Source: a virus. Taken from it: a DNA stretch of 64,000 nt. The stretch is taken from IMG/VR virus record IMGVR_UViG_3300028581_000012. One strand, given 5' to 3'. The notes under the pieces were generated by a model. The model did not search any database. It saw only the letters and a program-made list of their open reading frames with translations, and was not told the origin of the DNA. The position numbers were made by a program, and so were the translations under genes. How positions within the stretch are numbered: the first letter of the stretch is position 1; every line of letters begins with the position of its first letter. Below, piece after piece: positions 1 to 64,000 of the stretch.

Positions 1-1375
1 ATGCGTTTGGTACTGTTTGAGTTAAATTACCTTCAGAGTCGTAAGATAAAATTTGTACAGTAACTTTATTATTATTTTCGGTAATTGCAACCTTTGCAGG
101 TGCTCCAAATTTACCAGGCATTGTATCAATCAATGATTTATAATCATTTACAGTTACCGCTCTTTTTTGGGATGCAAAATTAAACGAAACCATATTTCTT
201 ACTTCTTCAACGGTTGGTTGGTTAGCACCCCCAACAGCACTTGTAATATTATTAACTTTCAGTGATTGTATAACACTTTGATTAATTTGTGTTGACGGTC
301 CATTTACTGCGAAATCTATTAAACCAACTTGATTTATTGCACCAACTCCAACATTTGATGCAGTTCCACCACCCACACGATATTGAACAAATAGTGTTGA
401 ATTAGGTGTTACTGTTAACCCCAATCCAATGTTATTTTGGTAATTTTGTATTTTAAGTGGAGTTCCTAAATTTGCAAATAGTTGTAACTGTTGGTTTGGT
501 GTGGTTGTTGCCGCTCCAAATTGTATTTTCATATACCCTTCAGGTGTATATTCACTAATAAATCTATTATCTGTTTTAATGTATCTACCAACTTTTATAC
601 CTGCGTTATCTATAGGTTTAGTTGTATCTTCAATAAAAATAGTATCTTCGGCTAACGCATCAACTTCGTACCATTTATTATTACTTGTGATAAACTCCGC
701 ATTTGTTGGTGTTGATTGGTATTGCGTTCCGTCTTTTTGAATAATTGTTGTTATTGACAATACATTTTTTTCAGGTAGAAAAAAGTTATAAAAAGGGACC
801 ACGTCAGCAGCATTAACAACCTGTTTATAAACTTTTGTTGCACCATTAACAACAACTTCTCTTTTGGTGATAATATAACTTATTATTTTGTTGTTCGCAT
901 CAAATACGGGCACTTTCGTTCTATTGTTAAATCCTTCGTTATTATATTGTGTTGAAAAATCAATGTCGTACACTGTTTCAAAAATTTGACCTCCACCATT
1001 AAATTGAGCACCTGTTCTTAAAATACCCAAATATCTACTATCTTCATTGTCACCAAAAGCGGGAACTTGAATTGATACCTCAACTAAAGCAACAGAGGGT
1101 CTAAATCCTGGTATTTTTAAACCGTATGTTCTTGCGATATTGAATACCGAAGACCTTTGTTGAGCGTATTGTAATACTGTTTCTTGTATACTTCGGTCTA
1201 TGTGAAAATGTAAGTTATCTCCAATGGCAGCATTTAAATCCATCAACACTGAAAATATTGATGCATCATTAAAGTTTTGAATTATATCTGGATAATATTG
1301 TTGGGTATAATTTATTAGGTCCTTTCTTAGACTTTCAAAATCCCTACTTGTATAATTAATTTTTTGTGTAGCCAT
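1..1375 (-). CDS. Baseplate wedge protein, T4 gp6-like (partial, runs off window start)
   Basis: Not in ORF track. Manual translation from ATG 1375 gives MATQKINYTSRDFESLRKDLINYTQQYYPD...FNDASIFSVLMDLNAAIGDNLHFHID...AQQRSSVFNIARTYG, a typical gp6/baseplate-J N-terminus. Directly downstream of the gp25-like gene. Confidence 0.88.
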   Translation of the reverse strand, partial: MATQKINYTSRDFESLRKDLINYTQQYYPDIIQNFNDASIFSVLMDLNAAIGDNLHFHIDRSIQETVLQYAQQRSSVFNIARTYGLKIPGFRPSVALVEVSIQVPAFGDNEDSRYLGILRTGAQFNGGGQIFETVYDIDFSTQYNNEGFNNRTKVPVFDANNKIISYIITKREVVVNGATKVYKQVVNAADVVPFYNFFLPEKNVLSITTIIQKDGTQYQSTPTNAEFITSNNKWYEVDALAEDTIFIEDTTKPIDNAGIKVGRYIKTDNRFISEYTPEGYMKIQFGAATTTPNQQLQLFANLGTPLKIQNYQNNIGLGLTVTPNSTLFVQYRVGGGTASNVGVGAINQVGLIDFAVNGPSTQINQSVIQSLKVNNITSAVGGANQPTVEEVRNMVSFNFASQKRAVTVNDYKSLIDTMPGKFGAPAKVAITENNNKVTVQILSYDSEGNLTQTVPNA

Positions 1376-1376
1376 A

Positions 1377-1841
1377 TTATATGTTAATTATTATAAATTC
1401 TCTTGAACCAAAAGAATTATTATCATCAGTGTAATCAATAGTTAGTTTCGCCGTATATTCTTGAGTTTCTTTTCCGGGTATTTTATATATATCACTTGTT
1501 CCAAGTAATTCTTGATTTATTTCACCAGGTGCTTCATCAGATTGCAAATATGGAACAACACTAATATCGTTTATTGTTAGGTTTGGTATATATTTTTCAA
1601 CCTGTTGTTGTATTTCAGATTTTATCCCATCAAAAGTTTCACCATCTAATGGGTCAAATATAAATTCATATATTCTAGTCCCAAAGTCAGGATTATAGTA
1701 TCTACTACCTTTAGCAGTTAATATTAGATGTAATAAATTAGTCCTGATTTCATCACCAGCATTTTCAGTTAAATCAAAGTAATAAGATTTTGGGCTATCC
1801 CTAAACGGGAAAGTAACACCATATGTTCTACCATCTGCCAT
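1377..1841 (-). CDS. Baseplate wedge subunit, gp25/GPW-like
   Basis: IRTNLLHLILTAKGSRYYNPDFGTRIYEFIFDP is the gp25 signature. ATG 1841 preferred over the track's TTG 1847. Confidence 0.9.
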   Translation of the reverse strand: MADGRTYGVTFPFRDSPKSYYFDLTENAGDEIRTNLLHLILTAKGSRYYNPDFGTRIYEFIFDPLDGETFDGIKSEIQQQVEKYIPNLTINDISVVPYLQSDEAPGEINQELLGTSDIYKIPGKETQEYTAKLTIDYTDDNNSFGSREFIIINI

Positions 1842-1919
1842 ATTCAATAAATATAATATCGAATATTTTTAGTTAAATAGAATAAAACAAAAAATACGAG
1901 TAGTAACTCGGATTGATTT

Positions 1920-4346
1920 TTAAGAAGAACAACCAAAACACTCAAATTCAGAATCAGACGGTCTTGTAGGTAAAACACCTTCTATAATTATCCTATCAAC
2001 AGGTGGGGGTGGAGGTGGTACTTGTTTTTTAGACGTATCAAGTGCCAAGTGTTTTGCTCCCGTTGAAATTGCTTTAGTTCTAACATAATAACATAAAGTT
2101 TTCAAACCACTTTCCCATCCGTAAAAATGTGATGATGTTATTTTTGAAAGTGTTGGGTTAGACATATAGATATTCATTGATTGTGATTGGTCAATAAATG
2201 GTGCTCTTTCTGCCGCCATATCAATCAGTTGTTTTTGTGAAATCTCCCAAATGGTTTTGTATTTAGGAATCAAATGTTCAATTCTTTTAACTTTTTTATT
2301 GTAGTTTTTGTCTTCAGGGTCCAAATAGTTATTGAAGTTAATATTTTGAATTGAACCTTCATTCATAATAATTTCATTTTTTAAATCTTCAGACCAAATA
2401 CCAATTTTTTCAAAGTCATTAATTAGGTATTTGTTTACAATCATTATTTCACCACCAACAACACGTCTATTAAATAATGCAGAATGTGCTGGTTCAGTCA
2501 TTTCAAACGACCCTGTAATCTTAGCAGAAGATGCCACAGGCATTTGTGCGGTAAATAAAGAATTACAAATACCATATTTTTTTACATTTTCTTTAAGTGT
2601 ATTCCAATCCCACATACCTGATAAATTATTTTCAGTCAATCCCCACATATCGTATTGGAAAACTCCATTTGACATCGGTGAACCATTAAAAAAATCATAT
2701 GGTTTGTACTTACCTTCAATACATAGTTGGTTGCTTTCGTAAACAGCCGCGTAGTAGATTGTTTCAAAAATCTCTTTGTTTAATTTTTTAGCCTCATCTG
2801 ATGTGAAAATATAATCCATTAAATAAAATACATCCGCCAATCCTTGTGTACCGATAGCAATTGCTCTTTGTTCTAAACCACCTTTTAACCCCTTTTGTGT
2901 GGAGTAGTTGTTAGTATCAACAACTTTATTTAGGGCTCTAACAACTTTTCTTACTTCATTAAAAAGTTTTTCAAAGTCAAATTTGTTTCCATTAACAAAG
3001 TTTTTTAAAACCATAGATGATAATGTACATATGGCCGTAGTTTTCTCATCAGTATATTGATAAATTTCATTACACAGATTTGATTGTTTGATGACACCAA
3101 TATTTTGGTGATTAGTTTTCTTATTAGCACTATCTTTAGAACAAAGATATGGGACACCTGTTTCAACTTGTGACTCAATAATTTTAGACCAAATTGTTTG
3201 GGATGAAACTTTTTTACCTAATCCCATCTGAACCGCTTGATTATACGTTTGTTCGTATTCATCACCATAACTTTCTTGAAGTGATTTTAATCCCGCCTTT
3301 TTAATATCATTAGGACAGAACAAATACCAATCACCATTATTTTTAACGGCTCTCATAAAGTTGTCAGGAATCCAAAGAGCGGTAAATAAATCACGAGCAC
3401 GTAATTCTTCGGCACCTGTATTCTTTTTAATATCAAGTAAATCAAAAATATCTTTGTGCCAAGGTTCTAAATAAATCGCTGCCGACCCAGGTCTTCTACC
3501 TTGTTGGTTAAAAAACCTTAATGACTCGTTTACAATTTTTAAATACTTTAATAGTCCTCCAGCATAACCTCCCGATGTAGAAATTCTACTTTCTTTACTT
3601 CTAATATTAGACATTGATAGTCCAATTCCTGCGGCATCAGAAGAAAATGTAGATATATCATTAAGAGTACCTAAAAGACCTTCTCTTGAATCAGAATCAT
3701 TATAATGTAAAACACAAGATGCCAACTGAGGAACTTTAGTACCTGAGTTAATCATTATTGGCGTTGCCTTAGAAATTAACTGATTAGATAAAGATTTATA
3801 ATATTCAACAGCAGTTTCAAATGTATCGGTGACCCATAATGCAACTCGCATATACATATGTTGTGGTCTTTCAATAACTTTACCGTTTGGTTTTTTTAAC
3901 AAATACATTTCTTGTAATGACCTCCAAGCAAAATAGTCAAAGTTGTAATCGTTATCGTGATTAATTACAGCATCAATTAAATTTTCACCATATTCATCAA
4001 TTTTTTTAATCAATTCTTTATGTACTACACCATCTTCATATAACTCTCTCATTGTCTGTGAAAAACTATCTAAAGTTTCTTTGTGGTAAGATGATATTGC
4101 AACTGATGATGCCAATCTTGAATAATCGTGATGACTACCAGTATACGCAGCAGCAATTTCATAAATTAACTTATCTAACTCTTTAGTTGTTACTTCACCT
4201 TCAGTTGGTACTGATGTAATAACTTTGATGAATATTTCATCAGAATTAACATTAAGTCCTTTTGATGAACGTTTTACTCTGTTATAAATTTTTTGGGGGT
4301 TGAATGCGGCATTGTCCCCAACTCTTTTAATAATTTTTAATGACAT
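1920..4346 (-). CDS. nrdA: Ribonucleotide reductase class Ia alpha subunit with N-terminal ATP cone
   Basis: ATP cone (IIKRVGD...KIYNRV), QLASC, QSNLCNEI catalytic motif, TLCYYVR, C-terminal CFGCSS. Confidence 0.97.
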   Translation of the reverse strand: MSLKIIKRVGDNAAFNPQKIYNRVKRSSKGLNVNSDEIFIKVITSVPTEGEVTTKELDKLIYEIAAAYTGSHHDYSRLASSVAISSYHKETLDSFSQTMRELYEDGVVHKELIKKIDEYGENLIDAVINHDNDYNFDYFAWRSLQEMYLLKKPNGKVIERPQHMYMRVALWVTDTFETAVEYYKSLSNQLISKATPIMINSGTKVPQLASCVLHYNDSDSREGLLGTLNDISTFSSDAAGIGLSMSNIRSKESRISTSGGYAGGLLKYLKIVNESLRFFNQQGRRPGSAAIYLEPWHKDIFDLLDIKKNTGAEELRARDLFTALWIPDNFMRAVKNNGDWYLFCPNDIKKAGLKSLQESYGDEYEQTYNQAVQMGLGKKVSSQTIWSKIIESQVETGVPYLCSKDSANKKTNHQNIGVIKQSNLCNEIYQYTDEKTTAICTLSSMVLKNFVNGNKFDFEKLFNEVRKVVRALNKVVDTNNYSTQKGLKGGLEQRAIAIGTQGLADVFYLMDYIFTSDEAKKLNKEIFETIYYAAVYESNQLCIEGKYKPYDFFNGSPMSNGVFQYDMWGLTENNLSGMWDWNTLKENVKKYGICNSLFTAQMPVASSAKITGSFEMTEPAHSALFNRRVVGGEIMIVNKYLINDFEKIGIWSEDLKNEIIMNEGSIQNINFNNYLDPEDKNYNKKVKRIEHLIPKYKTIWEISQKQLIDMAAERAPFIDQSQSMNIYMSNPTLSKITSSHFYGWESGLKTLCYYVRTKAISTGAKHLALDTSKKQVPPPPPPVDRIIIEGVLPTRPSDSEFECFGCSS

Positions 4347-4357
4347 ATTTTTTAAAT

Positions 4358-5305
4358 TTAAAAATCCTCTGTAAATGTTATAGTTTCGTTTAATTTAGCT
4401 TTTTGATATTCAACCGTTCTTGATTCAAAGAAATTACCTTTTGTTTCAACAGCAATTTGTTCCATAAACTTAAATGGTTGTTCTACGTTAAAATGTTTAG
4501 TACAACCCATTTTAACTAATAAACCATCAACTACAAACTCTAAGTATTGTTTCATTAAATTTGAATTCATACCAATTAAAGAAACAGGTAAAGATTCAGT
4601 TATAAATTCTTTTTCAATTTCAAGGGCCGATAATACAATTTCTTTGATTCGTTTTTCAGATGGCCTTTCTTCCAAGTGATTATTTAATAGGTGAATTGCA
4701 AAATCACAATGTAAGTTTTCATCTTTAAATATCAGTGAATTAGCATTACATAGACCTTGCATAATTCCTCTTGATTTCATCCAAAAAATAGAACAAAAAG
4801 ACCCTGAAAAAAAGATACCCTCAACGGCAGCAAAAGCTACCAATCTTTCAGCAAAAGATGAATTTTCAATCCACTCCAATGCCCATTTTGCCTTTTTCTG
4901 TACTGCAGGTAATCTATCAATAGCGTTAAAACATTCATCTTTTTCTTTCGGGTTATTGATATATGTATCAATTAATAATGAATACATAAGTGAATGGATG
5001 TTTTCCATCGCCAATTGTATTCCATAAAAGAATTTTGCCTCAGGATATTGTACTTCACGATAGAAGTTTTCCGCCAAGTTTTCATTTACAATTCCATCAG
5101 AAGCTGCAAAAAATGACAAAACATTTTTTATAAAATACTTTTCATTATCGGTTAGGTTTTCCCAATCTCTAATGTCATTTGTTAAGTCGACTTCTTCTGC
5201 TGTCCAAAACGCAGCTTGGTGTTGTTTATAATATTCCCAAATATCGTTATGTTCAATCGGGAAGATGACAAAGCGGCCAGGGTTTTCTGTTAATATTTTT
5301 TCCAT
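4358..5305 (-). CDS. nrdB: Ribonucleotide reductase class Ia beta subunit
   Basis: [48 protein letters not shown]. Confidence 0.97.
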
Positions 5306-5318
5306 AGTTTTTAATTAA

Positions 5319-6698
5319 TTAAGATTGTTGTTCTTTTAACCTCTTTTTTTCTAAGAGTTCTTTGACACGATTTTTGTTTCTTTCTTCTTTTTGTTCTTCC
5401 AAACCTAAAAAAGTCATACTTTGTTCGGTATCTATTTCAAGCAGTGCATTATCAAATTTACAATTTTCAAATACAATTCCATCTTTTCCTATCCTTGATT
5501 TTGTGATGGCAATGGTCGCTAAATTCATTTCTTTTTGTTGTAAACTTTTGGCTACCGTAATAATAACGTGACCAACTTGGGCTTTTTTAATTGACCCACC
5601 CATTTGGTCTGTAGTTACAACTTCAGATGAAATTGAATTACGATTACCTTGTGTTGCGGTCCATCCAGCAATGTCTAGTTCGTGACACATAGCCTCAAAT
5701 CCTCTCATAACTGAACCTTCACTTTTCCATTCATCACTTAACATTTTATCAGGAACAACACAATCAATGTAGTCCAAGATAATCATATCTATTCTTGTAC
5801 CTTCAGCCATCATTTTTCTAACTTGGGTTTTAATCTGACTAATAGTTACAGTATCTGATGCGAGTTTTTTCATAATCAACTTATTCTTTCTTGATGTTTG
5901 AATGTGTTTTACTTTTTCTAAAACCTCATTTTTATTTTCAGTTAAATCATCGGGATGAATTCCAGTCCATAAAGTGATGTGTTTTCTTTGAATAATTTTT
6001 GGGTTATCCTCAAAAAATATTTGTAATACATTATAACCAAGATTAAAAGCATGATTTGCAATCTTTGTTGTAAATGTTGACTTTCCTACTCCTGTGGGGG
6101 CTAAGATAACACCAATTTCTCCTTTTGCCAAACCACCACGAAGAAGATTATCAATTCCGGGTATTCCTATTGGAATTGGATGTCTATAGTCATCATCTAA
6201 GACCTCATCAAGATTTGAAAATACATCTGCAGTACCTTTATCTATTTCACCAACTTGTAAAGCTCCTCTTACCATTTCTTCCAAATGGTCGTAACTTTCA
6301 AAATCACCTTTATCAATAATAGATTGAGCTTTGGTCATTACTTTTTGTAATTCTTGTTGTTTACAAAACTTAAGTGATTTTTCTTGAACAAATAATGAAC
6401 CTTCGTCAGAAACATTTTTTACCTGTTCAATTGTATCTAAAATATTTTTTTGAGCCATAGGTGAACTAATTTCTGACTTTGTCAGTTGTTCTAAAGTATC
6501 AAAAGTTGGTGTATGCTCGTACTTGGAATAGTACTCCTTTACCATTTGACAAATAATACGAAAATATTGATTATCAAAATAATGCGGGTCAATTACTTCG
6601 AGGATAGAATTCGAAAAATCTTTGTATAAAATAATATTATTTAATAACTGTATTTGAAACGTATTTCCTAAGTATCCGAAGTTTTTTTTGTCTGACAT
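5319..6698 (-). CDS. DnaB-like replicative helicase (T4 gp41-like)
   Basis: Walker A APTGVGKS, ILDYID, WTATQGNR, ITKSR. Confidence 0.92.
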   Translation of the reverse strand: MSDKKNFGYLGNTFQIQLLNNIILYKDFSNSILEVIDPHYFDNQYFRIICQMVKEYYSKYEHTPTFDTLEQLTKSEISSPMAQKNILDTIEQVKNVSDEGSLFVQEKSLKFCKQQELQKVMTKAQSIIDKGDFESYDHLEEMVRGALQVGEIDKGTADVFSNLDEVLDDDYRHPIPIGIPGIDNLLRGGLAKGEIGVILAPTGVGKSTFTTKIANHAFNLGYNVLQIFFEDNPKIIQRKHITLWTGIHPDDLTENKNEVLEKVKHIQTSRKNKLIMKKLASDTVTISQIKTQVRKMMAEGTRIDMIILDYIDCVVPDKMLSDEWKSEGSVMRGFEAMCHELDIAGWTATQGNRNSISSEVVTTDQMGGSIKKAQVGHVIITVAKSLQQKEMNLATIAITKSRIGKDGIVFENCKFDNALLEIDTEQSMTFLGLEEQKEERNKNRVKELLEKKRLKEQQS

Positions 6699-6736
6699 AT
6701 TATATGATTTTTTCTTTTTGTATTTGATAAATATGA

Positions 6737-7189
6737 TTAAGCGAACGAATAATTAAGGTACCGATAAGATAAATTTTTAGCTGAAAAAATGTCAGTTAAG
6801 TCTTTCAGTATGGTTTTTATTGTTGGTCGTATATCCAGGGTGTATCTAGCCTTTGGCGGGTACAGTTTAGCATCGATTTGTCTATGACAAATTGTCTCAT
6901 TTCCAATACGAATAATTAGGTTGAACACTTCAGGTCCATCGGTATTTGCCGTATCTAAAATACTTGGGTCTTCTTCAATTTGGAATCGGTTTTCCAACAT
7001 GTAAAATACCGACTTGTTTCTTAATTTTGTTTGTAAATCATATGACAACTCATTCATATAATTTAAAAGCTCAAGACTGTTTTTGGCTTTTTGGTTCATA
7101 CTTCTGACATTGAAAAATCTTTGTACAACGAAGTTGTCATTTAATGTGATTAAAAACTCAACTTTAGTAATGTCGTGATTCTCTTTCAT
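6737..7189 (-). CDS. Hypothetical protein in replication operon
   Basis: 150-aa ORF tightly packed between exonuclease and helicase; no recognisable motif. Confidence 0.75.
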   Translation of the reverse strand: MKENHDITKVEFLITLNDNFVVQRFFNVRSMNQKAKNSLELLNYMNELSYDLQTKLRNKSVFYMLENRFQIEEDPSILDTANTDGPEVFNLIIRIGNETICHRQIDAKLYPPKARYTLDIRPTIKTILKDLTDIFSAKNLSYRYLNYSFA

Positions 7190-7193
7190 AATT

Positions 7194-8201
7194 TTAATTT
7201 TTTCTTTTAAATTTTGTTTTTTCTTTTCTTGTTAGTTTTAAAAATGGTTTTAGAAAGTACGTCCAATTATCATCAGTTTTAGGTAAAAACTTAAACAATC
7301 CATCTTCCATCATCATTCTTATTAAATTTCTATATCCTCTACCATCAGGGTCCAAGCTCTCAGAATAGTAAAGGTGTACCATTTCTTTACCATATTCATT
7401 TATTAAAGGGTTATCCAAATCTACGAGTTTTTCATTAATTTCAAAAAACTCTTGACCAAAAACACCTTCTTTTGTTTTACCACTTAACAGATTTTGAAGT
7501 GCAATATTGTCTTTATTTTCTTTTAACAATATTTCACCCTTTGTTAAAATATCGGTGAAGTTAACTTCTTTTTCAAGTAACTCAGGAAAAAATTTAATTA
7601 ATGTTTTTTCCCCAAGATAAAATATACCATCAATATTATCTGACCCATCACCTGTTAAAATTTTTAAAGTTTTAACATTATAGTGCGGGATTAGATTTTC
7701 ATAAAGTTTTATTTTATCCCCTAATTTGAAGTATGACTTGTTGGATGGTGAATATATAGTAACTTTGTCTGAAATGAGCTGTGTGAGGTCCCTATCACTT
7801 GAGAATATTGTTTTTTGTTCGTCTTCAGATATTTTACAATAATATGCAATCAAATCGTCTGCCTCTGAATGCTCAACTTCAAGTTGTCTTACAAACATTT
7901 CTTCCAAATATTGTTTAACTCTTTGTTTTTGAATATTAAACGATTCTTCTTTTAGTTCGTTATCTGAACTTTTTCTATTTAACTTATACTTTGGGTAAAT
8001 AAGTCTTCTTTGTGATGTACTTGTATTACTATCCCAAAAAACAACTACTTTGTCAAAATTAGACTCTTCTAAAAATTTACGTAGAGTGTTTAGAAAGTGC
8101 CAAATACCTCCGACGTGTTTCCCTTCGTGATAAAATTCTCTAACACCGTGAAAACCAATTTTCAATAAATTATTTCCGTCTACAAGTAATGTCTTTGACA
8201 C
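7194..8201 (-). CDS. 5'-3' exonuclease / flap endonuclease (T4 RNase H-like)
   Basis: LLVDGNNL, VVVFWD, YPKYKLNR, EADDLIA, SSDRDLTQL, LTGDGSDNIDGI; GTG start. Confidence 0.93.
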   Translation of the reverse strand: MSKTLLVDGNNLLKIGFHGVREFYHEGKHVGGIWHFLNTLRKFLEESNFDKVVVFWDSNTSTSQRRLIYPKYKLNRKSSDNELKEESFNIQKQRVKQYLEEMFVRQLEVEHSEADDLIAYYCKISEDEQKTIFSSDRDLTQLISDKVTIYSPSNKSYFKLGDKIKLYENLIPHYNVKTLKILTGDGSDNIDGIFYLGEKTLIKFFPELLEKEVNFTDILTKGEILLKENKDNIALQNLLSGKTKEGVFGQEFFEINEKLVDLDNPLINEYGKEMVHLYYSESLDPDGRGYRNLIRMMMEDGLFKFLPKTDDNWTYFLKPFLKLTRKEKTKFKRKN

Positions 8202-8231
8202 TCCCTAAAAATTAAATTGTTACTACTCTAC

Positions 8232-9230
8232 TTATTCTTTTTCTTCTTTCAAATCAAAATCACCATCCACCCCAATTATGTCTTTCCAATAATCTGCGTA
8301 TTCTTTTTTGTATTTTTCTATATTTGTTTTTTCTTCAGTTGTGTCTTTGCCAGCAATAAAACCATGCGGTGTTACAATTATTTTACCATCATCATATCCA
8401 AGACCATTTATGTGATTTTTCATCACAGACACTTTAGTTCTTGATGCAAACTTTACGGTTCTTTTGTCTTTTGTTGCTGTTATTTTTGTTGTTCCCGCCC
8501 CTTTTTGATTTCCAAATAAAAATACTAAAGATGAGTTCAACCAAATAGCTTCACCGCCTTTAGCTTTGATTTTAGGTTGTCCAAATGGATTATCAGGTAG
8601 TTCAACCCAAGGTTGGTTTACAATAATTAAAGTATTTTCATATTTGGAATCCGATTTACGAGACCCTGAAATTCTTTGATTTATTCCCATACCAATTTTG
8701 TCTGCCAGTGCAGCTGCGTTATGTTGTTTTCCACCGCGACCTTCATATGTCATTTTACAGGGAACAGAACCTACGGAGTCCCACATTATACATAATGAAT
8801 AGTCTAATTCACCTTTTTCTTGAGCATCTAACAAACTATTAATATAATCAGTAATTTGTTCAATGTACTCAAAGTTATTGTTAAAGATAAAAAATCCATC
8901 CCAATCAACTTCACCTGTTTCTTCATCAACCACTTCCTCACATTCAAAACCCATTAGTTTTGCGTGTTCAAAAGACCATTTCTGTTCTGTAATAATGAAA
9001 ACGGGTAGAATACCTTTCTTTTGTGCATCAACCGCAGTTTTGACTAAGGCTGTTGTTTTTCCTGTATCGGAGTGACCCAAAAACATATTAAGGTGTCCGA
9101 TTGCAGGGCCAGGTAATCCAACCGCATCCAAAAAGTCTGACCCTAAATCAAAAAACCTTTGTGGTTTGTACTTAGCTGAAGTTGAAAACTTCTTTTTTAA
9201 TGAACTAAAATCATTCTTTTTGATTGCCAT
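8232..9230 (-). CDS. uvsX: RecA/UvsX-like recombinase
   Basis: GHSDTGKTT Walker A, WDSVGS, IIVNQ, KGGEAI, VMKN. Confidence 0.9.
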   Translation of the reverse strand: MAIKKNDFSSLKKKFSTSAKYKPQRFFDLGSDFLDAVGLPGPAIGHLNMFLGHSDTGKTTALVKTAVDAQKKGILPVFIITEQKWSFEHAKLMGFECEEVVDEETGEVDWDGFFIFNNNFEYIEQITDYINSLLDAQEKGELDYSLCIMWDSVGSVPCKMTYEGRGGKQHNAAALADKIGMGINQRISGSRKSDSKYENTLIIVNQPWVELPDNPFGQPKIKAKGGEAIWLNSSLVFLFGNQKGAGTTKITATKDKRTVKFASRTKVSVMKNHINGLGYDDGKIIVTPHGFIAGKDTTEEKTNIEKYKKEYADYWKDIIGVDGDFDLKEEKE

Positions 9231-9232
9231 TA

Positions 9233-9451
9233 TTATTCGTAAATTTTGAAATTATTAATTGTTTCCAATTTATCTTTTGCATTTGCTAGTTGTTCAACCA
9301 AGTTGTCCATTTCTTCTGTATGTTGTGGGTGTTCACCAATACCAACAGGATTTGTAAAATAAACATATAGTCTTGCTTCAGCGTCTGCGATTTCTGCCTC
9401 ATATTTTTTTACAAGAGCATCTTTTAATTTTTCTGCGATAAACGACTTCAT
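9233..9451 (-). CDS. Small helical hypothetical protein (NPVGIGEHP motif)
   Basis: 72-aa ORF packed against uvsX; helix-VGIGEH-helix pattern typical of small phage proteins. Confidence 0.75.
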   Translation of the reverse strand: MKSFIAEKLKDALVKKYEAEIADAEARLYVYFTNPVGIGEHPQHTEEMDNLVEQLANAKDKLETINNFKIYE

Positions 9452-9473
9452 TTTTTGTTTTTTTAAAAGTTAA

Positions 9474-9502
9474 TAAAAATCGGGCCCATTTACCGAGCCC
9501 GA
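9474..9502 (-). terminator. Intrinsic terminator after SSB gene
   Basis: Minus strand TCGGGCTCG-GTAAA-TGGGCCCGA (two G-U pairs) followed by TTTTTATT. Confidence 0.7.
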
Positions 9503-9519
9503 GTAAATAAAAGTTTGGA

Positions 9520-10374
9520 TTAGAATGGTAAATCTTCTGCAGGTTCGTCATTTGCCTGTGGGTCAACAATAGGAGCCGTTTCTTGTTTTGAACCACCAAG
9601 TGAAATTTCGGCAGATTCTCCATAAACATACTTTTTAAGTTCTGAACTCCAAATTGGAGTTTCACCAACCGCAACCGCATCTAAGTACTCAACAGGTTTT
9701 TTAGAATAAACATCATTCCAAGTTAATTCATCCTGTACCCATCCTTCCATAATTCCTTTATCTTCGTGAAGTGGTTGTGGGTCATCATACATAATAGTTT
9801 GGATGACGGTATACTCTTTTCCCTGTGGGGTTTTCGCCTTTGTAAGTTCAATGATTAAATCACGACCTTTTTCAGCGTCTGTAACGTCACCTTTAGCTTT
9901 CCAAATAGGTAAGATTTTATCTAACACACCTTCTTGTTTGTAGTTGTGTTTGAATCGCCAAAATTTAACACCATCTTGTTCGTTATCACGGTCAATAACT
10001 TTTACAATGTAAAATAAACGTGAACGATATTGTGACGCCAATTCTTTATCTTCTTTTCTACCTGTAGAAATAAGTTCATTATAAACTTCTGTAAGTGGTG
10101 AACGTTCGTTGTCATTTTTGTCAGGGTCATACAACTTTACCCATTGCCCATTTACTTGAATTTCGTGATACCATACTTCAGTAAATGGTGATGAACCATC
10201 TTTTGTAGGTAAAATACGAATTCTTCGTGATGCGGACTTTTCATTTTTTTGAAGAATCGCTGAAAAATACTTTTTCAATCTGTCCTCTTGTGAAATGTTT
10301 GTTTTTTGTGAACTCGTTGATGTTGAGTTCTTTTCGTACTGCGCAAGTACTGAATCTAATACTGAATTTGCCAT
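9520..10374 (-). CDS. Single-stranded DNA-binding protein (T4 gp32-like)
   Basis: IRILP, VWYH, FYIVKVIDR, GRDLII, acidic tail ending EDLPF. Start moved to ATG 10374 (MANSVLD) because the longer track ORF crosses a promoter and a terminator. Confidence 0.88.
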   Translation of the reverse strand: MANSVLDSVLAQYEKNSTSTSSQKTNISQEDRLKKYFSAILQKNEKSASRRIRILPTKDGSSPFTEVWYHEIQVNGQWVKLYDPDKNDNERSPLTEVYNELISTGRKEDKELASQYRSRLFYIVKVIDRDNEQDGVKFWRFKHNYKQEGVLDKILPIWKAKGDVTDAEKGRDLIIELTKAKTPQGKEYTVIQTIMYDDPQPLHEDKGIMEGWVQDELTWNDVYSKKPVEYLDAVAVGETPIWSSELKKYVYGESAEISLGGSKQETAPIVDPQANDEPAEDLPF

Positions 10375-10410
10375 AAATAAATTTTTAATTATTACTCTTT
10401 TATCTATGAA

Positions 10411-10440
10411 AAATATAGGTGAATTTTTGTGTTTGTCAAA
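10411..10440 (-). promoter_or_regulatory. Sigma70-like promoter for SSB-uvsX operon
   Basis: TTGACA-N16-TATATT on minus strand; same layout upstream of the DNA polymerase. Confidence 0.65.
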
Positions 10441-10441
10441 T

Positions 10442-10464
10442 AAAAAAGGGAAGATAATTCTTCC
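10442..10464 (-). terminator. Intrinsic terminator ending the tail/baseplate transcript
   Basis: GGAAGA-ATTA-TCTTCC followed by CTTTTTT. Confidence 0.65.
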
Positions 10465-10490
10465 ATTAAAATTCAATATTATAATTAATT

Positions 10491-11183
10491 TTAGAATGTA
10501 TTTTCATCATCGTCTTGGTCAAAAATACCAAAAGTTTTTTTAACTTCGTTTGGTGAAAAGTTTTCAACATCATCTGAAGTTAAAATGTATTCATCTTTTC
10601 CTTGTTTTTCAAAGTCTTCTTTTTTGTCTTCAAAATAATCAGTAAGTTTTTGATTATATGGATAAGAATCTAAAGAACGTAACATAAGTTTTTCTTCAGG
10701 ACTTTTAGTTCTATATTTTTCAACTTTACTTTCAATTGAATCAATTTTAGACATAATTTGGTCCATTTGATTTAATTTGGTTTCCAAATCATTTATTTTT
10801 TGAAACATTCCGTCCATAAACTCTTCTTGTTTTGACTTGATTTCTTCTTGAGCCGTAACCAAATCAGTAATATCTAATTCTTCAGTCCCTCCCTCTTCTT
10901 TGTCTTTTTTAGTATCAACCTCTTCAACATCAGGGTCAGACTCCACATCTACAGGTTCAGGTATTGCATCAGCCCCTCCTGCATCAGGTGCCGGTGGTGC
11001 TCCTGCTTCAGGTGCCGGTGGTGTTCCTGCTTCAGGTGCCGGTGGTGACCCCGCTTCGGGTGCTGGTGGTGTTCCTGCTTCAGGTGCAGGTAAAGCCTCT
11101 TGTTCATTAATATAACCTGTGATTTGATTGAATCTTTTTAATTCCTCAAGAATTTGTTTTTCTATATTCATTTTTTTATCCAT
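10491..11183 (-). CDS. Acidic coiled-coil protein with Pro/Ala repeats (possible head/scaffold-associated)
   Basis: KQILEELKRF N-terminus, (PPAPEAGT)-type repeats, central coiled coil. Confidence 0.75.
   Translation of the reverse strand: MDKKMNIEKQILEELKRFNQITGYINEQEALPAPEAGTPPAPEAGSPPAPEAGTPPAPEAGAPPAPDAGGADAIPEPVDVESDPDVEEVDTKKDKEEGGTEELDITDLVTAQEEIKSKQEEFMDGMFQKINDLETKLNQMDQIMSKIDSIESKVEKYRTKSPEEKLMLRSLDSYPYNQKLTDYFEDKKEDFEKQGKDEYILTSDDVENFSPNEVKKTFGIFDQDDDENTF
10975..11095 (-). repeat. Five 24-nt tandem repeats encoding PPAPEAG(T/S/A)
   Basis: Unit resembling ggtgccggtggtgttcctgcttca repeated on the plus strand. Confidence 0.9.
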
Positions 11184-11400
11184 TTAATAATGTTTTAACT
11201 CCTGTTGGAGTTTCAACTTTTAATGTTCTGTTTGTTTTCATAGTGTTGTCTACTCTTTCAATTAAACCATCTTTCATTCTAACTGTGTAACAATCACCTG
11301 TATCCAAATCGCAAACTTCTTGATATCCATTACCTTTATCTCTTTGGGTAATTTTAGTATCTTTTCTTAGATAATTATCTAATAACATTTTAATTTCCAT
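11176..11400 (-). CDS. Hypothetical protein (CDLDTGDC motif)
   Basis: 74-aa ORF preceded by TATTTAT and overlapping the next gene. Confidence 0.75.
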   Translation of the reverse strand: MEIKMLLDNYLRKDTKITQRDKGNGYQEVCDLDTGDCYTVRMKDGLIERVDNTMKTNRTLKVETPTGVKTLLNG

Positions 11401-11424
11401 AGTTTTTTTTATATAAATATTATG

Positions 11425-14400
11425 TTATGGGAAAAACAATTTGTAACTGCTTTCAAATAGTTGTTTATACCTATTATAAATATCAAGTATATCCGAAAAA
11501 CCTGGATTTACTTTTTCGGCCTTTCTAAGTGTAAAATCGGCGAAGGTTTCAGGTAGTGTTGTGTAAAGCTGTGGACCACCCGATGGACTAACAAAACGAC
11601 CATCAACTCTAAACAATGTATAAACACTGTAAGCGTCAGCATATTTTTTAGCATCAGTAGTTTCTGTACTCGCATTTTTCAAACTTTCTATTATTGGAAG
11701 AAAAGCTTGGTTTTGAAGATTAAAAAACTCGAGTCCCGCATCAAAACTAGCAAAAGCTGCGTATGGTCTTGATACACTCGTATCTTCCAAAGCAGTCGTC
11801 GTACAAACTTGTTGACTTATTAATCCATTTAAACTTCCACCATAATTATTAGATGTTGATATTTCATACAAGTTGTAATTTGGAGCACTACAAACAACTT
11901 GGTCAATTTTATTATTAAGTCTAGAAAATGCAACTCCATAATATAGTGGTCTTAATTTTTCTAACGATGCTGATATTTTACTATTCAACAAAGTCTGAAG
12001 TTCACTTGAAGTTATTGGAGTTAGATTTATTGAAACAAATGGTGTTGTAGTAAATGTTGTAGCAGATAAACAAATATTTTCAGGAGCTTGTAATGAACCA
12101 GCTTGTACTGTTCCTTGTTGGGTATCAACATTAGTAATCGCTTCTGAAGTTTTGGAAGTTTTTAAAATTTGTTCTTTGTAGTAATTTAAATAATTTTGAT
12201 TAACTGTATCTATAAGACTATTTGGTTGTGGTAAACTATATCTTGAAATTCTAGGTCCTTCTATTGTCGTTGAAAACCCATTAGTATTAATTTTGTGACT
12301 AACACTCATAATCATATATGGTCCATAAAATAAAGGAACGTGTCTTAAATTCAAATACATTGTTGGTTGCATCATAGCATTACCCATCATTTCTATTGTT
12401 GCGGTATAACTTCTACTTTTGTAGATACTATATAATGAAACTGTTTGTTGTGCTACTTTGTCACCACTAACCGAAGCTCCCATTTGAGCATATATTCTAT
12501 TAGATTCTGCAGTGTTTTTCTTTTCTGACATATCAATAGACACACTTTTAAAGATACTTTGGTTTTGAGTACCGTAGTCAACACTAAACCCTACTACTCT
12601 ATTTTTTTTAGAATAATCTTCATCGGGACTTGATGGAACACGCAAAGGATTATCAGATGATTTTCTTAAATCAAAAGTATCACTGGCAAATTTAGAATAA
12701 GCAGCATTTGTTGCAACGTGTTCTGATGGTTTTCCAACATACATAAGTAAAAACTTCGGTGTTGCCTTTATATAATCAACATCCAAAAAAGTACCAAACA
12801 AAGTTTCAGTGGCATCAACAGGAATTGGTTCACTTTTAGCGACCGCCTGTTGTATACCATAAAAGTTAACATATGCAGGAAGTGCAAAAAACACCATATT
12901 GTTATCCCCACAAATATTACTTATAATCGCTAACATATTTTGGTTGTCGTTACCTTTTAGATATCCTTTAATTTTTTCTAAATCAATTGTAATTTCATTA
13001 CCAACATCTCTAGCCGCTTTATCTTGAAATAAAAAGTCTTCAAAAATGGTTTTATTTAAAAAGTCTGTACCCGCAATCCACTTGTCGTTCATTGTTTTTA
13101 ATAAAGAATAGGTGTCTAACTTTGAAACATTACCTGCCGTTGCGTTTTTAATTGGTGGTGTATTCTGTTTGATTGTTGGTAAGTCTGCATTTAATTTTAA
13201 AAAAGTTTGTGTTAAATTTTCTGAGTTAAATGTTTGTTGTTGTAGTAAAAAATTATTTAAATTTTGTTGAAATCTAGTTTTATTCAGTGTTGGGTCTTCT
13301 AACTTTTGTTTTGCAAATAGTCTTATAATAGGGTAATATGTTTCTATATTTGACACAGTAAACTCAATGTCCATACCATTATTAGCAGTAAAAAAATCAG
13401 TTATAGTACTACCACTATCAGCATACTTAATACCATTTTGAGTAAATTCTCCAACATATTTTTTAAGTGCCGCCCACTCTAATGGGTTACTTGTTGTACT
13501 TTGTAATAATGTTGGAGCTGATACAGTACCATCGTTTGGTAATGTTCCTACAACATAAGGACTTACCGTTAATGGGTTAAGTGGTTGAAAAGCGGGGTTA
13601 TTACTAAAATAATTAAATACCCTTCTTTTGAAGTTACCAGGATTTCCCATTTTTAAAACACAATCAAAATTTAAAAATTCAACAAGTTTAGGAAAAAAGT
13701 TGGATATTTGTTTTTGAGCTAATAAGACACCGTCTTGTGATTCATCGTCTAACAATGTCAAACTGTTTTTTGGAACCATAAACAAATTTTCAATTTGATT
13801 GTATAGTCTTTTTTCTTTAACGTTTCTTACACCACCAACTGTAGTGTAGTTTGAATTAGTTTGTTCTTCTTCTAACACTAAATCAGATACAGAAGGTGTT
13901 GGGTTACAAAAACTTAAAAATAATTCTTCAAATTTATCTAATATTTCAGGTTCAAATACTGAAAAAATTTCTTCTATATTTGAATAAGTTGATGTTGTAT
14001 TTCTTAATTCAAAATCTAAATTTTTAGAGTTGTCGGTATAAATTGTTTTAAGATACTCATTATATAATGGTTTTCTAATAAGTGAGTTGTTAAAATACCC
14101 AAACTGTGAAACTCCCCATAAAGGTCTAACACTACCATTATAAACAGACTTATTGTTAAAAACTTCTTCAGTAATTTTACCTAAAGAATTAAAACATTCA
14201 AAGTTTGTTTGGTTTATATTTATACCACCTGAAGAAGGTACTAGTAGAAAATTTTGACTGTTTTCAGGATTGTCAAAGAAAGTGTAATAATTTTTATTTA
14301 CCAAAGAACGATTTGGATTTGTTAAATCAAAACTGAAGTTATAATATTTTCCTGAAGTTTGGTTATTAGCAACTCTAAATCCATTATTATTATATGAATC

Positions 14401-17400
14401 TAAAAATGATTGGTATGTCGGTGAATTTAACAAAGACAAATCTTTGTTATAGAAAAATCTATAGACATTATTTATAACCTTTGGGTAAAATCCTAATGAT
14501 ATGTTATCTAAGGTTTGAGTTGGGTTGGTTACTAATGGTGTGGTTGTTTGTAATTGAATATCTACTTGTGTGGTACCGCCCGTATATGCAGGAACAACCA
14601 TTTTCAAAGCGGTACTTGGTGTTGAACCTGTTGTATCGTAACTTTTTAAATAATCAAAATTATTCCATATTTTATTATCTAAAATATCATTTCCAGTTTC
14701 TACATATTTTTTGTACCTATGCCAAATACTACCATACTTTAAAACCCAAGCATATGGTAATCTATGTATTGATGAAAATTTATTAAAAGTTGATGCTAAA
14801 TAATCTAAATCAGTTGGTATTGAACTTGTTTCATCAAAACTTTTTATTTTTTCTCTTGTTGTAATTAAAGGAAGTGAATTCAAATATAAATAACCTAACG
14901 CAACATAAGGGTCTGTTACATTATTTTTTTGATTTTCAACACCTTCAACCATCGCATTAACAAAATAAGGAGTATTAATTAATGATGTTGTTTGAATTTT
15001 TGTACCAACTTGCCCACTATAACTATTTCCGTAATCAAAAATACTTTCAGTTAGATAAAGGTCTTTTTCTTTTCTTGTTGAATAAAAACTACCTAAAGAT
15101 ATTTGTGATGTGATTGGCACGTTAGTATTAACATCGGTCATAAATGGTTGGGTGAAGTTTTTGAACCCGTATTTAGAAACTAAAGCATTTATACTTTTAA
15201 TAGTTTCTGTTTCGTTAACTCTACCAATCGTTTTTTTATCATCTAAATAAACGTAAGTTTGTGTTTTATTGAAATCATTTACCGTTGAAACACTTTGTCC
15301 GTTTTGTAAGTTTGTTTTTAACCAATTAACATTTGTAATTGGGTAATTATCTAAAAAGTATGTGTCTGTTGCTGGAACACCATTAATAAAATTCTTGATT
15401 GAATCAGGAAGCGGTATTGCTGTATCAATAGCTATTGAGCTATTTGATAACGTATCTATACTATACACATTATTGTAAACATCTACAGGTCCACTACCAC
15501 CATCTAATTCCAAAAGATTTTTAATATATTCTGTAACAAAAATAGAATCAGAATATAAAGTCCAATTAGTCCCTGTTCCATTATTAGATATTTTTCGTAG
15601 TGTTTGTAAAAAAGTATTATAAGTAAATCTAAATTCTTTTAATAACTGAGTAAGTGAAGTATTATTTAATGCCGTTTTTGTGATATTTGATGATTCTAAG
15701 TTACCTAAAAATATGGATATATTTTCTATGTTATATCCTGTTCTATTCATTTTTGCATAATGAGCACCTAAATAACTTCTTTCAAAAATTTCATATAAGT
15801 AACTTTGTTCTTGTGTGTTTATATATGGTGTTACTTTGAATGGATACTCAACAGCATTTATTGAAAGAACGTTACTAAGAGTTTGTGGATTTGTGTACGC
15901 GTTTTGTGTTGGTGGAATAGTTTTTTGATTAGCAGCATAAATAAATTCTTCAGTAAACGCAATTTCAGGCCAAACAACACTATCAAATCCTTTTGTTGTG
16001 TTTATAACTGAAGCATCCCCCGGATACTTTATAACATAAATTTCTGAACCATCTTTTTGTGTTTCATTTGTAAAATATTGTGGCCAAGGATATACAACAT
16101 TCAAATCGTTTAATTGGTTAGTACCGTTTACTAAATTTTTAGAGTCAACTCCAAAGTTTTTTGATGATGGTATTATTGACTCTAAACGAATCGGGTTTGT
16201 TCTTTGGTTCCAAGCTCTAGCATGTGTATCCTCCATTAACCTATAAAAACCATCTAACCCCGCAAAAATAACCGCCATAACGTTTCTTATTGTTGGTACA
16301 AACCCTAAAGCCTTAGGGTTATTAATAATTTGGTCACTTAAAAACTTAGTTAACGCTTGTTCTATTTCCTGATTTTTTTTATTTAGTTCATCACTTGCTT
16401 TTTGAATCTTATCAAGAAAACTGTTTAAAACATAGTTTTGAGCGTTACCCACTTTATCCCCAAACTTATAACATTCAGGGAATCCATTTACTACTTGATT
16501 AGTCTGTTCGTTATATAAGAAATTTGGATTTAAACTTTTAAAATCTGAGATATACTTATTTAATTGGTTATCGGTTGGGTTAGCCCCATAGTTAATAACA
16601 TAACTTTGTCTAAAGTCATCATCAGTTAATGTATTAAAATCTATTTGTTCAAAAACGTCATTAATAGAAAATTTAACGGGTATTTCACCACTTATAGTAC
16701 CTTTGTCAGGTAATTTGTATTGACCATTTGTTCCAAAACTTGCATTTGCTTTAAGTGCTGCAACATATGTATTTATATCAGTTTCAACTCTTTGTTTGTA
16801 AGTTTGTCTGTCAGCAAATGATATATTTTCTTTATATGGGTAATAAACTTGACCTTTAAATATTTTTTCAGATACATCTAAAAAATCACTTATAGAATTA
16901 GCAAAAACAGAATTTCTTAATTTATTCAAGTTAGTTTGAAAATCCGAAACATCGTTAAACACAGTAAACCCTGCCTTATCCGCCTCTTGTTTTAACAACG
17001 TTTGTAAATTTTCTATTCTTGCTGAAAACTCTTCTAAAGTAATTTCAGGAAAATCTTGTGCAATTAATCCCTTACTTTTGTATATTGAGTAAACTTCTTT
17101 CAGTTTTTGAAGACCAACAGACTCAACTACTGTTGTAACATTATTAGTATTTACACCATTATTTGAAGAGTTAGAACTACTTGGCGTAATTAAAGTTTCA
17201 GTTTGAAACATTTTAGGTGAATTTTTAGCATATGCTAAAATACTATCTGCTAATATTGCGGTATTTCTACTAAGTAGTTTTAAAGTTATTTTAAAATTAC
17301 CACTATCAGGTTCAAAACTAGCATTGAACTCGGTTAGGTTTAATTGGTATCTAATGGCCTTTCCATAATAACCCTTTAAGATTAAAAAAAATGGAGGATA

Positions 17401-18000
17401 TGGTAAATTAAAAAAAACAGAATATAAAGAGTTATCCCCTTGTTCAAATAAGGCTCTTCCTCTAATATCAACTAAGGTTATTGAAACTTCAGTGACGTTT
17501 GCGGGTTTTATACTTACAGTTATATCTGTCATACCTAATGTTTGGGTATCTTCATAGTTTAAAACTTTTTGTTTAAAACTTGTATTACCGTCTTGATTTA
17601 CAGTATATTCTGCGTTTTGATTCGCTCCTCTTCCTTGTCTAACACCTCTACCTGTATACTCATCAGACCAACTTGTGTCAAACGCCTTTTTTCCTTTAGG
17701 TCTAAGAAAGTTGAGTTTTAAATCATCAGGAAAATTAGAAAGTGATGCAATTTGAGAATTTATTACAGGACTATCAAAGTTATCACCAATTGCTAATTTT
17801 GTTCTTGGAATAATTTGAGTTTCCAAATTGGCATACATAACAAGATTTTCTTGTTGTATATATCTATCTTTTACATTGTTGTTTTCATCAACAACTTTGT
17901 TTGGGTCAATTAAAATAATATTATCGTAGTCTGCTTCGACATAGATATTATTTTCTTTATTATAAATTTGTCTGAATTTTGTTGGGTCATTAACGGCCAT
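11425..18000 (-). CDS. Very large virion protein, probable baseplate hub (gp27/GPD-like)
   Basis: 2191 aa. Segment YTATIEMMGNAMMQPTMYLNLRHVPLFYGPYMIMSVSHKINTNGFSTTIEG resembles hub C-terminal beta-domains. Follows gp53/LysM-like gene. Confidence 0.65.
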   Translation of the reverse strand: MAVNDPTKFRQIYNKENNIYVEADYDNIILIDPNKVVDENNNVKDRYIQQENLVMYANLETQIIPRTKLAIGDNFDSPVINSQIASLSNFPDDLKLNFLRPKGKKAFDTSWSDEYTGRGVRQGRGANQNAEYTVNQDGNTSFKQKVLNYEDTQTLGMTDITVSIKPANVTEVSITLVDIRGRALFEQGDNSLYSVFFNLPYPPFFLILKGYYGKAIRYQLNLTEFNASFEPDSGNFKITLKLLSRNTAILADSILAYAKNSPKMFQTETLITPSSSNSSNNGVNTNNVTTVVESVGLQKLKEVYSIYKSKGLIAQDFPEITLEEFSARIENLQTLLKQEADKAGFTVFNDVSDFQTNLNKLRNSVFANSISDFLDVSEKIFKGQVYYPYKENISFADRQTYKQRVETDINTYVAALKANASFGTNGQYKLPDKGTISGEIPVKFSINDVFEQIDFNTLTDDDFRQSYVINYGANPTDNQLNKYISDFKSLNPNFLYNEQTNQVVNGFPECYKFGDKVGNAQNYVLNSFLDKIQKASDELNKKNQEIEQALTKFLSDQIINNPKALGFVPTIRNVMAVIFAGLDGFYRLMEDTHARAWNQRTNPIRLESIIPSSKNFGVDSKNLVNGTNQLNDLNVVYPWPQYFTNETQKDGSEIYVIKYPGDASVINTTKGFDSVVWPEIAFTEEFIYAANQKTIPPTQNAYTNPQTLSNVLSINAVEYPFKVTPYINTQEQSYLYEIFERSYLGAHYAKMNRTGYNIENISIFLGNLESSNITKTALNNTSLTQLLKEFRFTYNTFLQTLRKISNNGTGTNWTLYSDSIFVTEYIKNLLELDGGSGPVDVYNNVYSIDTLSNSSIAIDTAIPLPDSIKNFINGVPATDTYFLDNYPITNVNWLKTNLQNGQSVSTVNDFNKTQTYVYLDDKKTIGRVNETETIKSINALVSKYGFKNFTQPFMTDVNTNVPITSQISLGSFYSTRKEKDLYLTESIFDYGNSYSGQVGTKIQTTSLINTPYFVNAMVEGVENQKNNVTDPYVALGYLYLNSLPLITTREKIKSFDETSSIPTDLDYLASTFNKFSSIHRLPYAWVLKYGSIWHRYKKYVETGNDILDNKIWNNFDYLKSYDTTGSTPSTALKMVVPAYTGGTTQVDIQLQTTTPLVTNPTQTLDNISLGFYPKVINNVYRFFYNKDLSLLNSPTYQSFLDSYNNNGFRVANNQTSGKYYNFSFDLTNPNRSLVNKNYYTFFDNPENSQNFLLVPSSGGININQTNFECFNSLGKITEEVFNNKSVYNGSVRPLWGVSQFGYFNNSLIRKPLYNEYLKTIYTDNSKNLDFELRNTTSTYSNIEEIFSVFEPEILDKFEELFLSFCNPTPSVSDLVLEEEQTNSNYTTVGGVRNVKEKRLYNQIENLFMVPKNSLTLLDDESQDGVLLAQKQISNFFPKLVEFLNFDCVLKMGNPGNFKRRVFNYFSNNPAFQPLNPLTVSPYVVGTLPNDGTVSAPTLLQSTTSNPLEWAALKKYVGEFTQNGIKYADSGSTITDFFTANNGMDIEFTVSNIETYYPIIRLFAKQKLEDPTLNKTRFQQNLNNFLLQQQTFNSENLTQTFLKLNADLPTIKQNTPPIKNATAGNVSKLDTYSLLKTMNDKWIAGTDFLNKTIFEDFLFQDKAARDVGNEITIDLEKIKGYLKGNDNQNMLAIISNICGDNNMVFFALPAYVNFYGIQQAVAKSEPIPVDATETLFGTFLDVDYIKATPKFLLMYVGKPSEHVATNAAYSKFASDTFDLRKSSDNPLRVPSSPDEDYSKKNRVVGFSVDYGTQNQSIFKSVSIDMSEKKNTAESNRIYAQMGASVSGDKVAQQTVSLYSIYKSRSYTATIEMMGNAMMQPTMYLNLRHVPLFYGPYMIMSVSHKINTNGFSTTIEGPRISRYSLPQPNSLIDTVNQNYLNYYKEQILKTSKTSEAITNVDTQQGTVQAGSLQAPENICLSATTFTTTPFVSINLTPITSSELQTLLNSKISASLEKLRPLYYGVAFSRLNNKIDQVVCSAPNYNLYEISTSNNYGGSLNGLISQQVCTTTALEDTSVSRPYAAFASFDAGLEFFNLQNQAFLPIIESLKNASTETTDAKKYADAYSVYTLFRVDGRFVSPSGGPQLYTTLPETFADFTLRKAEKVNPGFSDILDIYNRYKQLFESSYKLFFP

Positions 18001-18307
18001 AATAAAAAATATGTGTATCTAACGCACTTTTGTAGCCTTGTAAGGCACTAATTAATGGATATGGTATTATTAGAACAGCCCCATCAGGTATGTTTGTTTC
18101 CAATCCACCATAAATTGGGTTTGCGGTTAAAATTAACCAACCAAAATATGGGGTTCCGTATTTTTCATAACTAATTTTATCTAATCTACTTTTATTTTTA
18201 AGATAAATGTATCTTTGGTCTGATGGTCTTTGTGGTAAACTTACAAAAGGTACAACAGTTTGTTGACCATTTATTAAAAAATTTTGGTATCTGTTATAGT
18301 ACTGCAT
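17990..18307 (-). CDS. LysM-like baseplate protein (gp53/tail X-like)
   Basis: SRLDKISYEKYGTPYFGWLILTANP...IPDGAVLIIP. Confidence 0.82.
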   Translation of the reverse strand: MQYYNRYQNFLINGQQTVVPFVSLPQRPSDQRYIYLKNKSRLDKISYEKYGTPYFGWLILTANPIYGGLETNIPDGAVLIIPYPLISALQGYKSALDTHIFYYGR

Positions 18308-18308
18308 T

Positions 18309-21300
18309 TTAATTAAAAGATACTTTTAAATTATATTCATCTCCTGTAGAATTTACAGAAGAATTTATGGCTTTCATATTGTCAACCTCAATCTGATTTG
18401 GAAATAAAACTTGTGAAAAATTCATTTTTCTTTCTTTATCTTTATTTATATCATAACTACAAGTTGCACAAAAAACAGAGTTGTAATAATTTGTTTCAAA
18501 ACTTTCAAATCTTTTGTCCACAAAATCTTTTGATGATTTATATTGAGCAACTATTCCCGTTGGGAGTTCTGAACCGTCTTGAGGATTAATACCTAAGTTA
18601 CTTTTTAAGTAATTTGTCCATTCAGTTTTTCTTTCATTATTGTTAACCACATCAACAACTTCATTAACAAACTTATTATAATCGTCTATTATTTCTTTTC
18701 CAAAAACCATAAAAAATCTATTTTCTTCGGGAGATATTGCTAACGGGTCTGAATCAATAAATGTGTTAAATTGAAAATTATCATTATAAACTTCTTCATT
18801 ATCTGTAGGTATTAGACTATACGTTTCTAAATTATTTGTAAATGCTGAAAGTTTACTTCCGACAATTTGTAAATCCCCTCGTAGTTCATCTAATGTATTT
18901 GCGTAAGAAGTGTTGGACGCATCTACAGGTGTTGTTCCAGTTAAAGAAAAAACTAAAATTTCATTTTTGTCATTAGCGTAACCATCAAATGCATTACACA
19001 CATAATTTAATTGGTCCAAAACATCAATCATTTTTGTTTCATTAACCTCACTATTAACTATGTTGTTAGACGCATCACTAAGAACCGATAGATAAGTTGA
19101 TTGTCTACTTTCTATCATATCTTTGAGTTTTCTTTTTATTTTTCTTGTTGAAATGTTTGTAAAATTTTGTAGATTCAAACTCGCAAGAATTGGACTTGTT
19201 TCATTTTCAATATCATCTTTTGCCCCAGAAAAAAGTAAATTAACTTTTTCTTCGTACTCACTTTTTCCAAAAATTTTAACTAAATTTGTTGCAGGTTGAT
19301 TAATGTTATTAAAATAACCATTTTGATATTTCCTATCTTTTGTGAAAATTAATATTCCACCGATTAGTAGTTTAGAATTAATGTTCTTTAAATTTTGTAA
19401 TACGTTTTGAGAATAGTCTTTAGTTAAGTCTATAAAATTTTTCATATTTTCTTTATATGAAAGAACTCCCGTAAACCCACTTAATGTTGTATCATATTTA
19501 TACGTATCTTGTTTACCTATGGTAGTACCAATTTTATTTTGTTGTAATTGTTGTGGTTTAGCCAAAGGGTTTGTTCTTATTGCTTCAAAAAATTCTGCAT
19601 CATATTGTGATGTAACGTCTTCAGTTATTGTTGCCCTTTCATCATACATTTCTGTATTAGCGTAATAATTAAAAGATAGTGCATTTTGTAGTTCAGCAAC
19701 AGGACCCGCAAGACCGTGACCTCCAATCATATCAAAACTTAAACTAATATTTGCAACCATCGGTTGTACTCCAATACCTTCGGGGTTTAAGTCAAAAAGA
19801 GCACCTGCCTGATTAGAATAAGATATTGATAAATCTTTAGGTATTATTTTTGTATGATAAAAATCGCCAACTCTTAATACCAAAATAGGTGGTGAACCAA
19901 ATGCACTATTGAATGCATCACTATAATCTAACTTAAAGTTACCTCCCGCAGTTTGTGATACGGTTGGTATAGTGTCTCCAGGTCTCATACATTGTTGTAA
20001 AAAAACTAATCGTGAATTCAAACCTTCAGGAGTGATTGAGTGAAATACTGGATTAAAATATTGAAACTTACTTCTAATATTATCATAGACAATAGGATTT
20101 TCCTCTTTAATCATTTGGAAATAATTACATTCCGTCAAAAGTCTTCTAATAATTTTTTTAGCCAAATCCTTATATTGTGGGGTTTGTTTGAAATTATTAA
20201 TAATCTCATTCTGAGGTGTTGGTTTTGGTGTAGTAGTTTCTGCTGCCGTTGGGTTCGGGGTTGTTGATTCTGTTTGTGCAGGTGGTGTTTGGGATTGAAC
20301 AGGTGGTGCAGGTTTAAAAGTTATATTTCCAATTTTAGTTCTTCTACAGGCCATTGCTTGGACTGAATATATACCTTCCTCATATGGTGATTTAAAAGCT
20401 TTATTACATTCTATTTCTGAGTATTTAGGGTCTTTAATTGTCCCGCTAGACCCTTCTGCCTTTTTAGTTATTCTTAATTTGGGAGGGTTACTTTCTGTGA
20501 ATGTTTTCAAAGTTTTATCATTAACTTTAAAATTTTCTATAAATTTTAAAACAGAGTCATTTCTTCTTTCTGATAAATTTTGATTACCACTTGTATTTGT
20601 TGAACTAGCAGTCCCTAACAAGTCAAAACTTACTTCACCCCCACCATTAAGTATATTAAACACTTCACCTAAAAATTCTTTAAGGTCTTGAAATTCTGTT
20701 TCAATATTTGAGAAAAACCCACCAACTGTTTCTTTTCTAGCATCAACATATTCTTTTAATGAAAAGTTAGGTGTTGTAGTTGTATTCAAAGCCACTTTAT
20801 TTGCGTCCGAATACTTGAATACTTTATTAAGTGGTTTAACTGTTGTGTAATTATTTTTATCTGCAACATACTGATTATACCAATATTCAAAATCTTTACT
20901 TGTTGATGTTCCTGATGAGTCATTTGGTTGAGCGTTTTCAAAAAATAAAAATATTTCTTCAAATTTAGGGTCTGAAATTTTATCATTTGATGCTGGAGGT
21001 GTTGATTTAACTTCTTCGGTTTTTGTTGGCTCGGGTTCAGGTGTTTCTTTTACAATTGTTGTTGCCTGTTCGGGATATTTAATTAAATTAATTGCGGTTT
21101 GTATATCTTGTGGTGCTAAAAATGCAAATCTTCTTGTTAAGGTATATAAATCATATTTAAGACAACCTGCAAAAAATGAGTCCATAACTTTTGTCATTTC
21201 AGATTCAGGTCTTATATCTTTGAATTCTTGGTCTACTAAAAGATTTGAAATAGAAGGGTGGTCAACAATAATGTCAAAATCAAGTTTTCCACTTCTTTCA

Positions 21301-24300
21301 GTATTCTTATATGTGTAAATTTTTTCGGGTCTACCAATAAAAGAATTGTCACCAAAGTCAGCCCTTGTAGAATCAGAAAAATCTAAGTTATAAGGTGGAA
21401 ACCACATAATTCGACCACCATTAGGTCCTCTTTCACAAGCAGGTAAATCTTCAGTGGTAAATCCAGGTTTGTTAGATGTTCTCCAAGCTAAATTTTCCAA
21501 AGACAACATGTATTTTTTTACTTGCCCATCAATAATGTTTGTTGACTGACCATTCTTGTCATTGTGTGGAACAATATTCAAATTATATGTATTATCAAAA
21601 ACAGAATAAGTATAGTTTCTAATATTACCTTCAGTTTTCTGTAGTTGTGAATAAGTTAAAAAAGGAGTATCCTTTGTGAATAATCTACAATATTCAAAAC
21701 CTTTCAATGAGCTACTACTACTGTCAATTGAATTTTTTGTTGTATATCTAATAACCCTTGAACCCTTAGTCATTTCAACATAACCGTCATTAAATACTTT
21801 TGATATTTGGTTTATTGCAGTACCAACATGTTCTAATTTTTTTATTCCACTTCTATCTGCAGAATCTACTAATTTTTGTGTGGTGTCTAATATTGAACCA
21901 TCCCTCCAAACATTATTTTCTTCTATTTTCCAAGATTCAGTATCTTTAAAGGCTGATTCAAAGTTTTTTGTAAACACATCATTAGTACCAAATCTTTGTA
22001 GACCGCCAGGTCCTGCCAATTCACCAACTTTAAAATATCCTCTTTTTGATGCCCAAGTAAATCCTCCACCAATAGTCGTTGTACCATCAGAATAACTTCT
22101 TGTATTTAATCCAAATTTAAATTTTTGAAAATTTTCACCTTCATAGTATTTTCCTATTTCACCAACAGAATAAACGGGAGCACCACTTGGTTCTCCATTT
22201 TTATCTAAAGGTTGAGCATTTGCAGGTGAAATTAAACTTGAAAAAATATCATCAGAATCTCCACCTCCATAAAAATTTGGTTTGGGTGCAAATAAAGTTG
22301 GTCTTCTTAATGTTAACCCGCTGTAGTCGGGTCTATAAGTATTATAAAAAAGTTGTCCAAACAATAAACTTCTTGTCGCGTTTGAAGTGTTTGCCAACAT
22401 CAACTTTGAACCTCTTTTGTTTTTTTGTCCTGTGATAGTTCTTATAGCTCCCATGACTGTACTTGTTAAAACTTCAACAGGATTTTCAACAAGTCTATTT
22501 AACATTCTTTTATCGGGGTAGTCAAAGTACTCGCCAGGGATTATTGAATATGGTGAATATAATCCTCCAAGTTTTGCTGTAAAATTTAAAGCCCTACCAA
22601 TTAATGATTCAGGTGAAGTGATAACATAATTTCTTGCCAATAATGGAATATTTCCCGATATAATACCGGCAGCATCAAATGGATTTAAATTTGGTTTAAC
22701 TGAAACACCCCCACTATCAGGGTCAATTTCAGAATCAAGAGCGTTTATTCTACCCAAAGTTTGGGATACTAACTCACTTGCGATTCTATATCTATATTCT
22801 CTTCTTAATTGTCTTGCACCTATAAACGCTAAAGCGGAATCTTGGGATAGACTACCATTGGAGCCTGCCGGATTATCACTTAATAAAATATTAATAGGTT
22901 TATAGGTTGATGGTATAAAGTTAATTGGTGTTAATGAATTAGCATAGGCATTACCATAACTTGTTGGTATAATGTCGTCTATTGTGATTAAATCATAGTT
23001 TCCGTCACCAGTTACATACTTGTTGTTTATGTAAGCCTCATTTTCTTTTTTAGACCCCACAACTTCCAACTCAGAACCTTTAGTACTTAAATAATTATAT
23101 TCACCACCATTAGATAATTTTCCATTATTAACGTTTATGTCAACAGTATTTATCGGTGTGTTTTGCGGTGTGTATTCATTAAGTGGAATTAAATCGGTTC
23201 TAAAAGAGTTAGCATCTTGTTCTAATTCACTATTAATGGTATCACCATAATCATAGTTTCCTTCGTTACTATTTGTTTGAACATTGTTATTTATTGAAAC
23301 TTCGCTTTGTGATTGTCCATTTACAGGACCATATTGATTAATAGGAAACAAGGTAAGTCTAATAGTTTCAGCCTCAGTTTCTAATTTACTATTTATCGCA
23401 TCACTTGGGTCATATTCTTCTTCATTTGGGTTTGTTTGATAGTTGTTCCAAGGAAATACTGAAATTGTGTAGCCAGCAACTGGACCATATTGATTAAGTG
23501 GATATAAAACATTTCTTTCACTGATACCTTCCAATTCTAATTCACTACCAACGGTATCTGAAAAGTCATATTCACCTTCATTTGAACCTAATGATAATAT
23601 ATTATTAATAGAGTATTTTGTTGAACCGTATCCTGGAGCCGAAGTTGCTGGTGTATATTTATTAATAACCCTCATCAGAACTTCTTGTTCATTACCTTTT
23701 GTTTCTAAATAACTTCCTATAGTGTCTGAAATATTATACACTCCAGAACCAACGGTTTGTACCACTTGGTTGTTTTGTATCCAATAAACGGGAAAACCAA
23801 AACCTGTAGTTGTTGGCTTATATACATTTAAAACTTTTAATTCAATTTCTTTTTGGTTACCAATTGAATTTAAATAACTGTTAACTGTATCGGCAACTGA
23901 ATATTCTCCTTGTCCATTTGTTAAAATGTTTTTTAAATTGTTAATCCAATAAACGGGGAACCCAAAGTCAGGCCCTGTACTTTTATAAACATTTCTTACT
24001 TTAGATAAAATTTCTTGTTCGTTACCAATTGAATTTAAAAAACTATTTTGTGTGTCTGAAATTGTATATTCACCTTCACCTCTTGATTGGATTGTTTGAT
24101 TATTATTTATAAACCAAACAGTATCACCAAAACCTCTATCATTTCTATTAAGTGGTTTGTATAAATTTGTAACAATTAATTCTTTTTCTTTTGTATCACC
24201 AATTTTTTCTAATTCGCTACCAATCGCTAAAGGATAACCATATTTACCTTTATTTGTTTCTTGTTGTAAATTTTTGTTAATTTCGACCGTATCCCCATAT

Positions 24301-24869
24301 GAAGTTGAAAATTCAGTTGGTCCATAGATGTTATTAACAAAAAGAATTTTTTCTTGACCATCCCCAATTTTTTCTAAGTCACTACCAATCGCTAAAGGAT
24401 AACCATATTTACCTTTATTTGTTTCTTGTTGTAAATTTTTGTTAATTTCAACGGTATTCCCATATGAAGTGGAAAATTCAGGTGGTCCATATATGTTATT
24501 TACAAAAAGAAGTTTTTCTTGACCGTCTCCAATTTTTTCTAACTGTGAACCTATTGAGTTTTTAAATCCATAAAGACCAAAATTGGATTCAACATTTAAA
24601 TTAACATTTATTTGAACAGTATCACCGTAGGTTGAACTTGAATTTTCAGGTCCGTATTTATTTTGTTTGTAGAGTTCTTTTTCTTGTACGTTACCAATAG
24701 TTGATACCTCAACGGAGTCTTTTACAGCATAATCAACAATTTGAAACTCTTTATTTTGAGCAACGTCTCCAAAACTAAAAGAATCGTCAACACGGTATGG
24801 TTTAAGATTTCTTGTCAGTAATCTTTTTCTAAAATTTTCAGAAGAATTAAATGAAAGTGGACTATCCAT
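18309..24869 (-). CDS. Very large tail protein: ~55-aa repeats, tube-initiator-like domain and OmpA-like domain
   Basis: 2186 aa between tape measure and LysM gene. GRIMWFPPY...FIGRPEKIYTYKNTERSG and FGSPPILVLRVGDFY...QPMVANISLSF halves flank GTAS...NQNLSERRNDSV...CRRT. Confidence 0.7.
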   Translation of the reverse strand: MDSPLSFNSSENFRKRLLTRNLKPYRVDDSFSFGDVAQNKEFQIVDYAVKDSVEVSTIGNVQEKELYKQNKYGPENSSSTYGDTVQINVNLNVESNFGLYGFKNSIGSQLEKIGDGQEKLLFVNNIYGPPEFSTSYGNTVEINKNLQQETNKGKYGYPLAIGSDLEKIGDGQEKILFVNNIYGPTEFSTSYGDTVEINKNLQQETNKGKYGYPLAIGSELEKIGDTKEKELIVTNLYKPLNRNDRGFGDTVWFINNNQTIQSRGEGEYTISDTQNSFLNSIGNEQEILSKVRNVYKSTGPDFGFPVYWINNLKNILTNGQGEYSVADTVNSYLNSIGNQKEIELKVLNVYKPTTTGFGFPVYWIQNNQVVQTVGSGVYNISDTIGSYLETKGNEQEVLMRVINKYTPATSAPGYGSTKYSINNILSLGSNEGEYDFSDTVGSELELEGISERNVLYPLNQYGPVAGYTISVFPWNNYQTNPNEEEYDPSDAINSKLETEAETIRLTLFPINQYGPVNGQSQSEVSINNNVQTNSNEGNYDYGDTINSELEQDANSFRTDLIPLNEYTPQNTPINTVDINVNNGKLSNGGEYNYLSTKGSELEVVGSKKENEAYINNKYVTGDGNYDLITIDDIIPTSYGNAYANSLTPINFIPSTYKPINILLSDNPAGSNGSLSQDSALAFIGARQLRREYRYRIASELVSQTLGRINALDSEIDPDSGGVSVKPNLNPFDAAGIISGNIPLLARNYVITSPESLIGRALNFTAKLGGLYSPYSIIPGEYFDYPDKRMLNRLVENPVEVLTSTVMGAIRTITGQKNKRGSKLMLANTSNATRSLLFGQLFYNTYRPDYSGLTLRRPTLFAPKPNFYGGGDSDDIFSSLISPANAQPLDKNGEPSGAPVYSVGEIGKYYEGENFQKFKFGLNTRSYSDGTTTIGGGFTWASKRGYFKVGELAGPGGLQRFGTNDVFTKNFESAFKDTESWKIEENNVWRDGSILDTTQKLVDSADRSGIKKLEHVGTAINQISKVFNDGYVEMTKGSRVIRYTTKNSIDSSSSSLKGFEYCRLFTKDTPFLTYSQLQKTEGNIRNYTYSVFDNTYNLNIVPHNDKNGQSTNIIDGQVKKYMLSLENLAWRTSNKPGFTTEDLPACERGPNGGRIMWFPPYNLDFSDSTRADFGDNSFIGRPEKIYTYKNTERSGKLDFDIIVDHPSISNLLVDQEFKDIRPESEMTKVMDSFFAGCLKYDLYTLTRRFAFLAPQDIQTAINLIKYPEQATTIVKETPEPEPTKTEEVKSTPPASNDKISDPKFEEIFLFFENAQPNDSSGTSTSKDFEYWYNQYVADKNNYTTVKPLNKVFKYSDANKVALNTTTTPNFSLKEYVDARKETVGGFFSNIETEFQDLKEFLGEVFNILNGGGEVSFDLLGTASSTNTSGNQNLSERRNDSVLKFIENFKVNDKTLKTFTESNPPKLRITKKAEGSSGTIKDPKYSEIECNKAFKSPYEEGIYSVQAMACRRTKIGNITFKPAPPVQSQTPPAQTESTTPNPTAAETTTPKPTPQNEIINNFKQTPQYKDLAKKIIRRLLTECNYFQMIKEENPIVYDNIRSKFQYFNPVFHSITPEGLNSRLVFLQQCMRPGDTIPTVSQTAGGNFKLDYSDAFNSAFGSPPILVLRVGDFYHTKIIPKDLSISYSNQAGALFDLNPEGIGVQPMVANISLSFDMIGGHGLAGPVAELQNALSFNYYANTEMYDERATITEDVTSQYDAEFFEAIRTNPLAKPQQLQQNKIGTTIGKQDTYKYDTTLSGFTGVLSYKENMKNFIDLTKDYSQNVLQNLKNINSKLLIGGILIFTKDRKYQNGYFNNINQPATNLVKIFGKSEYEEKVNLLFSGAKDDIENETSPILASLNLQNFTNISTRKIKRKLKDMIESRQSTYLSVLSDASNNIVNSEVNETKMIDVLDQLNYVCNAFDGYANDKNEILVFSLTGTTPVDASNTSYANTLDELRGDLQIVGSKLSAFTNNLETYSLIPTDNEEVYNDNFQFNTFIDSDPLAISPEENRFFMVFGKEIIDDYNKFVNEVVDVVNNNERKTEWTNYLKSNLGINPQDGSELPTGIVAQYKSSKDFVDKRFESFETNYYNSVFCATCSYDINKDKERKMNFSQVLFPNQIEVDNMKAINSSVNSTGDEYNLKVSFN
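23010..24710 (-). repeat. About 10 degenerate ~55-aa repeats, two near-identical at 165-nt spacing
   Basis: LEKIGDGQEK.LFVNNIYGP.EFSTSYG.TVEINKNLQQETNKGKYGYPLAIGS duplicated; aattttttct recurs at 24201, 24366 and 24531. Confidence 0.9.
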
Positions 24870-24906
24870 TTATTTGTTTATTTTATAAATAGATATTTTT
24901 TTATTT

Positions 24907-26967
24907 TTATCCTCGTTTTTGAGTAATTAATGCATTCGATAGTTTGTCAGAAAATTCTGCACTTAATCTTGTATTCACTGTATTCATAATTGTTTCTTTA
25001 AGTTGTGAAGCATCTAACACCTGACTTATTAAGTTTTGTGGAATATTTGTATTAATATTTAAAGTAACTTCAGTTTTACCACCAATTTCAACGGTTTGTT
25101 TAACTTCCATAGGTGGTTGTGAAATTGTTCCGATTTTACTCATCAAGTCTGTTATAGAAGGTGTTGGTGCTGCAACAGCATTTTGATACTCCAAGTTTGT
25201 TATGGAAGATGTGGGTGTAGCACTTGCGTTTTTATACATCATAGATAAATCACCACCTTTAGGTATTCCAATCTCTTGAAGTCTTTTTTCAGATTCATTG
25301 TATTTTGCAAAGAAATCACTTATACCAGGACTAAATAACATTTCATCAGCGGTGTTAGGTAATAATTGCCCAAAATCTGTTTTCACCATACCGCTTCCAC
25401 CTGAAGGTATAAATGCATCGTTGATTGTAGCCGCAGGACCTGCTGGTGTTGGTAGTGGTATACTTCCGACCAATAATGATATACTATCAACCAAAGTTGC
25501 AATGCTATTTGTTAATGTTGTTAAGTAAGTTTGAACTACAGTAGAAAAGTTTTGGTAGGCTACAACTATAGCGTCACCTCCAGCTTGATATTGTTTTTGG
25601 AACTCGGCAAACATTTTATCGTATGTTGGTGCAATTTTCCCATACATTGTTTCATCTTCACCAGATTTAACAATTTTTTGACCTCTATCTAATCCCATAC
25701 CAAAAATACCTTGGTTTTGAATTGTCTGTAAAGTTAATAACATTTTGTCTGAAGTACTTAACTGATTTTGAGCATTTGTATACATAGCCAGTTGTAAGGC
25801 TGCTGGGTCATTTGAAATTTTTAAATCTTCACCATACTTATTCAATGCATCCATAAAGCCCGGATTATTCATTGCTGTTTGTAAATCTTGGACTCCGCCT
25901 TCAAACCCAGGTAAGTCAATTTTTACTGAACCCCCTGGACCAATTTCTGCTAAACTTGCTACCAAATTTTTCTGTTCTTCAGAAATTGTTGAGGGGAATG
26001 TTATTCTTGATGCAATTTCTTGCTCCTTTCTCATATTAATCGCACCCTTAGCTACATCTTCATATGATAATCCTAAAATGTCAGCCTGTTGTCTTAATCT
26101 TAACATTTCTTCACCAGAAATTTTAAAATCACCGGTTGTTTCATTAAATTGAACGGCAGATGCAGAAGCATTAATTATTTGGTCTTGAAGACCTTCCATA
26201 TCATACTGAGCCATATGAATTAATTGAAATGGGTCACCCAGAGCTCCTATGTTTCCTCCAAGTGCCTGTAATTGACTAGCCATTTCTATGGCCCTTTCAG
26301 GTCCCCCATCCAAAATTTTATTTGCGGTTACTTGAGCTTTTTCTAATGAAAATCCAACTCTTTGAGCCTGTGCTGCCATTTTAGTTAATCCATCCACACC
26401 ATTTCTAAATCCATAAATCTGTGTTTTGTATAAATCCTTTGAAACCGCCGAGGTTAATTTACTAGCATTCAGTCCTGAGGCCTTTGCGGTGGCGGCGACT
26501 TTGTTCATTATTTCTACAGATTTAGACTGAGTTACACCATAAGCTGTCATATTTGAAATTAATTCTCCAACCACTTCAGGTGTTGCTCCAATTGTCTTTC
26601 CGAATATAAGAGCGTCTTTAGTTGTTTGGGCGTTAATTGGTACCAAACGTTCCATTGCGGTACCAACTTTATCTAAATATTTTCCAGTATCATTAAACGC
26701 AATTCCAAATTCTAAACCACCTTTATAAACATCATAAATAACTTGTTCAAACTTTTTGGCACTAGTTGCCATTCCATTACCTAAAGTTGTATTAAACTTT
26801 TTAGCATTACTTTCTAAAGTTAAAAAGAAATCTTCAATTCTTTGTAAAGATGTAGCATCGTTGAATGCTTGATTAACTTTTTGTGCAAAGTTAGAAACTA
26901 ATTGGTCTTCGGTATATAAACCTGGCGTAGTAGATTTAAATGGGTCAGTAGTTTGTAAAAGCCACAT
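24907..26967 (-). CDS. Tape measure-like protein
   Basis: Helical Ala/Gly/Gln-rich 686 aa (LTKMAAQAQRVGFSL...ERAIEMASQLQALGG), downstream of tube and chaperone genes. Confidence 0.72.
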   Translation of the reverse strand: MWLLQTTDPFKSTTPGLYTEDQLVSNFAQKVNQAFNDATSLQRIEDFFLTLESNAKKFNTTLGNGMATSAKKFEQVIYDVYKGGLEFGIAFNDTGKYLDKVGTAMERLVPINAQTTKDALIFGKTIGATPEVVGELISNMTAYGVTQSKSVEIMNKVAATAKASGLNASKLTSAVSKDLYKTQIYGFRNGVDGLTKMAAQAQRVGFSLEKAQVTANKILDGGPERAIEMASQLQALGGNIGALGDPFQLIHMAQYDMEGLQDQIINASASAVQFNETTGDFKISGEEMLRLRQQADILGLSYEDVAKGAINMRKEQEIASRITFPSTISEEQKNLVASLAEIGPGGSVKIDLPGFEGGVQDLQTAMNNPGFMDALNKYGEDLKISNDPAALQLAMYTNAQNQLSTSDKMLLTLQTIQNQGIFGMGLDRGQKIVKSGEDETMYGKIAPTYDKMFAEFQKQYQAGGDAIVVAYQNFSTVVQTYLTTLTNSIATLVDSISLLVGSIPLPTPAGPAATINDAFIPSGGSGMVKTDFGQLLPNTADEMLFSPGISDFFAKYNESEKRLQEIGIPKGGDLSMMYKNASATPTSSITNLEYQNAVAAPTPSITDLMSKIGTISQPPMEVKQTVEIGGKTEVTLNINTNIPQNLISQVLDASQLKETIMNTVNTRLSAEFSDKLSNALITQKRG

Positions 26968-26987
26968 ATTCTTTTATTTGATAAATA

Positions 26988-27167
26988 CTATTTTGGTTGA
27001 TTTTCTTCAACAAGTTTATTTATAAAGTACTTTCTTTCAAATGTGGGCATTTGTGTGACATCTCGGTATGAAAATCTACCGTACTTAACCAAATAATAAA
27101 TTTCGTCCAATAAATATTTTTGATAATCAGAAGAAAGGGCGAAAAAACTCCACCCCAAAAGTAACAT
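26988..27167 (-). CDS. Second tail assembly chaperone ORF (gp51/gpT-like), +1 frame relative to upstream chaperone
   Basis: Not in track (59 aa): MLLLGWSFFALSSDYQKYLLDEIYYLVKYGRFSYRDVTQMPTFERKYFINKLVEENQPK. The FSY.D...MP..ER..F pattern is typical of these chaperones. Confidence 0.78.
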   Translation of the reverse strand: MLLLGWSFFALSSDYQKYLLDEIYYLVKYGRFSYRDVTQMPTFERKYFINKLVEENQPK

Positions 27168-27879
27168 CGATAGTCACTTTTTCTCCAGACGGGGTTTGAA
27201 TTACTTTTTGTAAATCTATTTTTGGTTCGCATTTATTTGAAAATTTTCTAAGGTCCTTCGCATCTGATATTGGCATTTGATTTATAAATTTAGTTATTTC
27301 TAAAGTATCTTTAACTCCATCTATTTCAACTATTTGTTTTTCCAACCTTTTTGTTGCGATAGGTGCCGTCATACCTTTTGGATATTGTGAAACAATTTTA
27401 TCAATTTCTTTTTGGTCACCAATTGTTAGAAGTTTAAATTTAACCATTTTTTTTGACTTCGGAAGAAGGTATGAAAATAACCCTTCAAAATCAGGATTAT
27501 GTTCCATTTCTTTATAATCCAAAGAGTCCAACAAAACTGTTGTTTCAAATGTTTTTTGTGTATTTGGGTCGGTAACCGTAAAATTATATTCAGGTCCAAA
27601 CGCAGTGTTTCTAAGAAAAATTAATACAGCCTGAACGTCACAATCTAACATATCGTTAATATTAAATCCTGGTTCATAAATTTTTTGTCTTAGTAACGTA
27701 TAGATAATTCCTTCCTTATCATTGTTTTGTGACATTAAAGTGTTTTCATCATTAGCCGTTAAATAACCAACTTTAATAGAATCTCTTTTTGGTTTGTAAA
27801 AAACACCTTTTGATGGTAATTTTATTACATCGTGTGGTAATGAAAAATTTTCCTGACCATATTTTATATTATCTTCCAT
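27127..27879 (-). CDS. Baseplate hub assembly / tail chaperone (T4 gp26-like)
   Basis: LPSKGVFY, YLTANDENTL, DVQAVLIFLRNTAFGPEY, C-terminal FGVEFFRP. Confidence 0.8.
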   Translation of the reverse strand: MEDNIKYGQENFSLPHDVIKLPSKGVFYKPKRDSIKVGYLTANDENTLMSQNNDKEGIIYTLLRQKIYEPGFNINDMLDCDVQAVLIFLRNTAFGPEYNFTVTDPNTQKTFETTVLLDSLDYKEMEHNPDFEGLFSYLLPKSKKMVKFKLLTIGDQKEIDKIVSQYPKGMTAPIATKRLEKQIVEIDGVKDTLEITKFINQMPISDAKDLRKFSNKCEPKIDLQKVIQTPSGEKVTIDVTFGVEFFRPFF

Positions 27880-27922
27880 AGTTTTTTAATAAAAAAATAC
27901 TTTACAAAATACGTTAGTAAAT

Positions 27923-27952
27923 AAAAAATCCCATCATATTGACGGGATTTTT
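27923..27952 (-). terminator. Intrinsic terminator after tail tube gene
   Basis: AAAAATCCCGTCA-ATA-TGATGGGATTTTTT. Confidence 0.75.
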
Positions 27953-27973
27953 ATAAAAATTTGAATTATTTTT

Positions 27974-28462
27974 TTAGTAAACTAATATACATCTATCAGG
28001 TTGCAATTTTATTTCTACTGTTGATAAGTCCGCACTACCATAATCGGCACCATCAAAAGATGCACTTGTTATAAGACAGTTTTGAAGAATCCATTTTTCT
28101 ACTGCAACTCCTGTAGGGTCTAACATTTCTAAATCAACGTCTTTTTTATAACCAGCAGCGTAACCCATACGACCAGTAACTGACTCAGCATGTAAACGTA
28201 CCCATTCCATTACTGCCTGTGTCGCAGAAGGACCAATTGGGTCTCTAAATTTAACTGTGATTTCACCCCATTTAAAGTTAGTTGATACGTAAGTTTCGGT
28301 GTTCAAAAATTTAATTTCTTTTTTATCAATTGTAATTGAAGGTTTACCTGAACTTTCAACATACCAAGAGTTAATCCCCAATGATGAAGGGAATGTTAAT
28401 ATAAAACGATTTTTTAATTTCGGTTCATACTGAAAGGGCATTCTCATTAATAAATCAGCCAT
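27974..28462 (-). CDS. Tail tube protein (T4 gp19-like)
   Basis: YEPKLKNRFIL, KWGEITVKFRDPI, AVMEWV, YKKDVDLEMLDPTG..VEKW. Confidence 0.9.
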   Translation of the reverse strand: MADLLMRMPFQYEPKLKNRFILTFPSSLGINSWYVESSGKPSITIDKKEIKFLNTETYVSTNFKWGEITVKFRDPIGPSATQAVMEWVRLHAESVTGRMGYAAGYKKDVDLEMLDPTGVAVEKWILQNCLITSASFDGADYGSADLSTVEIKLQPDRCILVY

Positions 28463-28562
28463 ATCTTTTGTTTTTTGTTTTTTTTATTTTTATTATAAAT
28501 ATCTGTAAATTAATTTTTTCTATTTACTTTGAATTTTTTTAAAGTTATCCTATAACTAGAAC

Positions 28563-29453
28563 TTAATATCTAGTTTTATTACCTCCTTTAGTTAAATATA
28601 AGTTTACTGGCGATTCTTCATATTCTTTTGATATTAATTCTTTAATTTTTTCAATATTTCTTAAATCGTCATCTGAAAAACCTATATATGGTTCCCAAGA
28701 AGCGTTAAACTCCAAATCATTTTTAAACATTGGATTACCGTCCACCCCATACTTACTTTTTAATTCACTTGCCAAACTTCTACAATAAGATACAAAGTTT
28801 TTGAGTGCATCAAACTTTGCTTGTTCAGGGTTAGCTGCATTATTTGCCCCATAAGATACGGGTTCAAATTTACACATATCTAAATACTCGTTAAGTTCTG
28901 CCGGTGACAAAGACTTTACGGTTTTATCACTACTCACTTTGTTTCCTATATCTCTATATTTATGAAGGTTTTTTGCCAATTCTCTTGAATCCAAACCATT
29001 TTTATTACTCATTATAAGATTATAAACAGCCTCTCTTAAAGTTTTTGGACTATGACCTCTAGCGGTAATAATAGCAAATATAGACCCACCATTAATACAC
29101 TCCACAAAATCAGGCCAAGCAGGTCCCGTTTTTGCAATCATAGAGTCAATAATAAATCTTTTATTACCCGGTTCTCTAAAGTTTTTAAATGCACCAATAG
29201 AATATGCAACTATTCTTTTTCCCTTATAATTAAAAGATTCAAAACCAATTTTTTCACGATATTCAGCAAAGTCTTCAGTTGACATTTGAACTTCATTTTC
29301 ATCTTCATCCATAACAAGAATTGAAGTTGGCATAAACATAATATTGTCATCCCAATCAAACGCATAATATTTTAAGTCGGGTCTACCTACATCATCAAAA
29401 CCTTCGTTCAATCTTTGTCGAACAAATTTTCTAACATACCCTTTTATATCCAT
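28563..29453 (-). CDS. HAD-superfamily phosphatase-like protein
   Basis: AFDWDDNI (motif I), IITARGH (motif II), conserved K, GFSDDD (motif IV). Confidence 0.7.
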   Translation of the reverse strand: MDIKGYVRKFVRQRLNEGFDDVGRPDLKYYAFDWDDNIMFMPTSILVMDEDENEVQMSTEDFAEYREKIGFESFNYKGKRIVAYSIGAFKNFREPGNKRFIIDSMIAKTGPAWPDFVECINGGSIFAIITARGHSPKTLREAVYNLIMSNKNGLDSRELAKNLHKYRDIGNKVSSDKTVKSLSPAELNEYLDMCKFEPVSYGANNAANPEQAKFDALKNFVSYCRSLASELKSKYGVDGNPMFKNDLEFNASWEPYIGFSDDDLRNIEKIKELISKEYEESPVNLYLTKGGNKTRY

Positions 29454-29590
29454 TACTTTTGAAGTTTTTCTAAAAGTTTTTCTAACTGACTTTCAGTTAC
29501 AATTACGTTTTGTTTTTTTGTTGAGTAAGTAGAATCGGATGTTTGTCTTATTCCGACAGATTCTTTAATAACTTTCTTTTTAATTTTCAT
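29453..29590 (-). CDS. Small hypothetical protein (45 aa)
   Basis: Not in track: MKIKKKVIKESVGIRQTSDSTYSTKKQNVIVTESQLEKLLEKLQK; TAATG stop/start coupling to the HAD gene. Confidence 0.7.
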   Translation of the reverse strand: MKIKKKVIKESVGIRQTSDSTYSTKKQNVIVTESQLEKLLEKLQK

Positions 29591-29604
29591 TTTTTTAAAA
29601 TTTT

Positions 29605-29630
29605 AAAAATAAGTAGGGGTTTCCCCCCAC
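29605..29630 (-). terminator. Intrinsic terminator after sheath gene
   Basis: GTGGGGG-GAAA-CCCCTAC followed by TTATTTTT. Confidence 0.7.
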
Positions 29631-29635
29631 ATTTA

Positions 29636-32600
29636 TTATACATTATCAAATGATGCTCCTGTAGGTGTAATAACAAATTCAATGTCAATATATTCAAGAG
29701 CTCTTGTTGGTTTTAGGTAAATTTTACCTGTTAGTGTATTTGAATCCAAATCTTCAGGTGTGTTTGATACCGTCACACGGAAATCAATTAAACCTCTATC
29801 TCTTCTTATTGAATCTAATATTGGGTTAACTGAATCAAGGAAGTCTTGTCTTACTTTATCATCGTTTTGTTCAAATAGTAATCTAATAGCTACCGCAGAA
29901 ATCAATTTACGAGCTTGTAACAATAATCTTCTAACATTAATTCTGTCAAGCGCAGACTCTCTAACTTGTAATGTTTTATTACCCCAAATCACTGTACCCA
30001 CGTCATTATATGTTGCAATTGGATTGACTCTACCTTTATAAAGAGTATCTCTATCTTCTTGTGTCAGTTTCTTTCTTGCTTGAATAGCATTTACAAGACC
30101 TCTTGTATAACCCGCAGATGCGAACCAAGGGAATGCAATATTATCCGTTAACGCCAAGTTTTTAGTTACTTCAGCGGTTGGTGGTAGATAAATTTGAGTG
30201 TTATTAACCGCATCCCGAGTAAGAACCCAAGGGTAGTAAGTTGCCGCGTAACTTGAATCAATACCTGTGTTTTCTAAATTATCTACAACCTCTTGTGGGT
30301 AAATTAATCCTTCGGTTATATTTTGGTAAGATGGTAAAAACAAATTAAAATCGGGTGTAGTTGTAATGTAAATTGAGTCGGCTCTATCTTCTTCAATCAT
30401 ATTAACCGCATCTTCAACAAGATTACTGTTATTTACATAATCAATTCCTGGTGTAACAAACACATTAATGTTAGTTGCTTCAGGGTTTGCAAATGTTGTT
30501 TGACCCCATTTGTATGCGTAAAAGTCAGTATTCGCCCAAGTTTCTTGGTTAGGCCCTGATATTTGTTTAAACGCTCCCCATCCTGATGCTGTTGGGTATG
30601 TTGCCGAAGCGGCTGCTCCAAATTTGTAACCTGTTTGACCAAGTGCGAATGTATCCGCATTTGTTCTATATTCTCTGTATATGTCCCATCCGTCAAAACC
30701 TCCGTAAGCATATAAAGTATATTTACGAGTATTCAATCTGTAATATGGATTATCAGAATCAAGTGGTTCACTTGAAAACGACCCCGTTCCAACTTCAAAT
30801 GCTGATTGACCTGATGTTACATAATTGTTAGATATTGTTACAATAGTCGCTCCACTATCTAAGTGGAAACCTTTTGTTACATAACCCCAATCAGGACCTG
30901 TTGTATCGGTTGCAATATTTGTTGGTAATTGTTTTCCTTTATAATCAAAGAAGTCATAATCAACTCCTGTGATATTTGAAATACCCAAATAAGCCCTTCT
31001 AACATTTTCACCTGAAGATATTCTAATGTTATCACCACCGTTAGCAGAACCAAAAGGTGGGTTATCAATTTGGTCACCAGGTTGTAAATATCTTGTTTTG
31101 TAATTAACAAATGGAGGTGTTGCGTTCGAGTATTCTCTCATAATGTAACCTTCAAAACCACAAGGAAGTGCGTTTGTAGGTGCCTCGTCAGCCATTTCAA
31201 TCATAATGTATTTTGACTTAACTTGATATTCACCGTTAGATGTACCGATTTTGTTAGCCACAAAGTTGTTTTGTGTTGGGTCTAATGAGCAGTTTGTAAA
31301 ACTTTCAACAACTCTAACATTTTGGTCAGTGTCAAAGAAGTCTCTTACAAATACATCAAATGTATTATTTGTAAATGATATATTACCGATAGAAAGTTTA
31401 ACCAATCGGTTAGCTGCGTTACCATCAGATATTAATACAAATCTAAATAATTTGTAAACTAAATTACCACGTAATTCAGACACTAAATAAGGTGTTTTAG
31501 GTGTTTGATATTGTTCTAAATAGAAACCAATTGTTTCAGTATTCAAAGATTCTGCACTGTCAAGTGCAATTAAATCACAAAATAAACCTCTAATTTTACT
31601 ATTATTGTATCCTGAATTTAATAAACTTGGGTAAATTTCCTCAACAAATAATGGAACTTCATTTCTATCTTTAGCAAAATTTGATTTACCAAACAAACTA
31701 GACATATAGTTAGAGTTTGTAGACTGCATCGAAGTTTCAAAACTAAATGTGTCAGAATCATATGTTATACCTGAAATTACAAATGTTGAATAAGGGTTGC
31801 TAGTTACAGCCGAGTATGTACCAGTACAAACCATTTGAACGTCACTTGTTCCTGTAACCCAATATTGTGGACCGTGTTGTGTTGAAGAATAACTTGTTAA
31901 ACCTCTTGAACGTAATGTTGAAACAACTAAATCATCCCATTCAGAATAAGGTGACCCTGAGTAGAATGTCATACCAATATTACATATACCTGAGAAAACT
32001 CCACCACCTAATGTGGTCATACCTCCAATTGATGCCCCAAATCCATATCCATAGTAACTTCCAACACTCTGTACTTTATTATAATCAAATAGTGCGTAGT
32101 ACCAAGTGTCATTAGTACCTGCTGATAGATTAGCCAAAGATAAATTCAAATTATCAACACCAAAAGTTTCAGTGTTGGTGGTTACGGTATTTACTGAAGA
32201 GCCGGACACATATGTTAATGTATCAGCACTTAACGTACCCCAATAAATTGCAGTTGTCGCTGAAGTCGCAGCACTTGTACTAAACGCATTAACATTTGTA
32301 GAAATATAATTTTGGAAGTCAGCGTTTAATGATGACGTACCACCATTAAATGTTGTGTAAGTATTGTAGAAATCTGCAGATAATTGAGCAGGTACCGATG
32401 TGATTGTAATGTTACCACTTGTACCTGTTGTACCTGTAAAGTTAAGAGTAATACCTGTTGTGTTACCGGTAGCCGATATTGTTCCTGGGTCAGGATTAGC
32501 AATTGTAACAACTGACCAAGACGGACCAGCGTCATACCCTGATAAACCAAGAACTCTTGTTACAAATAACTGATTTGATTGACTTAAATATGATTTTGCA

Positions 32601-32839
32601 ATATATGACGTTTCATATTTTGGAATTTGTGTGTTTACAAATTTTTCAGGACTTGTTCCACCAAAATAAACTTGGTATTCATCAAAATTTGTGATGAATA
32701 TCGGTTCGAATGCAGGTCCTTGTAGAGTTTCCCCAACAATACCTAAAGTTGTTACACCAACGCTTTGTGCTACAAATGTTAAATCTCTTTCTGAAGTATA
32801 AACTCCCGGTGAGACGAAAACCTTATTACTAGATGCCAT
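29636..32839 (-). CDS. Tail sheath protein (T4 gp18-like)
   Basis: FVSPGVYTSERD N-terminus, PWFASAGYTRG, VIWGNKTLQ, DRINVRRL, KPTRALEYIDIEF. Confidence 0.97.
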   Translation of the reverse strand: MASSNKVFVSPGVYTSERDLTFVAQSVGVTTLGIVGETLQGPAFEPIFITNFDEYQVYFGGTSPEKFVNTQIPKYETSYIAKSYLSQSNQLFVTRVLGLSGYDAGPSWSVVTIANPDPGTISATGNTTGITLNFTGTTGTSGNITITSVPAQLSADFYNTYTTFNGGTSSLNADFQNYISTNVNAFSTSAATSATTAIYWGTLSADTLTYVSGSSVNTVTTNTETFGVDNLNLSLANLSAGTNDTWYYALFDYNKVQSVGSYYGYGFGASIGGMTTLGGGVFSGICNIGMTFYSGSPYSEWDDLVVSTLRSRGLTSYSSTQHGPQYWVTGTSDVQMVCTGTYSAVTSNPYSTFVISGITYDSDTFSFETSMQSTNSNYMSSLFGKSNFAKDRNEVPLFVEEIYPSLLNSGYNNSKIRGLFCDLIALDSAESLNTETIGFYLEQYQTPKTPYLVSELRGNLVYKLFRFVLISDGNAANRLVKLSIGNISFTNNTFDVFVRDFFDTDQNVRVVESFTNCSLDPTQNNFVANKIGTSNGEYQVKSKYIMIEMADEAPTNALPCGFEGYIMREYSNATPPFVNYKTRYLQPGDQIDNPPFGSANGGDNIRISSGENVRRAYLGISNITGVDYDFFDYKGKQLPTNIATDTTGPDWGYVTKGFHLDSGATIVTISNNYVTSGQSAFEVGTGSFSSEPLDSDNPYYRLNTRKYTLYAYGGFDGWDIYREYRTNADTFALGQTGYKFGAAASATYPTASGWGAFKQISGPNQETWANTDFYAYKWGQTTFANPEATNINVFVTPGIDYVNNSNLVEDAVNMIEEDRADSIYITTTPDFNLFLPSYQNITEGLIYPQEVVDNLENTGIDSSYAATYYPWVLTRDAVNNTQIYLPPTAEVTKNLALTDNIAFPWFASAGYTRGLVNAIQARKKLTQEDRDTLYKGRVNPIATYNDVGTVIWGNKTLQVRESALDRINVRRLLLQARKLISAVAIRLLFEQNDDKVRQDFLDSVNPILDSIRRDRGLIDFRVTVSNTPEDLDSNTLTGKIYLKPTRALEYIDIEFVITPTGASFDNV

Positions 32840-32926
32840 TTTAATTATGTTTTAGCTTTTTATGTTTTATATATAAATACATTCAATTTTTGCAAAAAAC
32901 TATTGACTATAATATATTTATCTAAC

Positions 32927-32952
32927 AAGGCAGACTAAATTCTGCCTTTTTT
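32927..32952 (+). promoter_or_regulatory. Perfect inverted repeat plus T-tract in leader of small DNA-binding gene (operator or attenuator)
   Basis: AAGGCAGA-CTAAAT-TCTGCCTT-TTTT. Confidence 0.5.
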
Positions 32953-32965
32953 CTACCACATAATT

Positions 32966-33127
32966 ATGACAAAAACCAAAAAAATAAAAAACTTAAAAAT
33001 ATCTGAAGAGGTACACGATGTATTAAAAAAATACTGCGAAAAAAACGGATTAAAGATGTATAAGTTTTTAGAAAATTTAATAGTTAAAACTTGTGCAAAA
33101 CCTAAAGATATATACGGTGAAGATTAA
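32966..33127 (+). CDS. Small ribbon-helix-helix-like DNA-binding protein
   Basis: Not in track (53 aa): MTKTKKIKNLKISEEVHDVLKKYCEKNGLKMYKFLENLIVKTCAKPKDIYGED; strand-helix-NG-helix pattern. Confidence 0.75.
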   Translation: MTKTKKIKNLKISEEVHDVLKKYCEKNGLKMYKFLENLIVKTCAKPKDIYGED

Positions 33128-34356
33128 ACTAGGTATGCAACAGTTTTAATCACTGATGTTTCACTAATTAGTTTTTTATAAACTTTAACCACTAAAGTAT
33201 CACCATCATTAACTTGTATTGTTTGTAAATCGTCACCCACATATAATCCGTTTATAAATACTGAAAACGCATTACCACAAGAAGTTGTTGAGTTTGTTGT
33301 GACACCAGTGGGGTTTGAAAATGTTGGTGTTGTCCCACCTTGTACACAATAAGATGATGAAGAACCACTTGTTATTCCCGATACCGTTGCCGGTCCACCA
33401 CCACAAGGGGTAAAAAATAAAGTGTTGGATGTATTAGACGTATATGAAAAATTATAACAATTTGTTAAATTTTCTAACTCAACAACTTTTAAATCCGCAG
33501 TATACCTAATTACCTCTGAAAGTTGGGTGACTCCTGGTAAGAAAGTAAAATCAAAATCAAAATTGTCAGGTCTTGGTGGTTCTATTTCAACTCTTTTACT
33601 TTTAACTTTAGTGTCAACTTCAAACATTGTCAAATATCTTGATATTGCTGGTGATACTTGAAAGTCTTTTTCATCTAATAAAAATCCTTGAAGTGTCATT
33701 TTATAATTTATAATATAATACTTTCTTTTTTCTAAATCTTTAACCGATTCATCAGATACCTCATCTAAAAGAATTGGCATGTAGTGACCGTTAATTTGAG
33801 TGTGAGCTTGAGCAGATGCAAACGTTTGTAAAACGATTTTATTAAACTCGTTGTTTTCTCTCATTCTATTACAAAATAATTTTACGTTAAAAACTAAATC
33901 AACAGCAATAGGTTGAGGTACTTTGTATACGTCGGCCCCTTTTCTTTGACCATCCCAAGTAGGTACGGTAAAATAATTTATTCTTAATTTTTCGGGAACA
34001 TTATACTTACCCCCAACTAATTTACCAAGTTTTACTTCAGGTGTTCTAACAATCGCAACAAATGGTAATGATATATTTTTATCTAAATCTTGAAAGTTCC
34101 AAGTTTGTGTAAATTGAGACCAATTTTGATTTGTAATGATTCTATCGATAGTTGGTACTTTTTTTCCATCAACAGTTAACATTAATCTTTCTTTAACAAA
34201 ATCTAAAAATCCTCTATCTAAATCTGCATGAAGAACTCCTTTTGGTAAATAAGTTCCGTGTCTTGTGACATCATCAAGCATTTCTTCCCTTCTTTCCACA
34301 CCAAATTTTTGTGGAATTAAAGGTAAATGTTTTTTTATTTGTTTAGGAAACGCCAT
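33124..34356 (-). CDS. Tail completion/terminator protein (gp15-like) with C-terminal extension
   Basis: PQPIAVDLVFNVKLF segment; lies between neck and sheath genes; Cys/Thr/Ser-rich C-terminal domain. Confidence 0.55.
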   Translation of the reverse strand: MAFPKQIKKHLPLIPQKFGVERREEMLDDVTRHGTYLPKGVLHADLDRGFLDFVKERLMLTVDGKKVPTIDRIITNQNWSQFTQTWNFQDLDKNISLPFVAIVRTPEVKLGKLVGGKYNVPEKLRINYFTVPTWDGQRKGADVYKVPQPIAVDLVFNVKLFCNRMRENNEFNKIVLQTFASAQAHTQINGHYMPILLDEVSDESVKDLEKRKYYIINYKMTLQGFLLDEKDFQVSPAISRYLTMFEVDTKVKSKRVEIEPPRPDNFDFDFTFLPGVTQLSEVIRYTADLKVVELENLTNCYNFSYTSNTSNTLFFTPCGGGPATVSGITSGSSSSYCVQGGTTPTFSNPTGVTTNSTTSCGNAFSVFINGLYVGDDLQTIQVNDGDTLVVKVYKKLISETSVIKTVAYLV

Positions 34357-34358
34357 AA

Positions 34359-34874
34359 TTATATACCTTCAAACTCATTATTTGTGACAGGTGTTGCAAG
34401 AATTGTTCTATAAAATCTTTTGTAACCACCATACGTGTGTTTATTATCGGTGAAAACTCTACCATCATTAACAACACTATAATACCTAACTCTTGTTTCA
34501 GTTTCGTAATAACCAATGTAATCACCAAACTCAATATCAATTTCTAAATCATCTAAATAATCTTGATAAACACTAACTGTTAAATTTCCAGGTTCAAGCT
34601 GTTCTAATTTTGTGGCACCGTAATCTGAATTTGATGGAGCGTCAATTTTTACTAAACCTTTAAACTCAATAGGTGGTAAAAATTGGATACCACCTTTTAG
34701 TGCTTCACCATAAACATCGTCATTATTTGTTTTTTGTCTGTCAATTTTATATAATACCAATGTGAAATTCATATCACCCTCTAACCATTCTCTACCCATT
34801 TTAATGTCTAAATTAAAATCATCTTCGGCAAAAAACTTATTTAATCTTGTAATTGGAACTTTAGGTTGTGTCAT
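34359..34874 (-). CDS. Neck/head-closure protein (gp14-like)
   Basis: DDVYGEA, IEFGDYI; adjacent to gp15-like gene. Confidence 0.6.
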   Translation of the reverse strand: MTQPKVPITRLNKFFAEDDFNLDIKMGREWLEGDMNFTLVLYKIDRQKTNNDDVYGEALKGGIQFLPPIEFKGLVKIDAPSNSDYGATKLEQLEPGNLTVSVYQDYLDDLEIDIEFGDYIGYYETETRVRYYSVVNDGRVFTDNKHTYGGYKRFYRTILATPVTNNEFEGI

Positions 34875-34891
34875 ACCTATAAATACTTTAA

Positions 34892-34920
34892 TTGATTTTT
34901 TGTTTGTATTATACTATATT
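34892..34920 (+). promoter_or_regulatory. Sigma70-like promoter for SNF2 helicase
   Basis: TTGATT-N17-TATATT, ending 7 nt before the ATG. Confidence 0.5.
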
Positions 34921-34927
34921 ATAATAT

Positions 34928-37792
34928 ATGAGTGAAGATTTTGTGTCAAAAACACCAGAGTCAAAGGCCCTTTTAATATTAGAAGATTATGAAGGGTCAA
35001 ATAACTATATCCTAAATTTAAAACACAAAAAGGAAAATAGTAAATCTTTTACCCCAACAAGAAGTCAATCTGAATACATAATAAATTATAGGAACACAAA
35101 TCCAAAGGTTGCAAAAAAATGGGTTAAGTTAGACTCATATTTTGGTAAAAAACTTATGGAGGACAAAATGTATACAAAAGAACCTTCTGAAATTTATGTT
35201 GAAAAGTTATTAGTAGAAAAAGATAAAGCTTTTCATATTTGGGGTAAGATTTTTAGTGGTGAAACATTACACGATTTTTGGATACCAAAATCTGCAATCA
35301 TTAAAGACAACGAAGTAAAAAATATTGTTATTGATTATAGCAAGTATTACGTTAGACCACCAATGGAACATCAAAAGGTTGCTATTGAAAAATTGGTTGG
35401 TAATAAAAAGTTTATTTTAGCTGACGATATGGGACTTGCAAAAACGGGTTCGTCAGTAATCGCCGCGTTAGAATCTGATATTAAAAAAATACTAATAATA
35501 TGTCCCGCTTCGCTTAAAATAAATTGGCAAAGAGAGATTAATATATATAGTGACCGTAATGTTTATATTGCTGAAGGGAAGAAGTTTTCAACGAATCACG
35601 ACATTGTGATAATAAATTACGACATTTTAAAAAACTTTCACGACCCTAAAAATAAAGAAAATTCTGAAATATTAAAATCTAATTTTGACCTTTTAATTGC
35701 TGACGAATGTTTTACTTACGACACTAAAATAACAACAAATAAAGGTGAAATTAAAATTGGTGATATTGTTGAAAAAAATTTAGATGTAGATATTTTGTCT
35801 TATAATCACAACACAAAAAAAACCGAATACAAAAAAATATTTAGAAAATTATTTAAAAAAACAGACACTATACTTCAAATTAAATTACACAACGGAGTAT
35901 TTATAGAGTGTACACCAAATCATAAAATATATGTAAAAGATAAAGGATATGTTAGAGCCGATAAAATTAATACAAACGACTATGTGTTTGAATTGTCAAA
36001 AATTATTAACAAAAAAACAAATAATGAAGAAGAGTCAAACTTGTTCAAAATCTTGCAGCACGACATATCGTTACAAAAAAAATCCACCACAAAAAAAAGA
36101 AATAGAATTAAAACATCAAAAAAAATGTTTACATTGTGGAGAAATAATGAAATTTCAAACACAATCACAAATGAAAAAACAAATTTGTTGTTCAATAAGT
36201 TGCGCAAGCAAAATGAAATGGAAAAAAGAAGAAACAAGACAGAAGTGGAAAAACTCCATGAAAAAACACAATATGTCAGAAAAAATGAAAGAAGTTCACA
36301 GGAAAAATCCAAATATAAGGAAGGAATCGTCGGAAAGAATGAAAAAAAACAACCCAATGTTCAATTTGGAATCATTGGAAAAAATGAAAAAATCTTTGTC
36401 TGGAAAAACTTTTTTATCGAGAGGCGGAAACGGGACATTAACAAAACAACAAAAAAAATTATACAAAGTTTTAAGTCAAGAGTGGGAAATGGAATACACT
36501 ATTTTAACAAAAGATTATATTGGACATCAAAAAAGTTTACCAAATCATTACAATGTAGATATCGCCAATTTGAAACTGATGTTAATTATAGAAATAGATG
36601 GGAAAAGCCACAAACTAAAAAAATGGAAATTTATAGACAAAAGAAAAACAGAAATATTAACTTCATTGGGGTGGACAGTATTAAGATTTTGGAACGAAGA
36701 AATCGACAACAATATAATGGATTGTCTGAAAAAAATACAAGCGTATACGATTTAGAAGTTGTAGATAATCACAATTATTTTGCAAATAATATTTTAGTCA
36801 GTAATTGTCATGTTGTGAGTAACCCACAAGCTCAACGCACTAAAATAATAAATGACATAGCAACATCGATTGAAAGAGTTTGGTTATTAACTGGAACCCC
36901 TATAACCTCAAGACCTATGAATTATTATAACTTATTAAATTTAGTTGATAGTCCTGTGGCTGCGAATTGGATGGCATACGCTAAAAGATATTGTAATGGG
37001 TTTCAATTTAGTGTTGGTAAAAGAAAAGTTTGGAACGTAACAGGGGCATCAAATTTAGAAGAATTAAGAGAAAGAACTCAAACACATATTCTTAGAAGAT
37101 TAAAAGAAGAAGTGTTAGATTTACCTGAAAAAATTATAACTCCTGTTTATTTAAGACTAAAGTCAAAAGATTATGAAGAGTTAATGGGGGAATATTTTGA
37201 TTGGTACGATTCAAGACCTGAAGAGTCTTCATCGTTAACAATTCAGTTTTCAAAGTTAATGAAAGTTAGAAAAGTTATCGCTCAAGAAAAAATAAATAAT
37301 ACAATTGAGTTAGCTGAAAATATTATTGAGCAAGGTAAAAAGGTTATTATTTTTACAAATTTTACAGATACATTAAACATAATTTACAATCATTTTGGAA
37401 AACAAGCGGTCTATCTTGACGGTAGTTGTTCTAAGTTTCATAGACAAAACGCTGTGGATGAATTTCAAACAAACGACAAAATAAGAGTATTTGTTGGAAA
37501 CCTGAAAGCTGCAGGGGTTGGTATTACTTTAACGTCAGCTGAAGCCGTGATAATGAATGATTTATCATTTGTTCCTGCAGAACATTCACAAGCCGAAGAC
37601 AGGTCCCATAGAATAGGACAAAAAAATTCCACATCTGTTTATTATCCACTTTTTGAAAACACTATTGAAGGTGCGATATACGACATACTCAATAGGAAGA
37701 AAAAAATCATAGCAACAGTTATGGGTGACGATATGATGGATGACGCATCGACAATTGAAGAAATGTTAAATATGATTTCCTATAGGAGGTGA
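34928..37792 (+). CDS. SNF2/SWI2 (HARP-like) helicase, intein-containing (954-aa precursor, 588 aa spliced)
   Basis: LADDMGLAKT, IICPASLKINW, DE|CH after splicing, LLTGTP, ILRRLK, AAGVGITL, QAEDRSHRIGQ. Confidence 0.93.
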   Translation: MSEDFVSKTPESKALLILEDYEGSNNYILNLKHKKENSKSFTPTRSQSEYIINYRNTNPKVAKKWVKLDSYFGKKLMEDKMYTKEPSEIYVEKLLVEKDKAFHIWGKIFSGETLHDFWIPKSAIIKDNEVKNIVIDYSKYYVRPPMEHQKVAIEKLVGNKKFILADDMGLAKTGSSVIAALESDIKKILIICPASLKINWQREINIYSDRNVYIAEGKKFSTNHDIVIINYDILKNFHDPKNKENSEILKSNFDLLIADECFTYDTKITTNKGEIKIGDIVEKNLDVDILSYNHNTKKTEYKKIFRKLFKKTDTILQIKLHNGVFIECTPNHKIYVKDKGYVRADKINTNDYVFELSKIINKKTNNEEESNLFKILQHDISLQKKSTTKKRNRIKTSKKMFTLWRNNEISNTITNEKTNLLFNKLRKQNEMEKRRNKTEVEKLHEKTQYVRKNERSSQEKSKYKEGIVGKNEKKQPNVQFGIIGKNEKIFVWKNFFIERRKRDINKTTKKIIQSFKSRVGNGIHYFNKRLYWTSKKFTKSLQCRYRQFETDVNYRNRWEKPQTKKMEIYRQKKNRNINFIGVDSIKILERRNRQQYNGLSEKNTSVYDLEVVDNHNYFANNILVSNCHVVSNPQAQRTKIINDIATSIERVWLLTGTPITSRPMNYYNLLNLVDSPVAANWMAYAKRYCNGFQFSVGKRKVWNVTGASNLEELRERTQTHILRRLKEEVLDLPEKIITPVYLRLKSKDYEELMGEYFDWYDSRPEESSSLTIQFSKLMKVRKVIAQEKINNTIELAENIIEQGKKVIIFTNFTDTLNIIYNHFGKQAVYLDGSCSKFHRQNAVDEFQTNDKIRVFVGNLKAAGVGITLTSAEAVIMNDLSFVPAEHSQAEDRSHRIGQKNSTSVYYPLFENTIEGAIYDILNRKKKIIATVMGDDMMDDASTIEEMLNMISYRR
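35708..36805 (+). mobile_element. Intein (366 aa) inserted in helicase motif II (DE/CH)
   Basis: Block A CFTYDTKITT, block B IECTPNHKIYV, block F VYDLEVVDNHNYFAN, C-terminal ILVSN followed by +1 Cys. Removal restores LIADECH. Confidence 0.95.
35949..36755 (+). CDS. Putative homing endonuclease (Zn-finger repeats + NUMOD3-like + Vsr/DUF559-like), nested in the intein in the +1 frame
   Basis: CLNC...TCSKSC, CLHC...CCSISC, SERMKKNNPM, YNVDIA...LIIEIDGKSH...DKRKTEILTSLGWTVLRFWNEEI. Confidence 0.88.
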   Translation: MLEPIKLIQTTMCLNCQKLLTKKQIMKKSQTCSKSCSTTYRYKKNPPQKKEIELKHQKKCLHCGEIMKFQTQSQMKKQICCSISCASKMKWKKEETRQKWKNSMKKHNMSEKMKEVHRKNPNIRKESSERMKKNNPMFNLESLEKMKKSLSGKTFLSRGGNGTLTKQQKKLYKVLSQEWEMEYTILTKDYIGHQKSLPNHYNVDIANLKLMLIIEIDGKSHKLKKWKFIDKRKTEILTSLGWTVLRFWNEEIDNNIMDCLKKIQAYTI

Positions 37793-37804
37793 TATTTATT
37801 CTAT

Positions 37805-38524
37805 ATGAAATCAAAAATTTTCGAAGGGTACTTAAAAACAATCAATCATATTGAATCATTATTAGAAATTGAATCATCTGAAAAAATCACCTTAATTAGT
37901 GAAATTAAAAAAATCAGTATAGATAAATTACCATATGATTATAATTCTTTAGAAGTTTTTATTGATAGTGAGACTATGAATACTCACTACAACAAACATT
38001 ACAAAGGTTATGTTGATAAGTTAAACAAAGAATTAGAAAAAGTTAAAGGGAAAGATTTAGATTTGGAACAAATAGTTTCAGACATATCAAAGTTTAATAC
38101 TGTTGTTAGAAATAATGGTGGCGGAGCATTTAATCATGCATTATTTTGGAAAATGCTTTCACCAAAAAAACAAAAACTTGAAGACCCAATAAAATCTAAA
38201 ATTGAAAAAACTTTTGGTTCTTTTGAAAAATTTAAAGAAAAGTTTGAAGAAGAGGCAAAATCAAGATTTGGTTCAGGGTGGGTTTGGTTAATATTAACTA
38301 AAACTAATAGACTAAAAATTGTTACAACCGCAAATCAAGATAACCCATTAATGGACAACCAAGAAGTTAGAGGATATCCTCTTTTGGGGTTAGATGTTTG
38401 GGAACATGCGTATTATTTAAAGTATAAAAATCAAAGGGATAAGTACGTTTCAAACTTTTGGAAGGTGGTTAATTGGGGGTTTGTAAATGATTTATATTCG
38501 ACGCAGTCAAAACTTAATGACTAA
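37805..38524 (+). CDS. sodA: Mn/Fe superoxide dismutase (Mn-type signature) with N-terminal extension
   Basis: LPYDYNSLE, THYNKH, NNGGGAFNHALFW, FGSGWVWL, ANQDNP, DVWEHAYY. Confidence 0.95.
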   Translation: MKSKIFEGYLKTINHIESLLEIESSEKITLISEIKKISIDKLPYDYNSLEVFIDSETMNTHYNKHYKGYVDKLNKELEKVKGKDLDLEQIVSDISKFNTVVRNNGGGAFNHALFWKMLSPKKQKLEDPIKSKIEKTFGSFEKFKEKFEEEAKSRFGSGWVWLILTKTNRLKIVTTANQDNPLMDNQEVRGYPLLGLDVWEHAYYLKYKNQRDKYVSNFWKVVNWGFVNDLYSTQSKLND

Positions 38525-38550
38525 AAGAATATTTATATATAAAATATATT

Positions 38551-39672
38551 ATGGCAACTACTGTAATAATTACTGAACCTGATAGAAGTAAACTTTATAA
38601 AAGAATAAAAAATCTTTTAGGAGCCCCTCTTCGTAGTGTCGAATTGGAAGATGAAATGATGGATTCATTATTAGAATTGTCAATTCAAGATTATGCCCAA
38701 CACGTTAATGATTGGTTAATTGAATCTCAATGGACATCTTTAGCGGGTCTTAACTTAGATGAACAATCACTTACAAGAGCATTTACAACAAGAAGTTTAG
38801 ATTATGAAACTCAGTTTACATATGCTTATTCTAAAATAGTGGGATTACAAGCTGGTGGAGATTGGGTGTTGAAAAAAGATTACATCGAATTAGTAGCCAA
38901 CCAACAAATATATGAAATTCCGGCAGGTCGTGAAATAAACGAAATTTTATGGTTCGCTAGGTCTGAATTAGATGCCGCTTACTTTGACCCATTTATGGGT
39001 GGATTTGGTGGATTTGGTGGTATCGGTCTTGGTGGTGGTGCCGGTTTTTCTCAGATGGGGACAACGGGCAATTATTTTATTACTCCAGCATTTGATATTC
39101 TTTTAAGAATGTCAGACATTCAAATGAAAAGAAGAATCATAACAGGAGATTTAACTTATAGAATTACAGCACTTCCTGAGGGTAAGAAGGCACTACATTT
39201 AATGAATGTTCCTGGAGGTAAATTTGATTTTGGAAATATTAACTACCAAAAGCATCGTGTGTGGTATTGGTATTATGATACATTTGATAGGGATGATTGT
39301 TTAGCTAAAAATCCTGATGTTGTAAGACTACCGTCTGATGTTCCAATAGATGAAATGAGGTGGGATGAATTAAACTCACCCGCACAAACATGGGTTAGAA
39401 GATGGTTTACCGCATATTGTAAAGAAACTTTGGCTAAAGTAAGAGGTAAGTATAGTGGAAGTTTGAAAACTCCTGATTCTGAATTGACGTTAGAATGGCA
39501 AAGTTTGAACACTGAAGCAAAAGACGAAAAAGCAACACTGTGGGAAGAATTGAAAACTAGACTTGAAAGATTAAGACCTGAAAAACAATTAGAAGTAAAG
39601 GCGGCTCAAGCTGAAAATATAAATAAAGCTTTAAAATTCAGACCATTTACAAGTCCTTATAATATTATATAA
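38551..39672 (+). CDS. Neck protein (T4 gp13-like)
   Basis: RIKNLLGAPLRSVELEDE N-terminus; WVRRWFTAYCKETLAKVRGKY C-terminal segment. Confidence 0.8.
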   Translation: MATTVIITEPDRSKLYKRIKNLLGAPLRSVELEDEMMDSLLELSIQDYAQHVNDWLIESQWTSLAGLNLDEQSLTRAFTTRSLDYETQFTYAYSKIVGLQAGGDWVLKKDYIELVANQQIYEIPAGREINEILWFARSELDAAYFDPFMGGFGGFGGIGLGGGAGFSQMGTTGNYFITPAFDILLRMSDIQMKRRIITGDLTYRITALPEGKKALHLMNVPGGKFDFGNINYQKHRVWYWYYDTFDRDDCLAKNPDVVRLPSDVPIDEMRWDELNSPAQTWVRRWFTAYCKETLAKVRGKYSGSLKTPDSELTLEWQSLNTEAKDEKATLWEELKTRLERLRPEKQLEVKAAQAENINKALKFRPFTSPYNII

Positions 39673-39679
39673 TTTTTTT

Positions 39680-40012
39680 ATGGCAGTATTTAGGTCAGTT
39701 TCATCTACCAGAATAATTAATGGTAATAAAATAGAAACATCAGAATCGGCAGTTGTTTCAAATACAACTTACGAAACAAATGGTGAATATGTTATTGTTG
39801 TAACAGGTGTTGAAAATTGCGAACTTTTTTTAAATTCATCAAACACAGACCACGTAGTTGTTAAAGCTATGACAAATGTTTTAGTTAAGACGGACGCATT
39901 AATTGATGAACAGTTTGAAGAAGTTGAAATGGAAAAAGGAGCTTGTGTAGAATTCAAAAAAGTTAATAGGTTTTGGTATATTCTTTCTTCTGATGGACTT
40001 AAAAACTCTTAG
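39680..40012 (+). CDS. Hypothetical beta-rich protein, probably structural
   Basis: 110-aa ORF following the neck gene. Confidence 0.65.
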   Translation: MAVFRSVSSTRIINGNKIETSESAVVSNTTYETNGEYVIVVTGVENCELFLNSSNTDHVVVKAMTNVLVKTDALIDEQFEEVEMEKGACVEFKKVNRFWYILSSDGLKNS

Positions 40013-42837
40013 TCAAAACTAAGAGCCATTAAATCACCTTCAGCATCAAACTCATAGTATTCATCTTGGTCTACTTTGTCGTTTTTACTAACAAACTCAT
40101 CCATCATTTTTCTATTTTTTGAAACCCATTGTGTATCAACTAAATCTAACGTGTTTTCAATATACATATAATACGGGTCAATCCCAACACTTTTCCAAAA
40201 AGTTAATTCCATATCGGATAGAGTCAAAACCTCCTCTAAAGTATCTTGATGAGCCTCTTTCATTGGGTAACCCCTTACAAGTTCTGTTTGTGTTTTTGTA
40301 AATATGGGTCTATCTTTAGGGTCCTCAATTAAAATGTCTTCTCTGATTTCAGGGTTATACACAACAAGTAATGGTTCAATTCTTTTATTGAATGCTGCCA
40401 TATATCTTGCAACATTATAATCTCCTAATAAATCAGGATTTTTTTCAATGTCCTCTTCATTAATTAAATAACAATTTAAAACAAGTTCATCTTTTTTCTT
40501 TTGAACATCACCGTGTGATTTTTTTTCACCATTATTAACATAATAGATAGTGTCACCAAGACCAGGACTTTTATTTTCTTTAATCAAAAGTTCCATATGA
40601 GCTTGTCTTGACATCATATTACCGGCCCTTGTAGTTTTTGTTATGTGAACTTTATAATCATCAATAGATTGTTTAACTCGAGCCTTGTTTGCAATTTTTG
40701 CTAAAGGAATTTGTTTGTTATACAACTTATCAACATACTCATAGTAGAAATCTAAAAACTCACCACCTTTACCATCTAATAACAATCGAAGTCCTTTATC
40801 CAAAAATTCAGCAACATATGTTTGAAGTTTTTTAGATTTAATTGTATTTCCTGTAAGTTTTACTTTTCCTTTATCAGTAAGAAGTGCGTAGTTTTTTCGA
40901 GCCACATTAATCGTTGAAGACCAAACCCCATCAATGTCTAATCCCATTTCACCTCGTAAGAATAAATCATTGTATTCTGCAACATCAGCTTCAGCGCCAA
41001 CATATTCTTTATTTTCTTTAACCAATCCGTTAAGACCTTTACCGATGTATTTGTATTCATCACGGTCTGATGGAGTTTCAAAGTTAACACCATCCGTATC
41101 CATTACAAGGGGAACATATCCTCTTTGCATAAAAAACATAATCATCTGACGAAGATATTGTCTTCCTGTACAAGTAATCTGTTCACCCATATCAATGTCA
41201 CCCCACGGAAATACTTGAGGTGCTGATAATGAACCAAAGAATGCGTTGATAAAGATTTTAATTGGTAATTGTTTTCTGTCGTATGAAATTGCTAACTTTG
41301 GGTCTATTGTTTTATATTCACTCGCCAAGTTCTTATATTTAATACGAGTATCACGAAAATACTTTAACATACTTTTCATCGCACCTGTAACATCACAAGC
41401 AGGAAACACGTCGTGAACCAACTGAATAGATGGGTATAGTGAAGAGTAGTCAAGTTTTAATACATTTTTAGAGAACCCAACTTGAACCAAACGAGAAAGA
41501 CCACCTGTAAACTTTCTTTTTTCTAACTTTTTTGGAAGTGCCAAATTATGTTTGTATGACCAAGAGGCCATAATCATTTTCCATAATGTTGCGGTCCCCA
41601 TAGTTGAAAGTCTTTCATATGTTGTTGGTACAAGTTTGGACAACAAAAAGTTTGCTTGATTAAACTGCTCATCAACAATCATTGTTTCATAAAGGTCATC
41701 ATCCAAGTAGTCTTCAATAATCTTTGAACCTGTAACTAATTTATAAACATCATCACGTCTACCGCATATTTCATCAATTTTAGAATCTAAACCAACTTTT
41801 TTGTATGCTCCATTTTCTTTATTCATCCAAAACTCTTCGTTTTCGAAATATATTTTACCAATCTTATCACCTTCCACATAAACACGATTTGGTTTTTCTG
41901 CTTCAATAAACTTTGTAATATACTTCAAAGACCAACTCTTAATGTCTGAGTTAATTGCTTGTGCTCTACGAACAGCATGTGCTATATCCACAATGTTATA
42001 TCCCCACATCTGAGTTTGAACATATGGTTCCATTTCGTTTGCTAACTTCAAGATACCATCTTTTTGTTTTAAACTATAATCGGGATGTAAGGTTTTACAT
42101 ATTTTTTTGATATTAACTTTTAAAATTTCTGCACGTTTTAAAATAAATGGGAAGTCAAAGAATGCCGAGTTGTAACCACCAACTAAAGATGGTTTTAAAT
42201 CGTCTATTGTTTTAAAAAAATCAATAATCATTTGTCTTTCTGCATCTTCATTTTGTGCCGATAATAGTTTTATAAAACCACGATTATCTTTCATTCCAAT
42301 CAAGAATATCTTACTTGTTTTGGGGTCAAGACCTGTGGTCTCAATATCGAATACAAATCTGTGAATTTCATCGTATTCTTCAAATCCTTTAAAAAGTCTT
42401 TTGTTTTTTTGAACCAAGTATTGTTCAACGGGTGAAAGTATTTGTATGGAGTCAGTATTATCTCTACCCCACGGGTCTAAACCTCCACCTTTAAAAAAGT
42501 TTACAAGGTTCGAATATGTTTTTGTTGTTTTAACAATATACTTGAGTCCGTTTTCTAAACGTTCATCTCCGTGAGTGTCTAATTTTTCAATGATAATACC
42601 ATTTTCACTCATTGCACGTTTTTGTGCATGTTTATCACTTTTATAAAAGTTTTTACCTTTCAAATCACCAACCCAAGCAAATGGAATGAATGTGTCAGGA
42701 CGTAACAATTTACCCTTTACAGGGTCCTGAATTATTTTATAAATTTTTGATGTTTTGTAATCGTATTCTAAAGATACTATATATTTTTCTTCGTCTTCGC
42801 CTAATAAAAAGCGTTCAATTTCTTCTTGTGGGACCAT
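40009..42837 (-). CDS. Family B DNA polymerase
   Basis: ExoI FDIETTG, ExoII GYNSAFFD, motif A LDYSSLYPS, motif B KIFINAFFG, motif C MDTDG. Confidence 0.95.
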   Translation of the reverse strand: MVPQEEIERFLLGEDEEKYIVSLEYDYKTSKIYKIIQDPVKGKLLRPDTFIPFAWVGDLKGKNFYKSDKHAQKRAMSENGIIIEKLDTHGDERLENGLKYIVKTTKTYSNLVNFFKGGGLDPWGRDNTDSIQILSPVEQYLVQKNKRLFKGFEEYDEIHRFVFDIETTGLDPKTSKIFLIGMKDNRGFIKLLSAQNEDAERQMIIDFFKTIDDLKPSLVGGYNSAFFDFPFILKRAEILKVNIKKICKTLHPDYSLKQKDGILKLANEMEPYVQTQMWGYNIVDIAHAVRRAQAINSDIKSWSLKYITKFIEAEKPNRVYVEGDKIGKIYFENEEFWMNKENGAYKKVGLDSKIDEICGRRDDVYKLVTGSKIIEDYLDDDLYETMIVDEQFNQANFLLSKLVPTTYERLSTMGTATLWKMIMASWSYKHNLALPKKLEKRKFTGGLSRLVQVGFSKNVLKLDYSSLYPSIQLVHDVFPACDVTGAMKSMLKYFRDTRIKYKNLASEYKTIDPKLAISYDRKQLPIKIFINAFFGSLSAPQVFPWGDIDMGEQITCTGRQYLRQMIMFFMQRGYVPLVMDTDGVNFETPSDRDEYKYIGKGLNGLVKENKEYVGAEADVAEYNDLFLRGEMGLDIDGVWSSTINVARKNYALLTDKGKVKLTGNTIKSKKLQTYVAEFLDKGLRLLLDGKGGEFLDFYYEYVDKLYNKQIPLAKIANKARVKQSIDDYKVHITKTTRAGNMMSRQAHMELLIKENKSPGLGDTIYYVNNGEKKSHGDVQKKKDELVLNCYLINEEDIEKNPDLLGDYNVARYMAAFNKRIEPLLVVYNPEIREDILIEDPKDRPIFTKTQTELVRGYPMKEAHQDTLEEVLTLSDMELTFWKSVGIDPYYMYIENTLDLVDTQWVSKNRKMMDEFVSKNDKVDQDEYYEFDAEGDLMALSFD

Positions 42838-42867
42838 AATGTTTATATTTAAGTTTGGTGTATTAGC

Positions 42868-42885
42868 TGTTACATAGGTGTAACA
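42868..42885 (-). promoter_or_regulatory. Perfect inverted repeat in polymerase 5' leader
   Basis: TGTTACA-TAGG-TGTAACA between promoter and ATG. Confidence 0.5.
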
Positions 42886-42899
42886 TTTACCTTAGTCTT

Positions 42900-42930
42900 A
42901 AATATAAGTGTAAAATCTACTCTTGTCAAA
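42900..42930 (-). promoter_or_regulatory. Sigma70-like promoter for DNA polymerase
   Basis: TTGACA-N17-TATATT on minus strand. Confidence 0.7.
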
Positions 42931-43279
42931 TAATATTGATGTAAAGATTTTCTCTAATTGGTGTGATTAATTCTCCATTTTCCAATACAATTGAAAATTC
43001 ACCTATGAACCTACCTTTAATTTTTGTATCATTTGCATTCCACTTGTAGTATAGATAATATTCCCAAGGGGTGTCAGGATTATTTTTAAATTTTTCTACA
43101 ATGTATGCTTGATTCATAAATATTTTTTGAATTCCGTTGCCTTCATTTTTCATAGAAAACCTAATAATCGCATTGTCTAATATTTCTATAATATTTTTAT
43201 ATGAGTCACTTTTCCCATCAATGACAGGTTCCATTTTTAAAATGGGTAGTGTTGAGTTTTGATTTATAAAAAATTCCAT
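42926..43279 (-). CDS. Hypothetical Ig-like/BppU-N-like structural protein
   Basis: FFINQNSTLPIL...YKWNANDT..KGRFIGEFSI beta pattern. Confidence 0.5.
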   Translation of the reverse strand: MEFFINQNSTLPILKMEPVIDGKSDSYKNIIEILDNAIIRFSMKNEGNGIQKIFMNQAYIVEKFKNNPDTPWEYYLYYKWNANDTKIKGRFIGEFSIVLENGELITPIRENLYINII

Positions 43280-43299
43280 TTTCTATTTAAAAATATTTT

Positions 43300-46005
43300 T
43301 TATGGACAAGTGGTTAAAACCGTTGTCACAATTCCATTAGATAAACTAATTAACACATAACTTCCTGAGTTTTGTACAATATACCATCCACTAAATGTGT
43401 AGTAATTACAAGTGGTTGCGTTTCCATAAAATACTGTGCCAACTTGTACTAATGGTGTGTCTATGTAGTTTGGGGAAAAACCACCAGTCGGGGAGCATGT
43501 TGATGCCTGTAAACAAGCAAGACCATTACATGCTGCAGAGTAATCGTTGGTTATAGATACGAAGCTAACACCGAATATTATATTAGAAGATAAGTATGGG
43601 TGAGTTGTTAAACAAGGTACTGGTGTTGGTGGTGGAGGACATAAATTACAATCACCACCTTGACCATAAACTTGACCGTTCCATGTTATAGTTGAAGGAC
43701 TCGCGGTTGGTCCTCCGACAATATAACATTCCCCATTTGTTGCCCCAACAACGTAGTAGTTATCCAAATTCTGATATTGCGAAGGAATTGATATTACTTC
43801 TGCTGCAAATTCACCACCACAAGGAAACGCCATCGCCGTAATATATGCGGGTGTAGGGCTCGGTGTTGGTGTAGGTGTTGGTGTAGGTGTCGGAGTAGGT
43901 GTTGGTGTAGGGCTCGGTGTTGGTGTAGGTGTAGGTAAAGGTAAAGATAAACAATTCGGACACCAATAATCAAATAAATTAAATTGGTCTTTTAATATTC
44001 TAAAATTATGTTGGACTTGAGGGCTAGAAAAAGGTTCTGTATACATTCTAAATTGTGAAATACCACCCATAAAAGAGCCTCCAAAATTTTGTTCAACAAG
44101 TATATCGGTGGTCAATGAATTATAAGTTGACGCTGATAATATTTCGTTTGGAAACGCTTCGGGGTCTTGTTGGTAAGGTCCATTTAAAGGAATACTATTT
44201 CCACTAAAAGTTAAAGTATTAGCACTTGAAGAAATGTTAAAAGTTGGAGTAGTACCGGGTTGTGTACTTATAGTTCCAGATTGATTAGTCAGACCTGTTA
44301 AACTTACTGACGAACCATTACACGAAATATATGATAAAGTTGTAACTCCACTACCAACTGACCATCCCCAATCAGCGCATTCTTTGAAAATTAAATTATC
44401 GTGAAGACCCTGACTACCTCCACCCCAAGAAATGTTAAAAGGAACACCTATTTGTTTTTCTTTTTCACAGTTTAATTCACGAGGTATTATTTCTTCAAAA
44501 TTTTCAATTACCGTAAATAAGTAACCATTTATATATAATTTTAATCTACCGAGTCTATACCAAGTATCATCAAACCATTTACGGTCAAAAATAATTCTAT
44601 AAACTTTATTTTCTTTTGTATCTCCCGAATGAGTTTCAGGTGGCATTATTAAATTATATGAAGTTCCATTTAATATTGATTGATAAGTAACTTCTCTAAT
44701 ATCACCAAGACCTCCAAGATTCAATAAGTCGCATTCTTCTATTGTTGTATACCTTTCAAATACAGCAGTAACCATAACCCATCTATCTTCAGTGATTGTT
44801 CCACATACATAATCACATATATCATAAATTGGTGGTGTGCAAACTTCAGTTATCGTATAACCTGTTTGAAAAGTCACCCCTGTAGTTTCACATACTCCTG
44901 TGGTAACACAGTCTCCTGTGATTTTTATGTATTTTACACATAAACTTGGATTTAAAGGGCAACCGCTAAATCTCATAGAAAGTGCGTTTGATAATACATC
45001 AAATTTTGGGTCCAACGGAGGATTCGGTATTTCTTCGGTACAAGCTCCACCGCAATTACAACCAATATTATGGTAGGCAGTTGTAGAACTCATAGGGTAT
45101 AAATTTACACAGTTAGCGTTTGTATATCCGGTTTCGTAACAAGTACAACTACTTAAACTTGTAAATCCTGATGTTACACGAGTATATCCTGAATCTGATT
45201 CTGGACTTCCACCGGCATAATGATAATATTTGTTTTCTGCTCTTGTACCAAAGTAGAAAAAAGTACCGGCATTATTTGGATATTTAGTGTTTAAATATTC
45301 TTGAGTTGAAGTGTCAATAGAATAAAGGTCGATGTTTCTTGGTTTAATCAAAGTTTCCATTGTCCACCCTTTATTTAGTCTTTCTGGAAAAACTTCATAG
45401 TCATAACCGAATAATTTGTAAAAACCTTGATAAAATCCTCCATATAGTTGTTGGTGATATCCCGCAACCAAATCTACTACGGAAACTATATTATACATAG
45501 ATTGTTTTGGTCTACCATTAAATACAATATTTGGTGAGTTAGTGTAACCTGTGACCATATGCATTTTCATTCTTCTATCGTAGTAGTATGGGTTAAATTT
45601 AAAGTCGTTTCTTATACCCATTGTATAATTCAATGTTTGACCAGTTAAAAGGGTAAATAGTCCGTTGTCAGTTGCTGTCAAACCAACATCACAAGTACCT
45701 GTGAAAGCAGAAATACAATCCAAATCTACATTATTTGGGTTGTAATAATTTTTGGAAACTAATGTTGCACTACTATAAAAATTATTAAATAACATAGATA
45801 CTTGAGGACAGGTGTCGGGATTAGATAAATCATATATAATCGGTAACCTATTGCCGTCATTAATTGCTATCAAATCATCTGAAAAAACTACCTCCTCGTC
45901 GTAGTCTTTTTCATCCCCAACGAGAGTAAAATCAAAATAATTCCCAAAATTTAATTTTTGCGAATATTTTGGCGTAAAATATGAATTAATACTTTGACTT
46001 GGCAT
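43300..46005 (-). CDS. Cys-rich surface/virion protein with LamG/ConA-like domain and Pro-Thr linker
   Basis: GWTMETLI...[39 protein letters not shown]; (PT)n linker; many Cys. Confidence 0.65.
   Translation of the reverse strand: [901 protein letters not shown]
43849..43942 (-). repeat. (Pro-Thr/Ser)n low-complexity repeat
   Basis: [29 protein letters not shown]; ggtgta/ggtgtt hexamers. Confidence 0.92.
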
Positions 46006-46013
46006 TTTTATTT

Positions 46014-46040
46014 ATAAATACTTTAAACGAAGATATTTAT
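46014..46040. promoter_or_regulatory. Back-to-back TATTTAT motifs (candidate divergent late promoters)
   Basis: TATTTAT on minus strand at 46014-46020 and on plus strand at 46034-46040, each just upstream of its own gene. Confidence 0.6.
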
Positions 46041-46054
46041 ATAAAAAGTATTAA

Positions 46055-46780
46055 ATGAAGACCTATAAATATTCTACAAAAGAAAGAGCTGAAAGGGTTG
46101 CAAAAACAATTAATTGTACCGGCTCACACCAACATACTGAAAAAGGTAAGAAAATTTACATGCCGTGTAAGAGCCATGAAATATTTTTGAAAAAGACAAA
46201 AAACACCGAAGGTGAAGTGACCGAACTTGTAGATTATGATGGAACGTGGGAAACTTCTTCAGTTCCAATATTAAATCCTGCAACTACTGGAACTAAAAAT
46301 AATCCAACAATTACCGATAAAATTGTCTTTATGAGTAAAAACCCAAGAGACCCATTATTAAGAGGTTGGTATGGATACTATGGTGAAGGTCACGTTAAAG
46401 AAATTGATATGTCTAAAGCGTTTGGGTTTGAGGATACTAAATTTATGGATGCAGAAGAAACAGAAAAGTTTTATAAAAAAGAACTTAAGTTGAAACCTCA
46501 AAATGCAAAAATAAGAACACTAGACCAAGGTAAAAAGAAAGGTTTGGACAAAAAAACTCCACCTAGTATTAAAAAGAAAAAAGGATTTATTGATAGGGAA
46601 ATATTAAAAGAACTTGAAACCGATGAATTATATGAAGATATGTTGTTCAACAAAGACAAAAAAACGGATGATGGTGTTATTGGGGATTTAATTAAAAAAA
46701 ATGTTAGAGCGTTAAAAAAAATGGCGAGTGATAATAATGTATCCATTCAAGAATTAATTTATATGTTAAAAGATGAATAG
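46055..46780 (+). CDS. Hypothetical protein with N-terminal DUF3721-like Cys/His motif
   Basis: AERVAKTINCTGSHQH...YMPCKSH. Confidence 0.65.
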   Translation: MKTYKYSTKERAERVAKTINCTGSHQHTEKGKKIYMPCKSHEIFLKKTKNTEGEVTELVDYDGTWETSSVPILNPATTGTKNNPTITDKIVFMSKNPRDPLLRGWYGYYGEGHVKEIDMSKAFGFEDTKFMDAEETEKFYKKELKLKPQNAKIRTLDQGKKKGLDKKTPPSIKKKKGFIDREILKELETDELYEDMLFNKDKKTDDGVIGDLIKKNVRALKKMASDNNVSIQELIYMLKDE

Positions 46781-47237
46781 TTCATTATACGATAGAAAAG
46801 CCGTTATACCCGACACATTATTGAAACATTTAGAACAATGTTTTAGTTCTTCTAATGGTAATGAAAACACTGAAGGGTATAAAAGAAATAAAGAATTAAG
46901 AGATTCAAAAGTTGCAACATACCAACAAATAAAAAGAATTAAAAGTTGGTTTGATAACTTTAATGGAAATAAAGAAGATGCACCATTCATTTTAAACGGG
47001 GGTGATAGAATGAAAAATTGGTGTGATGAGGTTTTAAATACTTGGAGAAATAATGTTGAGGGTGGAAAAAAAATAAAAAGTGATACAGGAATGCAAAATC
47101 AATTTTTAGATACTCACGAAAAAAATGGAGTTAATATTTCACCTAACAAAAGACACGAAAAAGGAATAAACAAATTTGACACCTCAATAAAAGAAGAAGT
47201 TGAAAAAATAAACTATTTAATTAAAAAAATATTATAA
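46773..47237 (+). CDS. Hypothetical protein
   Basis: 154 aa, overlapping neighbours; IKRIKSWF...LNGG..MKNW; C-terminal IKEEVEKINYLI. Confidence 0.75.
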   Translation: MNSSLYDRKAVIPDTLLKHLEQCFSSSNGNENTEGYKRNKELRDSKVATYQQIKRIKSWFDNFNGNKEDAPFILNGGDRMKNWCDEVLNTWRNNVEGGKKIKSDTGMQNQFLDTHEKNGVNISPNKRHEKGINKFDTSIKEEVEKINYLIKKIL

Positions 47238-47530
47238 TGGCAGTTCAATCAGATAAATTAGATTTTTCGCAACCAGACAATACATTGTCTAAAATTGCAG
47301 AAGAACAAAGAAAAAAGATGTTTGCAAGAAACGACTTTAAAGAAGTTAACCCGTATTCATCTGTAAATCCTGCAGCGTTGGCTGATGGTGATGGTAAAGG
47401 AAGAGGTACTGGTGGTGATTTAGATATATATAATCAAAACGCAGGAACAATTACCGACAGATTTGAAAGAAAAGATGATTTAAAAGTTAATAAATTTTCA
47501 CCACAAAATCCTTACTACACAGTAACATGA
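47237..47530 (+). CDS. Hypothetical protein
   Basis: 97 aa, translationally coupled on both sides. Confidence 0.75.
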   Translation: MAVQSDKLDFSQPDNTLSKIAEEQRKKMFARNDFKEVNPYSSVNPAALADGDGKGRGTGGDLDIYNQNAGTITDRFERKDDLKVNKFSPQNPYYTVT

Positions 47531-47916
47531 AACTAGTCAATAATCTTAGTCAATTGATTACAGAGATTGCGGCAATTTCTGATATGACGGATTCTATTAA
47601 AAAAAGAAACGTAGTATCAATTTATTACGACGGTAAAGACAATGGAGGTAAGGGATATAGAGTTATAGAACCCGTTTGTCTTGGGTTTTCAAAAAGAGAC
47701 AATATGGTATTAAGAGCGTGGGAAAGAGAAGGTTCATCCTATAGTGCGAAAAACGATGGTAATTTCTTACCAGGATGGAGGTTATTTAGAGTTGATAAAA
47801 TCTTTACATATAAACCAACCTTTGATAAGTTTGATACAGTAAGACCTAACTACAACCCAACAGGGGATAAATCAATGATTAGAGTTTTAGTTAACGCTAA
47901 ATTTGATAACGAATAA
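47527..47916 (+). CDS. Stand-alone WYL-domain protein
   Basis: VVSIYY...RVIEPVCLG...LRAW...WRLFRVDKI. Confidence 0.82.
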   Translation: MKLVNNLSQLITEIAAISDMTDSIKKRNVVSIYYDGKDNGGKGYRVIEPVCLGFSKRDNMVLRAWEREGSSYSAKNDGNFLPGWRLFRVDKIFTYKPTFDKFDTVRPNYNPTGDKSMIRVLVNAKFDNE

Positions 47917-47932
47917 AAAAAATTAAAATATT

Positions 47933-48574
47933 ATGTCAGCAGCTGAAGATTTAATGCAAAGATTGGCAGTATCCAAAAAAATTATGGATAGACAAAGCTC
48001 AATCAAAAGAGGTGATTTACCACAACATATTAATACAACACCGATGCTTGAAAGTTTTGAAACACCTCAAGCAACTTATAATTTACCACAAGAGTTTTTG
48101 TCTGAACAACCACAATCACAACCAAGGTCAAATTTTGACCCAACTAAACCAATTGAACAAACAAAAATTTTGAATTCAAAACTACCCGATGAAATTAAAA
48201 AATTAATGATTGAACAACCAATTGTTCAACCAAACTCAATGGGCAGTACCACAATTTCAAATGATATCATAGAAGGTGCCCAAAGACTTATGAAAATGGA
48301 TAAACCAAATATGGTACAAGATAATGTAACATCACAACCTAAAACACAACAAAAACAACAACAACAAACAACAAATACTTCATTCAATATGAATGAAATG
48401 AAAACAATGATTAGAGATGTTATTAGAGATACGGTTAGAGATGTTATTAGAGAAGAATTACAAGAGGCGGGTATTTTAAGTGAGTCAACTGAAAACGCAA
48501 ATGAAGTAATACAATTTAAAGTTGGTAAACATATTTTTATGGGTAGAGTTACCAAAATTCAAAAACTTAAATAA
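47933..48574 (+). CDS. Hypothetical Gln/Pro-rich protein
   Basis: 213 aa; SKLPDEIKKLMIEQP; IRDVIRDTVRDVIREEL repeat. Confidence 0.75.
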   Translation: MSAAEDLMQRLAVSKKIMDRQSSIKRGDLPQHINTTPMLESFETPQATYNLPQEFLSEQPQSQPRSNFDPTKPIEQTKILNSKLPDEIKKLMIEQPIVQPNSMGSTTISNDIIEGAQRLMKMDKPNMVQDNVTSQPKTQQKQQQQTTNTSFNMNEMKTMIRDVIRDTVRDVIREELQEAGILSESTENANEVIQFKVGKHIFMGRVTKIQKLK

Positions 48575-48593
48575 TTTAAAAAGATTAATAATT

Positions 48594-48621
48594 AAATCCA
48601 CCTCAAAAGGGTGGATTTTTT
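48594..48621 (+). terminator. Intrinsic terminator
   Basis: AAATCCACCT-CAAAA-GGGTGGATTTTTT. Confidence 0.85.
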
Positions 48622-48701
48622 ATTGTAATAATTTACCATTTGATAGAACAGGACTATTTATGATTATTAAAGTGAAATAAAACATTCAAGAAAACAAAAG
48701 C

Positions 48702-49559
48702 ATGGGAAATAAAATAAATTTAGACGAAAAAAAAGTTTTACAAGAATATATTAGTGGAAAAAGCTCATTGGTGTTGTCATCAGAGTTTGGGGTTTCTAAA
48801 CCAACAATTTTAAAAATATTAAAAAAACACAATGTAACAAGAAAACGAGATAGGTGTAATAGTTTAAATATTATTAAAAAAGATGAGTTTTATATTGTTG
48901 AAAGAGTTTGTCCTAGTTGTAAGAAAACTATTTTAACTAAGTCAAAAAATAAAACAATCGCATGTAGAAATCATTTCAATAAAATTGAAAAAAATATAGA
49001 ATGTAAAAAATGTTCACTTGAATCCCAAATCGGAACAGGTAACCCGTTTTATGGAAAGAAACACACAAAAAAAACAAAAAAAGAAATTTCTAAAAGTAGA
49101 AAGGGTAAGGGAATGGGGAAAAACAATTCTATGGCAAAATTAGAAAACAGAGAAAAATTAAAAGAAATATTACTAAAAAGAATAGAAATTAATCCTATAA
49201 ATTTTAATAGTAGGTCAAAAAGTGAAATAGAAATATTTGAAAAAATAAAAAAACAATTTACTAATACAAAACATAGTAAAGTTTTAAGGCCATATATTTG
49301 TGATATTTTTATTCCTGAATTAAATTTAATTATAGAATATAATGGCGACTATTGGCATTGTAACCCTAATAAGTATAATTTTGATTATTATCATGAATTA
49401 AAAAAAATGTCCGCAGAAGAAATATGGAATTATGACAAAAAGAAAATTGATTTAATAAAAAGTAATGGTTATAATTTAGAAGTGATTTGGGAAACGGAAT
49501 ACAACAAAAACCCAAAATTAATAAATAAAATTATAAAAAAATATGTCAAAAAAAATTAA
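48702..49559 (+). CDS. Free-standing putative homing endonuclease (HTH + Zn ribbon + NUMOD3 + Vsr/DUF559-like)
   Basis: LSSEFGVSKPTILKIL, CPSC/CKKC, NPFYGKKHTKKTKKEISKS, CDIFIPELNLIIEYNGDYWH...DKKK...GYNLEVIWE. Confidence 0.85.
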   Translation: MGNKINLDEKKVLQEYISGKSSLVLSSEFGVSKPTILKILKKHNVTRKRDRCNSLNIIKKDEFYIVERVCPSCKKTILTKSKNKTIACRNHFNKIEKNIECKKCSLESQIGTGNPFYGKKHTKKTKKEISKSRKGKGMGKNNSMAKLENREKLKEILLKRIEINPINFNSRSKSEIEIFEKIKKQFTNTKHSKVLRPYICDIFIPELNLIIEYNGDYWHCNPNKYNFDYYHELKKMSAEEIWNYDKKKIDLIKSNGYNLEVIWETEYNKNPKLINKIIKKYVKKN

Positions 49560-50760
49560 GGTTTTAGTCACCCCTAGCGACCGGACCGGAGTTGGAAAAT
49601 TCCGTTCAGTAGACCCCCACGTTTGTCTTCAAAATAATCACTCAGATGAGTTTCACGTAGATATTGACTACGACCCCAAAATCAATGACTATAACTATTG
49701 GAAACAATATGACATTGTACATTTTCATAGGTCTATAGGTCAAGATTTTGATATGGCGGTTGATTTAATTCAAAAATTAAACTCTATTGGTATTATTACA
49801 ATAATGGATTTAGATGATTATTGGTTACCAACAAAAGAACATCCTATCCATCAGTTAATTGTGCAAAATAAATTAAACCAAAAGATAGTTGCAAATTTAA
49901 AAGTTGCATCACATATAACAACAACTACATCTTTATTTGCTTCAGAAATTTCTAAAATAAATAAAAATGTTCACGTTTTACCAAATGCGATTAACCCAAA
50001 AGAACCTCAGTTTAATTACGAAACAAAACCATCAGAAAAACTTCGTTTTGGTTGGTTAGGGGGTTCTTCACACTTACACGATTTAAAGTTATTAGATGGT
50101 GTTGTAAATAAACTTAAAGACTCAAAAGATAAATATTCTTTACATTTATGTGGTTTTGATACTAGAGGAACTGTAACTGAAATTAACAAACAAACAGGAG
50201 AACAAAAACAAAGACCAATTAAACCTGAAGAAACTGTTTGGGCTCGTTATGAAGAAATTTTTACAGATAACTACAAAATGGTTTCACCACAACATTTAGA
50301 GTATTTAAAAAAGTTTGAAGACGTTGAGTACACCTTAGAACAAGAACCATTTTACAATCGTGTTTGGACCAAACCTGTAACATCTTACGCATCAAATTAT
50401 AGACTTTTTGATGTATCTTTATCCCCTATTAAAAATCATATTTTTAACAGAGTAAAATCACAATTAAAAGTAATTGAAGCTGGATTCTATAAAAAAGCGA
50501 TTATTGCATCAAATATAGGTCCTTATACAATTGATTTAAAACATTCATTAAAAAATGGTCAATTTACAGATGGAAATGCACTTTTAGTAGATGAATCAAG
50601 AAATCATAGTGATTGGGCAAAATATATGAAAAAGTTAATTGATAACCCTAACTTCGCATATGACTTAGGTCAAAAATTGTATGAAACTGTTAAAGACACG
50701 TACGACCTTAATATTGTCACAAAAAATAGAGCAGACCTATATAAATCCCTAATTAAATAA
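49543..50760 (+). CDS. Glycosyltransferase, GT-B/GT4-like
   Basis: MDLDDYW, VLPNAI, GWLGGSSHLHDL, FNRVKSQLKVIEAG, IIASNIGPY. Confidence 0.88.
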   Translation: MSKKIKVLVTPSDRTGVGKFRSVDPHVCLQNNHSDEFHVDIDYDPKINDYNYWKQYDIVHFHRSIGQDFDMAVDLIQKLNSIGIITIMDLDDYWLPTKEHPIHQLIVQNKLNQKIVANLKVASHITTTTSLFASEISKINKNVHVLPNAINPKEPQFNYETKPSEKLRFGWLGGSSHLHDLKLLDGVVNKLKDSKDKYSLHLCGFDTRGTVTEINKQTGEQKQRPIKPEETVWARYEEIFTDNYKMVSPQHLEYLKKFEDVEYTLEQEPFYNRVWTKPVTSYASNYRLFDVSLSPIKNHIFNRVKSQLKVIEAGFYKKAIIASNIGPYTIDLKHSLKNGQFTDGNALLVDESRNHSDWAKYMKKLIDNPNFAYDLGQKLYETVKDTYDLNIVTKNRADLYKSLIK

Positions 50761-50763
50761 AAT

Positions 50764-51006
50764 ATGAACACATTAACACAACAATTAACACCACAAGAAG
50801 TATACGATAACTATATCAATCATCCGTCAACAAACGAAAATTTTATGTTGTTTTATATTATCACTGATGACTCATCATATAAGTTTAAATCACATCAATT
50901 TAATTCAAAAGACGAAACCTATTGTATTTCACTTTTAGAGTCAATTATGGATTTAGAAGGGTTTGCTGGATTTCCTTTTGGTGGTAAAATAACATCAAAT
51001 AATTAA
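50764..51006 (+). CDS. Hypothetical protein
   Basis: 80-aa ORF filling the operon gap. Confidence 0.6.
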   Translation: MNTLTQQLTPQEVYDNYINHPSTNENFMLFYIITDDSSYKFKSHQFNSKDETYCISLLESIMDLEGFAGFPFGGKITSNN

Positions 51007-51012
51007 ATAAAA

Positions 51013-51741
51013 ATGATTAATATTCCTATAACAAAAATTTTATTTTTAGATATCGAAACTGTAGGTATCTGTAAAGACTGGTCTACTTGTCAAAAAACAA
51101 ACCCAACTATTGCGGAACAATTTGTTAAATACTTTGATTGGTTTTTAAAAAGATTCCCTGAAGATGATGTTGAAACAAACGGGTTAGAAGATGAAATGCA
51201 AAAAATGAATGATGTCTATTCATTACGTACCGCGTTAGTGCCTGAGTTTGCAAAAATTGTTTGTGTGTCAATGGCATTTGTTTTAGAAAATGGTGAGGTT
51301 AAAAAACAAACATTTAAAAACGATGATGAAGAAAAACTTCTTTTGGAAGTGAGAAATCTTTTGGACCGTTGTCATAAATTGGATTTTTATCTTTGTGGTC
51401 ACAACCTTAAAAACTTTGACATACCGATGTTAGCTAAACGTATGATTGTAAATGGTATTATGCCATCTAAAATACTACCGTCTTACGATACTAAACCTTG
51501 GGAAGTTAAAGCCATTGACACTAAAGAAATATGGCAATACGGAGCGTACACCTCAATTGGTTCTTTAGATTTAATGTGCTCTTGTTTAGATATACCAACA
51601 CCTAAAGATGGCGAAATCAATGGAGGAATGGTTCATTCGGCTTATTGGGAGTCTAACAGATTAGATGAAATTGCAAAATATTGTGAAAAAGATGTTGATG
51701 TATTAATTTCAACAATAAAAAAATTAAAATCATTAAAATAA
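51013..51741 (+). CDS. PolB-related stand-alone 3'-5' exonuclease (DEDDy)
   Basis: FLDIET, GHNLKNFDIP, YCEKDV. Confidence 0.88.
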   Translation: MINIPITKILFLDIETVGICKDWSTCQKTNPTIAEQFVKYFDWFLKRFPEDDVETNGLEDEMQKMNDVYSLRTALVPEFAKIVCVSMAFVLENGEVKKQTFKNDDEEKLLLEVRNLLDRCHKLDFYLCGHNLKNFDIPMLAKRMIVNGIMPSKILPSYDTKPWEVKAIDTKEIWQYGAYTSIGSLDLMCSCLDIPTPKDGEINGGMVHSAYWESNRLDEIAKYCEKDVDVLISTIKKLKSLK

Positions 51742-52340
51742 TGTTTGATAAAATAAAAGATATTAAAAGTAGCGTGAAGGCACTTAAAGACCTTCAAACA
51801 CAGTTTGGTGATGTGGATATGTCAAACCCTGAAGCGATGTTAAAGTCTATGGGTGTTGATATGAATGACTTAAACCAACATTTTGAAAGTCAATTTACAA
51901 GTTCAGTTGAATTAAAATTTATTAATGAAAGTGAAAATGTTAATCCTGAATATGCTTACAAAAGTGATTCAGGTTTTGATTTAAGAGCGTCGGAAGATGT
52001 TTGGGTTTTTCCAAACTCAAGGTCATTAGTACCAACCGGTCTAAAATTCAATATTCCTGACGGATATGAAATCCAAGTTAGGTCAAAAAGTGGTTTGGCA
52101 TTAAACCAAGGACTATTCGTTTTAAATTCACCAGGAACCGTTGATAGTGGTTATTTAGGTGAAGTTAAAGTTATTATTTTTAATACAACAACAGAAAAAG
52201 TAAAAATAGTAAAAGGTCAGAAAATCGCACAAGCCGTTCTTTGTCCTGTGGTAAATGGTAAATGGGTTTCTTTAATTCAAACAAAAAGTATGGATGACAA
52301 AGACAGAAACGATAATGGATTTGGAAGTACTGGTCTATGA
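51741..52340 (+). CDS. dut: Trimeric dUTPase with N-terminal extension
   Basis: SGFDL, RSKSGLA, GTVDSGYLGEV, KIAQ, RNDNGFGSTG. Confidence 0.93.
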   Translation: MFDKIKDIKSSVKALKDLQTQFGDVDMSNPEAMLKSMGVDMNDLNQHFESQFTSSVELKFINESENVNPEYAYKSDSGFDLRASEDVWVFPNSRSLVPTGLKFNIPDGYEIQVRSKSGLALNQGLFVLNSPGTVDSGYLGEVKVIIFNTTTEKVKIVKGQKIAQAVLCPVVNGKWVSLIQTKSMDDKDRNDNGFGSTGL

Positions 52341-52489
52341 AAGATAAAAAAAAACTGTGTGAAGAAATATATAAAACTAAAATCGAATTAGTGATGTCAA
52401 AAAAAAATGATGGGTGGTGGAATATTCACATGAAAGAAAAACTAAACCTTTTAGTAGAAGAATTGAAAAAATTAAATTTAGAATGTTAA
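52337..52489 (+). CDS. Small hypothetical protein (50 aa)
   Basis: Not in track: MKDKKKLCEEIYKTKIELVMSKKNDGWWNIHMKEKLNLLVEELKKLNLEC; ATGA overlap with dut stop. Confidence 0.55.
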   Translation: MKDKKKLCEEIYKTKIELVMSKKNDGWWNIHMKEKLNLLVEELKKLNLEC

Positions 52490-54120
52490 CAGTAGGATTT
52501 TCAACAAGAAAAGTGGACGACAATTTTGTGTCCATGTTAAAAAAAACATCAGGAGTTTCTAAAATTGAAATATTACCTGTTGAAAACAATGGTGAATTTT
52601 CACTAAGTCAGGTTTACAACAAATTGATAGAGAAATCTGAAAATGACATTATTGTTCTATGTCACGATGATATATATTTTGATAGCAAAAATTGGGGTTC
52701 CAAAATATTAAATTATTTTAAAAGAAATTCTGATTATGGCATTCTTGGTGTTGCAGGGTCAACTTCACTTCCATCATCAGGCAAATGGTGGGAAGACTTT
52801 TCAAAATTAAAAGGAATTGTCAATCACGAACACGATGGAAAAAAATGGGAATCTAAATATTCTACAAGTCTTGGAAATCAATTAGACAACGTTTTACTTG
52901 TTGATGGTCTTTTTCTTGCAATAAATAAAAAAAATATCAAAAAGAATTTCAACGAAGACGTAAAAGGATTTCATTTTTATGATGTGGACTTTTCATTTAG
53001 AAACCATTTGGAAGGAGTTAAAATTGGTGTTATGTATGATGTAAGAATTACACATAAATCAATCGGGATGACAAATGAACAATGGGAAAAAAATAGAGAA
53101 GAATTTGCAGAAAAATTTAAAGATGTTTTACCATTAAAAATTAAAAGAAATTTAACTTTAGAATCACCATTGAAAGTTATGTTGTCATGTTTGTTTTTCA
53201 AAACTTTTACAGGTTCAGAAATGTATGTTTATGAATTGGCAAGAGGGTTAAAAAAATTAAATTGTGATGTTACGGTTGTGTCTGATATTAATGGACCTCT
53301 ATCACAATTGGCAAAACAACAAGGAATTAAAGTTTTACCTTTTCAACAATCGCCCGGATATAAGTTGGGTGATGGTAAATGGGGGTTTAACACACCAGAA
53401 GGGTTTAAACCAACACAACCAAATGTAATGTATAAAATATCTGATGTTAATTTTGATATTATACATACTCAACATACACCTGTATCAAATCAAATTTGTC
53501 AGATGTATCCAAATATTAATAAAATATCAACAATACATTCAGAAGTTATTGAGTTAGAAAATCCGATATTACACGAATCAATTAAAAAATATGTTTGCAT
53601 AAGACCTGAAATTCAAGAACATATTATAGAAAAATTTAATATTGATACAAGTAATACTGAAGTTGTTTATAATCCAATTGATTCAAAAAGATTTAATACC
53701 AATAATACAAAAGATGAAAACTACATTTTATTTGTTGGAACAATTGATTACTTAAGAGAAAACGCAATTAGAGATTTGGTTTCATATTCTAAAGAAGTGG
53801 GAAAAGAATTATGGTTGGTGGGAGAAAATAAATCAAACTACCTTGATGACTTGTTAACTAATCAACACGTAAAACATTCCAATGCAACAAGTAGAGTTGA
53901 AACGTTTGTTAAAAACTGTTCAGAAACTGCAGGAATACTTCTTGGAAGAACAACCATTGAAGGTTGGATGTGTGGAAAACCTGGATGGATTTACAATGTT
54001 GAAAGTAGTGGATATATTGTAGATAAAAAATTACACGAACCTCCAAGTGATATTGAAAAATTTGATTCATTGGAAGTAAGTAAAAAAATAAAAGAATTAT
54101 ATATTAAAATTTTAAATTAA
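52483..54120 (+). CDS. Two-domain glycosyltransferase (GT2-like + GT-B)
   Basis: N-domain YN...VLCHDD...GVAG...VDGLF...GFHFYD; C-domain TGSEMYVYELA...VVYNPID...GRTTIEG. Start moved to ATG 52483. Confidence 0.85.
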   Translation: MLTVGFSTRKVDDNFVSMLKKTSGVSKIEILPVENNGEFSLSQVYNKLIEKSENDIIVLCHDDIYFDSKNWGSKILNYFKRNSDYGILGVAGSTSLPSSGKWWEDFSKLKGIVNHEHDGKKWESKYSTSLGNQLDNVLLVDGLFLAINKKNIKKNFNEDVKGFHFYDVDFSFRNHLEGVKIGVMYDVRITHKSIGMTNEQWEKNREEFAEKFKDVLPLKIKRNLTLESPLKVMLSCLFFKTFTGSEMYVYELARGLKKLNCDVTVVSDINGPLSQLAKQQGIKVLPFQQSPGYKLGDGKWGFNTPEGFKPTQPNVMYKISDVNFDIIHTQHTPVSNQICQMYPNINKISTIHSEVIELENPILHESIKKYVCIRPEIQEHIIEKFNIDTSNTEVVYNPIDSKRFNTNNTKDENYILFVGTIDYLRENAIRDLVSYSKEVGKELWLVGENKSNYLDDLLTNQHVKHSNATSRVETFVKNCSETAGILLGRTTIEGWMCGKPGWIYNVESSGYIVDKKLHEPPSDIEKFDSLEVSKKIKELYIKILN

Positions 54121-54840
54121 ATGAGTTTAGTTATTTTAACAACAACATATAACTGTCAAGATTATATTGAAAAATGTTTGGCAACCATAATGACACAAAC
54201 ACATAAAGATTTTAGATGTTTTATTACCGATGACATGTCGACTGACCAAACCGTTAATAAAATAAAAAATTTTATAAAAGAGGATAATAGATTCATTTTA
54301 ATTGAAAACAAAAACAAAATGTACCAGCCGGGTAATTATGACCAAGTAATAAGAGGAAACTATGGGGTAGAAGATGATGATATTTGTATTGAGGTAGATG
54401 GTGATGATTGGTTACCCGATAGCAAAGTTTTTGAAAGAATAGTGAATCATTATAATAGTGGTGACATTTGGCTGGCAAATGGTTCTTTTAAATACCACGA
54501 TGGTAGAATGGGATTTGCTCAACCATATACAAGTTTTGATAATATTAGAAATGAGACGTTTACGTTAACACACCTTAGGACTTGGAAAGTTTTTTTATGG
54601 AGAAAAATAAATCAAGATGATTTGAAAAATCATGATGGGGAGTATTGGAGCGTTGCTGGGGATTTATCATTCATGTACCCGATGGCCGAAATGAGTGGTA
54701 TTGAGCATTATAAATTTATGTCTGAAATTAATTACATTTATAATGAAAGTAACCCAATTAATGACCACAAAGTTAATATGGAAAAAATTTTAAAAATTGT
54801 TAATATCATAAGAAATAAAAAACCATATACTAAGTTATGA
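54121..54840 (+). CDS. Glycosyltransferase family 2
   Basis: TTTYNCQDYIEKCL, TDDMSTD, VDGDDWL. Confidence 0.92.
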   Translation: MSLVILTTTYNCQDYIEKCLATIMTQTHKDFRCFITDDMSTDQTVNKIKNFIKEDNRFILIENKNKMYQPGNYDQVIRGNYGVEDDDICIEVDGDDWLPDSKVFERIVNHYNSGDIWLANGSFKYHDGRMGFAQPYTSFDNIRNETFTLTHLRTWKVFLWRKINQDDLKNHDGEYWSVAGDLSFMYPMAEMSGIEHYKFMSEINYIYNESNPINDHKVNMEKILKIVNIIRNKKPYTKL

Positions 54841-55640
54841 TATATTGTAATTTGAAAGGGGGTTTAGGAAATATGTTTTTTCAAATTGCAGCTACTAAAT
54901 CCTTATCAATCGATAATAACACCAATTGCTCATTTCCAAACTTACATCATCATTTATCTTATTTAGATTTAGAAAATACTCACAACCCAAAATTAAATCA
55001 TAGTAATGAGTATATAAAAATTTTTAAAAATTTAAAAACAGATAACGTAACAAACCCACAACCGCAAATAATTAAATATCCCTTTGAGTTTATTGAAACC
55101 GACCCAATCACACAAGATGTTTTCATAGATGGGTTTTTTCAGAGTGAAAAGTATTTTAAACACAATCGTACACATATAATAGATTTTATTGATTTTAGTT
55201 TTATTGATAAAGAATACCTTTTTGAAAAATACCCAATAATTTTTCAAAAAAATTGTACATCACTTCATATTAGGAGGGGAGATTATTTAAATTTCCCAAA
55301 CCATCACCCCACACAGAGCTTAGAATATTACCTTTGTGCGGTTGAAAAATTAAAAAATATTACTGATATGTTTGTAACATTTAGTGACGACATAGAATGG
55401 TGTAAGAAAAATTTAAATCTACCCAACTCACTTTACATTGAAAATGAAAAGGATTATATTGAAATGTATTTAATGAGTTTGTGTAGGAATAATATTATTT
55501 CTAACTCTTCATTTTCTTGGTGGGGAGCATGGTTAAATAATAACCCTTTTAAAAAAGTCATTGGACCTTTAAAATGGTTTGGAGAATCAATACATCATAA
55601 CACAGGGGATATATTACCCGAAAATTGGATTAGGTTTTAA
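54837..55640 (+). CDS. GT11 alpha-1,2-fucosyltransferase-like
   Basis: GGLGNMFFQ, GFFQSEKYF, HIRRGDY, FSDDIEWC, NSSFSWWGAWL. Confidence 0.92.
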   Translation: MIYCNLKGGLGNMFFQIAATKSLSIDNNTNCSFPNLHHHLSYLDLENTHNPKLNHSNEYIKIFKNLKTDNVTNPQPQIIKYPFEFIETDPITQDVFIDGFFQSEKYFKHNRTHIIDFIDFSFIDKEYLFEKYPIIFQKNCTSLHIRRGDYLNFPNHHPTQSLEYYLCAVEKLKNITDMFVTFSDDIEWCKKNLNLPNSLYIENEKDYIEMYLMSLCRNNIISNSSFSWWGAWLNNNPFKKVIGPLKWFGESIHHNTGDILPENWIRF

Positions 55641-55643
55641 AAA

Positions 55644-56063
55644 ATGGAAAAAATTTATTCAAAAATTGAAAAAGGAAAACTATTACATGTTATTAATAGA
55701 TTATCTGAAATACAAGGAAGAACTGAAATTGTCCCAGAAGATAATTTTATTCAGTGTGCCACATTAAGAATGGAAAGGAGAAAAACTTTCCCGCCACACA
55801 AACACATAACCAAAGATAGACACCACCCAAAACAAATTGCACAAGAATCTTGGGTGGTTATAAAAGGTCGTGTTAAATGTATATTATACGACATTGATGA
55901 TACAATAATATCAACGCCAATTTTAGGTGCTGGTGATGCCAGCTTCACACTATATGGTGGGCACACATACGAGATTTTAGAAGATGATACGATTGTTTAT
56001 GAGTATAAAACAGGACCTTATGAAGGTCAATCCTTAGATAAAACCTTCATTAAGAATGACTAA
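55644..56063 (+). CDS. Cupin-fold protein (WbuC-like)
   Basis: PPHKH...QESWVVIKG...GGHTY...EYKTGPY. Confidence 0.75.
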   Translation: MEKIYSKIEKGKLLHVINRLSEIQGRTEIVPEDNFIQCATLRMERRKTFPPHKHITKDRHHPKQIAQESWVVIKGRVKCILYDIDDTIISTPILGAGDASFTLYGGHTYEILEDDTIVYEYKTGPYEGQSLDKTFIKND

Positions 56064-56913
56064 TTTTTATCGTATAGCACCTATCAATCATGGATGGGGA
56101 TTTGGGTATGGATTTTTTTCAAACTATAGAATTTGTTTGGAGCAATTAATCCATCATCACGAAACTGGAGGTAATGGTATACCATATATCGATTGGGGTC
56201 AAACAACTTGGGTTGAGGGATTTAATCCGTTTGAATCAACAACATTAGTCCCTAATGGCAATCCTTTTGATTTTTGGTTTGACCAAAAGATACCGAGTCC
56301 CGAAGATTCGGTTAACTTTTGTACCAACAAACCTAGACCAGATTTAATTGACCATAGTAAACATTACTTTGATGAGCCATCGGAATTAAACCGACAACAA
56401 ACAATTGATAAATTATATATTAAACCTAAACAATATATTTTAGATAAAATTGACAAAATATATGAACAAGAATTAAAAGGTCATGTGGTATTAGGTGTTA
56501 TGGCCAGAGGTACTGAATATAACCTACATCACCCAATGTACGGGGTGTTTGATGTAAATGATTACATTAAAGAAATCAGTAAGATACTGGATGAAAACCC
56601 AAAAATAACAAAACTTTTAATTGTCAGTGAAGACATGGAATATATTAATGAACTACATAAAAAATTTCCGTCATCTTATTTTATGCCTAACGTTTTTAGA
56701 AGAACAGATGAATCGATGGAGTATATTAACCAAGTTCATTGTTGGCCAAATGTTAGTACAAAAAGACCCGACCATTGTAAGTTATTAGGTGAAGAAACAA
56801 TAATACAAGCTAAATTATTAGGTAAATGTGATTATTTGTTTGGTCGACTATCAGGTGTTTTAGCGGGTGCTGTGATTTGGAATGAAAATATAAAACAAGT
56901 ATTCAAAATTTAA
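56056..56913 (+). CDS. NodZ/GT23-like fucosyltransferase
   Basis: GFFSN, VLGVMARGTE, LLIVSED, LGKCDYLFGRLSGV. Confidence 0.75.
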   Translation: MTNFYRIAPINHGWGFGYGFFSNYRICLEQLIHHHETGGNGIPYIDWGQTTWVEGFNPFESTTLVPNGNPFDFWFDQKIPSPEDSVNFCTNKPRPDLIDHSKHYFDEPSELNRQQTIDKLYIKPKQYILDKIDKIYEQELKGHVVLGVMARGTEYNLHHPMYGVFDVNDYIKEISKILDENPKITKLLIVSEDMEYINELHKKFPSSYFMPNVFRRTDESMEYINQVHCWPNVSTKRPDHCKLLGEETIIQAKLLGKCDYLFGRLSGVLAGAVIWNENIKQVFKI

Positions 56914-56915
56914 TT

Positions 56916-57494
56916 ATGACAAGAACAGAAATTATCCAATTTTTAATAAATAAAACGAATGGAAAAAAATATCTAGAAATAGGTATGGGGCCAGGAATTA
57001 ATTTTAATAACATTCAATGTGAATATAAAATTTGTGTTGACCCAACACCTACTGTTCCTGTGACATTTAGATTAACTTCGGATGACTTTTTTGACCAAAA
57101 CAATGAAACTTTTGATATTATTTTTATTGATGGTTTACATTGGTCCGAGCAAGTTTATAAAGATATTAATAATTCGTTACGTGTTTTAAACGATGGTGGA
57201 TTTATTATTTGCCACGACATGAACCCACATTCAGAGTTTATTCAAAGATATCCCCAACCAAAGTTGGAATCTGAATGGACTGGTGATTGTTGGAAAGCTT
57301 GGGTCAAACTAAAAACAGAACGTGATGATTTGTATATGGTGGTAGTTGATACAGATTACGGATGTGGGATTATCAAAAAAGGTAAACAAAAAATCATAAC
57401 AATTGATTCAGAATTAACGTGGGAAATGTTAGAAAATGATAGAATTAGATTATTAAATTTGATTTCTGTTGAAGATTTTAAAAAAACGATATGA
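56916..57494 (+). CDS. Class I SAM-dependent methyltransferase
   Basis: YLEIGMGPG, FDIIFIDGLH, GGFIICHD. Confidence 0.9.
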   Translation: MTRTEIIQFLINKTNGKKYLEIGMGPGINFNNIQCEYKICVDPTPTVPVTFRLTSDDFFDQNNETFDIIFIDGLHWSEQVYKDINNSLRVLNDGGFIICHDMNPHSEFIQRYPQPKLESEWTGDCWKAWVKLKTERDDLYMVVVDTDYGCGIIKKGKQKIITIDSELTWEMLENDRIRLLNLISVEDFKKTI

Positions 57495-58018
57495 TTAATA
57501 TAATTGGTGATGACGTGTTTATTGATAACGATGTATTATCTAAACAAAATTTAACTATAAGTGGTTCACATGTTGCAATAGATAAAGGTGTATATTGCTC
57601 AACAAACGTCACAATAGGTGATTATGTACATATTAGTCCATACGTTACAATTATAGGTGGAAAAAATAGTTCTTTTACGGCAAAAGGTTTTAATAACATA
57701 ATGGCAGGTGCTAGAATTATTTGTGGTTCAGATAGATTTGATGATAGTGGTTTATTTGGCGCTATGATTCCTGATGATTTAAAAGGTAGTCAAATAATCA
57801 AACCCGTTATTATGGAAAAGTTTTCTAATATTGGGACAAACGCGATTGTATTACCTGGGTCAATACTTAGACGTGGGGTACTTTTAACCGCAGGTAGCTT
57901 ACTTATTGGTGATACTGAAGAATGGGGGGTTTACAAAGGTAACCCCGCCGTATTAGTAAAAAAAATAAATTCAGAAAAGATAATTGAAAACTATAAAAAA
58001 TTAGGTTATGAAATATAA
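57491..58018 (+). CDS. Left-handed beta-helix acetyltransferase
   Basis: Hexapeptide repeats (IGDYVHI, IGTNAIVLPG), C-terminal GNPA. Confidence 0.88.
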   Translation: MINIIGDDVFIDNDVLSKQNLTISGSHVAIDKGVYCSTNVTIGDYVHISPYVTIIGGKNSSFTAKGFNNIMAGARIICGSDRFDDSGLFGAMIPDDLKGSQIIKPVIMEKFSNIGTNAIVLPGSILRRGVLLTAGSLLIGDTEEWGVYKGNPAVLVKKINSEKIIENYKKLGYEI

Positions 58019-58835
58019 TTTACAATTTGTAAAAATATCACCATCACACCAGTTTGCTGGCGTTGGTTTTGCTGGTAACATATTTATTACGTTAAACGCT
58101 TTAACACATATAAATTTAGATGATAAGTTACACGTTGATATGGAAACAAATGAATGTGTTTGTACGGAAATTGGCTCAACTATTCACAACACAAATAATT
58201 GTTGGGAATATTACTTTGAGCAAACAAAAATAAATGAAGGTGAGGCATTCACCAACATGAATAGTCTGATTTCTGCTAAGATAAATTATGAGGACAGAGA
58301 AATGTTTATGTATCCGCAAAACTTCATTGAATTGAAAAATAAATTTTACAATTCGTTTCAATTAAAGACTTATTTGAAAGAAATGTTAGAAGACTTTTAT
58401 GTTAATAATATTGAGGGAAAGACTACTTTAGGTGTTCAAGTTAGATTAACAGACATGAAACATTATCATAATGTTTCAACTATTGACAAATACCTTGACA
58501 AAATAAATAATATTTTGGTTGAAAAACCAGAAATAAAACAGATTTTTTTAGCAACAGATGACGGTACGATAATAAAAAACATAAAAGAAAGTGTTAAAAT
58601 ACCCGTTATATATTATAAAGATATGTTCAGAGCAGATGAACAGAACCCTCACCTACACCCATATGATAGGTTTATTGGGAATAGAGAACAACACAAATAC
58701 AAACTAGGTATTGAGTGTATTCAAGAAATATTTACATTAGCAAAATGTGATTATATGTTAAAGGCAGATGTTTCTTCAGTATCTATTATTGCTAGTATTT
58801 TAGCAGAAAACATAAAACAAGTTTATAGAGTATGA
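58008..58835 (+). CDS. Second NodZ/GT23-like fucosyltransferase
   Basis: GFAGN, NCWEYYFEQ, TLGVQVRLTD, IFLATDD, LAKCDYML...SSV. Confidence 0.78.
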   Translation: MKYNLQFVKISPSHQFAGVGFAGNIFITLNALTHINLDDKLHVDMETNECVCTEIGSTIHNTNNCWEYYFEQTKINEGEAFTNMNSLISAKINYEDREMFMYPQNFIELKNKFYNSFQLKTYLKEMLEDFYVNNIEGKTTLGVQVRLTDMKHYHNVSTIDKYLDKINNILVEKPEIKQIFLATDDGTIIKNIKESVKIPVIYYKDMFRADEQNPHLHPYDRFIGNREQHKYKLGIECIQEIFTLAKCDYMLKADVSSVSIIASILAENIKQVYRV

Positions 58836-59530
58836 TTTATATAATTGGTGATAGTCATGTTTCAGTTTTTTCGGGCACCGATAAGACACATGATGGGTTG
58901 AGGCACATTCAACCAGAATTTGGGACGTGTTACACACTGTCTTCGGGTCAATTAAGACCTTTAATTAATCGTTTTGAACAAAGAATACCGTATTTTTGTC
59001 CTATCAAAATTGGGTCAAATACTGCATATAATTCTTTTGATAAATTACCAAGAATAGAACAAGCAATATTAGAATATGGTGTTAGTGAAAAAGATTATGT
59101 TTTTACGTGTTTTGGTGAAATAGACATAAGAAACCACATTGGATTTAATGCTGATAGACAAGGTATTACTTTTGAAGAAGGTATTAAAATTTGTATTGAT
59201 AGGTATATGGAAACAGTTTTATATTTAAAAAACAAAGGTATTAATGTGGGTGTTTATGGGTCACCGGCATCATCTGTTGGTAGACAAACACCGATTGACT
59301 ATGGTGAAGTCGTTTTTAGAAATAATATGACGTTGATTTTTAATAGTTATCTAAATAATAAATGTATTGAAAACAATATACCTTTTGTAGATATATCAAA
59401 ATCTCTAATGTTACCGGATGGGACAACGGACCCAAAATTCATTATGGATGACATACACTTATCACAAGAGGCGATGCCACTATTGATTAAGGCCTTTTCA
59501 AAATATATAGATGAACAGACAAGAAATTAA
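58832..59530 (+). CDS. SGNH/GDSL hydrolase-like protein
   Basis: IIGDSH, FGEIDIR, DDIHL. Confidence 0.8.
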   Translation: MIYIIGDSHVSVFSGTDKTHDGLRHIQPEFGTCYTLSSGQLRPLINRFEQRIPYFCPIKIGSNTAYNSFDKLPRIEQAILEYGVSEKDYVFTCFGEIDIRNHIGFNADRQGITFEEGIKICIDRYMETVLYLKNKGINVGVYGSPASSVGRQTPIDYGEVVFRNNMTLIFNSYLNNKCIENNIPFVDISKSLMLPDGTTDPKFIMDDIHLSQEAMPLLIKAFSKYIDEQTRN

Positions 59531-60317
59531 TTTAATAGGTGGTGGTTTCCAACACAGCCCATCAACATCAGGTTTTGACCCATTATACATAAAATGGGTC
59601 AAAGGTGTTCAAACGGCACCAATATCAATCTATGTTGACCAAGGGTTAACGTCACCAACTAATCCAAATACAAAAAATTATGGATGGTTATCTGAATCAA
59701 AAACAATAATTAACGATTTATATGAATGGGCTAAAAATAATGTTGATTATTTAAAACAAAACTTTATTTTGGTATTCACACACGATGTAGAGTTAGCCAA
59801 ATATTCTGATATTTTTGCATTAACTCAATGTAGCGGCAAATCATTTATTAATGAAGGTGAAATTTACAAAAAAACAAAAATAGTTTCAATGATTGCATCT
59901 AATAAAGTAATATGTAGTGAACACGTTTTTAGACAACAAATGATTAATAAATTTTCAAACCAATGTGACCATTATGGTAGAGGTTTTAGAGAATTATCAA
60001 ACAAAGAAGATGGTTTAAGAGATTATTGTTTTTCTATCACAATGGAAAATGGGACTTATTCGAATATGTTTACTGAAAAAATTACTGATTGTTTTATGAC
60101 TGGAACTATACCAGTTTATTACGGAATACCCAACATAGGTGATTTTTTCAACAAAGATGGTATTATTGTATTAAATGAAGAATTTAAAATTGAAGATTTA
60201 TCTTTTGATTTATATAATTCAAAAATAAATGCAGTCATAGACAACTTTAAAAGGGCGAAAGATTTATTGGTCGCCGAAGATTATATATATTTAAAATACA
60301 TTAAAAATGAAATTTAA
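59511..60317 (+). CDS. GT10 alpha-1,3-fucosyltransferase-like
   Basis: YCFSITMENGTYSNMFTEKITDCFMTGTIPVYYG. Confidence 0.85.
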   Translation: MNRQEINLIGGGFQHSPSTSGFDPLYIKWVKGVQTAPISIYVDQGLTSPTNPNTKNYGWLSESKTIINDLYEWAKNNVDYLKQNFILVFTHDVELAKYSDIFALTQCSGKSFINEGEIYKKTKIVSMIASNKVICSEHVFRQQMINKFSNQCDHYGRGFRELSNKEDGLRDYCFSITMENGTYSNMFTEKITDCFMTGTIPVYYGIPNIGDFFNKDGIIVLNEEFKIEDLSFDLYNSKINAVIDNFKRAKDLLVAEDYIYLKYIKNEI

Positions 60318-61749
60318 TACAATACACAGTTTAGGTAGTAGATGTCAAAATTCTGAAATTTTGAAACATTACAACTATAGAGAGTTTTCTGGATTTTTTG
60401 ATTTTATGAACACATCTAAAATTGAAATTATAAACCATATAATTGCCGATGATTTTAAAGAATTATTAAAACCTGAAAATAATGTGACCGTTGAATGTAA
60501 CGTATTGACAATCGACCCAGAAACCGGAGTTCGCTTACCAAACTCCTTAAGAACGGCAAATCGTTTTTATGATGAAACTGTAAGTATGGACAACGCATTA
60601 TTTCCGCACCACAACTTAAATAATGAAAAAGATAAAAGTCATTTTATTAAGTGCCACCAAAGATTTAAAAAATTAGTTAATTTTAATACATTATTCAATT
60701 ACACATACAATACTTGGGAAAATGCACCAACAATTCAACAACTAGAAAAAATGGTTGGGTTGTTACAAACTGTTCATAATTTCAAAAACTTTAAAGTTTG
60801 TTTTATTGCCATTAAGACTACCTATGATAAAGGTGCCACTTTGGTTAAAACAACTGAATTTTATGACATTTGGGAATTAAATATTCAACCAAATAGTTTT
60901 ACAGGGGGATTGTTTTTAAATGAAATAGATAACAACAACTACATAAACATCATCAAATCTTACGATATTGAAGATGTTAGAGTTTCTAAAGAAGTTATTG
61001 ACTCAATTCCAAATATATCAAATGAAGTCAAATATGATAGTTGGCCAATTGGTCGGGTACCAAAACACATGCAAAGACCGGAGTTAGACCAATTAAAAGA
61101 ATTAGGGTATAATTGGGCGGACCCTAGAGATGTGATTGACATTTTTGAAACTAAAGTCGCCAATTTTGCCGGTTGCAAATATGCGGTAACGGTTGATTGT
61201 TGTTCTCACGGATTATTTTTAGCTTTAAAATATTTACAATCGATTGGTGAGCTAGAAAAAGACTCTACCCTTACCATACCAAAAATGACATACATTTCCG
61301 CACCTATGCAAATCATACAAGCAGGAAATAAAGTAGAATTCGAAGACTTGGAGTGGTCCGGTGTTTACCAACTTAAAGGTTCTAGAGTTTGGGATGGTGC
61401 GGTTAGATGGACCAAAAATATGTATGTTGGGGGTAATGCATTACAAATAGTATCATTCCAATTAAAAAAAAGAGTACCAATAGGTAAAGGTGGTATTATT
61501 TTAACCGATAGTTTAGAGTCTTATAAATGGCTCAAATTGGCCTCATATGACGGTAGAGATTTAACAACACCATATACCGATGAAAACCATATTAAAATGC
61601 TTGGGTATCACATGTATATGACACCAGAAGATGCCGCTAGAGGTATTATTTTAATGGATAACGTTCCGAACGTTAATGAAGATACCGGAAATCACACAAC
61701 ATATGTTGATGCAAGTAAAGTGTTTTCCAAGCTTGACTTATTAAAATAA
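60307..61749 (+). CDS. Fusion of DUF1796-like N-domain and DegT/DnrJ/EryC1/StrS sugar aminotransferase
   Basis: N-half SLGSRC...FFDF...FPHH; C-half FETKVANFAGCKYAV...TYISAP...WDGA...SFQLKK...GKGGIILTD. Confidence 0.8.
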   Translation: MKFNTIHSLGSRCQNSEILKHYNYREFSGFFDFMNTSKIEIINHIIADDFKELLKPENNVTVECNVLTIDPETGVRLPNSLRTANRFYDETVSMDNALFPHHNLNNEKDKSHFIKCHQRFKKLVNFNTLFNYTYNTWENAPTIQQLEKMVGLLQTVHNFKNFKVCFIAIKTTYDKGATLVKTTEFYDIWELNIQPNSFTGGLFLNEIDNNNYINIIKSYDIEDVRVSKEVIDSIPNISNEVKYDSWPIGRVPKHMQRPELDQLKELGYNWADPRDVIDIFETKVANFAGCKYAVTVDCCSHGLFLALKYLQSIGELEKDSTLTIPKMTYISAPMQIIQAGNKVEFEDLEWSGVYQLKGSRVWDGAVRWTKNMYVGGNALQIVSFQLKKRVPIGKGGIILTDSLESYKWLKLASYDGRDLTTPYTDENHIKMLGYHMYMTPEDAARGIILMDNVPNVNEDTGNHTTYVDASKVFSKLDLLK

Positions 61750-61781
61750 AAGAACTAAAAATATAAAAATAAAAACAAAAA

Positions 61782-62768
61782 ATGAAAAAAGCATTTATCA
61801 CAGGAATTAATGGACAAGATGGTTCATATTTAACTGAATATCTTTTAGAATTAGGATATGAAGTGCACGGAATTATAAGAAGAAATTCAAGTGTAGAATC
61901 ACAACAAAGTAGGTTTTCAGATGAGGTAAGAAACAAAGTCAATATTCACTACGGAGATTTATTAGACCAAGGCGGATTAGAAAAGTTATTAGACCAAATC
62001 CAACCAGATGAAATCTATAATCTTGCCGCTCAAAGCCATGTTAGAATTAGTTTTGATATCCCACAATTTACCGTTCAAACAAATGCGATTGGTATCTTAA
62101 ACATATTAGAAGCCTACAGACGTTCATGTCCAACTGCTAAATTCTATCAAGCCAGCTCTTCTGAAATGTTTGGAAATTCGGTTGACTCCGATGGGTTCCA
62201 AAGAGAAACAACACCAATGAATCCTGTATCCCCTTATGGTTGTTCTAAAGTATTTGGATATAATATTGTTAGGAACTATAGAAACGCATACAATCTACAC
62301 GCCTGTAACGGTATTCTTTTCAACCACGAATCCCCAAGACGTGGTTCTAATTTTGTTACAAATAAAGTTGTTAAAACTGCGGTAGAAATCAAATTAGGTT
62401 TAACTAACAAATTAGAATTAGGTAATATGGATTCATATAGAGATTGGGGTCACTCAAAAGATTATGTAAGGGCTATGCACATGATAGTCAACCACGAAAA
62501 TCCTGATGATTTTGTTGTTTCAACAATGACTACACACTCCGTAAGAGAAATGGTTGAATATGTATTTAAAAAACTTGATTTGGACTATACAAAATATGTA
62601 ACTCAAAATGAAAAGTTTTTAAGGTCAGAGGAGTTAAAATACTTAAAAGGAGACTCCACAAAAATTAGAACAGTTTTAGGATGGGAACCAGAATATAGTT
62701 TTGAATCATTAATGGATAACATGATTGATGGGTGGATGGAGAAACTATTGAACAAAAAAATATTATAA
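61782..62768 (+). CDS. gmd: GDP-mannose 4,6-dehydratase
   Basis: ITGINGQDGSYL, YNLAAQSHV, QASSSEMFG, SPYGCSK, GILFNHESPRRG, RDWGH. Confidence 0.97.
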   Translation: MKKAFITGINGQDGSYLTEYLLELGYEVHGIIRRNSSVESQQSRFSDEVRNKVNIHYGDLLDQGGLEKLLDQIQPDEIYNLAAQSHVRISFDIPQFTVQTNAIGILNILEAYRRSCPTAKFYQASSSEMFGNSVDSDGFQRETTPMNPVSPYGCSKVFGYNIVRNYRNAYNLHACNGILFNHESPRRGSNFVTNKVVKTAVEIKLGLTNKLELGNMDSYRDWGHSKDYVRAMHMIVNHENPDDFVVSTMTTHSVREMVEYVFKKLDLDYTKYVTQNEKFLRSEELKYLKGDSTKIRTVLGWEPEYSFESLMDNMIDGWMEKLLNKKIL

Positions 62769-62769
62769 T

Positions 62770-63504
62770 ATGACAAGAAAAAAAACAACAACAGATGAAC
62801 CTGTTATACCGCAGTCTTTTACAAAAAAAGACTTTATTAATTCAGTAATAAAAAGAAAACAAAAAAGTAAATTTTTATCTGATAACCAAAAAGACTACTA
62901 CGACATATTAGTAAGTAGTCAAATTACAATTTGTTCAGGTCCTGCAGGTGTTGGTAAAAGTTACATAGCAATGAAAGCTGCTGTTGATTTACTTATGGAC
63001 CCAACTAACACTTACGAAAAAATTATAATTGTAAGGCCGGCGGTTGAAGCAGAAGAAAAGTTAGGTAGTTTACCTGGTAATTTGGAAGAAAAATTGGACC
63101 CATATATTTTTCCATCTTATTACCTATTAAATAAAATTATTGGGAAAGATACAAGAGAAAAACTAAAAGAGGCTGAAATTATTGAAGTGTTTGCATTGGC
63201 ATATATGCGAGGAATGAATATCGATAATTCTATTTTAATTTTTGAAGAAGCACAAAATGCAACCCCAAACCAAATTAAATTACTATTGACAAGGATTGGT
63301 TATAATAGTAAATTTTTTATATCGGGGGATTTAGAACAAACTGACCGATATAAAGATAAAAAACAATCAGGGTTATACGACGCACTTCAAAGGTTTCAAA
63401 ATGTTAATGACATTGGTATATATGACTTTAGAAATGCTAAAAACGTTAGAAATCCACTTATTGGTAAAATTCTAGAAAGGTATGACGAAGAAAATCGGGA
63501 TTGA
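62770..63504 (+). CDS. phoH: PhoH-family ATPase
   Basis: GPAGVGKS, RPAVEAEEKLGSLPG, AYMRG, EEAQN, LTRIG, GDLEQTD. Confidence 0.95.
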   Translation: MTRKKTTTDEPVIPQSFTKKDFINSVIKRKQKSKFLSDNQKDYYDILVSSQITICSGPAGVGKSYIAMKAAVDLLMDPTNTYEKIIIVRPAVEAEEKLGSLPGNLEEKLDPYIFPSYYLLNKIIGKDTREKLKEAEIIEVFALAYMRGMNIDNSILIFEEAQNATPNQIKLLLTRIGYNSKFFISGDLEQTDRYKDKKQSGLYDALQRFQNVNDIGIYDFRNAKNVRNPLIGKILERYDEENRD

Positions 63505-64000
63505 AGTTAATGGTGTTTTAAGAAATACTTTAGGTAAAATACGCCAAACTTATGAAAAATTTATGATTGAAAATAATTCCGAAGAAAAAACATTTATGTT
63601 GGATTCATCGGGAAATACTGAATCTATTGTTGAAAATGAATCTTTTGAATATAAGTTATTAGAAAATGTGGACAGTTTAAATTTGATGTCCCATTTTGCC
63701 TTTAAATCAGAAGACGAATTATATGATTTTTTATATCAAGAGTTTGCAATGCAAATTTTTGGTCATGCTGAATCTACAGAGATGCATACTTTTCATACAC
63801 TAAATGATGTTTATATTAAATATAGAAACAGTAATGACTTTTTAATATTGTCAGATGAAATAGGTAAATCAAAACCGGCAACTCTTTTCTTTTTATCAAA
63901 GTTTGGATGTCAATTAGAAAAAGTAAAATTTTATTCAGATACAACTAAAAACTCCATATGGGATGAGGTTGATATTTTAATAACCGCAAACCCAAACTTA
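63482..64000 (+). CDS. HAD/5'(3')-nucleotidase-like protein, degenerate motif I (partial)
   Basis: Not in track. MTKKIGIEVNGVLRNTLGK..., open to window end; resembles IGIDxDGVL but lacks both Asp. Confidence 0.55.
   Translation, partial: MTKKIGIEVNGVLRNTLGKIRQTYEKFMIENNSEEKTFMLDSSGNTESIVENESFEYKLLENVDSLNLMSHFAFKSEDELYDFLYQEFAMQIFGHAESTEMHTFHTLNDVYIKYRNSNDFLILSDEIGKSKPATLFFLSKFGCQLEKVKFYSDTTKNSIWDEVDILITANPNL

Follow-up and report, generated by a model that had tools for sequence, protein, structure and literature searches.

A contiguous helicase intein with a Vsr-like putative homing endonuclease gene in its +1 frame

Results

The window, a 64,000-nucleotide stretch of viral DNA, comes from the large, AT-rich genome of a myovirus, which encodes a tail sheath, tail tube, baseplate hub and family B polymerase. 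Near-identical DNA is present in lake-water metagenomes. On the forward strand of the window lies a gene for an SNF2-family helicase (34928..37792; Pfam SNF2-rel_dom and Helicase_C), the product of which is a precursor of 954 residues, predicted to be 588 residues long after splicing. An Fe/Mn superoxide dismutase gene (37805-38524; Pfam, matching locus L256) sits between the helicase gene and a T4 gp13-like neck gene.

The helicase is interrupted at motif II, its Walker B site, by a 366-residue class-1 intein (35708..36805, forward strand) placed between DE and CH. This is the arrangement that the initial annotation had proposed from the DNA letters, and it holds: the intein scores above the curated cut-offs for TIGR01445, TIGR01443 and PF14890, and it has the residues expected of class 1, namely Cys1, the block B TxxH motif (Thr69 and His72), Asp348 and His355 of block F, and a terminal Asn (Ser365-Asn366) followed by Cys at position +1, where Cys, Ser or Thr is expected. 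The penultimate residue is Ser rather than His, as in 13 of 56 family members, the other 43 ending in His-Asn. Removal of the intein (954 − 366 = 588 residues) leaves a protein of the same length as, and collinear with, the intein-free 588-residue relatives (79-92% identity), so that the insertion is precise relative to these homologues.

Between the splicing blocks, the intein reading frame (frame 0) passes through a filler loop of about 243 residues rich in Lys, Asn and Arg (35999..36727, forward strand). The loop is open and bears no sign of protein-level constraint; neither Pfam nor NCBIfam assigns it a domain, endonuclease domains included, in agreement with its earlier description as motif-less. 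In a canonical bifunctional intein, blocks B and F enclose an endonuclease that shares the intein frame. Here, the DUF559 endonuclease is in the +1 frame. Other features at the locus were considered and set aside. An antisense ORF of 125 residues (35980-36357) belongs to no family and is unconserved, and the conservation of frame-0 Met306, a candidate internal start for the C-terminal intein half, is explained by Lys-Trp codons of the nuclease. A search for an intron or structured RNA at the locus gave no credible Rfam match.

Read in the +1 frame of the intein, the same DNA encodes a 268-residue protein (35949..36755, forward strand), a putative homing endonuclease of the Vsr-like (DUF559/EDxHD) type. 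The DUF559 match (E 2e-16) bears out the initial assignment of this ORF, and frame +2 across the same DNA is full of stops. Its TAG lies within the codons of block F, as had been noticed, and does so in seven of seven close homologues. Near the N terminus are two Cys4 clusters (C13/16/32/36 and C60/63/81/85; 35985..36203, forward strand), both invariant in seven homologues, which upholds the earlier reading of paired Cys repeats. They are probably FCS-type zinc fingers for DNA binding, and zf-FCS matches occur in 15 of 90 relatives. Beyond the clusters come a conserved RMxxNNPM helix region, an RGGNG motif and the catalytic domain. A NUMOD3-like label had also been attached to the protein; Pfam gives it no support, with no NUMOD match in the nuclease and one, weak, among the 90 relatives.

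The predicted catalytic residues are Gln168, Asp204, Glu215, Asp217, His221 and Asp230 (36450..36638, forward strand), of which the last five are each kept in 57-58 of 58 family members. Asp204, His221 and Asp230 (57/58 each) have the spacing of D196, H213 and D222 of I-Bth0305I, and supply the Asp-His-Asp of the EDxHD signature. The first Glu of that signature (E170) appears to be replaced by Gln in the window nuclease: the aligned range, which is not a residue-level superposition, points to Gln168, a position with Gln in 46 and Glu in 11 of the 58 members.

A structure model of the C-terminal 144 residues (pLDDT 91.8) predicts a Vsr-like fold. It matches 3HRL (Z 12.8, rmsd 1.4, 84 residues aligned), I-Bth0305I (3R3P; Z 11.3, rmsd 2.3, 88 aligned) and Vsr itself (1CW0; Z 10.4, rmsd 2.1, 96 aligned). 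A full-length model from seven sequences was poor (pLDDT 67), Foldseek gave no match at E < 0.001, and PHROGs gave none for the nuclease.

The two frames are under very different constraint. With the nuclease sequence fixed and the codon usage of the window, a mean of 23.7 stops is expected in frame 0. None is observed. The minimum in 20,000 resampling draws was 7, and the exact probability of no stop is ~1e-15. The initial annotation had pointed to C-ending nuclease codons wherever a T-ending synonym would create a frame-0 stop. Indeed, T-ending codons occupy 0 of 42 such at-risk positions and 53 of 91 harmless ones (58%; Fisher 1e-12), a count that restates the open frame; the weight rests on the comparison with expectation. 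At-risk codons in other window genes are T-ending in 61% of cases, and at such sites 15-30 codons end in T in the split and free-standing relatives. In 45 other window genes, off-frame open stretches reach 99 codons at most.

Substitution patterns, which the earlier proposal had named as a check, agree with it. Nine pairs from the clade were compared over the overlap. The +1 frame gives dN/dS values of 0.12-0.34; frame 0 gives 1.2-2.4 in every pair but the closest, which has 0.75. The pattern is reversed in intein residues 1-80, with a frame-0 dN/dS of 0.12-0.30. Close Vibrio phage pairs behave alike (0.03-0.17 in the +1 frame). We conclude that frame 0 is kept open with no sign of sequence constraint and that the +1 protein is selected. 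In this non-canonical intein, the host frame runs open through an overlapping endonuclease ORF that is under purifying selection of its own.

This layout is common. A profile search returned 160 clusters at E < 1e-30. A single open frame spans both intein halves, and the nuclease is at +1, in 48 of 55 strong viral matches and in 63 of 71 strong matches from bacterial and archaeal assemblies of many phyla, both counts containing some near-duplicates. The host proteins are SNF2 and other SF2 helicases, DnaX-like clamp loaders and terminases, and the insertion point is nearly always at, or just past, the Walker B acidic pair. Eight cultured phage records among those examined have the layout as well (Vibrio phages CP-T1, K391, 1.088.O, 1.194.O, 104E43.1 and 159E43-1b, Pseudomonas MR14 and Corynebacterium phi673); the second ORF is unannotated in every one. 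At L256:3001-3807, in an ENA assembly, the gene caller did the opposite, keeping the nuclease and losing the overlapping part of the helicase.

The other seven viral loci comprise three split inteins, two free-standing nucleases, one locus with a single stop and one with a one-base indel. The split (fractured gene) members L114:2038-2991 and L136:2239-3213 likewise have their nuclease at +1, with 15-25 stops in the host frame. The free-standing members are L143:2306-2935, directly upstream of and overlapping a helicase-like gene, and L145:2333-2932. Two loci are apparently broken, either of which may be an assembly error: L107:2182-3351 has a single TAG in the host frame, and in L128:2093-2982 a one-base indel fuses the N-terminal intein half to the nuclease. 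Minor-capsid (Phage_Mu_F) inteins (L147:1307-3475 and L150-L153) have a distant DUF559 endonuclease in frame. In two quick trees the split and free-standing members fall among contiguous ones. An AU test does not reject a basal split clade (p 0.50), and we therefore claim no direction between split and contiguous forms.

Empty alleles differ from the window at the insertion site. All 76 among the best helicase matches read DEAH, and four more that share the odd motif I of the window read DEAH or DESH (in total, 79 DEAH and one DESH of 80). The proposed target, an empty allele with the joined site GAC GAA/TGT CAT, was not found by exact-pattern search in this phage group, nor was an empty DECH allele found in the clade of the window. 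Because the nearest empty alleles read DEAH, homing here would have to carry the +1 cysteine along.

Compared with the empty allele L009, the window helicase gene is 87-100% identical outside codons 121-300 and 65-82% identical inside. Over codons 251-270, the window gene shares 87-90% identity with intein-bearing alleles and 53-77% with empty ones. The conversion tract, intein included, spans 35648..36835 on the forward strand, reaching ~60 nt upstream and ~30 nt downstream of the intein and taking in the Cys+1 codon. These identities fit homing with co-conversion supplying Cys+1. Cultured Vibrio sister phages carry, at the same helicase site, mini-inteins (L253 of K459 and L254 of K389), an empty DECH allele (L255 of 234P10) and an empty DEAH allele (L251 of 1.285.O); taken together, Vibrio phages hold full, mini and empty DECH, DEAH and DESH alleles.

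How might the nuclease be made? With one exception, the listed members have an ATG a short way ahead of the first Cys cluster, often with a strong Shine-Dalgarno (SD) sequence at 5-9 nt. SD-like pairing of ≤ -5 kcal/mol precedes the nuclease ATG in 54% of members, compared with 16% of control out-of-frame ATGs (p 2e-4, a value that ignores relatedness among members). These predicted ribosome-binding sites point to separate translation of the nuclease. No SD is found at the nuclease ATG of the window or in its clade, which is as expected, since none of the 47 window genes tested has one. ATG 35949 is kept in close homologues and the second Met is not; this conservation could follow from the Tyr-Val codons of the intein frame.

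In the window, a candidate internal phage promoter, the box TATTTATA (35898..35905, forward strand), lies in the codons that immediately precede block B. The nuclease ATG follows 51 nt downstream, and the box may give rise to a separate nuclease transcript. Upstream of window genes, 2.8 kb of sequence contains 8 copies of the box (mean 1.0 and maximum 6 in shuffles), compared with 3 copies in 57 kb of coding sense. Of 12 clade members, 8 match it exactly. It falls within conserved intein codons, which counts against the promoter reading. Sigma-70 promoters were not above shuffles (23 versus 17 ± 4), and a regulatory hairpin of the Dassa/T4 type at the nuclease ATG is unsupported (fold z 0.65). 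Elsewhere in the window, a TATTTAT(A) box, the reverse complement of the T4 late promoter, lies 11-47 nt before many start codons, preceding the genes that start at 46055, 46005, 38551, 37805, 34874, 32839, 28462, 26967 and 24869.

Discussion

The overlap is real and under selection, and the locus is most likely a dual-coding selfish element and a working homing intein. We propose that the helicase mRNA is read in frame 0 to give the 954-residue precursor, from which the splicing halves would excise themselves together with the 243-residue filler loop, releasing the 588-residue helicase. The +1 frame, read from its own ATG (35949), would yield a free endonuclease with zinc fingers and a Vsr-like domain. 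Where hosts initiate by way of SD sequences, the family would provide a ribosome-binding site inside the intein; in the present phage group, which lacks SDs, the internal TATTTATA promoter would probably give a separate nuclease transcript. During co-infection, the nuclease would cleave a helicase allele that has no intein, close to its Walker B codons. The repair that follows would copy the intein with its flanks and, in the clade of the window, convert DEAH into a splicing-competent DECH. In favour of this model we count the frame-specific dN/dS, the stop avoidance, the conserved catalytic residues, the +1 layout found across most of the family, the SD excess, the drop in identity to L009 around the site and the spread over unrelated ATPases. 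The initial suggestion of a junk frame spliced out and a nuclease made separately thus fits the tests of selection, stop avoidance, residues, ribosome-binding sites and conversion tract.

One alternative is that the overlap is an artefact or a product of decay, a once in-frame endonuclease having been shifted by compensating indels or by assembly error. Distant DUF559 relatives are in frame in the minor-capsid inteins, as this would have it. Nevertheless, we give the idea almost no credence. An independent ENA assembly has the same nuclease, with three substitutions and no indels across the intein, so the check for compensating indels came out clean. Moreover, the +1 offset is common to more than 110 loci, and descent from an in-frame ancestor would not explain why the ~24 stops expected in the other frame are all absent. 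Stop avoidance, frame-specific dN/dS and the independent assembly already refute this reading. A metatranscriptome contig pair spans 35833-36429 without indels, which has no bearing on transcription or on the start; the remaining read-derived contigs are fragmentary. It is improbable, too, that the nuclease arises by programmed +1 frameshifting after block B, as a fusion to the N-extein and the N-terminal intein half that may be released by N-terminal cleavage. The nuclease ATG of the window has no SD, and the L128 contig places the N-terminal half in frame with the nuclease. However, that absence is expected in a window where no gene has an SD, the ATG before the first Cys cluster is nearly universal in the listed family members and often well provided with an SD, and neither a conserved slippery run nor a hairpin was seen. 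Internal initiation is favoured.

In a rival account of mobility, the nuclease would recognise DECH alleles only, these being already saturated in the clade, with DEAH resistant and the mosaic flanks left by ordinary recombination. Cys+1 is missing from all 80 close empty alleles, and in Vibrio phages an empty DECH allele (234P10) exists beside DEAH and DESH ones, both of which suit such a history. Yet the short tract common to otherwise divergent intein-bearing alleles centres on the site, and ongoing purifying selection on the nuclease requires targets. We consider saturation unlikely, though much less so than frameshifting or artefact, and prefer homing with co-conversion.

The architecture belongs to a class already published, and the novelty that the initial annotation implied for an out-of-frame intein endonuclease was set too high. 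Gosselin, Arsenault and Gogarten (10.1101/2025.01.02.630785) described contiguous actinobacteriophage inteins with out-of-frame endonucleases, which they called rare: antisense Vsr-like, antisense LAGLIDADG and same-strand, frame-3 endonuclease VII-like enzymes. Those inteins resemble ours in being contiguous, with an open, unstructured in-frame middle and a separate endonuclease ORF, Vsr-like/EDxHD enzymes included. They differ in that their Vsr-like enzymes are antisense and their same-strand enzyme is endonuclease VII-like, whereas ours is same-strand, +1 and Vsr-like; their hosts are a polymerase, minor capsid protein, terminase and thymidylate synthase, whereas our family is common and sits at Walker B sites. 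Phillips, DeSimone and Gogarten (10.64898/2026.09.14.751524, citing Gorbalenya 1998) reported a cyanobacterial dnaX intein with a '+2 ORF' LAGLIDADG enzyme, SD motifs and frame-specific dN/dS. The overlapping out-of-frame endonuclease, the putative internal SD, the selection pattern and the clamp-loader host, found in some members of our family, are shared. The enzyme, reported as LAGLIDADG, is not Vsr-like.

Dassa (2009, PMC2677866) described fractured genes in which split inteins accompany free Vsr-like endonucleases. There, too, the two parts of the intein flank a gene for a Vsr-like enzyme that runs at its 3' end into the C-terminal half and has a phage promoter upstream; L114 and L136/137 of our family have this very layout, with a stop after the N-half and a separate start for the C-half. 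In the window, unlike in that system, frame 0 has no stop and the host frame continues across the whole nuclease gene, which makes the intein a single chain. The intron-encoded I-Bth0305I (Taylor 2011, PMC3239194; PDB 3R3P), an EDxHD enzyme with NUMOD2 repeats, shares with our nuclease an N-terminal DNA-binding part, a C-terminal Vsr-like domain and the catalytic D, H and D; ours differs in its Cys4 fingers and, apparently, in having Gln at the Glu170 position. The ShiLan insertion (Arsenault 2025, PMC11855218) likewise hides an out-of-frame endonuclease inside an open host frame, but the enzyme is HNH and there is no intein splicing domain. That paper mentions the possibility that co-conversion lets an invader supply a +1 residue favourable to splicing.

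The openly accessible literature that we searched held no report of a same-strand, Vsr-like Walker B intein family, and no paper joining CP-T1 with an intein. A bolder reading, which we hold to be less likely than not, is that the family is undescribed and very widespread, one in which a same-strand +1 Vsr-like endonuclease is standard, expression signals are hidden in intein codons, the Walker B site of unrelated ATPases is the target, the +1 Cys comes along by co-conversion and the contiguous form interconverts with split and free-standing ones. If the interconversion is real, the family would be a living intermediate between contiguous and split inteins. Hundreds of inteins that seem 'decayed' or endonuclease-less carry an intact endonuclease missed by annotation, and an architecture called rare in 2025 is common. 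The locus is also a clean natural example of extensive overlap between two genes, where one frame has only to avoid stops. Since full, mini and empty alleles occur in cultured sister Vibrio phages, two open questions become directly testable. The first concerns the routes by which inteins come to associate with endonucleases and by which split inteins form; the second is whether a gene nested inside a contiguous intein is expressed and causes homing.

A second, different intein occurs in the same helicase at motif I (GK|T), in L014:2511-3641, L032, L037, L039, L048, L056 and L057. It has an in-frame endonuclease, LAGLIDADG-like by eye, and an unusual first residue (Phe). Three of these loci, L032, L056 and L057, are empty at motif II with an altered downstream flank (DEAHVIANPKAL). 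The window itself has GLAKTGSS in place of GLGKTTST at motif I (35432-35470), as do the intein-bearing L001/L003 and the empty alleles L164, L166, L167 and L169; we speculate that such alleles might be immune to the motif I intein.
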